From positions 864,001 to 928,000 of the forward strand of contig CAVXRD010000001.1 of assembly GCA_963764165.1 (NCBI GenBank): 64,000 bases of DNA, in the 5' to 3' direction. The position numbers and the translations under genes were made by a program. This stretch comes from an uncultured Verrucomicrobiae bacterium. Lineage in GTDB: Bacteria; Verrucomicrobiota; Verrucomicrobiia; Limisphaerales; Palsa-1400. The notes beneath the pieces were generated by a model that saw only the letters and a program-made list of their open reading frames with translations, made no database searches and was not told the DNA's origin. Positions 1-64,000 of the stretch are shown here, one piece after another (within the stretch, counting starts at the first letter, position 1; each line of letters opens with the position of its first letter).

Positions 1-375
1 GATCCAACCCGTTCGTTCGCCTCATGGATTTTTACGATTGCGAAGAGAAAAGGCATTGATTGCTACCGCGCAAGAATTCCAGCAGGCGATGAAGCCGTGC
101 CCGAGGAATCGGCTGAGGAGGATCCCGCGGAATTGCTCGCCCGGCAGGAGGACGCTCGCGATATCTGGCGCCGGGCGCGCCAGAAATTGCCGGACAGCCA
201 GTTCCAGGCGCTCTGGCTTCGCTACGCCGAGGAAATGGACGTGGCGCAAATCTCGCGCGTGCTCGGCAAAACCCAAACACATGTCAAAGTGCTGCTGTTC
301 CGGGCGAGGAACAAATTAGCCGTTGATTGGCAAACGACGCCGCCTAACATGGTGCTGGCGGAAAGAAGGAATTGA
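1..375 (+). CDS. ECF RNA polymerase sigma factor (5'-truncated by window edge)
   Basis: Frame open from base 1: region 2-like FASWIFTIAKRKGID and region 4-like LWLRYAEEMDVAQISRVLGKTQTHVKVLLFRARNKL. Confidence 0.9.
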   Translation, partial: DPTRSFASWIFTIAKRKGIDCYRARIPAGDEAVPEESAEEDPAELLARQEDARDIWRRARQKLPDSQFQALWLRYAEEMDVAQISRVLGKTQTHVKVLLFRARNKLAVDWQTTPPNMVLAERRN

Positions 376-378
376 ATT

Positions 379-873
379 ATGAAAACGTGGCTCAACAAAT
401 TGAGAATTTCGTGGGCGATGGATTCGGGCAAACCGCTGCCGGATTCCTTGCTCCGCACCATCGCGGCCGACCCTGAATTGCAACAGTTTTCGCGGCAAAC
501 GCAATCGTTGGAAGGCTCGGCAAAGGCGTCCACCGTGGCGGAACACCCCCTTCACCATTCGATTATGCAATCCGTGCGGAATTCGCGGCACGCCGCGCGC
601 CGGCCGGAGCCGAAACATTCGCTTTTTTTGCCGTGGGCGTCGATTGGAGTTTCGGTGGCCGCAGTCGCGCTGGTTTGCTTTGGCGTGTTGCGTCATCACC
701 GTCAGGTGATGGACGGAACAAAGTCTTTGAACGAAGCGGTGGCCGTTTTGCAACTCAGCGAGAAAGTCACCAACACCATGCCGTATTTGCTTACGCCCTA
801 CTCCAACGAATTAGCGCGGGTCGACCGCAATTTGGAAGATACGAAAAAAATTCTGCTGGCGAGTTTTCCGTAA
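379..873 (+). CDS. Putative membrane anti-sigma factor / hypothetical protein
   Basis: Starts 3 nt after the sigma stop; single hydrophobic segment WASIGVSVAAVALVCFGVL. Confidence 0.6.
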   Translation: MKTWLNKLRISWAMDSGKPLPDSLLRTIAADPELQQFSRQTQSLEGSAKASTVAEHPLHHSIMQSVRNSRHAARRPEPKHSLFLPWASIGVSVAAVALVCFGVLRHHRQVMDGTKSLNEAVAVLQLSEKVTNTMPYLLTPYSNELARVDRNLEDTKKILLASFP

Positions 874-875
874 AG

Positions 876-953
876 GCAGTGAGGCGTCGCCGAGGCAACC
901 GGCCCGCGCGTGATCCATGCCATGTCCCGGACGCCCCGGCGAGGAGTCCCTGC
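876..953. repeat. Degenerate inverted REP pair (GTAGGGACGCCTCGCCGAGGCGTCC family)
   Basis: GCAGTGAGGCGTCGCCGAGGCAACC (876-900) and GGACGCCCCGGCGAGGAGTCCCTGC (929-953); related to copies at 10275, 28375, 35894, 49390 and 49609. Confidence 0.65.
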
Positions 954-1064
954 CATTCAAAGGCCGCAGAGGTTATGGCTAAAGTTGTGTGAATGCGCCG
1001 GGCGAGCCCATCGCAGAATGGGAGCGTGGAAAGCGCAAGTGCGGCCTGGCCGAGGCATCCCCTT

Positions 1065-1382
1065 CTATTGGGACTGGGTGCTGCCGGGTGGCGGGTCGAA
1101 ATGAATCACATTTTCCCCGGGCTTGGCAAAACTGAGGCGTTCGCGAGCGAGCCGCTCGATGGTCGCGGGATTCTGCAAGGCGCGAAATTCCGCGTCCAAT
1201 CTCCGGGCTTTGTCCTGCTCCGCTTCAATCCTCTTTTCCAGCTCAAGCTTGCTGCGGCGGAGGCGCTGGTTCTCCCGGATAACAGGCTGGTACCAAAGAA
1301 AAATCCCCAGCAAACTGGCGACAACCAGCATCGCCATGACGAGGCGAAACAATTTGTCCCAAATGCTGAATCCGGCGTTCAC
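1065..1382 (-). CDS. ftsB: Septum formation initiator FtsB/DivIC family
   Basis: N-terminal TM helix, coiled coil, IERLARERLSFAKPGENVIHF signature. Confidence 0.85.
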   Translation of the reverse strand: MNAGFSIWDKLFRLVMAMLVVASLLGIFLWYQPVIRENQRLRRSKLELEKRIEAEQDKARRLDAEFRALQNPATIERLARERLSFAKPGENVIHFDPPPGSTQSQ

Positions 1383-1492
1383 GGGCGAAACTTAATCACC
1401 GCGCGGCGAAAATGGGAAGAAAAATTTGCGATTTCCCGGGCAATTCTCCGATCGTCTGCCGAGGCTGCCTTGGCTCTTCTTCAAGAGCAGCA

Positions 1493-2392
1493 TCAATGCT
1501 CAGTGACAATTTCCGGGCGCGTGCTTTCAACGATGGCCAGCAATTCCTTCTGCTCCTTGTTTGGAATTTGCAGGCGGTCGAGGGAGACCTTCAAATCGCC
1601 AATCGTCGCATCGAATTCGGAATTGGAGATGTGCATGCTGGCATGGGAACTCTTCATCTCCTTGCCCTCGTAATGCGACGGGCCACCGGTGGCCAGAGCG
1701 AGAAATTCAACGAGATGCTTTTGCAGCATGACGACGTTGTTGGGAGAGTTTGACCACGCGACTGACTCATTATGATGGAATGAAAATCCGCCTTTTGTGA
1801 CGTTGTTCCGATCCCAATTCACGCGCGGGTCCTGCATGGCGCGAGGCAGGAAATCAGCCACGATTTTTTTCAAGCCGTCCTCGCCGCCAAGGCGGTCGTA
1901 TAGCGCCAGCTTCCCTTCCGCCTGCGCCGCCTTGTTCGTTCCATCGGCTCCGCTTGCCGAAGCGCTTGTGTTGACGACTTCCGCTTTCTTGACACTTTTT
2001 TCGCCAGCGCCCTCGCCGCCGCCGGTAAGCTGCTCGTTTTGCGCCATGCGCTGGCTGGCCCGCTGGTCGGCGTCGCGGTCGCCGGAGGTGAAGAAATCCT
2101 GATTCTTGGCCTTTGCCTTCTGGCTCCCGCATCCTGTCAACAGAACAACCGTCGCCGCGCACGATACGCAGGCGATGGTTCGGGCCACGGCGCCAAAGGT
2201 GCTGGCATGCGACGGTTCCCGCCCGCTTTCACCCGCCGGCGCCGGCCCTTGTGCCGATGGGCCGGATTCCTTCACCGCCGTCAAGCGCGGCACGCGGGGA
2301 AATTGCAGGGACCGCTTTTCAAATCGCCGCCAAAAAGCCAGATAATTGTCCTGCGCGCCTCGCGCCCTCGTGATAATAGATTTTTTTTCCAT
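1493..2392 (-). CDS. Group I truncated hemoglobin with lipoprotein-like N-terminus
   Basis: LYDRLGG...ATGGPSHYEGKEMKSSHASMHISNSEFD trHbN motifs; lipobox-like LLTGC; GGAG upstream of the ATG. Confidence 0.85.
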   Translation of the reverse strand: MEKKSIITRARGAQDNYLAFWRRFEKRSLQFPRVPRLTAVKESGPSAQGPAPAGESGREPSHASTFGAVARTIACVSCAATVVLLTGCGSQKAKAKNQDFFTSGDRDADQRASQRMAQNEQLTGGGEGAGEKSVKKAEVVNTSASASGADGTNKAAQAEGKLALYDRLGGEDGLKKIVADFLPRAMQDPRVNWDRNNVTKGGFSFHHNESVAWSNSPNNVVMLQKHLVEFLALATGGPSHYEGKEMKSSHASMHISNSEFDATIGDLKVSLDRLQIPNKEQKELLAIVESTRPEIVTEH

Positions 2393-2412
2393 AAAAAACT
2401 CCGTTTAGGTCG

Positions 2413-3633
2413 TTAGTTCCCGTTGCTGGTCGATATGGCATCCGTAAAATCCGGCGCGCTGAACTTGAGACTGTCATTTGTGTTGAGCTGGTCCAATCGC
2501 GGCAGATAAGCGCGCACAAACGCGTTGCGAAAAATATTTCCCAAGGTGGTGAGAAGCTTGATGCTGGTGGGTCCATCCGCCTCGGCGGTAAAAGGGATCA
2601 TCGTGCCAAATTGGTCGCGCGGAATGTTCCGCAGCGCTTTCGTTGTCGCACCCACCAGGGCTTGCCAGAAAAACTGCAGAACGTTGTCTTCCTTCAGATC
2701 TTGCGCGAGGCTGAATACTTGGAGGTTCCGGAACAGGGGTTTGATGTAACCGGTGATTTGCCCTTCCTTGGCGTCGGTTTCCAGCACCAGATCGAACCAG
2801 CCGCGTTTGAAATCGAATTTTCCATAAGCCAGGGCAAGGTCGTTGATTTTGGTCAGGTCGAGATTCAGCATCCGGACTGCCACGTGAAAAGTCGGTTTGT
2901 AGGAGAACGGATCCAGCGTCATTTCAACGTTGAGCTTGGCTTCATCCATGGCGGTTGCAGTCGCTTTGACCGTTGCCGAGAGCGGGCTGGATTGGTCCGA
3001 AATGTTGCCCAGATTATCAATGGTTGCCTCAAGATTGGAAAGGTAGACATCGACCGGCTTGGCAGTTTGGTAAGTGCGAAAATGCACCGCGCCGCCGACG
3101 ACCCGAAAGCGATTGATTTGAAAGGGAAACAAATCGCGAATCATTTCCAGCCAGGGACCTGTTCCGCCGGTCTGGGAATCGTCGTCGCTCGGGGCGTCGA
3201 CAAAATTAATCACCGGTTGTTCAGCCGTTATTTCCCCGACGATCCGGCCGTGCAGCAGCGCATTCCATTGGATTGAAAGATCGAGATTGGATGCGGCGAA
3301 GAATGGCACTGGAACATTGCCCGTCGTCTTGTCGATTTTGATTTGCTCGATACTGTAGGCGCCGCGCCACAAATGGATATGAACAGTGCCGATCTGACCC
3401 GAGTAAAGGGGATTTTTGCTCAACGTCTTATTAACGTAGCGCTCGACTGACCACGGCATGATCGCGCGCACAACACCCAGCACGAGGGCGAGCACCAGAA
3501 ACGTCCATCCGAAAAATCGCAGCACGCGGTGGCGCTTCGGTGGTTTGGTTTTTGGCGCGGGAGCCGACGGCGGGAAGGTCGAGCCAACGTCGGCAGTCTT
3601 CACCAAAGTTTCCTCGTGGTCGCGATGCTTCAT
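2413..3633 (-). CDS. DUF748-like (AsmA-related) membrane-anchored protein
   Basis: N-terminal TM, GTVHIHLWRGAYSI, AYGKFDFKRG, GYIKPLF, IFRNAFVRA motifs. Confidence 0.75.
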   Translation of the reverse strand: MKHRDHEETLVKTADVGSTFPPSAPAPKTKPPKRHRVLRFFGWTFLVLALVLGVVRAIMPWSVERYVNKTLSKNPLYSGQIGTVHIHLWRGAYSIEQIKIDKTTGNVPVPFFAASNLDLSIQWNALLHGRIVGEITAEQPVINFVDAPSDDDSQTGGTGPWLEMIRDLFPFQINRFRVVGGAVHFRTYQTAKPVDVYLSNLEATIDNLGNISDQSSPLSATVKATATAMDEAKLNVEMTLDPFSYKPTFHVAVRMLNLDLTKINDLALAYGKFDFKRGWFDLVLETDAKEGQITGYIKPLFRNLQVFSLAQDLKEDNVLQFFWQALVGATTKALRNIPRDQFGTMIPFTAEADGPTSIKLLTTLGNIFRNAFVRAYLPRLDQLNTNDSLKFSAPDFTDAISTSNGN

Positions 3634-4185
3634 TGCTTCTCGCTCCAACCAAGATGGAGGGGGCGCAAATCCGCCATTCGACTAGCCGTTCCGAACGAAT
3701 CCATACCTGTGTGGTTATGCTAGTGAATAGCGCGGGGTGGTTCTACGGGCATTTACCCTACCTGAGAGCGCCACCCAGGAGAATTTGCCGCTAAAAATTG
3801 ATAAGCCAGGGGTGCGAAAGGCTCCTTGCAGGTTTGACCTCAAATGCAGGGCATCCATTTGCAAATTGCCAAAGGGCGCGCAAAATGATTCAGTCAATGA
3901 AATGAAGCTGCCGAGGTTACGGATGAATTCGCCAGCCCACCGGCGCGCAATGGAGGCGGCGTTTAATTATTTCGCCTGGTGCAGCCTCATCGCCTTCACA
4001 GTCGGCGACTTGCGCGGCCGGCCTGAGATTGTTTGTAAAAACTGCCGAATCAAGCCACTTCTGCCGGCGGCGCAAAGCGTTAATCTGCGGCAAGCCAAAT
4101 CAATCTCTGCCAAAGCCCTCTAGTGCTCAGGTTGCAAATGTAGTGCATTGCATTAATTGTGAGGAATTGTAATATCAATGAACTC

Positions 4186-5526
4186 ATGAACACTAATTCA
4201 CCTGCGGGCGATCTTTCTCGCCGCGACTTTCTCAAGACAACTGCCAAAACCGGCCTTGGCTTATCGCTGGCCGCCAATCTTGCCATCGAGCGCGCTGCTT
4301 ACGCGGCGGGCGATGACACGATCAAACTCGCCCTCGTCGGCTGCGGCGGACGCGGGTCCGGCGCGGCGGACCAAGCGCTGACCACGACGGCCAACGTCAA
4401 ACTGGTCGCCATGGCCGATGCGTTCGAGCCGAAGATCGAAAGCAGCTTGAAGGAATTGGTCAAGAACCATCCAGACAAGGTGGATCCGGCCACGGTCCAT
4501 CGTTACGTCGGTTTCGATGCTTACAAAAAAGCCATCGCGGATGCGGACATCGCCATTTTGGCCACGCCTCCCGGATTTCGCCCGCTGCATTTTGAAGAGG
4601 CAGTCGCGCAGGGAAAGAACGCGTTCCTGGAAAAGCCCGTGGCTACCGACGCGGCTGGCGTCCGGCGCATTCTCGCGGCCAACGAGATTGCCAATCAAAA
4701 GAAACTGAAAGTCGGGACAGGATTTCAGCGCCATCATTCCTCCGGTTATATCGAGGCGCTGAAACGTGTTCGCGACGGAGCCATCGGCGAGATTCTTGCG
4801 ATGCGGGTCTATTGGCGGGGCGGCTCGCGCGGCGGCCAGCAGAAGCTGCCCAACGAAACCGAGTTGCAGTATCAAATTCGCAATTGGTATTTCTTCACTT
4901 ATCTTTCCGGCGATCACATCGTCGAGCAGCATTGCCATAACATCGACGTAGCCAATTGGTTCAAGGGGACGCACCCTGTCCGCGCCATCGGCATCGGTGG
5001 CCGGCAATCGCGCACGGCGAAAACGTGCGGGCAGATTTTCGATCACCATTACGTGGAATTCGAATACGAGGACGGCACGCGGATGTTCAGCCAGTGCAGC
5101 CAATTCCCATCCAAATGGGGGCGGGTCGCGGAAGCGCTGCAAGGTTCCAAAGGCACGGCGGATCTAAACAACGACCGCCACATTTTCAACATCAAGGGGC
5201 CAACGCCGTGGCGTTACGAGGGCACGCCGAAAAACCCCTACCAAGTCGAGCACGACGATTTGTTCGCCGCCATTCGCAACGGCGATGATTACAACGAGGT
5301 CGAGAATGCCGCGCACAGCACGATGACCGCGATCATGGGCCGCATGTCGACCTATTCCGGCTCCGAGGTGCAATGGAAGGATGCCATCGCGTGCCCGGTC
5401 GTCCTGATGCCGGCGGATCTGACATGGGAAAGCAAAGCGCCCGTTCAACCTGATGCCGACGGATTTTATCCGGTGGCGCATCCGGGCAAAACGACCGCTT
5501 GCGAAGACGTCTCATGGGCGACCTGA
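4186..5526 (+). CDS. Tat-exported Gfo/Idh/MocA family oxidoreductase
   Basis: SRRDFLK Tat motif; LVGCGGRGSGA; ATPPGFRP; EKPVATD; GDHIVEQHCHNID. Confidence 0.92.
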   Translation: MNTNSPAGDLSRRDFLKTTAKTGLGLSLAANLAIERAAYAAGDDTIKLALVGCGGRGSGAADQALTTTANVKLVAMADAFEPKIESSLKELVKNHPDKVDPATVHRYVGFDAYKKAIADADIAILATPPGFRPLHFEEAVAQGKNAFLEKPVATDAAGVRRILAANEIANQKKLKVGTGFQRHHSSGYIEALKRVRDGAIGEILAMRVYWRGGSRGGQQKLPNETELQYQIRNWYFFTYLSGDHIVEQHCHNIDVANWFKGTHPVRAIGIGGRQSRTAKTCGQIFDHHYVEFEYEDGTRMFSQCSQFPSKWGRVAEALQGSKGTADLNNDRHIFNIKGPTPWRYEGTPKNPYQVEHDDLFAAIRNGDDYNEVENAAHSTMTAIMGRMSTYSGSEVQWKDAIACPVVLMPADLTWESKAPVQPDADGFYPVAHPGKTTACEDVSWAT

Positions 5527-5574
5527 TGGAGCAGAGGTTCCTGCGAATTCGGCGGGGGACGCGAAATGGCCGCG

Positions 5575-6588
5575 TCATCCGTGAAGGGGAATCTCATTGT
5601 TCCGCAATGCCGCGAGGTCATTGAGCCGGGTCAGAATGGATGGAGAAGACTTTGATTGGCTTTGGTGGCCCAGGTGCGTTTTTTGAGCCGAGCCGCTGGG
5701 GAGCATTCGATTGGCCAAGGAGGCGACAGCGGTGGAGAAGTTCGGCGCCATGCCGCTGGAAAGCACCGCTAATTTCGCAGGCACGCCAAGGACCACGCGC
5801 GCCGCGTTCCGCTGGCAGGCCGAAAGAATTTTCGCCGCCGCGCGCTCGGCGCTCATCGAAAGAAGCGGAAGCGAGCCGGAAACCGAAAACCATGCATGCT
5901 CGGCCCGATGGTCGCCCTTGAAGAGGGCATTTCTGCTGCTGCCAGTGCGCATGAGCCCGGGGCAGATTGTTGTCACATAAATATGCTCGCGGCGCAGCTC
6001 CGCCCGCAATGCCTCCGAAAAGCCGACCAGCGCAAATTTGCTGGCGCAATACGGAATCATGTGGGGAATGCCGATTTTTCCGCCGATGGAGGCGATGTTT
6101 ACAATCCGCCCCGCTCCGGCGCGCCGCATATGCCGCAGCACAGCCATCGTCGTGTGGAGGGCGCCGTAAAGATGCACCGCCAGGGCGTCCTCATAATCCT
6201 GGACAGTCATCGAATCGACCGGTCCGACCTGCATCATGCCCGCGTTGTTAATGAGAACATCGATCTTGCCAAAACGCCTGGCCACTTCGCTCATCGCGGC
6301 GTTGACCTGCGAAGGATCTCGGACATCGCACGCAATGCCGAGCACGCCGGTGCCCCCGGCCCGGAGCTGGTATTCTGCGCGGCGCAATTGCCCCTCGCTG
6401 CGGGACATGATAACCACGTTGGCGCCCTTGCCGACCAATTGGCGCGCCAGCACAAGGCCCAGCCCGCGCGACCCGCCCGTGATCACGACGAGCCGGTTTC
6501 GAAAAGAAAAGCGATTGTGGCTGGCGATCCGCTTCGCCATGAAAAAACCACCGAGGAACGCGCCCGCCACTGTTGCTGTTTTCCACAT
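5575..6588 (-). CDS. Short-chain dehydrogenase/reductase (SDR)
   Basis: TGGSRGLG, NNAG, YCASK catalytic motif. Confidence 0.93.
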   Translation of the reverse strand: MWKTATVAGAFLGGFFMAKRIASHNRFSFRNRLVVITGGSRGLGLVLARQLVGKGANVVIMSRSEGQLRRAEYQLRAGGTGVLGIACDVRDPSQVNAAMSEVARRFGKIDVLINNAGMMQVGPVDSMTVQDYEDALAVHLYGALHTTMAVLRHMRRAGAGRIVNIASIGGKIGIPHMIPYCASKFALVGFSEALRAELRREHIYVTTICPGLMRTGSSRNALFKGDHRAEHAWFSVSGSLPLLSMSAERAAAKILSACQRNAARVVLGVPAKLAVLSSGMAPNFSTAVASLANRMLPSGSAQKTHLGHQSQSKSSPSILTRLNDLAALRNNEIPLHG

Positions 6589-6872
6589 GGCGCAACATCG
6601 CGCGCCTTGCGGAAAGAACAAGAGGGGAATTGCCCTATCCGCGCCCCGAAGCGGGCGCCTGCCTTTGTCACGCGAAAAGCCCCGCCGCTTCCTTGTACAC
6701 GACAGACTGTCAAGTGAACTTCCGCCGCCTCCCGAGGGAGGTGCGCAATTTTGTTATAGTGTCCTTGCGCGGCGAAAGTGGGGGAACTCTTCGCGTTTGG
6801 GCCGGGAAAAACGCGGAGGGGTGGGTCAGGTTGCACGTCAACAATACCTAATGTAAATGAAAGTAGGAGGCA

Positions 6873-7370
6873 TTGATGACAGGAACAGCAAACCCAAAAA
6901 AAAGCAAAAAGGATTTCGCGGCAGGCGAATCCAGAAAAGCGAACGCCCCATCGCCGCCATCCTCCGCGGAGAATGCCCCCGCGTTGACTAATCCCAAAAC
7001 CGGCGCGCCAGCTCACAGCCTGGAGATCGCCCCCAAGTTTTGGGCGGAATTTTTCGCCAGCCTCAAACGCGCCCAGCACGTCATCCACATTCGAGAGAGC
7101 CAGCCTGGCGGTTCATTAAAGGACGTTGCCGTCAACGCCCCTTTGCGCCGCGCCGTGCTGGAGCACGAGAATGACGGATGCAGTTCCGTGGTAGTCCTCG
7201 AGATTGGCGAAGACTCGGAAAAACCGGCCCGCCACGAAATCGTCGAACCTTTTCAGCTCTGGCTGGAAAATCGCAAAGGAGATCGTTTCGGCCGGCTACA
7301 GATTCGAGCGGAATCGGGAACGTCTTCAATCGACTTCCATCCGCTCCTCACCTATGAACGCCACACCTGA
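6873..7370 (+). CDS. Hypothetical protein, DUF5335-like
   Basis: AGGAGG RBS; EIAPKFWAEFF...PLR...HEIVEP...LQIRAESG pattern resembles DUF5335; lies in a stress-gene cluster. Confidence 0.55.
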   Translation: MMTGTANPKKSKKDFAAGESRKANAPSPPSSAENAPALTNPKTGAPAHSLEIAPKFWAEFFASLKRAQHVIHIRESQPGGSLKDVAVNAPLRRAVLEHENDGCSSVVVLEIGEDSEKPARHEIVEPFQLWLENRKGDRFGRLQIRAESGTSSIDFHPLLTYERHT

Positions 7371-7396
7371 CGAACGGTGTAGAAACGGAGCACCTT

Positions 7397-7840
7397 ATGG
7401 ACGGAAAACTAGTAGTTGTGGCTGACTTGGGACATATGAAGGCCTACCGGCTGGACGATGACACCCGCTTCAGCACGCCCCATCTCGAATTGATGGAGGA
7501 ATGGCAAATGGATGCCCACCGCCTGCCCGGCGGCACCGCGACCGGCAATGCCGGCCGCTTCGACACAAGCGCAATCGAATCCGAGCCGGATTCGGACAGC
7601 GATGCAAAGCACGCAACGATTGAACGGCGTTTTCGCGCCGTGAAATTTCTCGCGCGCCGCATCGAGCATCTCATGACACGAGAGCACGTTGAAAAATTGT
7701 TTCTGGCCGCCGATTCGGGAATCAATCGCCCGATCCTTGACCAGGTCAATGCAAGCGTGCGTTCAAAAATTGAGAAGAACGTGCGCGCGGATTTGAGCCG
7801 CGTGCGCCCCGACGAGCTGCTGCAACATTTCTCCACTTGA
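7397..7840 (+). CDS. Host-attachment / baeRF-like family protein
   Basis: LVVVADLG N-terminus, LFLAAD, KNVRADL; GGAG RBS. Confidence 0.7.
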   Translation: MDGKLVVVADLGHMKAYRLDDDTRFSTPHLELMEEWQMDAHRLPGGTATGNAGRFDTSAIESEPDSDSDAKHATIERRFRAVKFLARRIEHLMTREHVEKLFLAADSGINRPILDQVNASVRSKIEKNVRADLSRVRPDELLQHFST

Positions 7841-8113
7841 GAAATTGAATTAGTCCTGGCGTCAGAACTCGGTTCGGGTGCGCGCGGCGGCGATCGAAAG
7901 GTTGCCGCCGCGCGCGCTTTTTGCGAATGAGGGGAGCGTGGCCGGCCCTTTTTCCGGCGCCGCGGAAACAGTTCACTGGGAGCCTCGCCCTACCAAGATT
8001 CACCCACCCCTGAGTCGGGACTTTCCTCCCTAGCCTGCGCCTTGAAGGTGAGGGACGTTAAGAGCGAGACCCAGGCCTGAAGCCTGCGGGGCTTAAAGTT
8101 CAAGGAGAAAAAT

Positions 8114-8662
8114 ATGAATGACTTGGAAAAACTATTCCTTAGCGAATTGCAGGATATTTACGACGCAGAACATCAGCTCGTCAAGGCTCTCGACGAGTTG
8201 AGAACCACGGCCAAAGCCCCTGAGTTGAAAGCCGCCTTTGATTCACATCTTTTGGAAACGAAAACGCATGTGAAGCGCTTGGAGGATGTATTCCAGGCTC
8301 TCGGCCAAAAGCCCAAACGCCAGACCTGCGACGCCATTGAAGGCATCATCGACGAAGCTCAAACGCTCGCCGAAGAGTTTGCGGACAACACTGCCCTGGA
8401 TGCCGGCTTGATCGCCGCGGCGCAGAAATCTGAGCACTATGAAATCACAAGCTATGGCAGTTTGTGCGCGTGGGCTCGGGAATTGGGAAACACACACATT
8501 GAGAGTTTGCTGCGGCAAATCCAGGACGAAGAGCGCGCCGCCGACGAAAAGCTGACCGAACTCGCCCAATCCGCGTTGAACCGCGAAGCAAGCTGGTCCG
8601 ATACCGGAAAGAGTTCCAGCACCGTGGCCACGCTAAAAAAGCTCGTCACCCACGGAACGTGA
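8114..8662 (+). CDS. yciF: YciE/YciF ferritin-like stress protein (DUF892)
   Basis: ELQDIYDAEHQL, HLLETKTHVKRLE, CDAIEGII, AAAQKSEHYEITSYG. Confidence 0.92.
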   Translation: MNDLEKLFLSELQDIYDAEHQLVKALDELRTTAKAPELKAAFDSHLLETKTHVKRLEDVFQALGQKPKRQTCDAIEGIIDEAQTLAEEFADNTALDAGLIAAAQKSEHYEITSYGSLCAWARELGNTHIESLLRQIQDEERAADEKLTELAQSALNREASWSDTGKSSSTVATLKKLVTHGT

Positions 8663-8742
8663 TTTGACTTTTCGGCTTTGGCGGCGGCGCACGGTGTGCC
8701 CGCCGCCGGAGCCGAGGCTCATTAAAGGAGGTGAATTTCGCC

Positions 8743-8910
8743 ATGTTAAGATGGACATTGATTTTCTTGGTTATCGCATTGGTGGCGGGGGCATTTGGTT
8801 TCTTCGGCGTCGCCGGGGCGGCAGCGGGCATCGCCAAGATTCTGTTCACGATATTCATCGTGTTCTTTTTGATTTCTCTGATCTACGGGCTCTCTCATCG
8901 AGCGCCTTGA
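8743..8910 (+). CDS. DUF1328 (YtjA-like) small membrane protein, 55 aa, absent from the ORF track
   Basis: Manual translation [55 protein letters not shown]; strong SD AAAGGAGGTGA. Confidence 0.93.
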
Positions 8911-9016
8911 GAGAATGAGACACGTCAGCCACGCCTCCGCCTGTAGCGGTGGGCGTGGCTGCTTGTGTTTTGTGTTTTTGACAAACGCGCCGCGCGTCAT
9001 AGGTTGAATCCTGGGT

Positions 9017-10306
9017 ATGCCACAAAAACATGTTGTCGTTCTGGGCGGAGGATTCGGGGGTATGGAATTCTGCCAGCATTTTCACCATGCGGATGCCCGC
9101 ATCACCATCGTTGACCGGGCAAACCACCATTTGTTCCAGCCGCTGCTTTACCAGGTCGCCACGGCGGGATTATCCGGGCCGGACATCGCTCAGCCCATCC
9201 GCTCGATTTTTTCCAAACGCCAGGACATCACGGTGCTGATGGACGAAGCGGTTGATTTCGATTTCGTCAACAAGAGAGTCGTCTTAAAGCACATCCAGCT
9301 CCCTTATGACTTCCTCGTTTTGGCAATGGGCGGGCGCAATTGTTATTTTGGCAAACCACAATGGAGCCAGTTCGCCCCGGGCCTGAAGAATCTTCAGGAC
9401 GCGATGGCGATTCGCAGCGAGCTTCTTATGGCTTTTGAGAGGGCGGAAAATGGCGCGGATGATGCGCGGCGAAAAAAATTATTGACTATGGTCATTGTGG
9501 GCGGCGGCCCGACTGGCGTCGAGATGGCGGGCGCATTTGCTGAACTTGCCAGGAAAGTGCTGCGGCGGGATTTCAGGCGAATCGATCCCGGCCAGGCGCG
9601 CATTGTCTTGCTCGAAGGCGGCCCTGCGATCCTCGCCCAATTCCCGAAGAAATTATCGGACAGCGCCCGGCGGCAGCTCGAGTCCATGCATGTTGAAGTT
9701 CGCACATCGACCCGCGTGAAAGAAATTCTGAAGGAAAAAGTGGAGTTGGAAACCGGCGAGGTCATTGAAGCGGCCACTATTGTTTGGGCGGCCGGAATTG
9801 CCGCGGTGGAAACCACGCAAAAGCTGGGCGCGCCACTTGACAAGGCCGGACGTGTCAAAGTGAATTCGGACCTCTCTCTGCCCGGCCAGCCAGCCGTCTT
9901 CGCCATCGGTGATATGGCGACAATGGCCGGGGATGACGGAAAGCCCATTCCAGGCGTCGCGCCCGCCGCAATGCAGATGGGACGGCACGTCGCTAAAATC
10001 ATTGGCGCTGAACTAAACGGCGGCGGCAAAGACCGCCCGCCCTTCAAATACCACGACAAGGGAACTATGGCCACCATCGGCAGATCGGCGGCAGTGGCGT
10101 GGCGCGGCAAGATCATGGTTTCGGGGTTCCTGGCCTGGCTCATGTGGCTGGTGGTTCATTTGTTATATTTGACTGGCATCCGCAACCAATTGGCCGTTCT
10201 TTTTCAATGGACATATTCCTACCTCACCTACAAGCGCGGGGCGCGAATCATAGCGCCGGAGTCTGCCTCCCAAGGCAGAGACGCCCCGCCGAGGCGTCCA
10301 GGGTGA
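9017..10306 (+). CDS. ndh: Type II NADH dehydrogenase
   Basis: GGGFGG, HHLFQPLLYQVATAGL, VGGGPTGVEMAG, KGTMATIGR. Confidence 0.92.
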   Translation: MPQKHVVVLGGGFGGMEFCQHFHHADARITIVDRANHHLFQPLLYQVATAGLSGPDIAQPIRSIFSKRQDITVLMDEAVDFDFVNKRVVLKHIQLPYDFLVLAMGGRNCYFGKPQWSQFAPGLKNLQDAMAIRSELLMAFERAENGADDARRKKLLTMVIVGGGPTGVEMAGAFAELARKVLRRDFRRIDPGQARIVLLEGGPAILAQFPKKLSDSARRQLESMHVEVRTSTRVKEILKEKVELETGEVIEAATIVWAAGIAAVETTQKLGAPLDKAGRVKVNSDLSLPGQPAVFAIGDMATMAGDDGKPIPGVAPAAMQMGRHVAKIIGAELNGGGKDRPPFKYHDKGTMATIGRSAAVAWRGKIMVSGFLAWLMWLVVHLLYLTGIRNQLAVLFQWTYSYLTYKRGARIIAPESASQGRDAPPRRPG

Positions 10307-10485
10307 GAATTCTCTTAACCAAGTTCGCGCCCGGGACGTTTCGCCGCTGCGCCCGCCAACATGCGCAATCCACCTGGACATTCTTTAGGACGAGGGTTTA
10401 ATCCCACGACAGGCGCATCTTAATTATTGTGGCCTATGGCGCGTGAATGGCGCCCCACCCCGGACCCTCGGCGAGGCGTTGCTCT
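10275..10485. repeat. Degenerate inverted REP pair; first copy lies in the last codons of ndh
   Basis: GCAGAGACGCCCCGCCGAGGCGTCC (10275-10299) and GGACCCTCGGCGAGGCGTTGCTCT (10462-10485). Confidence 0.55.
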
Positions 10486-10557
10486 TGGACGCGTAGGTCT
10501 TGACCCCATACGCTGCTTGCCATCTTCGCTTAAGAATCCGATGCTCGTCTTTGTATA

Positions 10558-11844
10558 ATGAACGGATTTTCAGCGGAAGGAGTCAAAGCATTCGTCGGCA
10601 CTTTGCCGCCGTGGCCCTCTCTCATTTGCATCATTGATGCGGCAGTGCTGGCGTTCACATTGGTGTTGGTTCAACGCTACTACGCCAGGCAGGCCCGGCA
10701 AAGCCGTGGAAAATTGCTGGCTGACGCCGCTGAGCGCGCTCCGGTTGGCCTCCTGCAGGTTGGTTCCGACGGCATCATACAATGGGCGAATCCGGCTGAA
10801 TTGGAGCTGCTCGGCTACACCCGGGGCGAATACGTGGGCAAGAATGCCACGGAATTCTACGCCGACCAGGCCGAAGGCCGCGAAGTCTTGTCCCGGTTGG
10901 CACGCGGCGATACGCTGCGAAGCCACCCGACGAAATTGCGCGCCCGGGATGGCTCCTTTCGCGATGTGCTTATCAGCTCGAGCACCGATAACACCGACGG
11001 AAAATTTTTGCGCGCCCTGCTCTTTACGCAAGACATCACCGGACGAAAACGCGCCGAGGAGGAAATTTTCCGGCTGAATCACGAATTGGAACAGCGCGTG
11101 CAGCAGCGCACCGCGCAATTGGAAGCGGCCAACAAGGAGATGGAATCCTTCAGCTATTCCGTCTCCCACGATTTGCGCGCGCCTCTGCGCGCCTTGCGCG
11201 GTTTCAGCGAGGTGCTGCTCGAGGCGCATTCCGCGCAGCTCGATGCCACCGGCCAGGAATTGCTGCGGCGGGCGTGCGGAGCCGTTTCGCAAATGGAGCG
11301 CCTCATCGAGGATCTCTTGAAACTGGCCCAGGTTTCGCGGGCGGAATTGCAATCCGACGAGGTGAATTTGAGCTCGCTCGCCACGGAAATTGCCGGGGAA
11401 CTGGCCACCGCTGATTCCTTCCGCGCGGTGAAATTCGACATCGCGCCCAATTGCGTGGCGGTGGGCGATCCGCGGCTGGTGCGGCTGGCGCTTGATAATT
11501 TGCTTCGCAACGCGTGGAAATTCAGCAGCAAGACGCAGGATGCGCACATCGAATTCGGCAAGACAGCCGCCAACGGCAAGGAGCAGGCCTTTTTTGTCCG
11601 CGACAACGGCGCAGGGTTCGACATGGCGTATGCGAAGAAGCTTTTTGGCGTCTTCCAGCGCCTGCATCCGGCGAGCAAGTTTCCTGGAACCGGCGTTGGG
11701 CTGGCCACCGTCCAGCGCATCATCAACCGCCACGGCGGGCGCGCCTGGGCCGAGGGCGTAGTCAACAAAGGCGCGACTTTCTACTTTACGCTGCCGGGCA
11801 TAAACCATGAGCTCAATAAACCCGCCATGGCAGATCGAACATGA
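10558..11844 (+). CDS. PAS-domain sensor histidine kinase
   Basis: TM helix, PAS, SFSYSVSHDLRAPLR H-box, NAWKF, DNGAGFD, GTGVGLA. Confidence 0.95.
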   Translation: MNGFSAEGVKAFVGTLPPWPSLICIIDAAVLAFTLVLVQRYYARQARQSRGKLLADAAERAPVGLLQVGSDGIIQWANPAELELLGYTRGEYVGKNATEFYADQAEGREVLSRLARGDTLRSHPTKLRARDGSFRDVLISSSTDNTDGKFLRALLFTQDITGRKRAEEEIFRLNHELEQRVQQRTAQLEAANKEMESFSYSVSHDLRAPLRALRGFSEVLLEAHSAQLDATGQELLRRACGAVSQMERLIEDLLKLAQVSRAELQSDEVNLSSLATEIAGELATADSFRAVKFDIAPNCVAVGDPRLVRLALDNLLRNAWKFSSKTQDAHIEFGKTAANGKEQAFFVRDNGAGFDMAYAKKLFGVFQRLHPASKFPGTGVGLATVQRIINRHGGRAWAEGVVNKGATFYFTLPGINHELNKPAMADRT

Positions 11845-13382
11845 AAAGCTTGAACAGACCACTGCAAATTCTCCTGGTTGAGGACTCCGAGAACGACGCG
11901 CTCCTGCTTCAAATGGCCATCGAGCGCGCCGGCAACAAGTGTGTCTGCCGCCGGGTGGAGAATGCCGAGGAAATGGCCGCCGCCCTGCAGTCACAGGAAT
12001 GGGACGCCATCATTGCCGACTACGTCATGCCGGAATTCGACGGCTTGGCGGCGCTGGCCATGGTCAAGGAACGCCAGTTGGACGTGCCGTTCATCATCGT
12101 CTCCGGACACATCACTGAAAATACCGCGGTCGCCGCGATGAAGGCTGGCGCGCACGATTACGTGATGAAGGACAAGCTGGCCCGCCTCTCGCCAGCCATC
12201 GCCCGCGAAATGCGCGAAGCCGAAGTCCGCAAGGCCCAGCGCGCCTCGGAAAAGGAACTTTGGGCCGAGCAATCGTTCCGCGCCGCCATCGAATCTTCCA
12301 TTCCCTCGGGAATTGCCGTCGTTGATTTGGATGGCCGCCAATCCTACGTCAATCCTGCCTTTTGCAAAATGGTCGGCTGGACCGAGATTGAACTTCTGGA
12401 TCGAAAGGCGCCGTTTGAATATTGGCCGCCGGAAGAATACGAGCGCATTACCGCCTCGCTCGCCAAAGTTGTCGAAGGCCAGGCGCCGCCGTCGGGCATC
12501 GAACTGAAACTTCGCCGAAAAAACGGCGAACGCTTTTACGCCCTGCTCCTTGTCATCGCTCTGAAGGACTCGTTTGAGAATATCAACGGCTGGCTGAGTT
12601 CCATCACCGACATCACGCAGCTCAAGCAGACCGAGGAAGCCCTTCGCCGGTCGCATGAAGATTTGGAATTGCGCGTCCGCCAGCGCACGGCCGATCTTTC
12701 GGCTGCCAATACGCAATTGCAAGCCGCGCTGGCCGAACGGCGCCGGCTCGAAAACGAGCTTTTGGAAATCACCGACAACGAGCGCCGCCGCATCGGTTTG
12801 GATTTGCACGACGACCTCGGCCAGAAACTCACGGGGGTCGCGCTCATGTCCAAGGGCCTGCAAGTGCAGCTTGCCAGGAGGAATGCCGAGGAAGCGGCGG
12901 ACGCCAGCCGCATCCACACGCTGATTCAGGAAGCGCTTTTGCAAACGCGCGAATTGTCGCACGACATGATGCGCGCCGATTTTTCGAACCAGGACTTGGG
13001 GGAGGCGATGGAAGCCATGGTTTCCCACGTCAAGCGAACATTTGGGGTCGAATGCGAATTCGAGTCCGATGAGGATGTGCCGCAGCTGGACCCGACAGCG
13101 ATCAGCCAGCTTTACAAGATTACGCAGGAAGCGGTGACAAATGCCATGAAGCATGGCAAGGCGAAAAACGTGAACATCCGGATCGCCACCAACGGTGACT
13201 ACAAGCTACGGCTATCCATCGAGAACGACGGCTTGCCCATGCCGCCGATCGTGAGCAAAGACGCAGGCCTGGGCCTGCGCATCATGAGCTACCGCGCCAA
13301 CCTGATTGGCGCTCACCTGGAAATCAAAGCGGGCGAACGCGCCGGCGTCGTGGTGGCATGCACCTTGCCCAAGTCTTCGTGA
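11841..13382 (+). CDS. Receiver-PAS-HisKA_3 hybrid signalling protein
   Basis: N-terminal REC (LLVEDS, DYVMP), PAS, ERRRIGLDLHDDLGQ, QEAVTNAMKH, GLGLRIM. Confidence 0.93.
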   Translation: MKSLNRPLQILLVEDSENDALLLQMAIERAGNKCVCRRVENAEEMAAALQSQEWDAIIADYVMPEFDGLAALAMVKERQLDVPFIIVSGHITENTAVAAMKAGAHDYVMKDKLARLSPAIAREMREAEVRKAQRASEKELWAEQSFRAAIESSIPSGIAVVDLDGRQSYVNPAFCKMVGWTEIELLDRKAPFEYWPPEEYERITASLAKVVEGQAPPSGIELKLRRKNGERFYALLLVIALKDSFENINGWLSSITDITQLKQTEEALRRSHEDLELRVRQRTADLSAANTQLQAALAERRRLENELLEITDNERRRIGLDLHDDLGQKLTGVALMSKGLQVQLARRNAEEAADASRIHTLIQEALLQTRELSHDMMRADFSNQDLGEAMEAMVSHVKRTFGVECEFESDEDVPQLDPTAISQLYKITQEAVTNAMKHGKAKNVNIRIATNGDYKLRLSIENDGLPMPPIVSKDAGLGLRIMSYRANLIGAHLEIKAGERAGVVVACTLPKSS

Positions 13383-14077
13383 GCCGGGGCCGGAGTTGAG
13401 TTTTCGTCCAGACGGCCACCGAGGTCGCGATTGACGATTCCCTTGGAAATCGCGTAGCGGGTGAGGCCAGCCACGTCGTGGATGTTCAGCTTGTTCATCA
13501 CCTGCTGGCGATGTTTTTCAACGGTCTTAATGCTGATTCCCAACTCCCCGGCAATCTGCTTGTTCGGCATGCCTTCGGCAATGAGCTGCAGCACTTCCGC
13601 TTCGCGCGAGGTCAGATCGACATTGCGCTTGAGCGGCTGGCCGTCGTTGAAGGCCTGGCGGCAGCGGTCGCGCAGGCGCTTGGCGATGGACGGGCTGAAA
13701 TACGCGTTGCCCTTGTAAACTTCGCGGATGGCGAGGAGCAAATTATCGGCGGCCGTTTGCTTGATCAAATAACCGGAGGCGCCCACCTCGGTGAGCTGCT
13801 GGACATAATCGTCGTCGCTGTAGGAGCTGAGGACGAGGACCTTCGTGTTGGGCACGGTCTTGAGCAATTGGCGCGTGCCTTCGAGGCCGTTCATATGGGG
13901 CATCATGACGTCCATGATGACGATGTCGGGATTCATTTTGACAGCCATCTGGACGGCTTGGCGGCCATTCTCCGCTTCGCCGATGACTTCAATGTCCTCG
14001 GCTTGGCTGAGCAACGCGCGCAGGCCCTGGCGAACAACCGTGTGATCGTCGACGAGCAGTAATGTGATCTTCTTCAT
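13313..14077 (-). CDS. NarL/LuxR family response regulator
   Basis: LVDDHTVVRQG REC domain; LTSREAEVLQLIAEG...NKQIAGELGISIKTVEKHR HTH. Confidence 0.95.
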   Translation of the reverse strand: MKKITLLLVDDHTVVRQGLRALLSQAEDIEVIGEAENGRQAVQMAVKMNPDIVIMDVMMPHMNGLEGTRQLLKTVPNTKVLVLSSYSDDDYVQQLTEVGASGYLIKQTAADNLLLAIREVYKGNAYFSPSIAKRLRDRCRQAFNDGQPLKRNVDLTSREAEVLQLIAEGMPNKQIAGELGISIKTVEKHRQQVMNKLNIHDVAGLTRYAISKGIVNRDLGGRLDENSTPAPAHEDLGKVHATTTPARSPALISR

Positions 14078-14234
14078 ATTTGTATAAAAGCTACGATCAT
14101 TCTTGCAGAACGGCGCCTGATAACAATCAGGTGGAATCCCCTATAGGCCCTACAGGAAAACCGCAATCATCAGGGTAATCTGTAGTCTACAGAGGGGCGG
14201 GTGACCCCGGAAATCCCCTAGCCTGCAATGAGTT

Positions 14235-17069
14235 TCATCTTTCTCTTAAAATGCAGACAGGCCCCAGCAATCCTGATGTCATGAGGGGGGTGGTCTTTTT
14301 CAACGCTCGAATATTGGTTTTGGTCAGACGCTTTTCCAGCGGAAGAAATTGATCGCCAATAATTCTGTTCGGCCAAAAATTCACCACTTCGACTTCCAGT
14401 GAATTGTCGCCGGGTTTGACCGCGGATGTGATGTCCACCGCGAACGGCGGACTCCAGGTTATCCCGCACGAGAAGCCGTTAACCTTGACCTCCGCCACTT
14501 CGTGGACATCACCAAGTTCAAGAATGATGCGGTCCTGTGCTGCCGGTGATTCCATGAAATGATTCCGATAGATGGCCGTTCCAGAATAATACTTGACGCC
14601 ATCCTCCGGCCGCGCGCTCCAGCTTGCCAAATGGTCGAATCGCGCCGATGGGGGCCCACCCCAGCGCGGATCAAATTGCACGGTCCATGGGCCGGATAAT
14701 ACTTCCGTTGATTCGACTTTGGGCCAGTTCGGCTGGCCCAGCGATGGATGGGCCGAGGCGGCTTCGCGGAAGACTATCAAAATTGAACCGCACGGATCGA
14801 AATGCAAATCCAGCGCCGTGCGTCCACCTGGCGCACGATAATCGGTGGCGAAATGATGCTGGCCGCTGACCGGATCCCAGATTTCTGGCGCAAGATCGCG
14901 GATTCGAAAGGAACAGCGCAAAGCGACGGCGTTGCTTGAGCGATTGGCCACAAAATAGATTTGCGCGGTTCCGTCGTTGCGATGAATAAAATCAACCTCA
15001 GGGCTTGATGAGCGTTTATCGCTGGCTTCCCACAAAAAATCCGGTTCGATGCCTTTGGCCGCCAATGCCTCGTGCGGCGACTGGTTCGTGATAACGCCGT
15101 TCGTTCCATACAATTCATCCGCCAGCGATTGAAGGGTTTTATCGGAATGAGGATAATTGGAAAGGCCGCTGGCCTCAGCTGGCTTCTGGCCCACCACGGT
15201 CGCGCCGCCGTCGACCAACTCTTTGACTTTGCGCAGGGCGGGAATGGAAATGGAATTCCAGTGCGGAAGCACAAGCATTCTGTAACTCATTCCGTCCGGC
15301 AGGCAAATTTGCCCGTTCGCAACGGTCGCTCGTTCCACCAGCGCCTCCTCGGTAATGACATCGTAGTCGTACCCGGGCAGAATCTGCGCCGGATCGGACT
15401 TCTTCAGTTGGGCGAAATTGGGAACGTGGTCGCCGTAATAATAGAGCACGTCCGCAAATGGCAGTCCGCGCTGCATCAAGGCCTGGCAGCGGTCAATGTA
15501 TTGGAAGAACGCCTGGGATTTCCCCCACCACGTCACCTTCGGATTCAGGTGTGTGCCAGCGAAATACTGCTGGCCTGGAATTCCCGCTTCCTCCGGTGAA
15601 CAAACGAATGCGTGCCACACCAATAGGTTCAGCCCTTCGCACAATGCCTTGTCAAATGAAGGCTTCAAGTTGGCCCAAATGGATTCCTGCCAATGCGGTC
15701 CAATGTCGGTAAACCCCTCCGCATAAACCAAGTTGTGGCCATACGTATGGGCGGCGCTGGCCGGCTGTTTGACAAAAAACCGGTTCTCATCCCCGATGCG
15801 GTGCTCCCAGGACCACGCCCAAAATTCGCTCATCGGCGCGTCATCCCAGCCGAGGCAGCGCTGCGCGTCAATCGGCACCGCGTGGGGGCCGCCGCTTTCA
15901 GGATGAATGCCGAGGCCGCGGGCGTGGGCCTTGTCGCGAAAAAGGCGGTAGTGATAGTCGATGGCAAGGTCGCCTAAGGTTTTGCGATAATCGGCCAGAA
16001 AACGATCGCTTTGATCGCGGCTGTTCACAATCCGGCCCGCCAACACCGGCGTCCAGGGCATCATGTCGTATCCGCGCCGCTCCTGAAATTCCTCGCGCAG
16101 TCGCGGCGTCCAATTGGCCAATTCGATTTCCCAGCTATCCGTGTGCAAATACTTGAGCGTCTTTCCGGCCAAGGGGCCGGCATCCGAAATCAAAGGTTCG
16201 ACCACGGCATTCCAATAGCGCTCAAACGCGCCTCGGTCATAAACGTCCAGCGCGAAACCGTGCCAGCCCTCGCTGCATGTTGATACGTAGGAGTGATCTC
16301 CGATCGTATATCCAAAACGCAGGATCTGCCATTGGCCGGGCGGCGCATCCCAATGCAGCACGCCATCCGCGCCTAAATGGCTGGTCAGGTCAACCATGTT
16401 TTCCGCTGCGACGTCCTCCTCGCCCGGCAGGCCGGCCGCTTCCGCAAATAGCGCCGAGGAATCTGGCGCGGAAAAGGGCGTCAAAGAAGATTGCAGGGCC
16501 TTGATCTTCCAATTCTCCAGCGGTTGAGCCCGGTGGCCCGGTTTAATCCGGTATCCAACCACTGAGGAATCGCGATAAAAATGTTCCCGCTCATCGGGCT
16601 GCGGCAACTGAATATCGACGTGCTTGCCGCCGGCGAAATCCGACTCCGACCAAACATACTTTTTGGCGGCGTCCTCGGCAGTGACCATCGGCCCTCCCAA
16701 ATTCCAACCACTTTGGATATTAAGGCTCATCTCAAGGCCGAGCCGATTGGCCTCCCGCAAGGTGTGCTTGTAGAGTTCGCGCCACGCATGAGAGAAAAAA
16801 GTTGGCCCGTGAGGAACGGTCGCATTGCCCATCTGAGAGGCGCCGCCCGCATCGACAATCACCGCGCCACCGAATCCCTTTTCTTTCATCCCTTCCAAAT
16901 CGCGTGTGATGGATTCCTTGGTTACGTTTCCATTCAGCCACCACCAATAGGCCTTGAGACGAGCCGCCAAGGGCGGATTTTTCCAATCATCTTCCAGCGT
17001 TGACGAGGCGAATGCGAGGTTTGGCGTCAGAAGCAGGCATATCAAAACAAGGACTCGCGTAATTCTCAC
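14235..17069 (-). CDS. Glycoside hydrolase, GH106-like alpha-L-rhamnosidase
   Basis: Signal peptide; YWWWLNGNVTKESITRDLE, HTDSWE, PMSEFW, ASAAHTYG, NFWPNRIIGD, SGLLGPV. Confidence 0.88.
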   Translation of the reverse strand: MRITRVLVLICLLLTPNLAFASSTLEDDWKNPPLAARLKAYWWWLNGNVTKESITRDLEGMKEKGFGGAVIVDAGGASQMGNATVPHGPTFFSHAWRELYKHTLREANRLGLEMSLNIQSGWNLGGPMVTAEDAAKKYVWSESDFAGGKHVDIQLPQPDEREHFYRDSSVVGYRIKPGHRAQPLENWKIKALQSSLTPFSAPDSSALFAEAAGLPGEEDVAAENMVDLTSHLGADGVLHWDAPPGQWQILRFGYTIGDHSYVSTCSEGWHGFALDVYDRGAFERYWNAVVEPLISDAGPLAGKTLKYLHTDSWEIELANWTPRLREEFQERRGYDMMPWTPVLAGRIVNSRDQSDRFLADYRKTLGDLAIDYHYRLFRDKAHARGLGIHPESGGPHAVPIDAQRCLGWDDAPMSEFWAWSWEHRIGDENRFFVKQPASAAHTYGHNLVYAEGFTDIGPHWQESIWANLKPSFDKALCEGLNLLVWHAFVCSPEEAGIPGQQYFAGTHLNPKVTWWGKSQAFFQYIDRCQALMQRGLPFADVLYYYGDHVPNFAQLKKSDPAQILPGYDYDVITEEALVERATVANGQICLPDGMSYRMLVLPHWNSISIPALRKVKELVDGGATVVGQKPAEASGLSNYPHSDKTLQSLADELYGTNGVITNQSPHEALAAKGIEPDFLWEASDKRSSSPEVDFIHRNDGTAQIYFVANRSSNAVALRCSFRIRDLAPEIWDPVSGQHHFATDYRAPGGRTALDLHFDPCGSILIVFREAASAHPSLGQPNWPKVESTEVLSGPWTVQFDPRWGGPPSARFDHLASWSARPEDGVKYYSGTAIYRNHFMESPAAQDRIILELGDVHEVAEVKVNGFSCGITWSPPFAVDITSAVKPGDNSLEVEVVNFWPNRIIGDQFLPLEKRLTKTNIRALKKTTPLMTSGLLGPVCILRER

Positions 17070-17105
17070 AATATTTAAGCCTGTCGCCCCGCCCTTGGCG
17101 CGAAT

Positions 17106-17999
17106 TCATTTCGGAAGACCCGGCACGACGCTAGCCTGGGCGCGGTATAAATCCGCCTCGTCGGCAGTCGGCCCTCCGGGAAGGACGAGGTCCTGCACGG
17201 TGTCTGCGGGATAGTTGATCATATAAGCGCCTTGCGGCACGGCAAGGTCCAGCACAGCCTTGCCTTTCCATTTCCAGTATTCGACGCGGCCATCCAAAAA
17301 CGATATGCAACAGCCGCGGTCGTGAACGCTCGTGGGAATATTCCACCAAGAGTAATTGCCATAAGGCCAGATTCCAAAGGAGCCGTTATCGATGCTTCGC
17401 GCATCTTCATGCCAGAAGACCGAATGTTGCGCAGGCGATGGATGCGAGCCAAGCTGCTTTTCGGCAGTGATATTGTATTCAGCGTAACTGGGATTAGTGC
17501 TGCCCAGGTTATAGTCAATCGAATAGGTCAGCAGGCGCGGCTGGGCCGGCACGGCGGGAGTCGAACCGGTGTCTGTCGTCATGACCACCGCGGTTTCCGC
17601 CGGGCATGCGTAAATCTGGGTGGATTTATTGTAGGCGAAAAGGTAGCCGCTCTGTATGTAGCTCGTGTTCGTCATCGTTCGCGCATTGCCAGTCATCCAT
17701 GAGTCGTTGTCCTCGGCGGTCGAAATGGCGTTATTAGGAACAAACCTGCCACTGTAATCGCCGGAATACATAATGTAACAAACCTGGAGCTGCCGAAGAT
17801 TATTCAAGCAGGAAGTCCTATTGGCCTGCGCCTTGGCGTTCGCCAAGGCGGGCAAGAGCAACGCGGCGAGTATCGCGATGATGGCAATGACCACCAGCAG
17901 TTCAATCAATGTAAAGGCACACCTCCACCGCCAACCATGCCGGCCCCATGATGAAGTGGAGCGGGCGGCGCGCGTGTTATTGAGAACCGGGCGCATCAT
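17106..17999 (-). CDS. Prepilin-type N-methylation domain protein with H-X9-DG motif
   Basis: [48 protein letters not shown]. Confidence 0.92.
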
Positions 18000-18015
18000 C
18001 AAGCAATGCGTCTTG

Positions 18016-20628
18016 TCATGGCAGTTCCAAGACGTAGAACCCAGCCGCTCCACCTGTCGGCAGGCTGATCGAGAAGCCGCCGCTGCTGTTAAATGACCCT
18101 GTCGCCACGACAGGCCATGTAGAAACGGGGTTAGCCAGACTCGGCGAGCCCAGGATATAATAAGCGCCGCCAGGAGAGCCGCCAGAACCGCTCATCTGGA
18201 GCAACCCGCCGCTCAAATGCGTGGTGATCGTGGTTGGGAGGGTTTGCGCAATGACCTCGATAAAGTTGGTGCCTGTCGCCGTGTCGCCCTGCGCATCAGC
18301 TACAGTATAGGTCCAGAGGTCCGATCCGAGATAATTCCCGTTGGGCGTGTAACTCAGCAATGTCGAAGTAAGGTAGTTTAATCCGACGCCATTGGTAGTC
18401 GAGGTGTCGTAGGTCGAAAGCGTCCCAGGATCGCCATCCGGAAAAATTGCATTATTGTACAGAGTAGAGAGGTCGAAGTTGATCGTCTGATTTTCATAGA
18501 CGTAATTTGTATAGTTGGGAGCGATTGGATATTGGTTCGTTGATACAAGAGTCAATTTCGCAACCGCGCTGGTAACCGATCCGGAGGCATTGGCCACCAC
18601 CACTTGAAAATTGGTGCCCTGCAGGCCGGCGGCTGGATTGGTGTATGTCAGCGTGCGCTCTATCGCACCGGGCAAGATGAAGCCGTTTGAATACCATTGG
18701 TAACTCAGCGGCGGCCGGCCCACGGCAACGACGGAGAAACTCGCTGAACTGCCGGGCTCCGTGAGGTTCGCATCGCGGACAGTCTCGCTGGCGGGTTGCT
18801 GCAAAATAGTCGGCAACCCAGGCGGCAGCGCGTAGCCAATCATGGTCGGTGCGTCCACTTTGATGGCGGCGGGGCCGGACGGCACGATGACAAAATCCAA
18901 CGTATTCAGCCCGGGAACAAAAAAACCGGCATTGGTGGCGGTCTTCGTCACTGGAAGGAAAGTTGTCCCCTGTGCGTTGAACGTGACGACGCCATTATTA
19001 TTGCTGATACTGAAGCTGTTGGCGTAGAGCGGCGCCACACTTGGCATGCTAAAGCCGGTGCTTAAGCCGTTAAGCAGGATATTGGTAAGAGTGCCAGTCA
19101 GCTCGAACCCGGATTGGTAAACCAGATTGGTCGGGCTGGCTTCGTCCAGGAGGAAGTGAGTCCGAATAGTATAAGTGCCCGACGGGTCGCTGGGGGCGTT
19201 TCCGCCCGTGTTTCCCTGGTCGCTGATCCACATGGAGGCAACGACGTTCGGTGCGTAGCCACCGCTGCTGCAGATAATTTCGATCGGGCAATTGGATTCC
19301 CAGATCATTTCACCCGGCCCGAGGAAAGTTGGATTCGAGCTTTGGATCAGCGAATAATTGGGATCAGGCACATCTCCCGCGGATACTTCGTTCGACACGA
19401 TTCCCGTGGAGTAAAGCTCGTTGGCAACCGCGCCAATGGTCACTTGCATGACGCTGGTGGTGGCGGCGCCATAAGCGTTCGACGTAATCAAGTAATAAGC
19501 TCCGCCGTTGGCAAACGTCGCGTAAGGTATGTCAAGAATCACATTCGTCTGGCTGGTGAGATTGGTGCCGTTTTGGTACCAAGTATATGTCGCGGGCTGG
19601 GATGCCTCGACAGGCGCGGTCACACTCAACGGTTGTCCATAGCCAACGAGGACATTTGCCGGTAGTGGCGCCGTATTTGTCGGCGGGATGCTGCCTCCGG
19701 CAATAAATGCCATTTGATTTGACTTGAGGCACAGATCCGTGATGCGAACTTCGCACATGCTGCCCACCAATCCCTCGTTATTTCCCGGGTTCCCAAGACT
19801 GCGCCCGCTTCCGCCGACGCCGATGTTCGGTTCGACGGTGCCTTCCGGAGCGCCGTTCAGCGGACGGATTCCGTTCGGCATGGCTGTGTTGGTAACGTTG
19901 TTTTCAACGATCAACACGTCAGCGTAGGTTCGGCTCGGATCCAGCAATGTCCAATAAAGTGTCAACTGGCTTGCCGGGTCGCTATTAGTGGGACTTTGGC
20001 CGGTGAACGTCACCGCCACATGGTACCAGGTATTCAATTTTGCCGCATCCCGCCCCGTGGTTGGAAGTCCGGGCGTGAAGTTATTGTCGGTGCTGCCGCC
20101 AAGCAGGTCCCATTGTTCCTGCGAGGTGTTAAATCGCCATTGCCAGCCGCGGGTCGTAATGGCCCCCCCTGTGTCTCCGGTAAATATCTCGTAATCACCG
20201 GCAAGGTTGTTGCTCAGGCAAATGAGCGCCTCGAAGGTGAAAGCGCCCGTCGTCGGATTGCAAAGCTCATTCACGTTTGGGAAGCTGCCTCCATAAAGGA
20301 GATGGTATTTGTTGTTGCCGGTATACGCGTAGTTCAAGCCGGGAAAACCCGGACCCGGCGCGCCCAAATATGTATTCGTGAAAGGATACGTTGTCGGGGT
20401 TGGCTCGCCATAGTTGGTCAGCGTGACGGCCGATGCGTTGGTGCTCAAATTCGCGCTATCCATCGCGAATTGTCCATTAGTCTCGTTCAGATGCCAAAGA
20501 TGCAGGGTGTCGGCATTGGCGGTGTAAGGAACGGCCAGGCCGGCCCGGACGGTATTTGCTCCCGCCAGCATGGCAGCGACGATGAGCATTTTTGCGAAGA
20601 ATTTCAGGAGCGTGTTGCTAAGTTTCAT
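18016..20628 (-). CDS. Secreted LamG-like / Ig-like multidomain surface protein
   Basis: Signal peptide; [22 protein letters not shown] (LamG-like); YQWY/TYTWY Ig repeats; C-terminal domain ending GFYVLELP. Confidence 0.75.
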
Positions 20629-20834
20629 GTTGGCTGATCCTTCAGGTTTGGATTTTGGCCGGCGGAAGGCCGGCGATTTGATGGCGATTGGCCGAATTTG
20701 TGCTTGCCGACTTCATTTTTCACCAAGGCGGAATTTGTGCCGATGCTGCCGGAAAGCGAACCGTGCTTTCAGGGACGCAAAAACCGCTGACGGTGTGGTG
20801 TAATGCTCTTTTTGTATCCGAAGCCCTCGGAAGC

Positions 20835-20857
20835 GTCCATACCCTCAATCGGGGGTA
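20835..20857. promoter_or_regulatory. Candidate NarL-type operator upstream of the surface protein-pilin-GH106 operon
   Basis: Imperfect palindrome TACCCTCAATCGGGGGTA; 15-mer GTCCATACCCTCAAT repeated exactly at 21585-21599. Confidence 0.55.
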
Positions 20858-20858
20858 G

Positions 20859-21539
20859 TTAGAGTGATTTGGAGTTAAGATAGCGCACCGCCGCTTCGGT
20901 GCGGGAGCGGACGTGCATCTTTTCGTAGATGCGCTTGAGGTAGCTTCGGACTGTCTCGACGCTTAGTTGAGTTTGATCGGCAATTTCCTTGTTGCTGTAT
21001 CCCTTGGAGAGGAATTCCAGCAATTCATCTTCCCGCGCCGACAGCTTCACCGATTCCTCTTTGTTCTGGGAACCGCGCCGGAAGGATTCCACCACCCGCC
21101 GGGCAATGGCGCTGGTCATGGGAGCGCCGCCGCCAAGCACGTCCAGCAAGGCGGCGCGCAAATCGGCGGGCTTGGTGCGCTTGAGCAAGTAACCGTCGGC
21201 GCCCGCTTCCAGCGCGCGAAAAATCAGTTCGTCGTCATCCAATGCCGTCAGAATGATGGTGCGGGTTCCCGGCAGCAGTTGCTTCAATCGCAGCGTGCAT
21301 TCGATGCCCGACATCCCCGGCAGCAGCACATCCATCAAGACAACATCCGGCTTGATGGACGGAATCATTCGCAGCGCGTCTTCGCCGGATTCGCATTCGC
21401 AGAGGCATTTGAAATCGGGAAACGAATCGATCAGCCGCGCCCAGCTCGCGCGAATCTTTTCCTCATCCTCCACCAGTGCGATCCTAACCGGCGCGAAGGC
21501 CGCAGGCTCGGGAAGCGACATGGGAGTGGCAATGTGCAT
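20859..21539 (-). CDS. NarL/LuxR family response regulator (start uncertain)
   Basis: IALVEDE, MDVLLPGMSGI, ALEAGADGYLLK, LSAREDELL...YSNKEIA, SRTEAA. Confidence 0.93.
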   Translation of the reverse strand: MHIATPMSLPEPAAFAPVRIALVEDEEKIRASWARLIDSFPDFKCLCECESGEDALRMIPSIKPDVVLMDVLLPGMSGIECTLRLKQLLPGTRTIILTALDDDELIFRALEAGADGYLLKRTKPADLRAALLDVLGGGAPMTSAIARRVVESFRRGSQNKEESVKLSAREDELLEFLSKGYSNKEIADQTQLSVETVRSYLKRIYEKMHVRSRTEAAVRYLNSKSL

Positions 21540-21610
21540 AGCTCGCTCGATGTAGGCCAAAGAGTCCGGCCCTGTTCTAAATTTGTCCATACCCTCAATT
21601 GGGTGCGGCC

Positions 21611-23023
21611 TCATAAGCTTGTGGGTTGGGTGTCCATCTCCCCGTTGCGAATGAAATGCCAGCGATGCAGTCGCACGGACGGCAGCGGCACCTCAAATTC
21701 CATCCGGCAGCCCTCGCCGGGCGCGCTGTGGACACGGCATCGCCCGCCGAGATCCTCCATGCGGCCGGCCATGTTGGCCAAACCGTGGCGCAGCGGATCC
21801 GCGGCCGCCGCATCGAACCCGCGCCCGTTGTCCTCCACCACCGCCACAAGCACGTTGCTTTGCAGGCGAATCCGCACGGAGACCTCGCTGGCATTCGAAT
21901 GCTTGATGGCATTGCTGAGAGCTTCCTTGATTGTCAACAATAGGTTGCGCCGAAACGGCAAATCCAGCGCCAGCGCGGGCAATTCCCGCTGGATGTCAAA
22001 TCGGCATCGGACTTGAGCCGAGCGCAAAAAGGCCTCGGCGTATTTGCAAATGTATATGACGAAGTCATTGAGCGTGTCCCGCTGCGAGTTGACCACCCAG
22101 ACGACTTCGTCGATCGCGCCCAGGACGTTGCGCGCGCCATCGCAGATCTGGTCAAACTGGCCGCGGGCCTCCGATTCCAGCGGCAGCTTGCTTTGGGCTT
22201 CCTCTCCTGTCAATAATAATTGCGTCAGCCGCGCCCCGAGGTCATCGTGGATGTCCCGCGCAATCCGCGCCCGCTCCAGGCGGAGAAGCCGTTGCGCTTT
22301 GGATTGCATGGCCAGCTGCATCATCAAATAAATCGAAGTCAACGCGCCGAGCCCGCAGGCCGCCAGCACAATGATCTGGAACCATCCCCTTTCCCAGAAA
22401 TGGATGGTTTGCGGGAGGAAGGGCGGCAAACTGACGAAATGGGTTGGCTCCTTCCACCATGGCTCCTCACCCAATTGCCCGACGATAGTCACTGCGCGCC
22501 AATCGTCCGCCGCGCGCCGGCGCGATTCCCAGTGCGGGACGTCCGCCGGGACAATTTTCCACGATGTGTCCGAGGCAATATTAAAGCTCTTTCCGCTGTC
22601 TGAAACAATATGAAGCCCCAGTATGACTCCGGCTTTGTCATTGTCGTTAAAGCCTTCCACCGCCAGCACATGCGGTCCTGGATCAAGCAGCCAGGTCAGA
22701 TCGTAGTCGCTGACCGTGCGCCAATCGCTGCCCCGGCCAAGCTCGCGGCCATCCAAATACACGGTGAAGCCGTTATCCGCCGCCAGCAAAAGGTGGGCGC
22801 GGGACACTTGGAAATTCTTCGGCACGGAAAAACATTTCCAAAATCGGCACGTCTGCTTGTCGCGCGTGACGCTGTCCCACATCCATTTGCCGAGGTAATT
22901 CGTCGCTTCGCGCAGCGTTGAGGCTTGCGCGGAGCCGGAGAGGTCCGAGTCCCCGCCCCGCACCTTCAAGCCGAACACGCAAAGGAAAAGGCACAAAACC
23001 GCTGCAATTTTCGCGCGACGCAT
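21611..23023 (-). CDS. HisKA_3 sensor kinase with extracytoplasmic carbohydrate-binding-like domain
   Basis: Signal peptide; AADNGFTVYLDGRELG...YDLTWLLDPGPHVLAVEG beta-sandwich; TM; ERARIARDIHDDLGARL; KEALSNAIKH. Confidence 0.9.
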   Translation of the reverse strand: MRRAKIAAVLCLFLCVFGLKVRGGDSDLSGSAQASTLREATNYLGKWMWDSVTRDKQTCRFWKCFSVPKNFQVSRAHLLLAADNGFTVYLDGRELGRGSDWRTVSDYDLTWLLDPGPHVLAVEGFNDNDKAGVILGLHIVSDSGKSFNIASDTSWKIVPADVPHWESRRRAADDWRAVTIVGQLGEEPWWKEPTHFVSLPPFLPQTIHFWERGWFQIIVLAACGLGALTSIYLMMQLAMQSKAQRLLRLERARIARDIHDDLGARLTQLLLTGEEAQSKLPLESEARGQFDQICDGARNVLGAIDEVVWVVNSQRDTLNDFVIYICKYAEAFLRSAQVRCRFDIQRELPALALDLPFRRNLLLTIKEALSNAIKHSNASEVSVRIRLQSNVLVAVVEDNGRGFDAAAADPLRHGLANMAGRMEDLGGRCRVHSAPGEGCRMEFEVPLPSVRLHRWHFIRNGEMDTQPTSL

Positions 23024-23289
23024 AGAATGGCTGGCCTGAGATTAAAAAGCCTTTCCCGCACAAACGCAAGCGCGCATTCGGCCTGATAAAATAAATTTTG
23101 AACAGGAGTTTTCATGGACTGCGTCCACCACCCGGAATGAAAAGCCATTTTCGCTGGAGGAAAGGAAGTGAACGAAGCGGGGCAAATCGCCCCTCCCAAT
23201 CTGGCCCATTGCAGCGCAGCAGCCAAAGTTGATTGCCGTCAGGGCCATGCTTGACCGTTACGACGCGGTCACGTCCGCCCTCAACACTC

Positions 23290-23734
23290 CGCCCCGCGCC
23301 TCCGTCGATTTTTGCCTCCGGTCCCGCCTTAACAATCGATGTTTCGTCTGTCATGCTCCCATAATACCACATAAGCGTGTAATTACAATATTCATTGACA
23401 AACTGGGCATTTCGGCCTTATGCTTCTCCCTGTCGCCGCCAGGGCGTGTTCTTTGACATTTTGCGGATTCCCGGGTCTCTGGCGCGGGCTTGGCCGGAGC
23501 GTTTCAGTTCATTTCAGGGGGGCACGCCCGCCCCCGGGTGGGGACGACTGGCGCCTCGCCAGTCGCCATTGGCAAATTCGTCGCGATCGTCGGATGTGCT
23601 CCGCGCGGGCGCGGAACACGGCACGCGAGGCGCGTGCGCTCCCCAAATCCAAACTGAATCGTTTTGGCTTGGAAATACATCGTGACCGGGGCATTGCACC
23701 CTATTGCAGCCTATTGCACCTTGGGTTTTTCGCG
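23290..23734 (-). mobile_element. Dispersed non-autonomous element, homologous (inverted) to 49147-50178
   Basis: Shared blocks: TGCAATAG(G/C) tandem, GAATCCGCAAAATGTCAAAGAACACGCCC, and GGGAGCATGACA(G/A)ACGAAA.ATCGATTGT...ACCGGAGGCAAAAA. Confidence 0.65.
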
Positions 23735-23830
23735 AGGCTTGGACAGGGGTTGCCGGGTTCAAGAAAACGAAGAAGTCCTGGCCGCAATCGCCTTTACGCC
23801 ATGCAATAGTTGGGCCAAGCTGTGCATTGT

Positions 23831-24334
23831 ATGAAATCGTTGAAGGAAATTCTTTTGTGCCTCCTTTTCGCCGTGTCGCTTGCTCCCTGCGCAAAGGCTG
23901 GTGACAATGCCGCCACACTGATTCTCAACGGCAAACCGGCTCTTGTATTGACGGTTCCAGCCGACGCCAAAGTTTCCAACTCCAATGCCTTCGTCAAAAT
24001 CAAGACGGCGAATTGCACGGGCTACATCTGGCTCGTCCCTGGCATGAAGAGTGTCGCGGAAGCGGAGGCGCAAGTTGGCGAAATCATCAAGAGCGAGTTC
24101 GTCAAATTCAAAGTCAACGCCAGCATGGAAATGAAAGTTGGCAAATTGAATGTCAAACATATCACAGGGTCGGGCAACGAGGCCGATGACGGCGACCCGG
24201 GGAATGCCGAGGCGATTGTTTTCAAGGCGGGCGCCCATGTCTATGTCGCGTGCATCCACGGTGAAGCGGACGAAGCGGCGCGTGAGCGGGCGGCGTTCCT
24301 GGCCATCCTCGGGACGGCGCATGCGGCTGAGTAA
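23831..24334 (+). CDS. Secreted hypothetical protein
   Basis: Signal peptide MKSLKEILLCLLFAVSLAPCAKA; overlaps the probable ppk1 start. Confidence 0.7.
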   Translation: MKSLKEILLCLLFAVSLAPCAKAGDNAATLILNGKPALVLTVPADAKVSNSNAFVKIKTANCTGYIWLVPGMKSVAEAEAQVGEIIKSEFVKFKVNASMEMKVGKLNVKHITGSGNEADDGDPGNAEAIVFKAGAHVYVACIHGEADEAARERAAFLAILGTAHAAE

Positions 24335-26513
24335 CAAAAGGGCCGTCGTTGCAATCCCGGCAAACCGCCTCCGCTTCAAGCCCGGGGCGGGGGCCGCCGC
24401 GCATTCGCAACTCGAATCGCCGCGATTTTTGAATCGCGAGCTAAGCTGGCTCGAATTCAACCAGCGCGTTCTGGCCCAGGCCCGCGACCCATCCAATCCC
24501 ATCCTGGAGCGGCTGAAGTTTTTCTGTATCACCGCCTCGAATCTCGACGAATTTTTCCAAGTGCGCGTGGCGGGTTTGAAACAGCAAATCGAGAGCGCCG
24601 TTGTCACTCGCGGCGACGATGGGTGGACGCCGGCGGAGACATTGCGCGCGGTGCGAAATCGGATCCACCAGATGGTTGATGAGCAGTACCATTGCTGGCG
24701 CGCCGAACTGGCGCCGGAACTGGCCAGCCGGGGAATTCATTTCCTTGCGCCCGCGCAGCTTAACGAAGAGGACCACAAATGGCTCGAAGAATTTTATCGC
24801 AGCGAAGTCCGCCCCGTGCTCACGCCGCTGGCGCTCGATCCGAAACATCCGTTTCCGCAACTGCTCAATAAATCGCTGAACACGATTGTGGAAGTGGAAA
24901 TGCGGACGGGCAAGGAGAAGCTCCGCCACAAGGCCGTCGTGCAGGCGCCGCGCGTGCTGCCGCCGGTGGTGCAATTGCCGCGAGCGGACTCCGGCAGCCG
25001 CGACTACGTTTTTCTCGAGCAGGTCATCGGGCATTTCCTCGGCGATTTGTTTCCCGGCACGCGCATTCTGGGGCATTGGCATTTTCGCGTGACTCGCAAC
25101 AGCGAGCTTTACATCGACGAGCAGGACAGCGGCAATTTGCTGAAGGCAATTGAAAAGGAATTGCACAACCGCCGCCGCGGCGCCGCGGTGCGGCTCGAAA
25201 TCGACCACCAATGCCCGCCCAGCATTCGCAAAGCGCTGCTCGGCACGCTTTCGCTGGAGGCGGACGATCTGAATTTCATCGACGGCCCGCTTTATCCTTC
25301 GCGATTGATGGCGATTTACGAGGGCGATTATCCGCCCGACATGCGCGATGTTCCGTTTCGCGCGCCAGTCGCTGCCGCTTTGCGCAAGAAGGAGGAACTT
25401 TTCACAGCCATTCGCCGCCGCGACATTTTGCTGCATCACCCATACGAGCAATTCGAGAGCGTGGCGGATTTCCTGGAAGCGGCCTCCCGCTGTCCACGCG
25501 TGATGGCGATCAAGCAGACGCTCTACCGCACCGGCGGCGATACGCGCATCGTCGGCGCATTGATGGAAGCCGCCAGCCGCGGCAAAGAAGTGACGGCGGT
25601 GGTCGAGCTGCGCGCGCGCTTCGACGAAGCTAACAACATCCAATGGAGCCGCCGCCTCGAGGAAGCCGGAGTGCATGTGGTTTACGGCATGGTCGGCTAC
25701 AAAATTCACGCCAAAATGTCGCTGGTCGTGCGCAAAGAAGAAGACGGCATCCGCCGTTACGTGCATTTGAGCACCGGCAATTACAATCTCACCACCGCGC
25801 GCATTTACGGCGATGTCGGATTGCTGACGTGCGATCCCGATTTTGGCGAGGACGTCTCGAATGTTTTCAATCTGGTCACGGGCATCGGCCATTTCGTGCC
25901 GATGAAAAAATTGCTGATCGCTCCCTTTGAGCTGCACCAGCGCATGATGAGCTTCATCGACCGCGAAGCCGCGCACGCCCGGGCCGGAAAGCCCGCGCAT
26001 ATCATCGCGAAAATGAACGCTCTGGTGGACGGCGAAACGATCCAGGCGCTTTATCGCGCCTCGCAGGACGGCGTGAAAATCGATTTGCTGGTGCGCGGCA
26101 TTTGCTGCCTGCGCCCGGGCTGGCCGGGGTTGAGCGAGAACATCACGGTTCGGAGTGTGGTGGATCGTTTTCTTGAGCACAGCCGTTTGTTTTACTTTGA
26201 AAACGGCGGAAAACACGAATGGTGGGCAGGCAGCGCCGATTGGATGCCCCGCAATTTCTTCCGCCGCATCGAAGCCGTTTTTCCCATCGAAGACCCGCGC
26301 CTTCAACGCCGCATCCACGGCGAAATCCTGGCCATTCCGCTGGCGGACAACAGCAAGGCATGGCTGCTCGAACCAGACGGAACCTACAAGCTCCGATCCC
26401 GCAATGGAGAGGTGGAGGTTCGCAGTCAGTACGAATTTATGCGGCTGGCGCAGGAAGGGGTTGCGCCGCGAAAGCGGCGAGAGAAGCAGATCGTGGCGGC
26501 GCAAATTCCATGA
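24321..26513 (+). CDS. ppk1: Polyphosphate kinase 1
   Basis: NRELSWLEFNQRVL, NLDEFFQVRVAGL, LLHHPY, KIHAK, RFLEHSR, SADWMPRN. Confidence 0.97.
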   Translation: MRLSNKRAVVAIPANRLRFKPGAGAAAHSQLESPRFLNRELSWLEFNQRVLAQARDPSNPILERLKFFCITASNLDEFFQVRVAGLKQQIESAVVTRGDDGWTPAETLRAVRNRIHQMVDEQYHCWRAELAPELASRGIHFLAPAQLNEEDHKWLEEFYRSEVRPVLTPLALDPKHPFPQLLNKSLNTIVEVEMRTGKEKLRHKAVVQAPRVLPPVVQLPRADSGSRDYVFLEQVIGHFLGDLFPGTRILGHWHFRVTRNSELYIDEQDSGNLLKAIEKELHNRRRGAAVRLEIDHQCPPSIRKALLGTLSLEADDLNFIDGPLYPSRLMAIYEGDYPPDMRDVPFRAPVAAALRKKEELFTAIRRRDILLHHPYEQFESVADFLEAASRCPRVMAIKQTLYRTGGDTRIVGALMEAASRGKEVTAVVELRARFDEANNIQWSRRLEEAGVHVVYGMVGYKIHAKMSLVVRKEEDGIRRYVHLSTGNYNLTTARIYGDVGLLTCDPDFGEDVSNVFNLVTGIGHFVPMKKLLIAPFELHQRMMSFIDREAAHARAGKPAHIIAKMNALVDGETIQALYRASQDGVKIDLLVRGICCLRPGWPGLSENITVRSVVDRFLEHSRLFYFENGGKHEWWAGSADWMPRNFFRRIEAVFPIEDPRLQRRIHGEILAIPLADNSKAWLLEPDGTYKLRSRNGEVEVRSQYEFMRLAQEGVAPRKRREKQIVAAQIP

Positions 26514-28264
26514 ACGACAATTCGAGTTGGAAAACTCGGATTCGAGTTTTCAAAACAGTTACGCTTCTGGTTTTCTTGGTGTTCTCGGCATCTGCGCAAA
26601 CAAATGCTCCAGCCGGCAAGATTGTATGGTGGGGGCGAAATCAACGGCTCGGTTTTAACGACGCGAATGGGGTCGTCGAAAATGAGGGCGAAATAGTCAC
26701 GAACGCAGTCGCGGTTTCTGCGAATGTCTTGGGAGCTTTGGCGCAGACGAGTGATGGGAAGGTATTGGACTTTGAACTCCATCCAAACGATGAAAACAAA
26801 ATTCGACCCGGGTTGAGCAACGTTGTCTCCGTCGTGGCCGAAAGAAATTCCTCCTGGGCTATCCGGCAAGATGGAACAGCGGCTATATTTGGTGTCAGAT
26901 CTCCTGCCGGATTCGTTGGTCTTGAGTCAAATGTGGTTGCGAATCTGACGAACATAGCGTCCATCGCCGGGGCCGGTTCCCCCATGTATTTGGCGTTGAA
27001 AAGCGACGGGACCGCGCTCGGATTTCGTCTCGACAGTCCGCGAATTCAGCAAGTGACCGTTCGCGGTCAGATCCTCAGCAATGTTGTCGCATTGGCCTCT
27101 CTGGACTTCACGCCTCTTGTTCTAAAGAAGGACGGCTCCGTGTTACGCTTGGGATATCAGACGCCAGGCGCGCCGCCAGTGAAATCACGGGCTGAGACGC
27201 GCAACGGACACGTTTGCATAATTCTTGGTGGAGAGAGCCAAAACCTGCCCTATCAATATACCTCAGCCGATCCCGTGCTCATAAACGGACTGCCGTTGAC
27301 CAATGTCGTTGCGCTTTCAAGTGGCCTTGCGCTGAAAGCCGATGGCACAGTGGCTGGATGGAAAATGAATTGGGATACGGAATCAGTGGAAGCTGCCCCC
27401 ACTCCGGCTGGACTTCATAATCTGATTGCCATTGCCGGCGGGAATATGGCGCTAAAATCTGACGGCTCTCTTGTTTCCTGGGGAAATGACGGAAGTGAAA
27501 CGGCAGATGCTCCCTCCGGCCTGAGCAATGTTGCCGCCATTGCGGTGGGAAATGGATTCAAATTGGCCGTCACTACCGGAAATATTCCAGCGGGAGTATT
27601 TGTAAAACCTTACGGGCGATTGGAAGAAATGGCACGAGAGGCCGATGTCATTTTCAAGGGCCACGTCACCGCAAACACGAAAATGACAAATGCGAACATT
27701 CGCTCAATGCATTCGCTTATGGCCGCAGACGCGACAGAATTCGACATCATAAGCGTTTTGAAGGGTCCGCCTCTGGCCAAATTCGTTTTCCGGCATGTTT
27801 CCGGCATCGCGCAGTTGGGAGACATGGATCCCCCTGAATGGCCTGAGTTTTACAAATTTGAACCGGGGCAATCCTATTTGGTTTTTGCTGCGAAAAGCGG
27901 GAGAACAAATGGCGTGTATTCTTCTCCAGGAGTTCCGGATGATTTTTGGATGCTGCCATGCTCTACTCCCTACTGCCATCATGGTGTCATCCACACTTTG
28001 GACGCCCGCCCCGTTAACGGGCTTTCGGCAAGCGAGGCGTACTGGCAGGAACTGAAACTTCTCCTATACGATTCGAATCCCGAAAACGAATTATTCGCCA
28101 TCGAAAAGCTGGACCGCCTGAGCACACCTGAGCAAGCCGAAAAATGGCGGTATCCGGTTTCATTCAAACGCCACGATGTTTTAGGCCTGTTGTTTCCAAT
28201 GACAATGATCGAAAACAAAAAAGTCGCAAAGCGAGCCGCCAGTTGTTTTCCCAATCAAAAGTGA
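26510..28264 (+). CDS. Secreted RCC1/BLIP-II-like repeat protein with C-terminal domain
   Basis: Repeated L(S/T)NVVA...ALK(S/A)DG(T/S)V..W units; ATGA overlap with ppk1 stop; signal peptide. Confidence 0.75.
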   Translation: MNDNSSWKTRIRVFKTVTLLVFLVFSASAQTNAPAGKIVWWGRNQRLGFNDANGVVENEGEIVTNAVAVSANVLGALAQTSDGKVLDFELHPNDENKIRPGLSNVVSVVAERNSSWAIRQDGTAAIFGVRSPAGFVGLESNVVANLTNIASIAGAGSPMYLALKSDGTALGFRLDSPRIQQVTVRGQILSNVVALASLDFTPLVLKKDGSVLRLGYQTPGAPPVKSRAETRNGHVCIILGGESQNLPYQYTSADPVLINGLPLTNVVALSSGLALKADGTVAGWKMNWDTESVEAAPTPAGLHNLIAIAGGNMALKSDGSLVSWGNDGSETADAPSGLSNVAAIAVGNGFKLAVTTGNIPAGVFVKPYGRLEEMAREADVIFKGHVTANTKMTNANIRSMHSLMAADATEFDIISVLKGPPLAKFVFRHVSGIAQLGDMDPPEWPEFYKFEPGQSYLVFAAKSGRTNGVYSSPGVPDDFWMLPCSTPYCHHGVIHTLDARPVNGLSASEAYWQELKLLLYDSNPENELFAIEKLDRLSTPEQAEKWRYPVSFKRHDVLGLLFPMTMIENKKVAKRAASCFPNQK

Positions 28265-28374
28265 AATCGCAGCCACCAAATTGGGCCGCGGGCCTAAGAT
28301 GTTGCCGATGTGTTGCCACTTTTTGGAGATTATATAACTATTTGCAATAAGGTGCGTGAATAAAGCCCCACTCC

Positions 28375-28399
28375 GGACGCCTCGGCGAGGTGTCCCTAC
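28375..28399 (-). repeat. REP copy
   Basis: GGACGCCTCGGCGAGGTGTCCCTAC. Confidence 0.7.
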
Positions 28400-28408
28400 C
28401 TCTGAATA

Positions 28409-28831
28409 TTAGCGCGCTGAGGGCGCGGGTTGCTCGGCTTCGGCCAGCTTCGCCCCGCATTGGCTGCAATAGATGGCGGAAGGCGGGGATAGAAAGCCGC
28501 ATTGCGCGCAATTCTGCAACGCCCGCTCGTGGCGATGGTGAATCATCAAGTTGCGAATGTAGGGAATCCAGGTGAAGGCGTAGGCGAATATAAAAACCGA
28601 GTCGCGCTTGTAGAAGACGGCGTAAGCCAGCAACACCAGCGACCCGGCAATGCTCAGCCACCAGAAAAGCGCCGGCACGACGACTTGCTTGCGTTTTTCC
28701 GTAGCGAACCACTGCACAATGAAGCGGGAAAAGAAAATTCCGTTCCCCAGCCAGCCGACCACTTTCCAGACGCTCCATTCGACGCCGAGAAATTTTCCGT
28801 CAATCCAGGGAAAATGTTCCAATGATGGCAT
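28409..28831 (-). CDS. Lipid-A-disaccharide synthase N-terminal (LAB-N) domain protein with C-terminal zinc ribbon
   Basis: VGWLGNGIFFSRFIVQWFATEKRKQVVVPALFWWLS; YIRNL; CAQC...CSQCG. Confidence 0.85.
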   Translation of the reverse strand: MPSLEHFPWIDGKFLGVEWSVWKVVGWLGNGIFFSRFIVQWFATEKRKQVVVPALFWWLSIAGSLVLLAYAVFYKRDSVFIFAYAFTWIPYIRNLMIHHRHERALQNCAQCGFLSPPSAIYCSQCGAKLAEAEQPAPSAR

Positions 28832-28850
28832 CGTCAAGAAAGAATCTAAA

Positions 28851-30004
28851 TCATTCCGCCAGCAGCTTCCCGACCTTCCCGTTGAGATCTGAGCTGCCGT
28901 TGATGTCGCGCAGGTTTCCCTTCTTGTCGATGAGCCACAGGCCGGGACTGTCAACGTCAAGTTTCTGGACGAGTTTGTTGTCGCCGTCGAAATACTCCGG
29001 CCAGGGCATTTGATTTTTCGCGACGTATTCGGTCAGGCTGCTTTTTTCCCGATCCAGGCTGATGCCGATAATTTCAAGGCCCTTGGCGTGGTTCGTTTCG
29101 TAAGCTGCTTTGATCTCAGGCATTTCATCAATGCACGGGCCGCACCACGTAGCCCAAAAATCGATCAAGACCACTTTGCCCTTCATCTGGGACAAATCCA
29201 CTTCGCGTCCGTCGACAGCCGTGAACTTGAGATCGACGGGTTTGCCAATCTTGTCGAATTTCTTCAATTGCTCGACGGCGGAGCTTTTAAGCTCGTCGCT
29301 GGCCACGGGGCTGTTGGTGATTTCCTGCAAAATGACACGGGCTTTGGCTGGCTCCACGTTTCCGGCGAGATCGAGGAGCATCCCGAGAATCTCCGGGCGC
29401 TTCGGGAATTCCTTTTGCAACGCGCGGGTGTCTTTTTCGTATTGGGCGAGCACAGCGGATTCGCCTTCGGATTCCTTCGCCTTGGCCGCGCGCTCCACAT
29501 CGTTTTGGCGGATGGAGAAGCGTTCGTCCTCCGTAAGACTCGGATCGGCCAGCAGCGTTTTCTCCTCGGCGTCGAAGCGGGCTTGCTGGTTGGTGGCGCC
29601 CATTTGCAGCACAATGCGCGTCAGCTCGAATTCTTGTTTGCGCGCCTCATTGACATGAGTGTCCGCTGGAAAGCGCGTGTAGAAATCCTTTGATTTGTCC
29701 ATCAGCGCGAGCACGTAGGGCATGAAGAAATCGGTCTGTTCCTTTTCGGACGGCTTGTTGGTGCCCCAAGCGTCCGGGGGGAAGGAGGCTCGGAGGCGGC
29801 TTGCAATTCGCCCCACGCGGAGACGGCATTGGTCGCGGTCAATGCGTGCGCCAGCAAATTCGTCGGGGCGGGAACAAGCGCTTCCGGCACCGCTTTGCCG
29901 GGCGGCGACAACAACGCATCGGGCACTTGCGGCTTGTCCTGGGCGGCGACAACGAGCGCAAAGCCGAGAATGCCGGCGAGCGTGATAATTGTGGTGAATC
30001 GCAT
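28851..30004 (-). pseudogene. TlpA-family thiol-disulfide oxidoreductase split by a frameshift at a C6 run (29776-29781)
   Basis: Signal peptide in ORF 29702-30004; DFWATWCGPC thioredoxin domain in ORF 28851-30065; one extra C joins ...EPPSP-PDAWGTNKP. Confidence 0.75.
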
Positions 30005-30018
30005 AAATTAAACGTAAC

Positions 30019-30726
30019 TTACTCCAACGACGATTTACCCGCCAACGCCTGCCTTTCCAAGACAAATTTGGCCCGGCGCGGGTTGTTTGGCGCGTCGAAA
30101 TCGGTCTCGGCGGGATTTTCCTTTACGGTGTCTTTGACGACGTTTTGCTCCAAGCGCGCGATTTTCCGGGCGAATTCCAGCATGATTGCACAGGGTTCGA
30201 GGCATGGGATAATGCTTTTTCCGGCGGGTTCGTCCGCGCCGAGTCCCTCGACGGTCCAGAGTCGGCGCTTCAAACAAAAATCGGCGGCGCAACAGGCGCG
30301 AATTGCCGCGCCCGCGATCGCGTCATCGAGGCTGGTGGTGATGCGATACATCCCCGTCTGCCGTTGCATGAAAGCGCGATACGACGTCACGGGCGGCGAA
30401 TTGGATTGCGCGGCAAACCAATCGGGCAGCGCGCCCGGATATATATAATGCAATGCCATCTCAAACGCGGCTGGGTTTGCCGCTACCGCCCACCAGCCCA
30501 TTCGCAACGTTGGAGCCGACCGCAATGGACGGAAGGCTCCAGCGGCGGTGGTTTGAGCCCAAACGCGCAATTCCGTTCCTTTAAGAAGCTTCAGATTTTC
30601 CACGTTGACCGCCCGATCCAATTCATGCCGCAATTCAAATGCCCCACCGCGCCTGACAATAAGAATTTGCCCAAAGACAAGCTCCGTGTCCCACGCCGCG
30701 AGGAATGCGCGCAAATCGGGGTTCAT
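30019..30726 (-). CDS. DR2241-like Cys-rich (probable Fe-S) protein
   Basis: FRPLRSAPTL..GW, YPGA..DW, RQTGMYR, CC...CLKRRLW, IPCLEPC. Confidence 0.7.
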   Translation of the reverse strand: MNPDLRAFLAAWDTELVFGQILIVRRGGAFELRHELDRAVNVENLKLLKGTELRVWAQTTAAGAFRPLRSAPTLRMGWWAVAANPAAFEMALHYIYPGALPDWFAAQSNSPPVTSYRAFMQRQTGMYRITTSLDDAIAGAAIRACCAADFCLKRRLWTVEGLGADEPAGKSIIPCLEPCAIMLEFARKIARLEQNVVKDTVKENPAETDFDAPNNPRRAKFVLERQALAGKSSLE

Positions 30727-30932
30727 CCGCCAGCCACAATGTTAATGATTTCCAGGCGGTCACCGTCCTTCAGCGCGCGCCCGCTGAATTCCGATGGAGC
30801 GACAGCCTCGCGGTTGTGCTCAACGACGACGCTCCGGGACAGAAGTTTTTGCGCTTTGAGAAATTCCTCGATGGTGCAGGGAAAATCCGCCGACACCCGC
30901 TGCCCGTTGGCGATGATCGATCCGCTCGTCAT
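30723..30932 (-). CDS. thiS: Sulfur carrier protein ThiS
   Basis: IIANG...VVVEHNREAV...LKDGDRLEIINIVAGG with terminal GG. Confidence 0.92.
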   Translation of the reverse strand: MTSGSIIANGQRVSADFPCTIEEFLKAQKLLSRSVVVEHNREAVAPSEFSGRALKDGDRLEIINIVAGG

Positions 30933-30936
30933 GATG

Positions 30937-32121
30937 TTACGCGGTGAGCGCCGTGTCCCAATCCTTCCAGACCGGCTCGTAGCCGAGGCGCTTGAGAAGC
31001 TCGGCGATTTCGGCGGGCGAACGATCGTCGGCAATTTCAAACTGGCCGGTCGCGCCGTTGGCCCGTTCGCTGGAGCCTTCCGCCAATTCCACGATGCGCC
31101 CGCGAGTGGTGTGATGGAGCTTGTCGCGCCCCGCGCCCGTGTAACCACCCGGCTCAGTGTGGCTTCCCGCGCTGATCATGGTGATGCCAAGCGGAATAAG
31201 ACCATCGCGAAATTGAGCCGACTCCCGGGTCGAAAGGACAAGCCCGGCGTCCGGGAGGAATATTCGCAAGGCGCAAACCACCTGCGCCAACTCGCGTTCG
31301 GACATCGGCGAAGGCGGCTGAAATTCTCCCGCGCAGGGACGAAGGCGCGGCATGGAAACGGTCAATTGCGCCTTCCAGCAATGTTTCAGCAAGTAGGCCG
31401 CATGCGCCGCCAGGCAAATCGCCTCGCGCCGCCAGTCGGTCAAACCGTAAAGCGCGCCGATTCCCAATCTGCGAAAACCGGCGGCGTAACCGCGCTCGGG
31501 CGTTTCCAATCGCCAATCAAAATTTCGTTTCGGGCCCGCCGTGTGCATGTCGGCATAGACGGCGCGATCGTAAGTTTCCTGATAGACGACAAGGCCATCG
31601 GCGCCCGCCGCGGTGAGCGGGCGATATTCCTCCGTTTCCATCGGCCCAATTTCAAGCGAGACGGACGGCGTTTCCTGATGCACCGCCCGAATGCACTCAG
31701 CCATGTAGCCGCCGGAGACAAACTTCGGATGCTCGCCAGCGACAAGAAGAATATTTCGAAATCCCTGTTCGCTGAGCGCCCGGGCTTCGCGCAAGACATC
31801 ATCGATGCTCAGCGTGACGCGGAGAATGGCGTTGTCCCGCGAAAAGCCGCAGTATTTGCAATTATTGACGCACTCGTTGGAGAGGTAGAGCGGCGCAAAA
31901 AGGCGGATGACGCGGCCGAATCGCTTGCGCGTCAGAGCTTGCGATTTAACGGCCATGGGTTCGAGCAATCCAGCCGCCGCAGGCGAAATCAGCCTGGCGA
32001 AATCCGAGAGGGCTGGGCGCGGATTTGCCATGGATTGGCGGACCTGCTCAGGGGTGGCTTCCGCCGAGCAGGCCATTAGAGCATCCAGCGGAAGCACGTT
32101 AAACTCACTTACAAAACTCAC
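30937..32121 (-). CDS. thiH: 2-iminoacetate synthase ThiH (radical SAM)
   Basis: FAPLYLSNECVNNCKYCGFS CxxxCxxC, YQETY, SMPRLRP, LSTRE, SAGSHTEPGGY, QFEIADDRS; adjacent thiS. Confidence 0.93.
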   Translation of the reverse strand: MSFVSEFNVLPLDALMACSAEATPEQVRQSMANPRPALSDFARLISPAAAGLLEPMAVKSQALTRKRFGRVIRLFAPLYLSNECVNNCKYCGFSRDNAILRVTLSIDDVLREARALSEQGFRNILLVAGEHPKFVSGGYMAECIRAVHQETPSVSLEIGPMETEEYRPLTAAGADGLVVYQETYDRAVYADMHTAGPKRNFDWRLETPERGYAAGFRRLGIGALYGLTDWRREAICLAAHAAYLLKHCWKAQLTVSMPRLRPCAGEFQPPSPMSERELAQVVCALRIFLPDAGLVLSTRESAQFRDGLIPLGITMISAGSHTEPGGYTGAGRDKLHHTTRGRIVELAEGSSERANGATGQFEIADDRSPAEIAELLKRLGYEPVWKDWDTALTA

Positions 32122-32172
32122 GTTGAGGACGATAACAAAGGATGGCGGAATGTCGAACAAGGAACTAGGGAG

Positions 32173-32351
32173 GGGAAAGATTTAATCAGGAACGACCAAA
32201 CTCAGGAAAAGAGGCAAAGGTTGCTTTTCAAAAGACGGGAGTGAGAAGAATTAATGGGACCTAAGCCTTGCGGATGCAAATTAGCCTTCGCGTGAAACCG
32301 AGTGAGGCCTCTTTTCCTGAGTTCGGTTGTTCCGGATTAAAATTCTTTCCC
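32173..32351. repeat. Inverted-repeat-bounded intergenic element (MITE/REP-like)
   Basis: TTAATCAGGAACGACCAAACTCAGGAAAAGAGGC versus GCCTCTTTTCCTGAGTTCGGTTGTTCCGGATTAA. Confidence 0.6.
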
Positions 32352-32418
32352 AATTTCGGTTGCCAATGGCATTCAAAACGTGTTACATCATGGGGCGTTC
32401 GCAGGTTAAACCGCCCGA

Positions 32419-32883
32419 ATGAAAACTCTTCTTTTTGCCTTCGCCTTTGTCGCGGCATTCTTTGCCGTGCCTTTGCTTGATGCTCAAAACTACAGCATCA
32501 ATTGGCATACGGTGGCCGGGGGCGGCGGCTCCAGCGCGGGCACGGATGGAACCAATTCCTATTCTGTCACCGGCACTATCGGGCAGCCCGCCACCGCCAC
32601 CATGGCGGGCGGCGCTTACTCGCTCACCGGCGGTTTTTGGAGCTTCCTAGCCGCGGTGCAAACGCCGGGTTCGCCAGTGCTGACGATTACCCGTTCTGGA
32701 AAACAGGCGGTCATTTCCTGGAATGCTTCGGCAGGCGGATTCGCGTTGCAGCAAACCTCCACTTTGGCCGCCAAGGCGTGGTCATTTTCATCGGCACCCC
32801 TGACAACCAACGGTTCAACCATTTCAGCCAGCGTTTCAATAACCAATGGCGGCTACCAGTATTTCCGCCTCATTGCCCAGTAA
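32419..32883 (+). CDS. Small secreted protein typically preceding large surface proteins in Verrucomicrobia
   Basis: Signal peptide; YSINWHTVAGGGG...GTIGQP...YSLTGGFWS; ends YQYFRLIAQ. Confidence 0.8.
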   Translation: MKTLLFAFAFVAAFFAVPLLDAQNYSINWHTVAGGGGSSAGTDGTNSYSVTGTIGQPATATMAGGAYSLTGGFWSFLAAVQTPGSPVLTITRSGKQAVISWNASAGGFALQQTSTLAAKAWSFSSAPLTTNGSTISASVSITNGGYQYFRLIAQ

Positions 32884-32911
32884 CCATCCAATCCTGGATA
32901 AAACCAAAACC

Positions 32912-35884
32912 ATGATCCACCCGACGTTTCGCACCTATCGCCGGCGCGCAGCCGCATTGCTCGCGTGCGCTATTGCCGTTTCCATCTCCATTCACGCCAG
33001 CCCTTCTGCGCTCCAAACGCTTCACGGCCATGTGCCGGCGGCGGCGACGAAGGCTAAACCCGTCTCCAAATTGGATGAGACCACCCACCTGTCCCTGGCC
33101 ATCGGCCTTCCCGCGCGCAATCAAGCCGATCTGACGGCGCTTGTGCATGACCTTTACGACCCGGCCAGCCCCCAATTTCACAAGTATCTGAAGCCCGCCG
33201 AGTTCGCGGCGCGCTTCGGCCCAACCGAGGAAGACTATGCCGCCGTGAAGGCTTACATGGAATCCAATGGATTGCGCGTCACCCAGACGCATTCCAACCG
33301 TCTGCTCGTTGATGTCGACGGTCCCGTGGCGTCGATCCAAAAGGCATTTCATGTCAATATGAATGTCTTCCAGCATCCCAAGGAGAACCGCACCTATTAT
33401 GCGCCGGACAAAGAGCCGTCGCTGGATGCGAACCTGCGCGTCCAGCACATTGCGGGCTTGAACAGTTACCAGCTTCCCAAACCGCTGGTGGTGAAGAGTT
33501 CGAACTCGAATCACACCGAGACCCTCAGCGGCACCGCTCCCGGCGGCAATTTCATGGGCCGCGATTTTCGCAACGCCTACGCTCCCGGCGTGACGCTGTC
33601 TGGCGCGGGCCAATCCGTGGCCCTGGTAGAGTTTGACACTTATTACGCAAAGGACATCACCACTTACGAAACGACCGCGAACCTGCCCGCCGTGAAGCTC
33701 GTCAACGTTCCCATTGATGGATTCAGCAGCGCGCCCGGCGGCGGCGCGATTGAAGTCTCGCTGGACATTGAAATGGCAATTGCGATGGCGCCAGGGTTAT
33801 CGCAAGTCCTCGTTTACGAGGAGGATTACGGCGCGGCAAACGGGGGCGATGACATGCTGAATCAAATGGCTGTCGATGACGCCGCGAACCAAATCTCTTG
33901 CAGTTGGATTTTTGAAATTGATGCGACCACCGACACCATATTCCAGCAGATGGCGGCGCAGGGCCAGTCGTTCTTCACTGCCTGCGGCGACAGTGGCGCC
34001 TATAATTACAATCCGCTGCCCCTTGATTCTGACGCAAACATTATGGTTGTCGGCGGCACAACGCTGACTACGACGGGAGGGGGGGCGGCCTACGTTTCGG
34101 AAACTGTCTGGCAAGGCGCGACAAACTCCAATTATGGCCCGGGCGTGGCTGGCAGCGGCGGCATTAGCAGTGTCTACCCGATCCCATATTGGCAACAGCC
34201 GGTGAACATGTCCTCCAACCTCGGTTCAACGGTCTGGCGCAATGTTCCGGACATTTCCATGACGGCTGACCAGGTCTATGTCACTTACGACAATGGCGCA
34301 ACCACCTCGGTCGGCGGTACGAGTTGCGCAGCCCCTTTGTGGGCTGGATACACCGCGCTGATCAATCAGCAGGCAGCCCTGTATGGCCGCCCGCCGGCTG
34401 GCTTCCTGAACCCAGCCCTCTACAACTTGGCTCATACTTCGCTCTACACGAATTACTTTCACGACACCGTCACCGGCAATAATACGAATTTAAGCGGAAC
34501 AAACAGGTTTTACGCCATGCCTGGCTACGACCTCTGCACCGGCTGGGGGACTCCGGTTGGGCAGGCGCTCATCAACGCGCTTTCGCCGCCGGACAGCCTC
34601 TTTTTTGAGCCAAGCGCAGGGATCAGTTTTTCAATCTTCGGCAAAGGCAGCGTCGCCGGTCAGACGCGCGCGGTCATCTTCACCAACACCGAACTGACCA
34701 CCGTCGAGTGGTCCGCCGGCCCGCGCCCATCGTGGCTGACCATGCCGGTGGTCAAAGCGGCACTTACAAACTTCGGCAGCTCGGCGGTGACATTTACGGT
34801 GGCGACCGCCGCATCCAGCCTTCCGGCGGGAACTTACATGACAAACCTTGTAATTACGAACCTCGATTCAGGGGTCCTTCATATTTTCCCCGTCACACTG
34901 GTGGTCAAGGATCCGCTATCTGTTTCGTTGACAAATAATTTTCTCGTCACCGGCCCGTCTGGGGGGCCATTCACTCCCGCTGCTCCGACGGTCCTGTTGA
35001 GCAACGCCAGCCCAATTACGATTAACTGGACGGCGCAAACCGCTTCGCCGTATTTCACCATGTCGCCCAGCAATGGAACATTCACACCGGGGATGACGAC
35101 CAACGTGTTCGTCACGCCGACGGCTGCGGCCAGCAATCTGTTGATCACCGTCCAAACTGGCAGCCTCGGCTTCACCGACACGACAACCGGGGCGACGATC
35201 AGCCAGCCCTTCACGATTGACGTGGGGAATGGCGATTTTGAGACGGGAGATTTTTCCTATTGGAACTTTAACGCGCAAGATTTCCCGGCAAATTTCGTGG
35301 GAGCCGTCACAAACGGCTGGAACGACTTTGACGGCTACGACTATATTCTATCTGGCGAATTTAGCGCGGTTCTCGGCCAGACAAATGAGCTCGGCTCAAT
35401 TACGCAAACGCTCGTTACCACTCCGGGACAGGCTTACGTGATCTCGCTGTTTATTGACAATCCCGTCGGCGGGGCGACAAATCAGTTCGTCGTAAAATGG
35501 AACGGCTACACGCTCTACAGCAAATTGGAAGTGCCGGTCATCCATTGGACCAACATGCTCCTGCTGGCTTCTTCTGCTACCACAAATTCCACGCTGGAAA
35601 TTGATTTTCGAAACGACCCGGACTATTTCGGATTGGATAACATTACGGTAACGCCAATCTCGCAGCCGCAATTCAGTTCGTTTTCGGTCGGGGCCAGCAC
35701 GATTCAATTTCAGTGGCCCGCCATCACCGGATATCTGTATCGCCTGCAATACACCACCAATCTGGCGGGGCCTTGGACATATTTCGGGAACAACATCAAG
35801 GCGACGAATTCGATTATGACGCTCACCGAACCGCTGCCGGTGGACTTGGTTCGCTATTACCGGTTGGTCTTGAGCGGGTTGTAA
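32912..35884 (+). CDS. S53 (sedolisin/kumamolisin) serine protease with propeptide and C-terminal beta-sandwich domains
   Basis: Pro-domain KYLKPAEFAARFGP; EVSLDIE; CGDSG; RNVPDI; GGTSCAAPLWAG; GYDLCTGWGTP. Confidence 0.92.
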   Translation: MIHPTFRTYRRRAAALLACAIAVSISIHASPSALQTLHGHVPAAATKAKPVSKLDETTHLSLAIGLPARNQADLTALVHDLYDPASPQFHKYLKPAEFAARFGPTEEDYAAVKAYMESNGLRVTQTHSNRLLVDVDGPVASIQKAFHVNMNVFQHPKENRTYYAPDKEPSLDANLRVQHIAGLNSYQLPKPLVVKSSNSNHTETLSGTAPGGNFMGRDFRNAYAPGVTLSGAGQSVALVEFDTYYAKDITTYETTANLPAVKLVNVPIDGFSSAPGGGAIEVSLDIEMAIAMAPGLSQVLVYEEDYGAANGGDDMLNQMAVDDAANQISCSWIFEIDATTDTIFQQMAAQGQSFFTACGDSGAYNYNPLPLDSDANIMVVGGTTLTTTGGGAAYVSETVWQGATNSNYGPGVAGSGGISSVYPIPYWQQPVNMSSNLGSTVWRNVPDISMTADQVYVTYDNGATTSVGGTSCAAPLWAGYTALINQQAALYGRPPAGFLNPALYNLAHTSLYTNYFHDTVTGNNTNLSGTNRFYAMPGYDLCTGWGTPVGQALINALSPPDSLFFEPSAGISFSIFGKGSVAGQTRAVIFTNTELTTVEWSAGPRPSWLTMPVVKAALTNFGSSAVTFTVATAASSLPAGTYMTNLVITNLDSGVLHIFPVTLVVKDPLSVSLTNNFLVTGPSGGPFTPAAPTVLLSNASPITINWTAQTASPYFTMSPSNGTFTPGMTTNVFVTPTAAASNLLITVQTGSLGFTDTTTGATISQPFTIDVGNGDFETGDFSYWNFNAQDFPANFVGAVTNGWNDFDGYDYILSGEFSAVLGQTNELGSITQTLVTTPGQAYVISLFIDNPVGGATNQFVVKWNGYTLYSKLEVPVIHWTNMLLLASSATTNSTLEIDFRNDPDYFGLDNITVTPISQPQFSSFSVGASTIQFQWPAITGYLYRLQYTTNLAGPWTYFGNNIKATNSIMTLTEPLPVDLVRYYRLVLSGL

Positions 35885-35893
35885 TGAAGCCAG

Positions 35894-35985
35894 GCAGGGG
35901 ACGCCTCGCCGAGGCGTCCGGGGACTTTCGCAGGCCCGACGTGTTCGAATAATGCCACGGCCCGGACGCATCGGCGACGCGTCCC
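35894..35985. repeat. Inverted REP pair
   Basis: GCAGGGGACGCCTCGCCGAGGCGTCC and GGACGCATCGGCGACGCGTCCC. Confidence 0.7.
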
Positions 35986-36033
35986 GGCCTTTTTAAGATT
36001 TGCCGGGGGCGCGCTCTCCCGTATAGTGTCGCC

Positions 36034-37050
36034 ATGATTGAGCTGGCCGAACGAGGGCGCGCGCAGGAGTCGGATTTTGTGACGCGCATTCCCCTGCCGC
36101 CGCAGCGCCTTGACGCGCTCTCCCGCGATATTCTCGCGCTCAAGAAAGAGCTGAACGCCGTCATCCTGGCCCACAATTATCAGGTGCCGGAAATTCAGGA
36201 TGTCGCGGATTTTGTGGGTGATTCCCTGGGACTTTCACAACAGGCGGCTAAAACGCAAGCGGATGTCATCGTTTTCTGCGGCGTTCATTTCATGGCGGAA
36301 ACCGCCAAAATACTGAATCCCAACAAGATCGTCCTGCTGCCGGATAAGAATGCCGGCTGCTCATTGGAAAGCAGTTGTCCCGCGCCGAAGCTGGCGGCAT
36401 TGCAAGCCACCAATCCCAATTTTTACACCATCGCCTATATCAATTGCAGCGCGGACGTGAAAGCGTTGAGCGATGTGATTTGCACCAGCGGCAACGCCGT
36501 TAAAATCGTGCAGGCAGCCCCCAAGGATCGCGATTTGCTGTTCGTGCCGGACGAAAATCTAGGCGCGTGGGTCATGGAGCAAACCGGGCGCAAAATGACA
36601 TTGTGGCAGGGAAATTGTTACGCGCACGTGGAGTTTACGCACGCTGGCATCACACGCATCCGCCGGGAATTTCCCGACGCCCCGCTGGTGGCCCATCCGG
36701 AGTGCGTCAAAGCCGTCCGCATGCTGGCCGACGAGGTTTGTTCGACGGAAAAAATGGTGGATTTTTGCAAGCGCAGCCCGGCGCCGGTCTTTTTAATCGC
36801 GACCGAGGCCGGCATGATTCACCGCCTGAACAAGGAATGCCCCGGGAAGCGGTTCGTGCCGGTGCCAGTGGAAAATTGCCGTTGCAACGAGTGCAAATTC
36901 ATGAAGATGAATACGCTCGAAAAACTTTACGACTGCATGGTGAGCCAGGCGCCACGCGTTGAATTAAGCGAGGCGATCATCAAACGCGCCCGCCTGCCGA
37001 TTGACCGGATGCTTGAGATTTCGTCTCAGCCAATTGCGAACGCGGGATGA
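36034..37050 (+). CDS. nadA: Quinolinate synthase A
   Basis: ILAHNYQ, GDSL, FCGVHFMAETAK, AGCSL, YINCSA, AHPEC, CKFMK. Confidence 0.96.
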   Translation: MIELAERGRAQESDFVTRIPLPPQRLDALSRDILALKKELNAVILAHNYQVPEIQDVADFVGDSLGLSQQAAKTQADVIVFCGVHFMAETAKILNPNKIVLLPDKNAGCSLESSCPAPKLAALQATNPNFYTIAYINCSADVKALSDVICTSGNAVKIVQAAPKDRDLLFVPDENLGAWVMEQTGRKMTLWQGNCYAHVEFTHAGITRIRREFPDAPLVAHPECVKAVRMLADEVCSTEKMVDFCKRSPAPVFLIATEAGMIHRLNKECPGKRFVPVPVENCRCNECKFMKMNTLEKLYDCMVSQAPRVELSEAIIKRARLPIDRMLEISSQPIANAG

Positions 37051-37156
37051 TCTGCCCGCAATCGTATAGGTCCTATAAGTCATATCAGTCCTATTCCTCC
37101 TATAAAAGGCAGCCCCCTGATTGACGAACTCCCCCAGAAGCCCCATACTGACTGGC

Positions 37157-38344
37157 ATGAAGCTTAGAAGTCTGCCCGTCCTCCTTTTTGTGGCGGCAGC
37201 GTCCCTCCTCTTTGGTATTCGTTGTGTTGTTGCTGCCTCCGATGGCCCTCGGTCGTCGCTGCCCATTGTTTACGTTCAAGTCTCCAATCCGCTCGCGTCG
37301 GAGCCCGGCGGCAATCCTGGTTCGTTCACCATTTTTCGCTCCGGAAATACAAACACTTCCTTCACGCTGCCAATTTCCCTTGCTGGCACCGCCACCAACG
37401 GCGTTGCCTATGCAGCCATTTCCACCAATATCACCTTCGCGGTGGGTGAGGAATCCACGAACATCGTCGTGACGCCCGAAATCGTGCCGGGCGCGACCGG
37501 TTACAAGACGGTGGTGCTGAATGTCCCTCGCGATAGGGTGAACCGGGGAACGGCGCCCGAATATAATGTGGGCGCTTCCAGCCGGGCCATTGTCTATATC
37601 GTTTACAATTACACCAATATCGCCCCCAAGGTCAGCCTTCTCTCGCCCACCAACGGCGCATCCTACCTCTCGATGCCGAATATCGCCCTGACGGCGACGG
37701 CAAAAGATTCCAACGGCTGGATCACGAGCGTGCAGTTTTTCGCCAATGGCGTCAGCGTTGGCACGGTCACAAATTACCTTGTCGGAGATGGTTACGGGCG
37801 CTCTCTGATCATCCGCGAATCGCATGGCGCCGTCTTCCCGACGGTCTCAAAATCGGTGGATTCGCGCTACGCGTTGGTGTGGACGAATGTCCCGCCGGGC
37901 GCATACAGCTTGACCGCCGTGGCAACGGATAATGCCGGATTGCAGACAACTTCCGCCGCCGTGCAAATCACCGTTACGCCAACATTGCCGAAGGCCATGG
38001 TTCGCATCATAAATCCGGCCAACGGCGCGAGTTTTCCTGCTTTGGCCCCGATCAATATTGTCGCGGCCGCGGGCGAAACAAACGGGGTCGTCAATACGGT
38101 GGAGTTTTTCGTGAATGGAACCAACAGCATCGGCGCCGCCACCAACTATTTGGCAGCCGAGCCGTTCAGCCGGTCATCGCAGCATTCGGCCTGGCTCCCG
38201 TTCTACTTTCAGTGGACCAACGCGCCCATCGGCACTAATGCGCTGACCGCCGTGGTGACCGACAACAACGGAACGACGGCCACGTCCGCGCCGGTGATCA
38301 TCAACATTTCGACGAACGAATTCCATCGTCATCATTGGTGGTAA
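37157..38344 (+). CDS. Secreted Calx-beta / bacterial Ig-like domain protein
   Basis: Signal peptide; GSFTIFRSG...GTATNGV; two P.NGA...V(Q/E)FF.NG...WTN.P.G...LTAV.TDN repeats; TTGACG-17-CATACT promoter favours ATG 37157 as start. Confidence 0.8.
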   Translation: MKLRSLPVLLFVAAASLLFGIRCVVAASDGPRSSLPIVYVQVSNPLASEPGGNPGSFTIFRSGNTNTSFTLPISLAGTATNGVAYAAISTNITFAVGEESTNIVVTPEIVPGATGYKTVVLNVPRDRVNRGTAPEYNVGASSRAIVYIVYNYTNIAPKVSLLSPTNGASYLSMPNIALTATAKDSNGWITSVQFFANGVSVGTVTNYLVGDGYGRSLIIRESHGAVFPTVSKSVDSRYALVWTNVPPGAYSLTAVATDNAGLQTTSAAVQITVTPTLPKAMVRIINPANGASFPALAPINIVAAAGETNGVVNTVEFFVNGTNSIGAATNYLAAEPFSRSSQHSAWLPFYFQWTNAPIGTNALTAVVTDNNGTTATSAPVIINISTNEFHRHHWW

Positions 38345-38361
38345 GCTCTCCTTCGGTTGCA

Positions 38362-39387
38362 ATGGATTTTCTAACATTTCCAGAAACGGACCCGACATCA
38401 ATCTACCGCTATCGCGACGGACTTTACGCTGTCGATGTGCTGACGGCAGCGATTTGCCACTTGGATTTGTTCGGCCATCTCGCTTCCCGTCCGTCCGATT
38501 TGCCCACGCTCTGCAAGGCGCTGGAGATTCAGCGGCGCCCGGCCGACGTGATGCTGACTTTGTTCACCGCGATGGGACTGTTGGAAAATCGCGGCGGCGT
38601 CTTCTATTTGACAAAAATGGCGGGCGAACATCTGGTCAAATCCTCGCCATGGTTTATCGGGCCGTATTTCGGGTCGGTCAAGGAACGGCCGGTTTGCCGC
38701 GACATTCTCAACGTGCTGCGCACGGGCCACGCCTCGAATTTCGCCAGCCTGCGGGACGAAAAGCAGTGGAGCAAGGCGATGGAGGACGATGCCTTTGCGA
38801 ATTCCTTCACTGCGGCGATGGATTGCCGGGGCGTCTTTCTCAGCCGCTCGGTGGCGGCGAATCTTGATTGCGCGAAGCATCATCGTTTGCTTGACATTGC
38901 CGGAGGCTCGGGCGTTTACGCCTGCGCCATCGTGGCGCGCCATGCGCATTTGCGGGCGGCGGTTTTGGAGAAGCCGCCGGTGGACCGCGTGACGCGCCGG
39001 AACCTTGAAACGCGCGGCTTCGCGGACCGTGTCGATGTCATCGCAGGCGACATGCTCAACGAGCTGCTGCCCGAGGGATTCGACATGCATCTTTTCTCCA
39101 ACGTGCTCCACGACTGGGACGAAGATCGGGTGCGCCATCTGCTGAAAAAATCGGCGGACGCGCTGCCGGCGGGAGGAATGATTATTATACATGACGCCCA
39201 CATTAATGCGGACAAGACCGGCCCCCTGCCCGTCGCCGCTTACTCCGCGCTCATGATGACCATCACGGAAGGCAAATGCTACTCGGAGACGGAAATGGCG
39301 GAATACTTGACAGAAGCGGGTTTTCGAAAATCCGTCTATACGCCGACGGCCGCTGACCGCAGCATCATCGTCGCCGTGAAGTCTTGA
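38362..39387 (+). CDS. SAM-dependent O-methyltransferase (methyltransf_2 type)
   Basis: LLDIAGGSG, AGDM, SNVLHDWD, LPAGG. Confidence 0.9.
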   Translation: MDFLTFPETDPTSIYRYRDGLYAVDVLTAAICHLDLFGHLASRPSDLPTLCKALEIQRRPADVMLTLFTAMGLLENRGGVFYLTKMAGEHLVKSSPWFIGPYFGSVKERPVCRDILNVLRTGHASNFASLRDEKQWSKAMEDDAFANSFTAAMDCRGVFLSRSVAANLDCAKHHRLLDIAGGSGVYACAIVARHAHLRAAVLEKPPVDRVTRRNLETRGFADRVDVIAGDMLNELLPEGFDMHLFSNVLHDWDEDRVRHLLKKSADALPAGGMIIIHDAHINADKTGPLPVAAYSALMMTITEGKCYSETEMAEYLTEAGFRKSVYTPTAADRSIIVAVKS

Positions 39388-39435
39388 ATGATGGATTTCG
39401 CCGCGCCGCAACTTCAAGGGGCGGCGAACAAATTC

Positions 39436-39684
39436 TCAGGAGCGCCGGGAGGGCTTTTCTCCGGCGGCATTTTTGTTTTTTCTGCCCAACAGCCAATACA
39501 CGGGCGCGAATACTGCGAAATTGAAGATGGTGGCCGCGATCCACATCACAACGAGTGCCGCGAGTACAACGAGAATGGCCTGGATAACTCCGGCACCCTT
39601 GCGCAAAAAGTCGAAGAAAACAGAAGTTGCAAGCGCCCCCGCCATTGCGATAGGCGCCAGGATGAACGTCGTGTGCGTTTTCAT
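39436..39684 (-). CDS. Small membrane hypothetical protein
   Basis: Two hydrophobic segments and a basic tail. Confidence 0.5.
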   Translation of the reverse strand: MKTHTTFILAPIAMAGALATSVFFDFLRKGAGVIQAILVVLAALVVMWIAATIFNFAVFAPVYWLLGRKNKNAAGEKPSRRS

Positions 39685-39783
39685 GCGATTAATCGAATTT
39701 ACTAATAACACAGTTGATTTCGATACTGAAGCGCAATTTTGAATTTGGCCACAAGCGCGGCGGCCACTCCCCGCTCCCGCGAA

Positions 39784-41007
39784 TCAGACTTGGTTTTCCA
39801 GAAACGCCTTGTGAACCAGCTTCATCGCCTCCTTGCCCTTGGCGATGTCAACAACAACGGAAATCTTGATTTCGCTCGTTGAAATCATCTGGATGTTTAT
39901 CTCCGCATTGGCCAGGACGTCGAACATCCGGGCAGCCACGCCCGGATGACTCCGCATTCCAACGCCAACGATGCTGAGCTTGCCGATTTTTTCGTCGGCG
40001 ATAATTTCGCGCGCACCTATCTTGTGGCGCAGTTCCTCGATGATCTTGGTGGCTTTCAACAAGTCCGGCTTGTCCACGGTGAACGAAAGATCTGTCGACG
40101 GCGCATTTGGCGTCAGGCTGATATTTTGGACGATCATATCGACGTTGATATTGGCGTCGGCGATGGCCTTGAAAACGCGCGCCGACACGCCGGGACGGTC
40201 CGGCACCTGCACCAGCGTTAATTTGGCCTGGTTTTCATCAAGCGAGACGCCGCGAATCACGACGCCTTCCATGCTGCGAGTTTCTTCTTTCACAATGGTT
40301 CCTGGGTTGTCATTGAGGCTGGAGCGGACTTCAAAGGGCACGCCGAATTTTTTGGCGAACTCCACCGAGCGCGATTGCATCACCTTTGCGCCAAGCCCGG
40401 CCAGCTCCAGCATTTCGTCGTAAGAAATTTCGCTCAACTTGGTGGCGTTGGGCACGATGCGCGGATCGGCGGTGTAAACGCCGTCAACATCGGTATAAAT
40501 CTGGCAAAGCTCCGCCTTCAGCGCCGCCGCGAGCGCGATGGCCGTCAAATCCGAACCGCCCCGCCCCAGCGTCGTAATCTGTCCGTCCATCGTCTGGCCT
40601 TGAAATCCGGCGACAATCACGACGCTGCCCTGGTTCAAAAGCGAATGAATGTGGCGCGGCGTGATGTTTTTGATTTTTGCCTTGGTATGAACGCCATCGG
40701 TCATGATGCCGGCCTGCGCGCCAGTCAAAGAAACGGCGGCCACTCCCAGCGCCTGCAAGGCAATGGCAGTCAGCGCGATGGTCGTCTGCTCGCCGGTGGC
40801 CAGGAGCATGTCCATTTCGCGTTCATTAGGCAGCGGCATTAATTGTTTGGCCATCTTGATCAGGCTGTCGGTCACGCCGCTCATCGCTGAGACCACGACC
40901 ACTACCTGGCTGCCCTTGGAATGATAACGAGCCACCCGCTCCGCGACATTTTTGATGCGCTCCGGGTTGGCGACTGAAGTCCCGCCGAATTTCTGTACAA
41001 TCAGCAT
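39784..41007 (-). CDS. lysC: Aspartate kinase
   Basis: LIVQKFGGTSV, VSAMSG, TTLGRGGSD, TDVDGVYTADPR, two ACT domains, STSEIKIS. Confidence 0.97.
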   Translation of the reverse strand: MLIVQKFGGTSVANPERIKNVAERVARYHSKGSQVVVVVSAMSGVTDSLIKMAKQLMPLPNEREMDMLLATGEQTTIALTAIALQALGVAAVSLTGAQAGIMTDGVHTKAKIKNITPRHIHSLLNQGSVVIVAGFQGQTMDGQITTLGRGGSDLTAIALAAALKAELCQIYTDVDGVYTADPRIVPNATKLSEISYDEMLELAGLGAKVMQSRSVEFAKKFGVPFEVRSSLNDNPGTIVKEETRSMEGVVIRGVSLDENQAKLTLVQVPDRPGVSARVFKAIADANINVDMIVQNISLTPNAPSTDLSFTVDKPDLLKATKIIEELRHKIGAREIIADEKIGKLSIVGVGMRSHPGVAARMFDVLANAEINIQMISTSEIKISVVVDIAKGKEAMKLVHKAFLENQV

Positions 41008-41312
41008 TTTAACCCGCCGGCCTTTGGTCGGCGGTCGGACAGAGTAAAGTGGATCGCCGGTGAAAGCAATTCGCGTGATTGGGTATTGAAAGGAGAGGCA
41101 ACTTGCTGATGCGTCATGCTTGATGGAATCCGGTTCTGGGATCGTGTGGAATGGCTGCTCGAAAAGACGTTCGGCCCGCGCCGCCGCGAAGACATATCGA
41201 TCCACGGCCATAGCCCGCCGTGGCTGGCGCAATTCGACCGGAAATTAGGAGGGGCCACGGCGAGTTGAAAAAATTTTCGGAAATCGGCGGCTGGTGGGAA
41301 TAGTATTGCAGA

Positions 41313-42914
41313 ATGTCTGAGAGTTACACCGATTCCCAATTGCTGAAGCGTTACGTTTGCGATGGCGCGGACGACGCTTTTGCGATCGTGGTGCAGCGCC
41401 ACATGCCAATGGTTTACGGGGTGGCGCTCAGGCGCACGGCGGATTCGGCGCTGGCGGGCGAGGTGGCGCAGCAGGTCTTTATCCTGCTGGCCAAACGCGC
41501 TGTCTGGCTGGCGAGCCATCCTTCCCTCGGCGGATGGCTGCATCGAACCGCCGTCCATCTTGCCCAGCACGAGCAGCGCGGCGAAATCCGCCGCCGGCAA
41601 CGCGAGGGAACCGCAATTCAAATTGGCGCCTGCATGAAATCCGACGAATCCATCCTCTCCACCATCATGCCTGTTCTGGACGAAGTGCTGCTGGAATTGC
41701 GCGACGCTGACCGCGAAGTGCTGGTGCTTCGCTATTTCGGTGACAAATCGCTGCGCGAAGTGGGCGCGGCGCTTGGCATCACCGAAGACACCGCGCAAAA
41801 ACGCGTGGCCAGGGCGCTCGATGCCCTTACGGAAAGATTCCGCCGCCGCGGATTTGCGCTCGCGGGCGCGGCGGTAGTGGCGCTGGCATTGCAGCCATCC
41901 CCAGCCCACGCCGTTCCCGCAGGCTTGGCCGCGGGAACGGCGAAGGCAGCGCTGGCGGTGGGAGGGGCCCATACTTTTGGGCATTTCACAATTCCAATCA
42001 TTAAGTATATGAGCCTTACCAAACTCCAAACGGCCGCCCTTTGCTTGACGCTTGCCGGCCTGCCGCTGGGTTATCAATTGCATTCGCTAGTGCGTGCCCG
42101 CAAGGAATCCAGCCAGCTCAATTCCAAACTCTCTGCGCTGCGCCTTGAAATTCTCAAGAACGAGCACGCCAGCGCACGAACGGCTGGCAAGATCGCCAGC
42201 CTGGAAGCGCAGGCCTTGCGGAACTCGACAGTCAATAAAACATCCAAGGCACCCGCTCCCAAACTGGACATTTACGCCTGGGATGAAAATTCGCCTTACG
42301 TCCGCCTGCCAAAATCCGTGATGGCGAAGATTCGTTTCGCGCCCTTCGCCGAACGCATCGGGCAGGATGGCAAAACGAATCGCTACCAATTGCCGCCGCT
42401 GGAAGGTGACGGATCGCCCCGGCCCGCCCTCGAAGCGGCGCTCGGCCTTTCCGATGACGAGGCAAAACAATTGCGCGAATTGTGCCAAAACGAATTCAAG
42501 CAATTTCAACAGTTGGCCGCCTCGCACAGCCAAATTACGGAAGGGACTTTTGCCAATGGCAGCAAGCCGACGGTGACCATGGACACTGCCGCCTTCGCCG
42601 ACGAAGGCGCGCAGGTCCGGGATCAGTATCAGGCGCAAGTGGCCGCGCTGATCGGCCAGGATCGGGCTGAGGCGTTCTGGGAGCAGGCGACGCCCATGTT
42701 CCAGGATTTGTTCAACGATTTCGGCGCGAATGGGAGGAAATTGATGCTCATTGATAATCCCGCCGGACTGGAATTGATGAACAGCGACAGCAGGGGATCC
42801 ACCATCGGCTCGCTGAGCCAGCTTAACGGAATGCCGCTGCCGCCCCAACTGCAAGCCTATGCCGACACTTGGGCGGCCCAGCAAAATAATCCCTCGCCTG
42901 CGAAACAACCCTAA
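41313..42914 (+). CDS. ECF sigma factor with membrane segments and extracytoplasmic C-terminal extension
   Basis: DSQLL..Y...AF..VVQRH; SLGGWLHR; DREVLVLRYF..KSLREVGAALGITEDTAQKRVARAL; TM then coiled coil. Confidence 0.9.
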   Translation: MSESYTDSQLLKRYVCDGADDAFAIVVQRHMPMVYGVALRRTADSALAGEVAQQVFILLAKRAVWLASHPSLGGWLHRTAVHLAQHEQRGEIRRRQREGTAIQIGACMKSDESILSTIMPVLDEVLLELRDADREVLVLRYFGDKSLREVGAALGITEDTAQKRVARALDALTERFRRRGFALAGAAVVALALQPSPAHAVPAGLAAGTAKAALAVGGAHTFGHFTIPIIKYMSLTKLQTAALCLTLAGLPLGYQLHSLVRARKESSQLNSKLSALRLEILKNEHASARTAGKIASLEAQALRNSTVNKTSKAPAPKLDIYAWDENSPYVRLPKSVMAKIRFAPFAERIGQDGKTNRYQLPPLEGDGSPRPALEAALGLSDDEAKQLRELCQNEFKQFQQLAASHSQITEGTFANGSKPTVTMDTAAFADEGAQVRDQYQAQVAALIGQDRAEAFWEQATPMFQDLFNDFGANGRKLMLIDNPAGLELMNSDSRGSTIGSLSQLNGMPLPPQLQAYADTWAAQQNNPSPAKQP

Positions 42915-42925
42915 CCACGGCCGTT

Positions 42926-43837
42926 ATGAAAAAACTAGTCATTGCCGTCGCCATCGCCGTCATTGGCGTCCTGGTGTGGAAGCATCAGGCAACCGGTCTG
43001 CGTTCCGTGGACGTGCAGAACAGTCGTTTGGCTGCCGCGGTTGCGGAACTGGAAGCCCGCGCCGCGGCTGCGAAATCAAAATCCGATGCCGCAGAGCAAC
43101 GCCTTGCCGCGATCCGGTCTGAATCCCTCCGCACGCCCATTGCGAAAACTGGCGGCGATCCCCGCGAAATCGCGGATACTCACGCGCCCCCCGATCCCGA
43201 TCCGTCGCGCAACGGCGGCTGGCCTGCTGGCGCAAGCTTCATGTATCTGCCGAAGCAATACTTGACGAACGCCTCATTTCGATTGTTTGAGGGCGGCAGG
43301 CTGACAGATGAAGCGGCGGCGCTTTACGGCATGTCCCCCGGGGAACGTGACGCGACGGAAAAAGCGTTCGACTATCTGGTGGAAGAATTTCACAAGATCG
43401 AAATCTCGAAAATGGCAGCGGTTGACCCGCCCGCCGGATGGGGGCCGCTGGCCAATTCCGACACACCCTCAGCCATGCATTTTGATTCGGCGCTGACGTA
43501 TCAAATCCCGGATTTGACCCAGGACATCAACGCCGCGCGCGCCGGATTTGCGGATCAATTGCAACAGGCGCTCGGACAGTCGCGGGCGCAAATGCTTTCG
43601 TCGGCCGCGAGTTCATACCTCGCCGACAATCTCAACGATCTTGGCTCGGGAGATCGCATTGTCGGCTTCATGTGGGAGCCGGAATCGGATGGGACGCATT
43701 CGCTGTGGTACGCGCAGGCGGGCGGCGGCGCCGGGCAGGGATCGTTTCAATTGGTGCAACCCGACCTGGACCCGAATTCGCAAATCGCCTACTACGCCCG
43801 GCTTTTCGGCGTGCCGCTGCCGCAAAAATCCCAATAG
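42926..43837 (+). CDS. Membrane-anchored hypothetical protein, paralogous to the C-terminal domain of the upstream sigma factor
   Basis: N-terminal TM, coiled coil, shared W....(Y/F)..LPK, (L/Y)G(L/M)S..E, GQ.RA and ND(F/L)G...R motifs. Confidence 0.75.
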   Translation: MKKLVIAVAIAVIGVLVWKHQATGLRSVDVQNSRLAAAVAELEARAAAAKSKSDAAEQRLAAIRSESLRTPIAKTGGDPREIADTHAPPDPDPSRNGGWPAGASFMYLPKQYLTNASFRLFEGGRLTDEAAALYGMSPGERDATEKAFDYLVEEFHKIEISKMAAVDPPAGWGPLANSDTPSAMHFDSALTYQIPDLTQDINAARAGFADQLQQALGQSRAQMLSSAASSYLADNLNDLGSGDRIVGFMWEPESDGTHSLWYAQAGGGAGQGSFQLVQPDLDPNSQIAYYARLFGVPLPQKSQ

Positions 43838-43848
43838 TTGACGCGCTG

Positions 43849-44553
43849 TTACGGAACCACCTGCTTGATTCGCAGGAAAACATTCGGGCCGCAAATCTGG
43901 TCCAGCCGCTCGAAGCTGGTCGTGTTCGTCCCGGAAAAGGTGTTGCTGCTCGTCGTGCCAAACGTGTTCGTGTAACCCGGCACGGTCGCCCAAACTCCAG
44001 AAGCGAGATTCGAGCTGTATTGCGGGAGAAGCTGCATCGTGTTTGTCCCGCCGAAAAACGTCAGCACGATATTGCTGGACACAGTTGTTTTCAACACGCG
44101 GGTGGGCGCCGGCGCTTGCGGCGGTGTGACGTTAATCACCCCGTAAAACGTGTGGAAATTGCAGATATAATAGAGTCTTGCGGGATAATTAGCGGCCGGA
44201 ATCGCCACCGTGATGGTTCCGCTGCTCACTGCCTGGGCGCTGGCCCCGGAATAGTGCGCGCTCGTCGTCGGATTTGTGCAGATATCCACCGGATGAATGG
44301 AAGCGGAGTTGATGGTGAATTGGTAAGTTGCGCCTGCCGAGACGGTGAAGTTGTAGCTGTCGTCGACATTGGCGTCTTGTGCGGCCTGTCCCGAGCTTTG
44401 ACCGTTGACGACAAATTCATATTCACTGCCTGGGGTGGTGACGGTGAAATTTGGCGGCGAGACGGTCACCTGCTGCTGCGCCTGCGATGCTTGCCAAAGG
44501 GCCGTCATGGCCGAAATTACGATAAATGTGGTCAGCCTGTTGATATGTTTCAT
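43849..44553 (-). CDS. Secreted cupredoxin-like protein
   Basis: Signal peptide; GATYQFTIN...HPVDI; LYYICNFH..YGVINV. Confidence 0.6.
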   Translation of the reverse strand: MKHINRLTTFIVISAMTALWQASQAQQQVTVSPPNFTVTTPGSEYEFVVNGQSSGQAAQDANVDDSYNFTVSAGATYQFTINSASIHPVDICTNPTTSAHYSGASAQAVSSGTITVAIPAANYPARLYYICNFHTFYGVINVTPPQAPAPTRVLKTTVSSNIVLTFFGGTNTMQLLPQYSSNLASGVWATVPGYTNTFGTTSSNTFSGTNTTSFERLDQICGPNVFLRIKQVVP

Positions 44554-44839
44554 TTGTGGTCTTTTCAGGTATGAGCAAAAGATCGAGAATTTGTTCCCAA
44601 AAAACGTGCGATTGCTCGAAAACTTGGAATTAGTGTGACAAGGGAGGTCGAGCCGAAGCGACAATGGGAAGGAAAGACGGGCTTGCACCTGGCATACGAC
44701 GGGAAAGCGTTGGTACCCGGCGCTCCAACACAGGCGCAAACCCATACGTTTGATGAACGGGCTTCCAATTTGTTCCAAACTTTTATAAAGATTTTCAGGA
44801 ACATTTTGCTGTTTTGTGACTCATAATTAATAAACACGT

Positions 44840-45361
44840 ATGCCAGGCCCGGAATTTGAATCGGTGGTGGCGGGTCATTATGAGCCGCTCTACCGCTTCG
44901 CCATGAGTTTGACTCATTCAGAGCCCGATGCATGCGATTTGACTCAGCAGACGTTTTATATGTGGGCCACCAAAGGGCACCAGCTCAGGGACCAGTCCAA
45001 GGTGAAATCGTGGCTCTTCACGACGCTCTACCGCGCCTTCCTGGAAACGCGCCGCTCTCACGCCCGTTTTCCCCACTCGGAATTGTCGGCGGTCGATGGC
45101 GAATTGCCCGTGATCCATCCCCAGGCCGCGCGCCAATTGGATGCAGCCCACGCGGTCGAAGCGCTCGGGCGGGTGGATGAAGTCTATCGCGCGCCGGTCG
45201 CTTTATTTTACATGGAAGATTGTTCGTATCAGGAAATCGCCAATATTTTGGATGTTCCCATCGGCACCGTCAAATCGCGTCTGGCACGGGGCCTGGCGCA
45301 ATTGAAGAACCTCGTCACCGGCAGCGGCACAGCGCAAAGCCAAGCGGGAGGAGAAATGTGA
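44840..45361 (+). CDS. ECF RNA polymerase sigma factor
   Basis: DACDLTQQTF, KSWLFTTL, SYQEIANILDVPIGTVKSRLARG. Confidence 0.93.
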   Translation: MPGPEFESVVAGHYEPLYRFAMSLTHSEPDACDLTQQTFYMWATKGHQLRDQSKVKSWLFTTLYRAFLETRRSHARFPHSELSAVDGELPVIHPQAARQLDAAHAVEALGRVDEVYRAPVALFYMEDCSYQEIANILDVPIGTVKSRLARGLAQLKNLVTGSGTAQSQAGGEM

Positions 45362-46110
45362 CGATCGCCGAAGCCAAAGAAATTCTCGTCTTGTTCCGGC
45401 CCGGTTCGGCGGATGAGACGGATCCGGATTTTCGCCAGGCGCTGCAACTGGCCAAGAGCGATCCCGAATTGCGCGCTTGGTTTGAGGACCATTGCGAATC
45501 GTACCGGATCATGCGCGGGAAAATGCGCAGCATCCCGGTTCCGGCGGGATTGAAGGAGCAAATCATTTCCGAGCGCAAGGTGCAGCGTTTGTCGATGCTC
45601 AAGCACTGGCGTCCGATCCTTGCCGCCGCCGCTGCTTTGGCATTACTGATTTCGGTGAAAATGGGAGCCTGGCATCGCGGGCCGGAACCGTTCGCCGCTT
45701 ATTGCGCGCAAATGACGGAAAGCGCGCTGCAAAGATACGGGATGGATAAGCTTTCGACGAATGCGCTGGAAATCGGAAGTTTTCTGGCGGAGAGCGAGGC
45801 GCCGACAAATTACACGCTGCCAAATGGCCTGAAGACCACCCAGTTAGTGGGCTGCGCCGTAAAGAGCTGGCAAGACAAGCGCGTTTCCATGCTCTGCTTC
45901 AAAACCGGCCGTCCCCTTCCGCCGGGCGACCAGAGTGACTTGTGGTTGTTTGTCGCGGACCGCGATAAATTGAAAGGCAGCCCGCCGCCGGGAGGTCCAG
46001 TCTTCGGCCGCGTCGATCAGGCCACCATCGCGACGTGGTCCGATGACAAGAAGGTCTATTTGCTGGCGGCGGTAAGCGACGAGGCGCTCCTCGGAAAATT
46101 CGTTCAGTGA
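45358..46110 (+). CDS. Anti-sigma factor (DUF3379-like)
   Basis: GTGA overlap with the sigma stop; DPELRAWF, IPVPAGLKEQI, TM, GC...W....VSMLCF. Confidence 0.75.
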   Translation: MTIAEAKEILVLFRPGSADETDPDFRQALQLAKSDPELRAWFEDHCESYRIMRGKMRSIPVPAGLKEQIISERKVQRLSMLKHWRPILAAAAALALLISVKMGAWHRGPEPFAAYCAQMTESALQRYGMDKLSTNALEIGSFLAESEAPTNYTLPNGLKTTQLVGCAVKSWQDKRVSMLCFKTGRPLPPGDQSDLWLFVADRDKLKGSPPPGGPVFGRVDQATIATWSDDKKVYLLAAVSDEALLGKFVQ

Positions 46111-46288
46111 GCAGCGATGCCGTCAAAGAAGCAAGTCGTTAAATCCAAACCAGCTTCTCAGAGGCGGAGAAAACGCGGGCTATCATTGCATAACGGGATG
46201 AACGTGCTCGAACTTCTCGGGCGGACTTCTTTGCGCTTGATTCTTCGATTCGGAAGGCTGACAATTGCAGCGAAAAAAGCGATGGATC

Positions 46289-46768
46289 ATGGGATTTTTC
46301 AGTCGCAAACCCAAAATACAGGACGAAGCGTTTAAGGACTTGGCGCATATGTTCTTTAATCTTCCCGATGATCCAACTCCTGGCTCTGAAAATCTGGACC
46401 GGAACGCCTTTGATTTTTCCGTTGAAAGCCTCGCTGTCGTCGATGACTACTTGGAAATGGTGCGCGATCGTGATTTTGACAACCGAGCCCTGACCAAAGT
46501 GATTCTTCGATCTGGTGCTTACGTTGGAGAAGTTATTCGAGGGCACATCAATACAGATCATTGGCTCGATTATAAGGAGGCATCGCGCCTGAGCTCTCAA
46601 ATCACGATGTTCGGCGAAGGCATAGGCACTGCCGGCATCTTATGGGACGGAAAGAGCGGGTTTACGTTCCCTCTTGCCAAAGTCATGAAGTTCCTCGAGA
46701 ACAGCCGCGAGGACAGTGTGAAATTCCTCGCTCAGGCCATTATCATCAGGGCAAAGGAGAACCCTTAG
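46289..46768 (+). CDS. Hypothetical protein (DUF3806-like)
   Basis: DFSVESLAVVDDYL, GAYVGEVIR, FPLAKVMK...EDSV; visibly more AT-rich than its flanks. Confidence 0.6.
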   Translation: MGFFSRKPKIQDEAFKDLAHMFFNLPDDPTPGSENLDRNAFDFSVESLAVVDDYLEMVRDRDFDNRALTKVILRSGAYVGEVIRGHINTDHWLDYKEASRLSSQITMFGEGIGTAGILWDGKSGFTFPLAKVMKFLENSREDSVKFLAQAIIIRAKENP

Positions 46769-47001
46769 CGGCGCCGGGGTTTGGGGCGGCCATTTTCGGC
46801 CGCACGAATATCTTGCAATCCCACAATATGCAGCGGATCGAGAACAGCGGCATAGCCGTCCTTCTCCACAACTACTACTGTTCGCGGGTGGATGATGATG
46901 AACTCCGGATGGGGAACCACGAATTTATCTCCGCTTGAAGTCACAATCGCAAATGGCTTGAACCCTCCCGAAAGACGGCGGCGAATATGATCCACCTTCA
47001 T
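46765..47001 (-). CDS. Small conserved hypothetical protein
   Basis: FKPFAIVTSSG..F.VPHPE pattern; TTGACG-17-CATGCT promoter 6 nt before the ATG. Confidence 0.65.
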   Translation of the reverse strand: MKVDHIRRRLSGGFKPFAIVTSSGDKFVVPHPEFIIIHPRTVVVVEKDGYAAVLDPLHIVGLQDIRAAENGRPKPRRR

Positions 47002-47129
47002 ACGGCAAGCATGGTCGCCCGCCAATGATCCGTCAAGCTACGCGATGTCAGAATGCTACGGCGGATTGGGGGATGAGATTGGCCATCTGGGCACCCGGAC
47101 AATGCGCTCCCGAAACCGAATCTGGCACG

Positions 47130-47915
47130 TCATGCTAAATCGAAGCCGATAGTGGTATCATGAGTTCCCCTGAGAAAATGCATCGACTCGTCGAAATAGT
47201 ATTCAATGTTTTCGCGCAAGTGCTTTTGCCATGTGGCCACAGCCTCGCCGCGAAACCACGAATAGCAGGCGAGTCCGTAGCCGAATTGCGCTTCTGATAA
47301 ATAGCCGAGGCTGCTCGCGCTCCATCCCTGTCGGCGGCCATCTTGCCATTGGCTGAATTGAAACCTTGCGTTCGCAGTCAGAATCCCAGCTCCGAAATAA
47401 ACCGTGAGCAGATCAGTCAGGGGTTCGCTGTCCTTCGCGTCGCGTGTGATTCGTCCGTCAGCCAGCAGATGGACGTGCGCAAGCTCGTGGCAAATGGTTG
47501 CGGCCAAAGCGGCTGGGCGGTTCAATCCATTGGCATCCAACGCGATTATTAGCCGCCCGTCCTTGTCCGGGTGCACGTACAAACCAGCGGGGCCCGAACG
47601 CTGCGATGATCCATGAAACCAAGGCATCGCTTGGATCGGCTCCCGCTCCGAGTAATACTGCAGTTCAAGCCGAGACGGATCAACCAGCATGAAGCCGCAT
47701 AGTCGCTGAAACAAATCGTTCCCGTCCGCGTATGAACGATCCCACTTCTTTGGCAATAGTTCGGACGTGGGATCCAGCGGCGGGCGGCGAATTGGGTCGG
47801 GTCCGAACTGCTCTCGCAACCAAATTATTCGGCTCTCCATCCACGTTTTCTCTTCAGGAGTGAGATGGCAGGAAGGCTCCTTAAACTTCCGGGCGAGGTT
47901 GCGGAATAAGCCCAT
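47130..47915 (-). CDS. Hypothetical protein with zincin-like HExxH motif
   Basis: ATICHELAHVHLL; EPLTDLLTVYFGAG; LGYLSE. Confidence 0.75.
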   Translation of the reverse strand: MGLFRNLARKFKEPSCHLTPEEKTWMESRIIWLREQFGPDPIRRPPLDPTSELLPKKWDRSYADGNDLFQRLCGFMLVDPSRLELQYYSEREPIQAMPWFHGSSQRSGPAGLYVHPDKDGRLIIALDANGLNRPAALAATICHELAHVHLLADGRITRDAKDSEPLTDLLTVYFGAGILTANARFQFSQWQDGRRQGWSASSLGYLSEAQFGYGLACYSWFRGEAVATWQKHLRENIEYYFDESMHFLRGTHDTTIGFDLA

Positions 47916-47939
47916 AAAGAGGCGAAATGGACCCTTTCA

Positions 47940-48545
47940 TCACAATTGCAATTTCGGAACATCCGGCACGTTGACAAGCCGCGACATGATCATTTCAAAA
48001 ATGCCGACGGCGGCAAAGATGATCGAGCAGATCCAAAGCGGCTTCTTTTTGGTCAGCAGGCACAGGGACGCCATGGCGATGGCTACGGAAAAAAACGAGC
48101 TGGCCAGCGCAAGGCTGCCGCCGATCTGGCTGGCGGCTTTCTGGCGGGCCTCGTATCTGTGGGCAGCTTCCCGGATATCATTCTTGCGGTCGTTGTAATC
48201 CTTGATTTTGGCATCATAGGTCTTCTGCATATCAGCGGTGTCATTGGCGGATGAACTCCTCACCAATTGCGCGCGGTTCAATTCAAACAGATGCTGCTTG
48301 ATCGATTGCGCCTGGTAAAAATTCCAAAAATCCGAAGCCTGCAATTGCGACATCTGGTTCAAGCTCGAGGATTTTCCGGCCCATTGCGTGCCGATGGAGG
48401 CGATGACGGCGAAGAGCACGACCGTAAAGGAAACGTATTTGGTCCACGCCTCCTTGCGCTCCTTTTCTTTTGCCGCCGCGCGGTCGGCCTTCAAATCCGC
48501 GATGAATTCCTTCAGTTCCGCCAATTCACTTTTCAGATCATCCAT
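47940..48545 (-). CDS. DUF4337-like membrane protein
   Basis: WTKYV TM, ASDFWNFYQAQSIKQHL, two C-terminal TMs with LTKKK. Confidence 0.8.
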   Translation of the reverse strand: MDDLKSELAELKEFIADLKADRAAAKEKERKEAWTKYVSFTVVLFAVIASIGTQWAGKSSSLNQMSQLQASDFWNFYQAQSIKQHLFELNRAQLVRSSSANDTADMQKTYDAKIKDYNDRKNDIREAAHRYEARQKAASQIGGSLALASSFFSVAIAMASLCLLTKKKPLWICSIIFAAVGIFEMIMSRLVNVPDVPKLQL

Positions 48546-48797
48546 ATAATATTCGTCAATTCTTACGAGACTGGTTCACGTAATGCAATCATTGCCGATT
48601 CACATTAAGTGGAGCGGCTGTGTTCGACGGAGCGAATCGATGGAGAATCAGCCGCAGCGCGCTGCGATCAATCAGCGCCTTTCGTTCAACGTGCTATAAC
48701 TGGTCTGCGACCCGGTCGCGCTCCTCCTAAGGCCTGCGTCCATCACCGCTTTTTATCACACCCGCGTGCACGCCAGTTGCACTGGCTGCTGCGCCGA

Positions 48798-48839
48798 AAC
48801 GATTCAGTTGATGAAGAAAAACTCGTTGGAGATTAGGAG
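48798..48839 (-). repeat. Short displaced copy of the DUF1553 gene 3' end (att-like)
   Basis: AACGATTCAGTTGATGAAGAAAAACTCGTTGGAGATTAGGAG matches 55033-55074 and 59628 onward. Confidence 0.85.
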
Positions 48840-49389
48840 GGAGGAGCGGCATCGTGCGCCTCAGTATAGGCGCCGTGGCGGTTGCGCGATGTGATCATTA
48901 TATAATCTCCAAAAAGGGGCAACACCCGCTACATTGTTGACTATAAGGCATTTAAGTAGCTACAAACTGGCAACAAACTGGCAACATGACCGTTACAACC
49001 AGCAACATTTTCGGAACATCGGGGAATTTCCACACCAAGGAAACAAAGGACACGAAGAATTTTGTCTCGCACGCCATTGATTTTGGGAGCGCGACCATCC
49101 GGGGTATTGGGCGATGTCCGGGGTCATGGGGCAATGAGGTTTTTGCCGCAAAAACCAAGGGTGCAATAGGGTGCAATAGCGTGCAACGCCCCAATCACGG
49201 TTTGGGTGTGATTTTAAGCGGGGAGGATATTTGGGCGGACACGCAGGTCCGCCCTGCCAAATTGAGGTAGGGCGGCGCTGCGTCGCCGCCGAAATATTAT
49301 TGAGGGCCTCCACCACATTCAATCATGCCCTCGCGGTTTATTAAGTCGCCCTGCCTAACACCACAGGGCAGACGCATCTTAATTCTGTG

Positions 49390-49633
49390 GTAGGGACGCC
49401 TCGCCGAGATTGTCTCAAAACTACAAAATCCTCAAAGTGTGTCAATACTACGACTCTTTCATTTGCGATATGGCGCATTTTTATTTTCGGCGAGGGTGTT
49501 TTTGTGGTGCTTTTTAAAGCCGTTTTTGAGTTTTGAGACAGTCTCCGCCGAGGCGTCCGGTTGCGCGTGAAATGCTTCTGGCGTTGTGCATGAATGATGC
49601 CTCACCCCGGACGCCTCGGCGAGGCGTCCCTAC
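49390..49633. repeat. Inverted REP pair (first copy split by a MITE)
   Basis: GTAGGGACGCCTCGCC/GAGGCGTCC (49390-49558) and GGACGCCTCGGCGAGGCGTCCCTAC (49609-49633). Confidence 0.8.
49406..49545. mobile_element. 140-bp MITE with 17-bp TIRs and a 4-bp TSD, inserted in the REP centre
   Basis: GAGATTGTCTCAAAACT ... AGTTTTGAGACAGTCTC, flanked by CGCC on both sides. Confidence 0.85.
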
Positions 49634-49749
49634 CAATCAACGAGCTTGGCCTCGTTGATTTTCAATAGATTACAAGAATTAAGATGCGTCTGCCTTGCCT
49701 GACACCACCCTGGGGCGCGAATCCGCAAAATGTCAAAGAACACGCCCAA

Positions 49750-50022
49750 GCAGCCCGTTAAAAAACTATGGACACTGCAGTTTCGCCAAAAGTGGCCCGC
49801 CGACAAGGCGGGACGAAGGAGCATGTCCAAACTGGACCTGTGACTGAGGAGCAACGCAGTCGCCGGGCCACTTTTGGCGAAACCCTTAGGGCTGAGGGCC
49901 TTTTGGCTCGGTTCTTTGTCGTTCCTCACTCCCAGATCCGTTCGGAAATGCTCGCTCGTCTCTCCGCGAACCAACCCAAAACTCCTCTCAGCTGCAATGT
50001 CCATAGTTCTTTAACGGGCTGC
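49750..50022. mobile_element. 273-bp MITE with 31-bp TIRs and a CAA duplication
   Basis: GCAGCCCGTTAAAAAACTATGGACACTGCAG ... CTGCAATGTCCATAGTTCTTTAACGGGCTGC; absent at the homologous site near 23440. Confidence 0.85.
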
Positions 50023-50241
50023 CAACGGCAACAGGGAGAAAATAATGCCGCAAGCGCTTTTGTCAATTACTTTTGCAAATGCACGTTTCTGTGGTATATA
50101 TGGGAGCATGACAAACGAAATATCGATTGTCCGGGTGAGACCGGAGGCAAAAACATCAGCGGGGGCGCGGGGGGCGGGCCCTTCACGTTTTCAGTGGAAT
50201 GCGATGCTCTCACTGACGGTTGCTCCGAAAGCCTGTCCGTA

Positions 50242-50466
50242 AATCCCGAAGGGATTTTATCATTCAGCCCAGCGTTGGCTCGATTCTGAGAGGGCCTACG
50301 CTGGGTCATGGCGATTAAAAGTTCACAACCCTGAAAGGGTTGAATATCAGATGCTTATGGAGGCGATGCAACTCTTTCAGAGTTGATGGCTTCTTGGCGT
50401 TGACCCAGGGTAGCCCTCTCGGAATCGGGCAACCCTTGGCTAGATGATCCCAATCCCGTTGGGATT
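50242..50466. repeat. Long multi-hairpin inverted-repeat element
   Basis: AATCCCGAAGGGATT ... CAACCCTGAAAGGGTTG ... CAACTCTTTCAGAGTTG ... AATCCCGTTGGGATT. Confidence 0.7.
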
Positions 50467-50552
50467 GTTCGGCGGGTCGGGAACTGAAATACCACGCGGC
50501 TATTGCATTGAAAATGTGGAGGAACCGAAAAAGGCGTCGCCAACATACTGTA

Positions 50553-50684
50553 ATTGCATATTTTGACGTCACCCAATACAGGCGGATGTTTGCGGTTGCT
50601 TGATTGCGGGCGGCTGCGCAAGTCCGGGCGGCGATATCAAATCAGTTCGGAAGAAGGGGCAATGATCGCGACCAGAATATGTGA
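50553..50684 (+). repeat. About 132-bp direct repeat, copy 1
   Basis: ATTGCATATTTTGA..TCACCCAA.ACAGGCG.ATGTTTGCGGTTG...AATATGTGA; copy 2 at 51622-51753. Confidence 0.85.
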
Positions 50685-50738
50685 ATACTCTAACTTAAAG
50701 CTGCCTTCAGAACTCATGCACCGAACGGATCGATGCGC

Positions 50739-50772
50739 TTGCGAAGCAGATGTCCAACGGATACGTTAGACA
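50739..50772 (+). promoter_or_regulatory. TA operon promoter with overlapping operator palindrome
   Basis: TTGCGA-17 nt-TACGTT, 7 nt before the ATG; TGTCCAACG-GATA-CGTTAGACA palindrome overlaps the -10. Confidence 0.6.
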
Positions 50773-50774
50773 CC

Positions 50775-51008
50775 ATGAAAACAATTAGCACGCGCGAGTT
50801 CTTTCATGCTCCGGGCCTCGTCAAGAGTCTGCGGCCGGGGCAAACACTCCTGGTGACGGATAATGGGAACCCCAACTTCATGGTCACGAAGGCGGGATGC
50901 CGCCCCATGAAAACTGCGGCTGATTTGCAGCGGGAGGCCGAGGAGATTTTTCCGGGAAAACGTCCCAGGGTGAATTTCACCAGCTTGATTCGGAAGCTTA
51001 AAAAATGA
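50775..51008 (+). CDS. Phd/YefM-like antitoxin
   Basis: MKTISTREF...GQTLLVTDNGNP; overlaps the PIN gene start. Confidence 0.75.
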   Translation: MKTISTREFFHAPGLVKSLRPGQTLLVTDNGNPNFMVTKAGCRPMKTAADLQREAEEIFPGKRPRVNFTSLIRKLKK

Positions 51009-51484
51009 ATCTTTATGCGGATTCGAGCTTTGTTGTGGCAAGCCGCATCCGGCATGACACTTTTCACAGGCCTGCCTTGCAGTTTTACAAAGGCCATGAA
51101 ACCGACGTTTGGTTTTGGTCGCCCTGGCACCGGGTGGAAGTTTTGAATACTATTCGACAACTGACACGCAATCCCGACCGCAAACGGAGCCTCAGTCAGG
51201 CAGAAGCCAAGGCGTTGATTTACCGGATTGAAACGGACGTGCGCCTCGGTTATTTACTGCACATCGAAGCAGACTGGAGGGATGTGCTTCGGACGGCCAG
51301 CGAAATCAGCGCGGAGAACGCCTTTGCCCGCTCGTGTCCGGCAACGGATTTGCTCCATGTCGCTTACGCAAAGGAATTTGCCGCGGATCTGTTTGTCAGT
51401 TTCGACGACGAACAGGTTTTGCTGGCGCAGTCGGCGGGATTAATGGCCATCAACCCCGTGAATGGGTCTTCTTTGTCGGATTGA
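51005..51484 (+). CDS. vapC: PIN-domain (VapC-like) toxin
   Basis: YADSSFVV, HRVEV.N, DLLHVAYA, FVSFDDEQ. Confidence 0.85.
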   Translation: MNLYADSSFVVASRIRHDTFHRPALQFYKGHETDVWFWSPWHRVEVLNTIRQLTRNPDRKRSLSQAEAKALIYRIETDVRLGYLLHIEADWRDVLRTASEISAENAFARSCPATDLLHVAYAKEFAADLFVSFDDEQVLLAQSAGLMAINPVNGSSLSD

Positions 51485-51551
51485 GTTGTGGCAGAAGGCC
51501 CCGAAAACCATTGCGCATCGCAGCGGTTTTGGCCGCATTAGCGTCATGGCT

Positions 51552-51590
51552 GGAGAGATGGCAGAGTGGTTTAACGCGCACGCCTGGAAA
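51552..51590 (+). pseudogene. 5' half of tRNA-Ser(GGA), ending at the anticodon loop
   Basis: GGAGAGATGGCAGAGTGGTTTAACGCGCACGCCTGGAAA; the 3' anticodon strand GCGTG, variable arm and T-arm are missing. Confidence 0.85.
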
Positions 51591-51621
51591 ATGTAAAACC
51601 GTTTTTTGCTTTGGTAATCTC

Positions 51622-51753
51622 ATTGCATATTTTGAAGTCACCCAACACAGGCGCATGTTTGCGGTTGTTTGATTGCGGGCGGCGGCGCAAGTCCGGGCGC
51701 GGATATCAAATCAGCTCGGAAGTGCGGGCAATGACCGCGACAAAAATATGTGA
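51622..51753 (+). repeat. About 132-bp direct repeat, copy 2
   Basis: Aligns to 50553-50684. Confidence 0.85.
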
Positions 51754-52006
51754 TTGAGTTGGTCTGACACAATGCCCTAATGGGCGCCCCTTTCACTTTC
51801 TGCCGATCAAGAGAATCGCCGTGCGGGTGGGATTGGGAACATCAAAGAGCGCCAACGCCGAACTGCATAAATGGATGCAATCCAACGGGAAAGGAACGGC
51901 GCTGCAGCCAACGAAGGCAACAAAATGATCGAGAAAACAGGCAAAAACGAACGAAACTATGGGTTGACCCCTTTTACTGTGCTCGGTTCATTGCTCCCTT
52001 TCAATT

Positions 52007-54929
52007 TCACGGCAATAGCAACAGGCGATAAAATCCTTCTGCTTCTGGTCCGATGGCAATGGATACCGTCGTCGTGGAATTGGTTGCGATGATGGCGGTT
52101 CCTAAATCAATCCAGCTTGCCTGAGAAAGATCGGTCTTGTACCTGTAATTGCCATGTTTGTCCTCTGGTTCCACTCCAAGCAAGAGTCAATTCGCTATCG
52201 GTTCGACTTGAAGTTACAACAAGCATTGGCAGCTTTGTTGCAACCGCCGGAATATATCTGGTGAGCAAAAAAGCGTGTCTTTGGCCCAATGGATTGAGAC
52301 CATAACCAACTATTTGGCCTTTGTCGTTGATGCCGTTTGCGCACAACAACGTCCATCCGGACGTTTGATCGATCCAAGTGTTCAGGTCAATAAACCTGCC
52401 TCCCGCGTAAAGACAGGCACAGCCTTCTCCGCCAGTATTGTAATCATAAGTAAACCCCACAATCTGACCTTTGTTGTTTATGCTCGTGGCTTCGCTTCCA
52501 TTGGTTCCCAATGTACCCAAGTCAGTCATAGTCCCTGCACAATAAAGGAATGCATGGCCCAACAGAGAGGCATAGCCGAAGTCGTTGCCACTGATTGTAG
52601 AAAACCCAACCACTTGGTTGCTGTCATTAATGCTGTAGGCATCACTGTAACTGCCGCCCAGTGTACCCAAGTAGGTCATCGCTCCCATATTATAAAGGTA
52701 CGCTTCATCAGTTCCTGGGTAGTAATTGATACAGGCGATTAGGCCGTTGTCATTTATGGCGGTCGCTTCACTCTCGGCGTTCGTGTCGCTATCTAGCGTT
52801 CCCAAGTCGCTCATCGTTCCTGCGGAATAGAGAAAGGCATGCCAGGGGCCTGCGACGGTGTTGGCATAACCTACAACCTGTCCACTGTTATTGATACCAG
52901 AAGCTTGGCTGTAAGCGCCTCCCAAAGTACCCAGGTCAGTCATCCTTGCTGCGTTATAAAGGAAGGCGCGGTTCGAGACGCAGTTCCATGAGAACCCAAC
53001 GACTTGACCCTTGTTGTTGATAGCGCAGGCCATGCTGCCGTCGTCATCGCCGCCGAGTGTTCCCAAATTGATCATTGCCCCTTCGCTATAAAGATAGGCA
53101 TAGTCGGCGAGGTCCCCACTAGCATAAGCATCCCCTACCACTTGGCCCATGTTGTTGATAGCAAGTGCTTCGCTGATGCTCCCTCCCAGTGTTCCCAGGT
53201 CGATCACCATAAGATATGTAAGCGCATTTATGAGGTCAGTGCCGCTCGGCGTGCCCCATCCAGTGCAGAGATCGTAGCCGGAAACTGCGAAAAACTGGTT
53301 TGGGCTGGCACTGCTAGTGTTATTCCCAGATGTAATGTCATTGAAGCAGGAGCCGTAATTTGTGCTCTGACCAATCCCATAAATCGCTGGATTGATAAAA
53401 CCCACCGGTGGCATGCCGTTTGTCTCTGCCTGCTGGTTGACGAGCGCCATAAAACCAGCCCAAAGAGGCGCGCCGGCACTAGTCCCTTCTATTGCCTCTT
53501 CTTGGCCATTGTCCGCAACGACAAAAATGTCGTCGGCGACCATGGCAACATCGGGTAGGTTTCTCATCCTCTTCGATCCCCTATTAGCGCTCATATCAAC
53601 TCCCTGTTGCCACTCCGGGATTGGGTACGAAGCGCTGATTCCGCCGCCACTACCTGTACCGTTGTTATCATTCCAAACTGATTCCGAAACCCGCGCTTCA
53701 CCTGAACCGCTCATCGTCAAGGATGTTCCACCCACAATTGTGATACTCGGCTCGTCGACTGGCGATGGAACCCCTCCGACGTAAGCATCCTTGTCGCCAC
53801 TGGAGTTGAAGAAACTTTGCCCTTGCAGGCCAAATTCTTGAAAAATCTGCTCTGTGCTTGCGTCGATGTTAAGGCCGGTCCACGAACAACTGATTTGGTT
53901 GGCTAGATCGTCCGTGGCGATGCGGTTCAAGATGTCATTATCAACCGAAACCACGTCGTTGTTGATGGCCTCGTAAACAAAAACATTAGACAATCCAGGG
54001 GCGATTGAAATCGCCATCTCAATATCCAGAGCAACCTCGCCATTGTCGCTGCCTGGCGTGCCGCTGAATCCATCCAACAACACATTCGACAAGGGTACGG
54101 TGTGTATGCCAGCTTTGCCTTCATAAATGGCGATGTCGTTTGGATAGTAGCCGTCGAATTCAACCAAAGCAACCGCCTGCCCGAAACCAGTCAAACTGAC
54201 TCCCGGCACGTAGGCGGCACGAAAATCGTTGCCCATATAATTACCGCTTGGCCCAGAGCCGTTTTGTGGGGTGGCATTCCGCGGATTTGGTTTCTTCCGG
54301 TGCATGTTGGAGTGCAGACGGATGTAGTTGTCCAAGCCGCTGATGTGCAGGACGGGCACGACCGAATCTAGAGATGGATCAACATCCGGAGCAAAGAAAG
54401 TTCGCGGTTCGGTTGGATGTTGGTAAATAAGAAGGCTAACATGGAACATTTTCTCTATTTGCGCGACCGTCCCACTAACATCCAGCAACGTGCGATTGGG
54501 TTGTGTTCCTGTGACCGTCATGCCATTGGCTTCAACGAAATCTGTGAGAGCCTGATAATCCTCTTTGGTTGGGCCAAATCGCGCTGTGAACTGCACGGGG
54601 GTCAAATACTGGTGATAATCGGAACTTCCCGGGTCATAGATTTGTTTAAACAGTGTGTCGGCCTCTTGTTTCCCGCGTAATGGCAGGCCGATGATGATAC
54701 CCAGACGGGTTAACGGCGCCAAACGACCAACCGGTTGCAGGCGAGCTGTGATCGAAGGAACATGGCCGTGGAGCGTTTGTTTACCCCTCGGCTGCGCGAC
54801 AGCCGCCTGTTGTTGACCAACAACCTGACCTAAAACGGAACCTACTGGCATTAAGACGCCAGCCAAAATCAAGTTGAGGCCGACGATTTGCGCCAGCAAG
54901 TGAAATAGACGTCTCTTGCACGATCCCAT
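52007..54929 (-). CDS. S53 serine protease with HAF-type extracellular repeats; frameshift near 52142 in the C-terminal domain
   Basis: EVALDIE, SGD, RNLPDV, GTSAGAPLWAG, GYDLCTGWGTP; repeated DLGTLGG..S.A..INN.GQVVG...HAFLY; removing one base restores QYKTDLSQASW...GFYRLLLLP*. Confidence 0.88.
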
Positions 54930-55038
54930 AAATGACTTGGAATTCAAATTGCCTTGCATGCCAGCGTTTGCTTCAAAGGACAATTTTTCTACGCCGCGCC
55001 CAACTTAAATGCAACCGAAAAGTCGAAGCCAGAACGAT

Positions 55039-55161
55039 TCAGTTGATGAAGAAAAACTCGTTGGAGATCAGGAGCACTTGCGCGAACTTATCCCACGTCC
55101 CCAGTGGCTTGACTTGCGCGCCGGGGATGCGGAAGTTCTCACGGGCGTCCCATAGACCCGT
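55039..55161 (-). repeat. 123-bp displaced allele of the DUF1553 gene 3' end
   Basis: 6 mismatches versus 59628-59750; encodes TGLWDARENFRIPGAQVKPLGTWDKFAQVLLISNEFFFIN*. Confidence 0.92.
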
Positions 55162-55164
55162 AAA

Positions 55165-55212
55165 GGGGTCAGTTAAGGGTATTGGCATATTCCAATACCC
55201 TTAACTGACCCC
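55165..55212. repeat. Palindrome with perfect 21-bp arms, copy 1
   Basis: GGGGTCAGTTAAGGGTATTGG-CATATT-CCAATACCCTTAACTGACCCC. Confidence 0.9.
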
Positions 55213-55597
55213 GTTGTCCGATTACGCATCCGCGAGCTCAAGAGCGGACGACAGGAGGTGGAAACAGTTTGGATCGTCACCAGTCTGAGCGCCGAGAAAG
55301 CAGGCGCGGCCCGGCTCTTGGAGCTAGCCCGCCAATACTGGAGCATTGAAAACGGCACACACGACCGCCTCGACGTCAGCAGCGGGGAGGATCGTTGCCG
55401 GGTGCGCCATCCCGTGGCGGCAACGGTGCTCGGGATCCTCCGCCGCGCTGTGCAGGGTGAATATCGAGCATGGGCGCACCGCCAGCGTAGAGTCAGAGAC
55501 AGCACCTGTCCGGCCTTCCTGGAGAAGATGGGCCGACGCGTCCCCTTGGTTCTCCGCTACCTCCTCGGCGATGTCTCAAGACGTTAGAGCGGCCCTG
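55213..55597 (+). mobile_element. ISAs1-family transposase 3' remnant with right end
   Basis: WIVTSL, RQYWSIENGTHDRLDV...EDRCRVR motifs; ends ...GCGGCCCTG like an ISAs1 IR; frame begins at the palindrome edge. Confidence 0.8.
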
Positions 55598-55663
55598 GCG
55601 TTGCTTAGCAGTTTTCCCAAGGTGCTTGTCAGGAGTTCGGAGCCGTGCTAAGTTCTCAAGGCC

Positions 55664-55930
55664 ATGCAAGTGACCGTCGAAATGCCCGACCAAATTGCCC
55701 GCCAATGGGGAGACACCCCGGATGCGATTGGCCGTCACATTTTGGAGGATGCAGCCATTGAAGGTTATCGCGCCGGACGCCTTTCGCAACGGCAGGCAGG
55801 CACGATGCTGGGGCTGGACTATTGGCAAACCGAAGCCTTTTTGAGCCAGCGCTCTGTGCCGCTGAATTATTCCCCCGCCGATCTCTCGGATGACAAGGTC
55901 ACGCTGGAAAAAATTCTTTCCGGCTCGTGA
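55664..55930 (+). CDS. UPF0175-family putative antitoxin
   Basis: AAIEGYRAGRLSQRQAGTMLGL...FL...VPLNY. Confidence 0.8.
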   Translation: MQVTVEMPDQIARQWGDTPDAIGRHILEDAAIEGYRAGRLSQRQAGTMLGLDYWQTEAFLSQRSVPLNYSPADLSDDKVTLEKILSGS

Positions 55931-56359
55931 GCGTCGTTGTTTCTGATACTTCACCATTGACTACCTGATTTTGTGCCACGCGGCCGACGTGTTGCCCCAG
56001 TTGTTCCACCAAGTGGTGATTCCGCCGACGGTGTTCCGCGAAATGCAGCAGCCCAACACGCCGCCCGCGGTGCGCCAGTGGGCATCCGCGCTGCCGCCTT
56101 GGGTGAACGGGAAGCTATTTGCCTCGCCAAGGAAATCCACGCCGACGCGGTGCTGATGGACGACAAGGCTGGGCGCAACGCGGCCAGGCAGTGCGGTCTG
56201 GCTGTGGTCGGAACCATTGGTTTGCTGGAACAAGCCGCCAAACGAGGGATGGTTGATTTGCCAACTGCACTGGCAAGTCTGCGCCGGACCAACGCCCGGC
56301 TGGACCCCGAACTCATTGAAGCCGCGCTTCTTCGTGGCCAGGCACGGACGCGAAGTTGA
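55927..56359 (+). pseudogene. DUF3368 (PIN-like) putative toxin, disrupted
   Basis: VVSDTSPL, then a frameshift near 55960; IPPTVFRE...LPPW, then a jump near 56102 to GEREAICLA...LMDD...GTIGLL. Confidence 0.75.
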
Positions 56360-56761
56360 GAGCCGCCTAATCTTCCAGCAGAGCAGATTTCCGTTCACCC
56401 CCCCTCCCTCGAATTGACGATTGCCAGAATCGCCGCCTTAAGAACCGCCGGGAGTTTATCCCATGACGCGACTGCTTTAGCCAAATCAGGTACTGGCCGT
56501 GTCCGCGGCCTGTGCGCGCATCCGTGTATAGCCCTCTGTGGCGGATTGCGGAACCATTGTAGTATTTGGCAGAAATTGGATACACTCCCGATAATCCTAT
56601 TCTCAAACGCCGCCATACAATACCTCCGTTGGCCGACATCGGCGTAGCCGCATGCCAAAACTTCATGCCCAGCTTTTACCACGCCCGCCCCCGGCCATGG
56701 CAGGAGGTCCTCCCTTTACCGCCTACACTTCATCGTGCATCTCAATCGCAGGTCCAAGCCA

Positions 56762-57556
56762 TCAATGATGCTCCTTGCTTGGCGGAACGGTATCGACTGA
56801 AGAATTGTTCGTCCCGGCGCCCAACCGCAGCTCGGATGACGCATATTCTGCGATGAGATTCCTTCGTTGCTGGTCCGAATACCTCAAATAATCTGCGTCA
56901 CTAATTCTGATCAGCTTCCGCCAGTTCCGCAGTTCGACCGCAGGAACGGTCGCCCATGAGCTCTCTTCAAGCCGAAGAAAAACCAACTCCTTTGTTCGGC
57001 CATCAATTTCAATCCAAACGTCTGTTCCCGGTTTTGGTCCCCATTCCAAATCGAAAAGCGGAAGCATATCCTTTAAATTTGCTTCCTCGTTCCGCCATCG
57101 AAATTGCTGGCTGACTACGCAGCGGTTGCTTCGTTCTAGCGCCGACACATTCACCCCCATTTTCCAGAGCCAGTTCGTGGCGAGGTGGTACGCGTCATTC
57201 GTGCCAATCGTTGAGGACTGCCTGGAAAGCCAATCATTCCTTCTGGCCACGGGCCAGGTATCCCAAATATTGCCTTTAACTATAAACACCAGTCTTCCGG
57301 CGTCAGAGAATCCATAACTGTAATTGTCCGTTGTCACCCGCCCTGAAAACTTTGGTTGATTCGGAATATCGCCGGCCCATAAGGCTGGCGGAGTGGAAAA
57401 CGCCTCAAACCCCCAAAGGTTAGGAGCAGTTACATTGGTATACCTCAGAGTGCTCGTCTCCACCGGCAGATTTTCCACCAGACCAAGCCGCGGCACCGCC
57501 CAGTTAATATTCGAAACCATTAATGCCACTGCAACGTACTGATAGGCTAAAAACAT
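56762..57556 (-). CDS. Hypothetical protein
   Basis: 264-aa ORF in an AT-richer segment; GGGAGA upstream; no recognised motif. Confidence 0.6.
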   Translation of the reverse strand: MFLAYQYVAVALMVSNINWAVPRLGLVENLPVETSTLRYTNVTAPNLWGFEAFSTPPALWAGDIPNQPKFSGRVTTDNYSYGFSDAGRLVFIVKGNIWDTWPVARRNDWLSRQSSTIGTNDAYHLATNWLWKMGVNVSALERSNRCVVSQQFRWRNEEANLKDMLPLFDLEWGPKPGTDVWIEIDGRTKELVFLRLEESSWATVPAVELRNWRKLIRISDADYLRYSDQQRRNLIAEYASSELRLGAGTNNSSVDTVPPSKEHH

Positions 57557-57610
57557 ATTTTCATCTCCCGCAACGCCCGAAGCTATTGGTTAATGCCCCC
57601 TCGGTAATTA

Positions 57611-57640
57611 ACGAGGGTTCGATTCCCTTCGCCCGCTCCA
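57611..57640 (+). pseudogene. 3' fragment of tRNA-Gly (att-site remnant)
   Basis: ACGAGGGTTCGATTCCCTTCGCCCGCTCCA is a T-arm, acceptor strand and CCA; no 5' half upstream. Confidence 0.85.
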
Positions 57641-57826
57641 TGAATAATCCACCACTTACAAAGAGACGCAAGTGAAGTGCAAGCAAATCGAGCACTTCCG
57701 GCCCCGAGAATTCAATCCAATTTTTCCGTCAGCGAAGGGAATTGAACCCTCCTTGTCGCCTCACCCCTGGGTGGCAGGCCACCCCCCCGAGGCAAGCCTT
57801 GCGATGCTATGGAAAACGCCGAGAAA

Positions 57827-57873
57827 GGGGTCAGTTAGGGGTATTGGTATATGCCAATACCCTTAACTGACCC
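57827..57873. repeat. Palindrome, copy 2
   Basis: GGGGTCAGTTAGGGGTATTGG-TATATG-CCAATACCCTTAACTGACCC. Confidence 0.9.
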
Positions 57874-58046
57874 GTGGCGCACCATTCATAGCCATGTCTC
57901 GCCATACGTCCGAATTTCAGACCAACATAATCGCATATGCTCCGTCCTCCGCCAAGGCGCGCGCTGCTAAGAAGCGACGCGCATCTCGTCAGCCTTGAGC
58001 GTAGCCGCACTTTTCATTTGTCGAAACCGTCGTCATTCAACAATCT

Positions 58047-58241
58047 GTGGCTGTGGGCGTGTCTTCGAAAACGAGCAATGGATTTGCGGCCCCGCCTCGC
58101 ACGGGCAAAGAGATGCGGTCGCTCTACCGCCGAGTAGTCAAGAAGATTACCGCCATGTCGCCTGAACAACGGCTGGCGACGATGGTGCGGGCGGGCATTT
58201 ACACCAAGAGCGGGAAGCTGACCAAACAGTACGGGGGCTGA
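58047..58241 (+). CDS. Small basic hypothetical protein (start uncertain)
   Basis: SPEQRLATMVRAGIYTKSGKLTKQYGG; convergent with the NYN gene. Confidence 0.5.
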   Translation: MAVGVSSKTSNGFAAPPRTGKEMRSLYRRVVKKITAMSPEQRLATMVRAGIYTKSGKLTKQYGG

Positions 58242-58336
58242 TAAAAGCGATTCATTCCACAAGCTACGGCTCCCTGCTTCGCACTCCGGGCCATACGTCA
58301 GAGCAGCGCGGCCCCGCGCCTCGCCTGACGATGTTT

Positions 58337-59035
58337 TCAAATCCATTCAGGCGGACGAGTGATCGCTTCGTTTTCGTTCACCCGGACCGTGGCCGGAAAT
58401 AAGTGGCGTGGAATGTCTGTCAACGGGAGCGGTTTGCAGGTCACTCCCATGCGGTGATAATTGTCGTTGCGGCGCTGTTGGCGCTCGTCCTCCAAAACCG
58501 GAACATACACGGTGATTTTTACGTGCGGATAATTCTGGCGCACCCATTCGACGGCGGGTTCAAGGTCGGAATCGCCGGACACAATCACCATTGAATCGGT
58601 CAGCCCCCGAACGGCGTCTTCCAGCAGATTGATCGCAATGTTCACGTCGGTCTTTTTTTCCTCGGCCACTTGGTATTCGAGGCGGCGCATGCAGTCGCGG
58701 GCCTGGCAGGTGACAGTGCGCTCCTGATATTTACCCAGGATGATTCTGACTTTGGGCAACGTGCCGAGTGCCTTCAAATATCGTTTTTGGCGGTCACGCC
58801 GGGTGCTGATGTGTTTCATCGGATCAACCAGCGCCGTGAAAAATTTGACGCTGACAACATCCTCATCCAGCCGCAACGCCTCAAAAAGCGATTGGACATT
58901 CAGCCATTTCCACGCCGGGTTGTGCTGGAATATGCCAAAATACCAGTTGAACGCATCCACGTAGATGGTGCAGCGCTTTTTGGGTTGTGGCGGCGGGTTG
59001 GATTCAGCATAGGGGGAAAAAGGGGCAAAAATCAT
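58337..59035 (-). CDS. NYN-domain (LabA/DUF88-like, PIN fold) ribonuclease
   Basis: IYVDAFNWY, VKFFTA, RQKRYLKAL, EEKKTDVNIA, IVSGDSDLEPA, RPPEW. Confidence 0.9.
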   Translation of the reverse strand: MIFAPFSPYAESNPPPQPKKRCTIYVDAFNWYFGIFQHNPAWKWLNVQSLFEALRLDEDVVSVKFFTALVDPMKHISTRRDRQKRYLKALGTLPKVRIILGKYQERTVTCQARDCMRRLEYQVAEEKKTDVNIAINLLEDAVRGLTDSMVIVSGDSDLEPAVEWVRQNYPHVKITVYVPVLEDERQQRRNDNYHRMGVTCKPLPLTDIPRHLFPATVRVNENEAITRPPEWI

Positions 59036-59078
59036 TAAAATGGGGCTTGATTTTCCGGGCCGAGAGGCCGATATTCAT

Positions 59079-59132
59079 CCCAACTTCTCGCAATTGCGAT
59101 TGGGTGATCCGAAAGGGTTGCCCTCTTTTTTT
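59079..59132 (+). ncRNA. Candidate small RNA divergent from the NYN gene
   Basis: TTGATT-17-GATATT promoter (59047-59075), TCGCAATTGCGA hairpin, GGGTGATCC-GAAA-GGGTTGCCC stem and U-tract; no ORF. Confidence 0.45.
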
Positions 59133-59627
59133 GCCCGGATGGACCGGGCGAACCAGCCTGCAACCAGCCAACTATTCTGCAGAAAGTGTCCGCCGAATCG
59201 GCGGGTAATCCAAAAGCATTCATGCACGTTCTTTTAGCAGGCGCATTCTGTATGAATGGATAAATGATGTCACGGTTGGAAACGCGTAATATATGGGGCG
59301 CCTAACGGCACTCACCGGACATGGCGTTTCGACAACGCTGGTGAAAACCTGCAATGATAACGAGCCACTGTCAATTAAATCCGTTAAGCGCATCGTCCGC
59401 CCAGTTTCCCAGTTTCTTCGTCCCTTGCTTCGTGAGCATCAACCGGTTAAACTGCGGCCATAAGTGTGACTGCCATGCCCAGCGTCGAGAGCGATTGTCG
59501 AAAAGAAGTTTGCCAGCCAAATCCAGCAGCAGCATAGCGCCATAACCAGCCTTTTGGTTTAACGTGCTGCGACTGGTCTGCGACACAGTCGCGCTCCGCA
59601 TAAGGTCCCTCACCCATCACCCACGCT

Positions 59628-62600
59628 TCAGTTGATGAAGAAAAACTCGTTGGAGATCAGGAGCACTTGCGCGAACTTATCCCACGTCGCCAGTGGCTTG
59701 ACTTGCGTGCCGGGGAGGAGGAAGTTCTCGCGAGCGTCCCATAGACCCGTCAAACCGGTCGTTTCCGCGTCCGTCCGCGCCATCAGGACTCGCGGGGCCC
59801 ACTCGAAATAGTTGGCGCGCATTCCTGGCAAAGCTTCGACCATGAAATCGATCGTGTCGCCCTCGCGCACTTCAATGTTATCGAGGGTTGTCATGACCGC
59901 GCCGCTTCGCACCTGCCATTCGTTCAGCAATCCGAGGCGGCTGGAGACGACGAGTCCCTGCCCCGCGCCCTTGGTCGCCAGTTCGCCGCTGATGGAAATG
60001 ACGCCGTCCCGCGGCGCGATCCATCGGCGGATGGCGGCGACGCTGGCTTTGCCGGGAATGCCGCCAGCCGCGTTAAGCTGCACAAAACCCAAACGCGCCT
60101 GAGAGCTGGCGTCTGTTGTCCAGGCGCCGTTTCTGAAATTGGACAGCTTCTGGAAATCCTTCGTGCGCTGGCTCGAATCGTCGAAGAAGCCGGCGCCGTA
60201 ATCCCACGCGGAAGTCGCGGGTTCCACCGCGGCGGCCGACGGCTGCTCACGCGCGTATTCCTCTGCCAGTTCCAGCTCGCGGCCAGTCGGCTGGCGCTGG
60301 AAAAGCAGGCGGTACATCCGCGCGACAGTGGCGGCAGCGTTGTTGGAAGACGCGCCGCAGTGCGCGGCCACGGCCCGCGCGCATTGCGAGATGAGAGGGC
60401 CATTGAGCAAATACAAGGCCTGCGGCGCAACGATGGTCTCGAACCGGCCAGGCGTGCTCGTGTTGGGATCAGCGAAATCAAAGGTGCGAAAAAGGGAGGG
60501 CAGCTTTTGGCGGTCGATATAGGCATAAACTGTGCGGCGCGCGGGCGCGGTGTTTGAAGTGATGTCCACCGGGTGGCCGCCCACCGTGAAATCCAATTCC
60601 CCCGCGACCGACAGCAGAGAATCGCGCATGGCTTCGAAATCGAGACGCACGGGATTCATGCGCCAATACCGGGTATTGTCTGGATCCGTTTTGGAGACGG
60701 CCGCGTCGTAGGTGCTCGCTTGTTGATAGACACTGGAGAGCATGATGAGCCGGTGCAGCTTTTTGAGCGACCAACCGTCCCGCATGAAGCGCGCGGCCAT
60801 GTAATCCAGCAACCCGGCTTGCAAAGGGCGCTCGGAGCGCAGTCCAAAATCACCCGGCGTCGACACGAGCGGCGCGCCGAAGTGATGCATCCAAACGCGA
60901 TTGACAAACACGCGCGCGGTCAGCGGATTTTGCGGACTGACGATGTCCTCCGCCAATTGCAATCGCCCGCTGGCTTTTTCGGGGAACGGTTGCTCTCCCG
61001 GCTGGGCCAGAATCGAGAGAAACTCGCGTGGCGCCTCGGGCCCGCGCGTTTCTGGATTGCCGCGCAGGAACACTTTGGAATTGGCGGGATGCGGTTTGTC
61101 CAGCAAGACCATGGCCCGCGGCGGCGCCCCGGGATCGGTCGCCTCAATGTCCGCCAGCTTCCCCCTGAGCGCGTCGATCCTGTCGCGCATGGAATCGTCA
61201 ATTATATTTAGATTGGTCAATTCGGCGCGCGGCGGATTGAGCGGCGAATCCGGGGCCTCGGCAAACGCAATCAATTCGATCGCGTTGTCATCGCCAGTGC
61301 CAATCGCCGAGAAAACTTGATTGTATGTCGAAGCGGCGTCTTCCAAATTGGCAAAAACCCTGCCGGAAAAAGCCCTGGCCACAAACGGATTCAGGTCGGC
61401 GCCGGTGTATTTGGAGGCGCCGGCCGCCAGAGCCTTCCACGGGGCAAACAGCCGCCCGTGGTTTGTTTCGATCTGCGCCAGATTTGTTTTCCAGCTCAAG
61501 TAGACGGATTTGTGGAGGCCGCGCTCGCGGACCAAGTCGTCTTCAGCGACGGAGTTGCTGGCCAGGGGAGCGGCGTCATGCACGGCCAGCAGGTAGTCTC
61601 CCACCCGCCTGCGCAAGTTCTCGATCACCGCCACTTCGTTGGAACGCGCGCAATCATCCAGCATGGCTTGGGTGGCCTGAATTTTGGCCAGGTAATTCGT
61701 GTAAGCCTCGGACGGAGGCGCGGTCAGCAGCGGCAAATCGGGAGGCTCAGCCGAACTGTTGAAAACGCCGTGCAGCGAATAATAATCGCGCGCCGGTATG
61801 GGATCGAATTTGTGGTCGTGGCAGCGGGCGCAATTGACCGTCAAACCCAGCAATCCGCGCGAAACCACATCGATCCTGTCGTCAATAATATCGTTTTCGT
61901 TCCCGGAGAATCGGCGGCCGACCGTCAAGAAACCCAGGGCCGCCAGATTCCGGTGCTCGTTCGCGCTGGCGGGCAATTGATCGGCCGCCAGTTGTTCGAG
62001 GATGAATTGGTTGACCGGCTCGTCTTCGTTGCAGGCGCGGATCACGTAATCGCGATAAGTGTAGGCGTAAGGCAGCCTCGCGCTGTCGCGCCCGCTGGCG
62101 CTGCCGCTCGTGTCCGCGTATCGGGCCACGTCGAGCCAGTAGCGGCCCCAGCGCTCGCCGTAGCGCGGGGAGGCCAGCAGGCGGTCCACCACTGTGGCGA
62201 AGGCGTCCTTGGAGCGATCGGCCAAAAAGGCGTCCACCTCCTCCGGCGTGGGCGGAAGACCTGTCAAATCAAAAGTCGCGCGGCGAATCAGCGCGCGCTT
62301 GTCCGCCGGGGGCGACGGATGCAGGTTTTTGGCCTGCAAATTCTCGAGGATGAAGGCGTCAAGCGGTGTGCTTATCCATTTCTTGAGCTTGCGGACTTTT
62401 GGCACGGCCGGCTCGGTGATCGGTTGAAAGGCCCAATGCTTGCGCGCCGCCTCCAGCGATTGAGACGCCACGCTGGCGCCAGCCTCGCGCGGGTCCGGCG
62501 CGCCCATTTTCACCCACTCCCGCAAGTCCTCAATTTGCGCATCGCTGAGTTTGTGGTTTTTGGGCGGCATCTTCAAATCCGGGTCTTCATAGCCGATGGC

Positions 62601-62891
62601 CTTGATGAGAAGACTGTCTTCAGGACGACCGGGCACAATCGCGGCCCCGCTGTCACCGCCCTTGAGAAGATCATCGCGCGTGTCAAGCATGAAGCCGCCA
62701 TGAACCTTCTCGCTATGATGGCTGTGGCATCGGTAACAATTCTCGGCCAGCACGGGCCGGACTTTGCTTTCGAAGAAATCCAGGCCCGCCTGGGAGACGG
62801 CATTCGTGGCGGCAGAAACAGTCCAGCAGGCAAAAGACAATCCAACGGCGATAAGACTCGCTCTAAAACGCGCCAGGGCGCCCGCACTCAT
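59628..62891 (-). CDS. Planctomycete cytochrome c / DUF1549 / DUF1553 domain protein
   Basis: FFESKVRPVL.ENCYRCH, HWAFQP, RRATFDLTGLPPT, YGERWGRYWLDVARYAD, CARCHDHKFDP, NPLTARVFVNRVW, LLISNEFFFIN. Confidence 0.95.
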   Translation of the reverse strand: MSAGALARFRASLIAVGLSFACWTVSAATNAVSQAGLDFFESKVRPVLAENCYRCHSHHSEKVHGGFMLDTRDDLLKGGDSGAAIVPGRPEDSLLIKAIGYEDPDLKMPPKNHKLSDAQIEDLREWVKMGAPDPREAGASVASQSLEAARKHWAFQPITEPAVPKVRKLKKWISTPLDAFILENLQAKNLHPSPPADKRALIRRATFDLTGLPPTPEEVDAFLADRSKDAFATVVDRLLASPRYGERWGRYWLDVARYADTSGSASGRDSARLPYAYTYRDYVIRACNEDEPVNQFILEQLAADQLPASANEHRNLAALGFLTVGRRFSGNENDIIDDRIDVVSRGLLGLTVNCARCHDHKFDPIPARDYYSLHGVFNSSAEPPDLPLLTAPPSEAYTNYLAKIQATQAMLDDCARSNEVAVIENLRRRVGDYLLAVHDAAPLASNSVAEDDLVRERGLHKSVYLSWKTNLAQIETNHGRLFAPWKALAAGASKYTGADLNPFVARAFSGRVFANLEDAASTYNQVFSAIGTGDDNAIELIAFAEAPDSPLNPPRAELTNLNIIDDSMRDRIDALRGKLADIEATDPGAPPRAMVLLDKPHPANSKVFLRGNPETRGPEAPREFLSILAQPGEQPFPEKASGRLQLAEDIVSPQNPLTARVFVNRVWMHHFGAPLVSTPGDFGLRSERPLQAGLLDYMAARFMRDGWSLKKLHRLIMLSSVYQQASTYDAAVSKTDPDNTRYWRMNPVRLDFEAMRDSLLSVAGELDFTVGGHPVDITSNTAPARRTVYAYIDRQKLPSLFRTFDFADPNTSTPGRFETIVAPQALYLLNGPLISQCARAVAAHCGASSNNAAATVARMYRLLFQRQPTGRELELAEEYAREQPSAAAVEPATSAWDYGAGFFDDSSQRTKDFQKLSNFRNGAWTTDASSQARLGFVQLNAAGGIPGKASVAAIRRWIAPRDGVISISGELATKGAGQGLVVSSRLGLLNEWQVRSGAVMTTLDNIEVREGDTIDFMVEALPGMRANYFEWAPRVLMARTDAETTGLTGLWDARENFLLPGTQVKPLATWDKFAQVLLISNEFFFIN

Positions 62892-62893
62892 GA

Positions 62894-64000
62894 TTACGCC
62901 AGCAGCGCCTGCACCACGCTGCCCTCGGCACCGGTAAGCCGGAAGTCGCGGCCGGCGCTGCGATACGTCAGCTTCGTGTGGTCGAAGCCGAGGGTTTGCA
63001 GGATGGTGGCGTGCAGATCGGCGATTCCGACTTTGTCTTTGACAGCGTTGCAGCCGAATTGATCGGTCGCGCCGTGAACGTAGCCGCCTTTGACGCCGCC
63101 GCCAGCCATCCAAATCGAAAAGCCGGTGGAGTTATGATCGCGGCCCTGGCCTCTGCCGCCGGCACTGTTTGAATTGATGTCGCTGGTCGGGGTGCGGCCA
63201 AATTCGCCGCCCCAAATCACCAGCGTTTCCTCCAAAAGGCCCCGCTGCTTGAGATCGGCCAATAGAGCGGCGATGGGCTGGTCGCAATCCATGGCGGACT
63301 GGCGAAGGCCACTCTCGATTTGCGTGTGATGGTCCCAGCCGTTGTGCCACGCTTGAACAAACCGGACACCGCGCTCGATCAGGCGGCGCGTAATAAGAAG
63401 CTGCCGGCCCTGCGGGGTGTCGCCGTAAAGGGCGCGAATGCCGGGCGGTTCGCCAGTCAAGTCGAAGGCATCGCTCGCGGCGATCTGCATGTGGAAGGCG
63501 GTTTCGAACGATTGAATACGGCTCTCCAGCGGACCTTCCTCGGCGCACGTTTTAGCGTGCTCTTCCTCGAGGCGATGCAGCAAATCCAGTTGGCGGCGTT
63601 GCTCCGGCAGCGAGGTGGTGGGGCTGCGGATATATTCGATAAGTTTCTCGATCCGCACATTGTGGGTCTCCAGGTAAGTGCCTTGGAAACTCCCGGGCAG
63701 GAACGCGCTCTGCCAGTTTTGTTCGCCGAGCAGGGGCCGTCCGTTGGGGCTCAGCGCGATAAAGCCGGGCAGATTCTGGTTTTCCGTACCCAGGCCGTAG
63801 GTCACCCACGAACCCATGCTCGGCCGGGGGAATCGTGATTCGCCCGTGTTCATGTTCAACATCGCAATGTCGTGGCTCGGCACGGCGGTCTGCATCGAAC
63901 GGATGATGGTCATGTCATCCACATGCTGGGCCAACCGCGGGAAAACTTCGCTGACCTCAATGCCGCTCTGCCCGTGCCGTCTGAATTGGAAAGGCGAGGG
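62894..64000 (-). CDS. DUF1501 (sulfatase-like) protein, 5'-truncated by window edge
   Basis: RPSMGSWVTYGLGTENQNLPGF, RRLIERGVRFVQ, WDHH, WGGEFGRTP, GRDH, DLHATIL. Confidence 0.95.
   Translation of the reverse strand, partial: PSPFQFRRHGQSGIEVSEVFPRLAQHVDDMTIIRSMQTAVPSHDIAMLNMNTGESRFPRPSMGSWVTYGLGTENQNLPGFIALSPNGRPLLGEQNWQSAFLPGSFQGTYLETHNVRIEKLIEYIRSPTTSLPEQRRQLDLLHRLEEEHAKTCAEEGPLESRIQSFETAFHMQIAASDAFDLTGEPPGIRALYGDTPQGRQLLITRRLIERGVRFVQAWHNGWDHHTQIESGLRQSAMDCDQPIAALLADLKQRGLLEETLVIWGGEFGRTPTSDINSNSAGGRGQGRDHNSTGFSIWMAGGGVKGGYVHGATDQFGCNAVKDKVGIADLHATILQTLGFDHTKLTYRSAGRDFRLTGAEGSVVQALLA

Follow-up and report, generated by a model that had tools for sequence, protein, structure and literature searches.

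An insertion with long target duplication was reportedly described by Nobusato et al. in 2000. Such events were characterized by Furuta, Abe and Kobayashi in 2010 (PMC2853133; this and the other papers given by accession were available in part, and statements about them refer to those parts) as inserts of <20 kb without an integrase, lying between direct repeats of >30 bp whose length varies, which occur nowhere else in the genome and are not perfectly identical; the repeats often cover a translation start or stop. The available text of PMC3874152 mentions long target duplication for restriction-modification systems only, and that of PMC2654758 cites Nobusato in its references only. The phenomenon has been known since 2000, and in the literature examined, seen in part, the insertion step is without experimental demonstration. 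A related process, homology-facilitated illegitimate recombination with 3′-end displacement, was modelled for Vibrio T6SS arrays and their orphan 3′ ends (PMC5361080; also PMC2884548); nothing on illegitimate recombination was found in the available parts of PMC12378983. Tandem islands in tRNA and tmRNA genes also leave displaced fragments; for Islander, each island must have its own integrase and the crossover subsites are fixed (PMC4383910). Finally, PMC5635113 describes integrase-free hotspots of horizontal gene transfer in which recombination in the core genes on either side is the driving force.

The window (the whole stretch of DNA analysed, 64,000 nucleotides) contains an intact DUF1553 gene whose end occurs three times, always in direct orientation and ending at the stop codon (Table 1). 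As a preliminary description had it, copy 2 matches the gene over 123 bp with six mismatches, and both peptide alleles quoted there were recovered. Two of the mismatches are synonymous and four non-synonymous; one of the differences, a glycine before tryptophan in copy 2, agrees with orthologs. The proposed swap of the C-terminus is therefore allelic, with four residue changes in 40 codons and the final motif unchanged. The third copy, given as 42 bp (48798-48839), does exist, but only 36 bp match the gene, while the 42 bp are what copies 2 and 3 share, including six bases past the stop (48798-48803) that are absent from the gene. With one mismatch allowed, the chance expectation of the 36-mer in the genome is ~3e-13, and the three copies were the sole matches in 7.0 Mb, so the end is not a multicopy repeat. 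The copies bracket two blocks whose sizes and cargo were confirmed, as was the lack of an integrase: no tyrosine (PF00589) or large serine (PF07508) recombinase was found within 99 kb of the locus, the nearest PF00589 match lying 99.9 kb off. Mis-assembly is a barely credible source of the copies, which differ mutually and have unique flanks; the contig is 1.7 Mb long and the pattern recurs in other assemblies.

Table 1. Coordinates of the DUF1553 gene, its end copies, the two inserts and their contents
Feature	Position	Strand	Support and remarks
DUF4337 gene	47940..48545	-	Pfam
Copy 3, displaced DUF1553 end, 36 bp	48804..48839	-	1 synonymous difference from gene
Insert B, 6199 bp, 51.7% GC	48840..55038		no recombinase
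Cluster of several dispersed repeats	48890..50530		genome-wide
139-bp direct repeats, 88%	50546..51753 (50546-50684, 51615-51753)	+	enclose small ORF and PIN gene (50733-51484)
Copy of one end of C2 tRNA-Ser island	51500-51606		90% over 107 bp; between the 139-bp repeats
Kumamolisin-type protease with HAF repeats	52107..54983	-	paralogs elsewhere in genome
Copy 2, displaced DUF1553 end, 123 bp	55039..55161	-	95% identity to gene
Insert A, 4466 bp, 55.6% GC	55162..59627		no recombinase
50-bp palindrome	55162..55212		abuts copy 2 exactly; second copy 57824-57873; nowhere else in genome
ISAs1-family transposase, C-terminal fragment	55225..55587	+	NCBIfam NF033564, E 1e-11, profile 243-310 of 314, below cut-off
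UPF0175 + DUF3368 gene pair	55664..56359	+	Pfam PF03683, PF11848; second gene apparently frameshifted
264-aa gene	56762..57556	-	no family; 26% homolog on contig C4
tRNA 3′-end fragment	57611..57663	+	best long matches are tRNA-Gly loci
NYN-domain gene	58337..59035	-	Pfam PF01936
49-bp gene fragment	59507..59555		98% identity to internal part of gene at C2:1895284
Arm of REP-like family	59553..59621		genome-wide family; adjoins DUF1553 gene; another arm 48680-48747
Copy 1, current DUF1553 end, final 123 nt	59628..59750	-	
DUF1553 (PSD1) / DUF1549 / planctomycete cytochrome c gene, intact, anchor	59628..62891	-	Pfam PF07587, PF07583, PF07635; ORF list; start 62891 predicted, open frame extends to 63113

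We take the UPF0175 and DUF3368 genes to be a toxin-antitoxin-type pair, and the gene matched by the 49-bp fragment is presumably YhcG-like. The tRNA 3′-end fragment is probably a relic of a tRNA-targeted element. The DUF4337 gene is likely the older downstream neighbour of the DUF1553 gene; in genome G001 a DUF4337 gene is preceded, 10 kb upstream and in the same orientation, by an orphan DUF1553 end. The REP-bearing flank had been reported to have a counterpart beside copy 3, and the way this counterpart is placed and oriented behind a gene-end copy is suggestive; however, the family gives 160 BLAST hits in the genome and the counterpart ranks 16th among the non-self hits, so that it is weak evidence and was rejected as proof of common origin. 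Positions 48939-49030 were considered as integrase arm sites and rejected, being a genome-wide repeat.

The DUF1553 locus matches insertion with long target duplication as set out in the available text of PMC2853133. Its repeats measure 123 and 36 bp (>30 bp) and its inserts 4466 and 6199 bp (<20 kb), the repeat is unique in the 7.0-Mb genome and repeat length ranges from 36 to 206 bp across loci. Regarding mobility genes, the inserts have no integrase or recombinase but do contain the ISAs1 fragment and tRNA-island relics. Whereas long target duplication was described for restriction-modification genes, the cargo here consists of toxin-antitoxin pairs, sigma factors and a protease, and profile matches revealed no restriction-modification family among the cargo ORFs of either insert; in addition, a single gene here has a stack of two inserts. 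The Vibrio T6SS model shares a one-sided homology anchor, an old 3′ end moved downstream, successive events that build an array, and independence of an integrase; in contrast, ordinary genes serve as anchors here, new and displaced ends are almost alike in sequence, and scars occur at 5′ starts as well. As in Islander arrays, a restored gene and displaced ends downstream in direct orientation mark the insert limits, and tandem events leave several fragments, but the DUF1553 inserts are without an integrase and, with gene-end fragments of 123 and 36 nt, show no fixed crossover. The hotspots of PMC5635113 likewise gather accessory genes without mobility genes beside a recombining anchor gene, although the double homologous recombination invoked there spreads such a locus and does not itself create a duplicated end.

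We favour homology-anchored insertion of related-strain DNA, twice at the DUF1553 gene, with the copies representing old ends pushed downstream (probability about 0.6). Two successive gene-restoring insertions had been proposed from the outset, and they are the best reading of three direct copies that end at the stop codon and bracket recombinase-free DNA; homology-facilitated recombination, then offered as a second option, is the one favoured by the data, which show this geometry at 12 further genes, at 3′ ends and mirrored at 5′ starts, and also in relatives. Related-strain DNA would recombine into the gene on one side and join non-homologously within the last codons on the other. Each event would bring the donor allele of the gene end together with whatever lay behind it in the donor, here toxin-antitoxin pairs, a protease, REPs and island relics, the first event leaving 36 bp and the second 123 bp. 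Homology would end at the stop codon (3′ cases) or the promoter (5′ cases), presumably because only constrained sequence is common to the alleles and gene-breaking joints are lost. RecA-type recombination (homology-facilitated illegitimate recombination) would be sufficient, and a dedicated enzyme would be unneeded. A ComEC-type competence gene is present in the genome; ComEC also matches in 10 of 14 control genomes, so its presence does not show competence.

The same scar, in which a gene end or start is copied on the far side of an integrase-free insert of 0.6-6 kb, with a repeat length that varies between loci, was found at 12 other unrelated genes (six 3′ ends and six inspected 5′ starts), including carB, lptF, msrA and dnaB. 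Of 3945 genes whose 3′ ends were scanned, seven had orphan end copies downstream as direct repeats, eight copies in all, compared with none for matched mid-gene queries, one upstream-direct copy and two inverted ones. Besides DUF1553, the 3′-end hosts were carB, an exo/endo/phosphatase gene, a prepilin-type gene, a sulfotransferase, lptF/G and an M16 peptidase, which are mutually unrelated. The mirror class comprised ten upstream-direct 5′ copies among 3930 genes; seven were inspected and six kept, C2:1350987 being dropped as a 393-bp, 66% paralog remnant, and three were uninspected. No PF00589 or PF07508 match was found in these 14 inserts (eight at 3′ ends and six at 5′ starts), five of which carry a toxin-antitoxin-type gene. 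A piecewise pipeline applied to the same genome (G000) returned seven 3′-downstream hits, one of them repeat-derived, and missed DUF1553 at a piece edge; its mid-gene queries gave 15 hits over all orientations, of which three were downstream-direct, so that the control of this pipeline is nonzero on G000. In the congener G004 seven hits were obtained among 691 genes in 1.2 Mb, with none for mid-gene queries, and these were reduced to six genes when the plus-strand hit of L322 (40 bp, mostly beyond the stop) was dropped; G007 gave one hit among 227 genes. With about a dozen unrelated genes affected, the scar is likely a footprint of the host's own recombination rather than a new phage-type docking site.

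At the joints, inspection for microhomology located a homolog near the joint for 7 of 14 junctions, with no consistent match. Enrichment of REPs was rejected, as 2 of 14 joints had one within 60 nt against a background of 17-20%. One rare type of perfect palindrome has two copies, each located at a scar joint.

A tyrosine or serine recombinase could instead have used the DUF1553 end as attB, with two tandem elements having lost their integrases or been served by an enzyme in trans. The genome has 22 tyrosine and five large serine recombinase matches elsewhere, and both inserts contain att-like relics of tRNA islands, which also count against homology-anchored insertion. Only the DUF1553 gene has two inserts in this genome, for which reason a mild local hotspot is plausible. 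Small toxin-antitoxin-like genes follow the DUF1553 ortholog of G017, and short orphan ends start 12-16 codons before the stop in G000, G001 and locus L233, a similarity explained by fragments under about 30 bp being undetectable. Site-specific integration is nevertheless improbable: repeats of two lengths at one site leave no fixed crossover, identical scars occur at unrelated genes and at their 5′ ends, and the G022 ortholog has a single end that runs straight into the next genes, with a different neighbour. Orphan copies were present at 1 of 73 DUF1553-type ends in metagenome loci (22 had at least 5 kb downstream), with no integrase there, and in 0 of 76 rows, among which some loci are repeated or short; the LISNEFFF pattern was detected in 4 of 401 genomes and is duplicated in G000 only. 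Accordingly, the earlier suggestion of DUF1553 as a novel attB hotspot, used by a recombinase since lost or acting in trans, is not supported. In the literature searched, partly at passage level, the DUF1553 family is unreported as attB, and DUF1553 and integrase are mentioned together in PMC2754498.

Among other candidates, the exact 30-nt core had no match in metagenome contigs. A 24-nt core gave four matches in viral contigs, all in the opposite-strand coding frame of one gene type, which we take to be Hsp70-like, and was rejected as coincidence. The L228 match was rejected as an orphan DUF1553 end, being the true end of a paralog.

Substitutions between genes and copies bear on a further alternative, a break-linked model of the kind discussed in connection with restriction-modification genes. 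Here a break is mended with foreign DNA, the repair making an exact copy of 36-200 bp of the target that then decays, with no donor allele involved. Its geometry would be identical. Pooled over this genome, 55 of 92 differences were synonymous, with a pN/pS of 0.21 against 0.5 expected under exact duplication and decay (p 2e-5; 0.006 with six-fold transition bias), which favours displaced old alleles; the DUF1553 differences themselves (three of seven synonymous) are uninformative. A replicate set of eight loci from other genomes (42 of 83 synonymous, pN/pS 0.33-0.42, p 0.04-0.26) was inseparable from duplication followed by decay, and non-synonymous changes in three copies strike conserved residues, as decay would. 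The cargo is rich in nuclease-type toxins, and the available text of PMC2853133 ties the pattern to double-strand breakage. On the other hand, restriction genes are absent from both inserts, and the repeats terminate close to the stop codon (within 5 nt in 9 of 16 cases and within 34 nt in all), which a random break would produce only if intergenic gaps are tiny. De novo duplication is unlikely, though the strongest competitor of homology-anchored insertion. If an exact duplication were followed by recombination of the live gene, synonymous differences would rise as well.

The repeats, at 36-206 bp and in direct orientation, are themselves able to recombine. An insert could loop out with one repeat and return to an empty allele through one crossover within the shared gene end; alternatively, the copies could be what is left of whole-gene duplications later deleted. 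All six mismatches of copy 2 lie 62-106 nt from the stop and its final 61 nt are identical to the gene, as crossover or conversion would leave, and L233 has three tandem units of gene end plus repeat. However, short repeats of 85-95% identity are poor RecA substrates, no further part of the DUF1553 gene was found inside inserts A and B, and such traffic accounts for spread, not origin; we regard it as more improbable still than a site-specific recombinase.

No empty site for the DUF1553 insert was found among the relatives examined, and the ortholog was absent from four congeners with the query used. For carB, lptF, M16 and exo/endo/phosphatase, the downstream neighbours in five relatives vary by genome and none is the G000 neighbour, making this comparison uninformative.

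Taken together, the DUF1553 locus belongs to an already known pattern, and DUF1553 is not special; a new attB family would, if true, represent a new integrase target, and that reading is unlikely. The value of the locus lies in its link to the spread of chromosomal toxin-antitoxin modules, whose mode of integration into genomes is described as unelucidated in the available part of PMC7167474. In the literature searched, partly at passage level, toxin-antitoxin pairs with long target duplication are unreported; in G004, four of the six scar inserts are solo toxin-antitoxin pairs. We tentatively propose, as an idea that may well prove wrong, that solo pairs of this Verrucomicrobiota family reach the chromosome in cassettes without an integrase, which host recombination inserts at the ends of ordinary genes, each leaving a duplicated allele end, and that the DUF1553 locus preserves a stacked series of such events. 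The pairs of gene and copy permit a simple test between the two mechanisms, through the synonymous excess and the match of the empty-site allele. If the cassette reading is true, the scars would provide a genome-readable assay for how chromosomal toxin-antitoxin modules integrate.

The DUF1553 gene end recurs downstream with 6 mismatches over 123 nt, as the preliminary description had claimed. The third copy it reported is also present, although its match to the gene covers the last 36 nt (1 mismatch) rather than 42 bp; the 42-bp match is that between copies 2 and 3, which have 6 bases past the stop in common. These copies are the sole matches to this gene end in the 7.0-Mb genome carrying the window (G000), and a genome-wide scan found no duplicated end at its 9 other PSD1 matches. 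Along the gene the order is gene end, insert A, copy 2, insert B, copy 3, REP and DUF4337, with one of the two insert A palindromes abutting copy 2. The REP arm beside the gene does have its counterpart behind copy 3, but the family has 160 hits, among which this one ranks 16th. The closest tyrosine recombinase match to the inserts lies 99.9 kb off. The best named homologs come from Verrucomicrobiia and Limisphaerales assemblies, which makes the host a probable verrucomicrobium. Mis-assembly is an extremely unlikely source of the repeats.

Coordinates of the DUF1553 locus and other features. Bare positions refer to the window, C1 and C2 are contigs of G000, and G001 is a congener.
Feature	Position	Description
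DUF1553 gene	stop at 59628	minus strand; Pfam PSD1, PSCyt2, PSCyt1
Gene end (copy 1)	59628-59750	
Insert A	55162-59627	4466 bp, bracketed by gene end and copy 2; REP arm, 49-bp piece of another gene, NYN, tRNA 3′ fragment, 264-aa unknown, UPF0175-DUF3368, ISAs1 fragment, two 50-bp palindromes
Perfect GGGGTCA...TGACCCC palindromes	55162-55212; C1:764547-764597	only two found in G000; each borders a displaced gene end on its inner side
Copy 2	55039-55161	
Insert B	48840-55038	6199 bp, bracketed by copies 2 and 3; kumamolisin-type protease, PIN pair, cluster of dispersed repeats
PIN toxin pair	50546-51753	in 139-bp direct repeats (88%), a nested scar of the same type whose anchor is non-coding; two related stretches on C2, near 2331734 and 2334335
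Copy of one tRNA-Ser island end	51500-51606	inside the same 139-bp repeats
tRNA-Ser island	C2:1841355-1862280	~21 kb; tyrosine integrase at tRNA-Ser, tRNA 5′ part duplicated
Non-coding element	49708-50120	415 bp; nested inverted repeats; 92.5% identity to C2:1889150-1889561
Copy 3	48804-48839	
Gene-start copies	C2:762926-776081	several, near-identical, both sides of C2:773500
Clustered tRNA calls	C2:1559019-1561230	nine; one with stop anticodon (tta) per ARAGORN
Orphan DUF1553 end, G001	L035:2987-3045 (G001:C11:32986-33044)	15 codons
DUF1553-end units, metagenome	L233:350-2160	three to four, diverged

Such scars, in which a duplicated gene end or start brackets an integrase-free insert, are a genome-wide pattern in G000, and DUF1553 is one case among several. 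When queries were made from the 3′-terminal 120 nt of each of 3945 genes, 8 orphan copies in 7 genes were downstream and direct, 1 was upstream and 2 were inverted, while mid-gene control queries gave no downstream-direct copy. The other hosts (carB, an exo/endo/phosphatase, a prepilin-type gene, a sulfotransferase, lptF/G and an M16 peptidase) carry inserts of 1.3-3.2 kb between repeats that are 87-206 bp long and 85-93% identical. The mirror scan with the starts of 3930 genes returned 10 upstream-direct copies, 4 downstream and 1 inverted (control, 3 and 1); 7 of the 10 were inspected and 6 of these are clear displaced starts, in genes that we take, from reading the sequence, to include msrA, acs, rarA, dnaB and kdsA. 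On C3, a repeat related to the GGGGTCA...TGACCCC palindrome directly adjoins the displaced start of msrA. The 14 inserts contain no PF00589 or PF07508 match; IS transposases lie inside 2 and a toxin-antitoxin-type gene in 5, and an integrase is found ~5 kb beyond the dnaB bracket.

A sequence-specific recombinase cannot easily be fitted to a dozen unrelated targets, both gene ends and repeats of 36-206 bp. An integrase, lost or acting in trans, is improbable, and two host-recombination models are left. In one, the repeat arose by de novo duplication at a break and the copy then decayed; an exact local duplicate decaying beside a gene under selection should give pN/pS near 0.5. Across G000, however, 55 of 92 gene-versus-copy differences are synonymous (pN/pS 0.21, p 2e-5), which favours the copies being former working alleles. 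The excess persists at p 0.006 under a six-fold transition bias, with 15 transitions and 20 transversions observed at four-fold sites. Against this reading stand DUF1553 alone (3 of 7 synonymous) and 8 loci of other genomes (42 of 83 synonymous, pN/pS 0.33-0.42, p 0.04-0.26). We regard de novo duplication as unlikely and prefer homology-anchored allele displacement, at a probability of roughly 60%, in which an incoming allele anchored by homology would have displaced the old gene end. Circles or whole-gene duplication are very unlikely. The repeat ends ≤5 nt from the stop in 9/16 cases and ≤34 nt in all 16; the joints are not enriched in the common REPs, and at the 7 of 14 junctions with a homolog close by no consistent microhomology was seen. 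Since DUF1553, 1 of the 7 genes, was hit twice, the site may be variable among strains, which under homology-anchored displacement would invite repeat events.

The proposal that the DUF1553 end is an attB hotspot is unlikely; duplicated ends at DUF1553-type genes are no commoner than the genome-wide scar background. A second copy within its own locus was found for none of 76 rows of ends from genome loci (some loci repeated, many short) and for 1 of 73 metagenome ends. In that locus, L233, each unit comprises a DUF1553 end, ~50 nt and an inverted-repeat element; the units surround a PD-(D/E)XK gene, presumably of GxxExxY type, ahead of a DUF1501 gene, and no integrase was found there. The gene-end motif pattern occurs in 4/401 genomes of the order, more than once only in G000. 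The ortholog itself is rare among relatives: in G022 it continues directly into the next genes, in G017 small genes, among them one with a PIN domain, lie behind it before the contig ends, and in G001 (same genus, 95% complete) the query used found none (best 53%). G001 does carry a nearly undecayed orphan end where synteny breaks, with DUF4337 lying 10 kb downstream in the same orientation; the orphan end has a transglutaminase-like operon on one side and a ferredoxin-like gene on the other.

Scars were also found in relatives. In the congener G004 (1.2 of 5.3 Mb scanned), 691 genes gave 7 scar-type matches and mid-gene queries none. Six of the matches were kept; in 4 of them the insert is a solo pair, with matches to HicA, PemK/RelB, PIN and BrnT/CopG, and the other two hold an unknown two-gene pair and a large protein. 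Duplicated host gene ends of 55-139 bp bracket the pairs at L312, L322, L275, L289 and L304 on G004:C2; the unknown pair (78 + 86 aa, no Pfam match) is a candidate new pair. In the related genome G007, where 0.4 of 6.0 Mb was scanned, 1 scar was found among 227 genes; a DUF1501 gene at metagenome locus L208 has the same scar.

Insertion with long target duplication is defined in PMC2853133, for restriction-modification genes, by unique variable repeats >30 bp, an insert <20 kb and absence of other mobile elements; there the duplications often span a start or stop codon and the species are mostly naturally competent. The DUF1553 locus has this geometry of repeats and insert but is not a restriction-modification case, and no empty site was found for it among the relatives compared. 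It falls outside the integrase-island definition of PMC4383910. Other work proposes that displaced 3′ ends become stacked through homology-facilitated illegitimate recombination (PMC5361080), finds integrases absent from most hotspots (PMC5635113) and calls toxin-antitoxin integration unelucidated (PMC7167474). The DUF1553 repeats and inserts are a real feature of a kind already known, which is extended here, in Verrucomicrobiota, to inserts stacked at one gene, to the 5′ ends of genes and to toxin-antitoxin pairs that are solo cargo.
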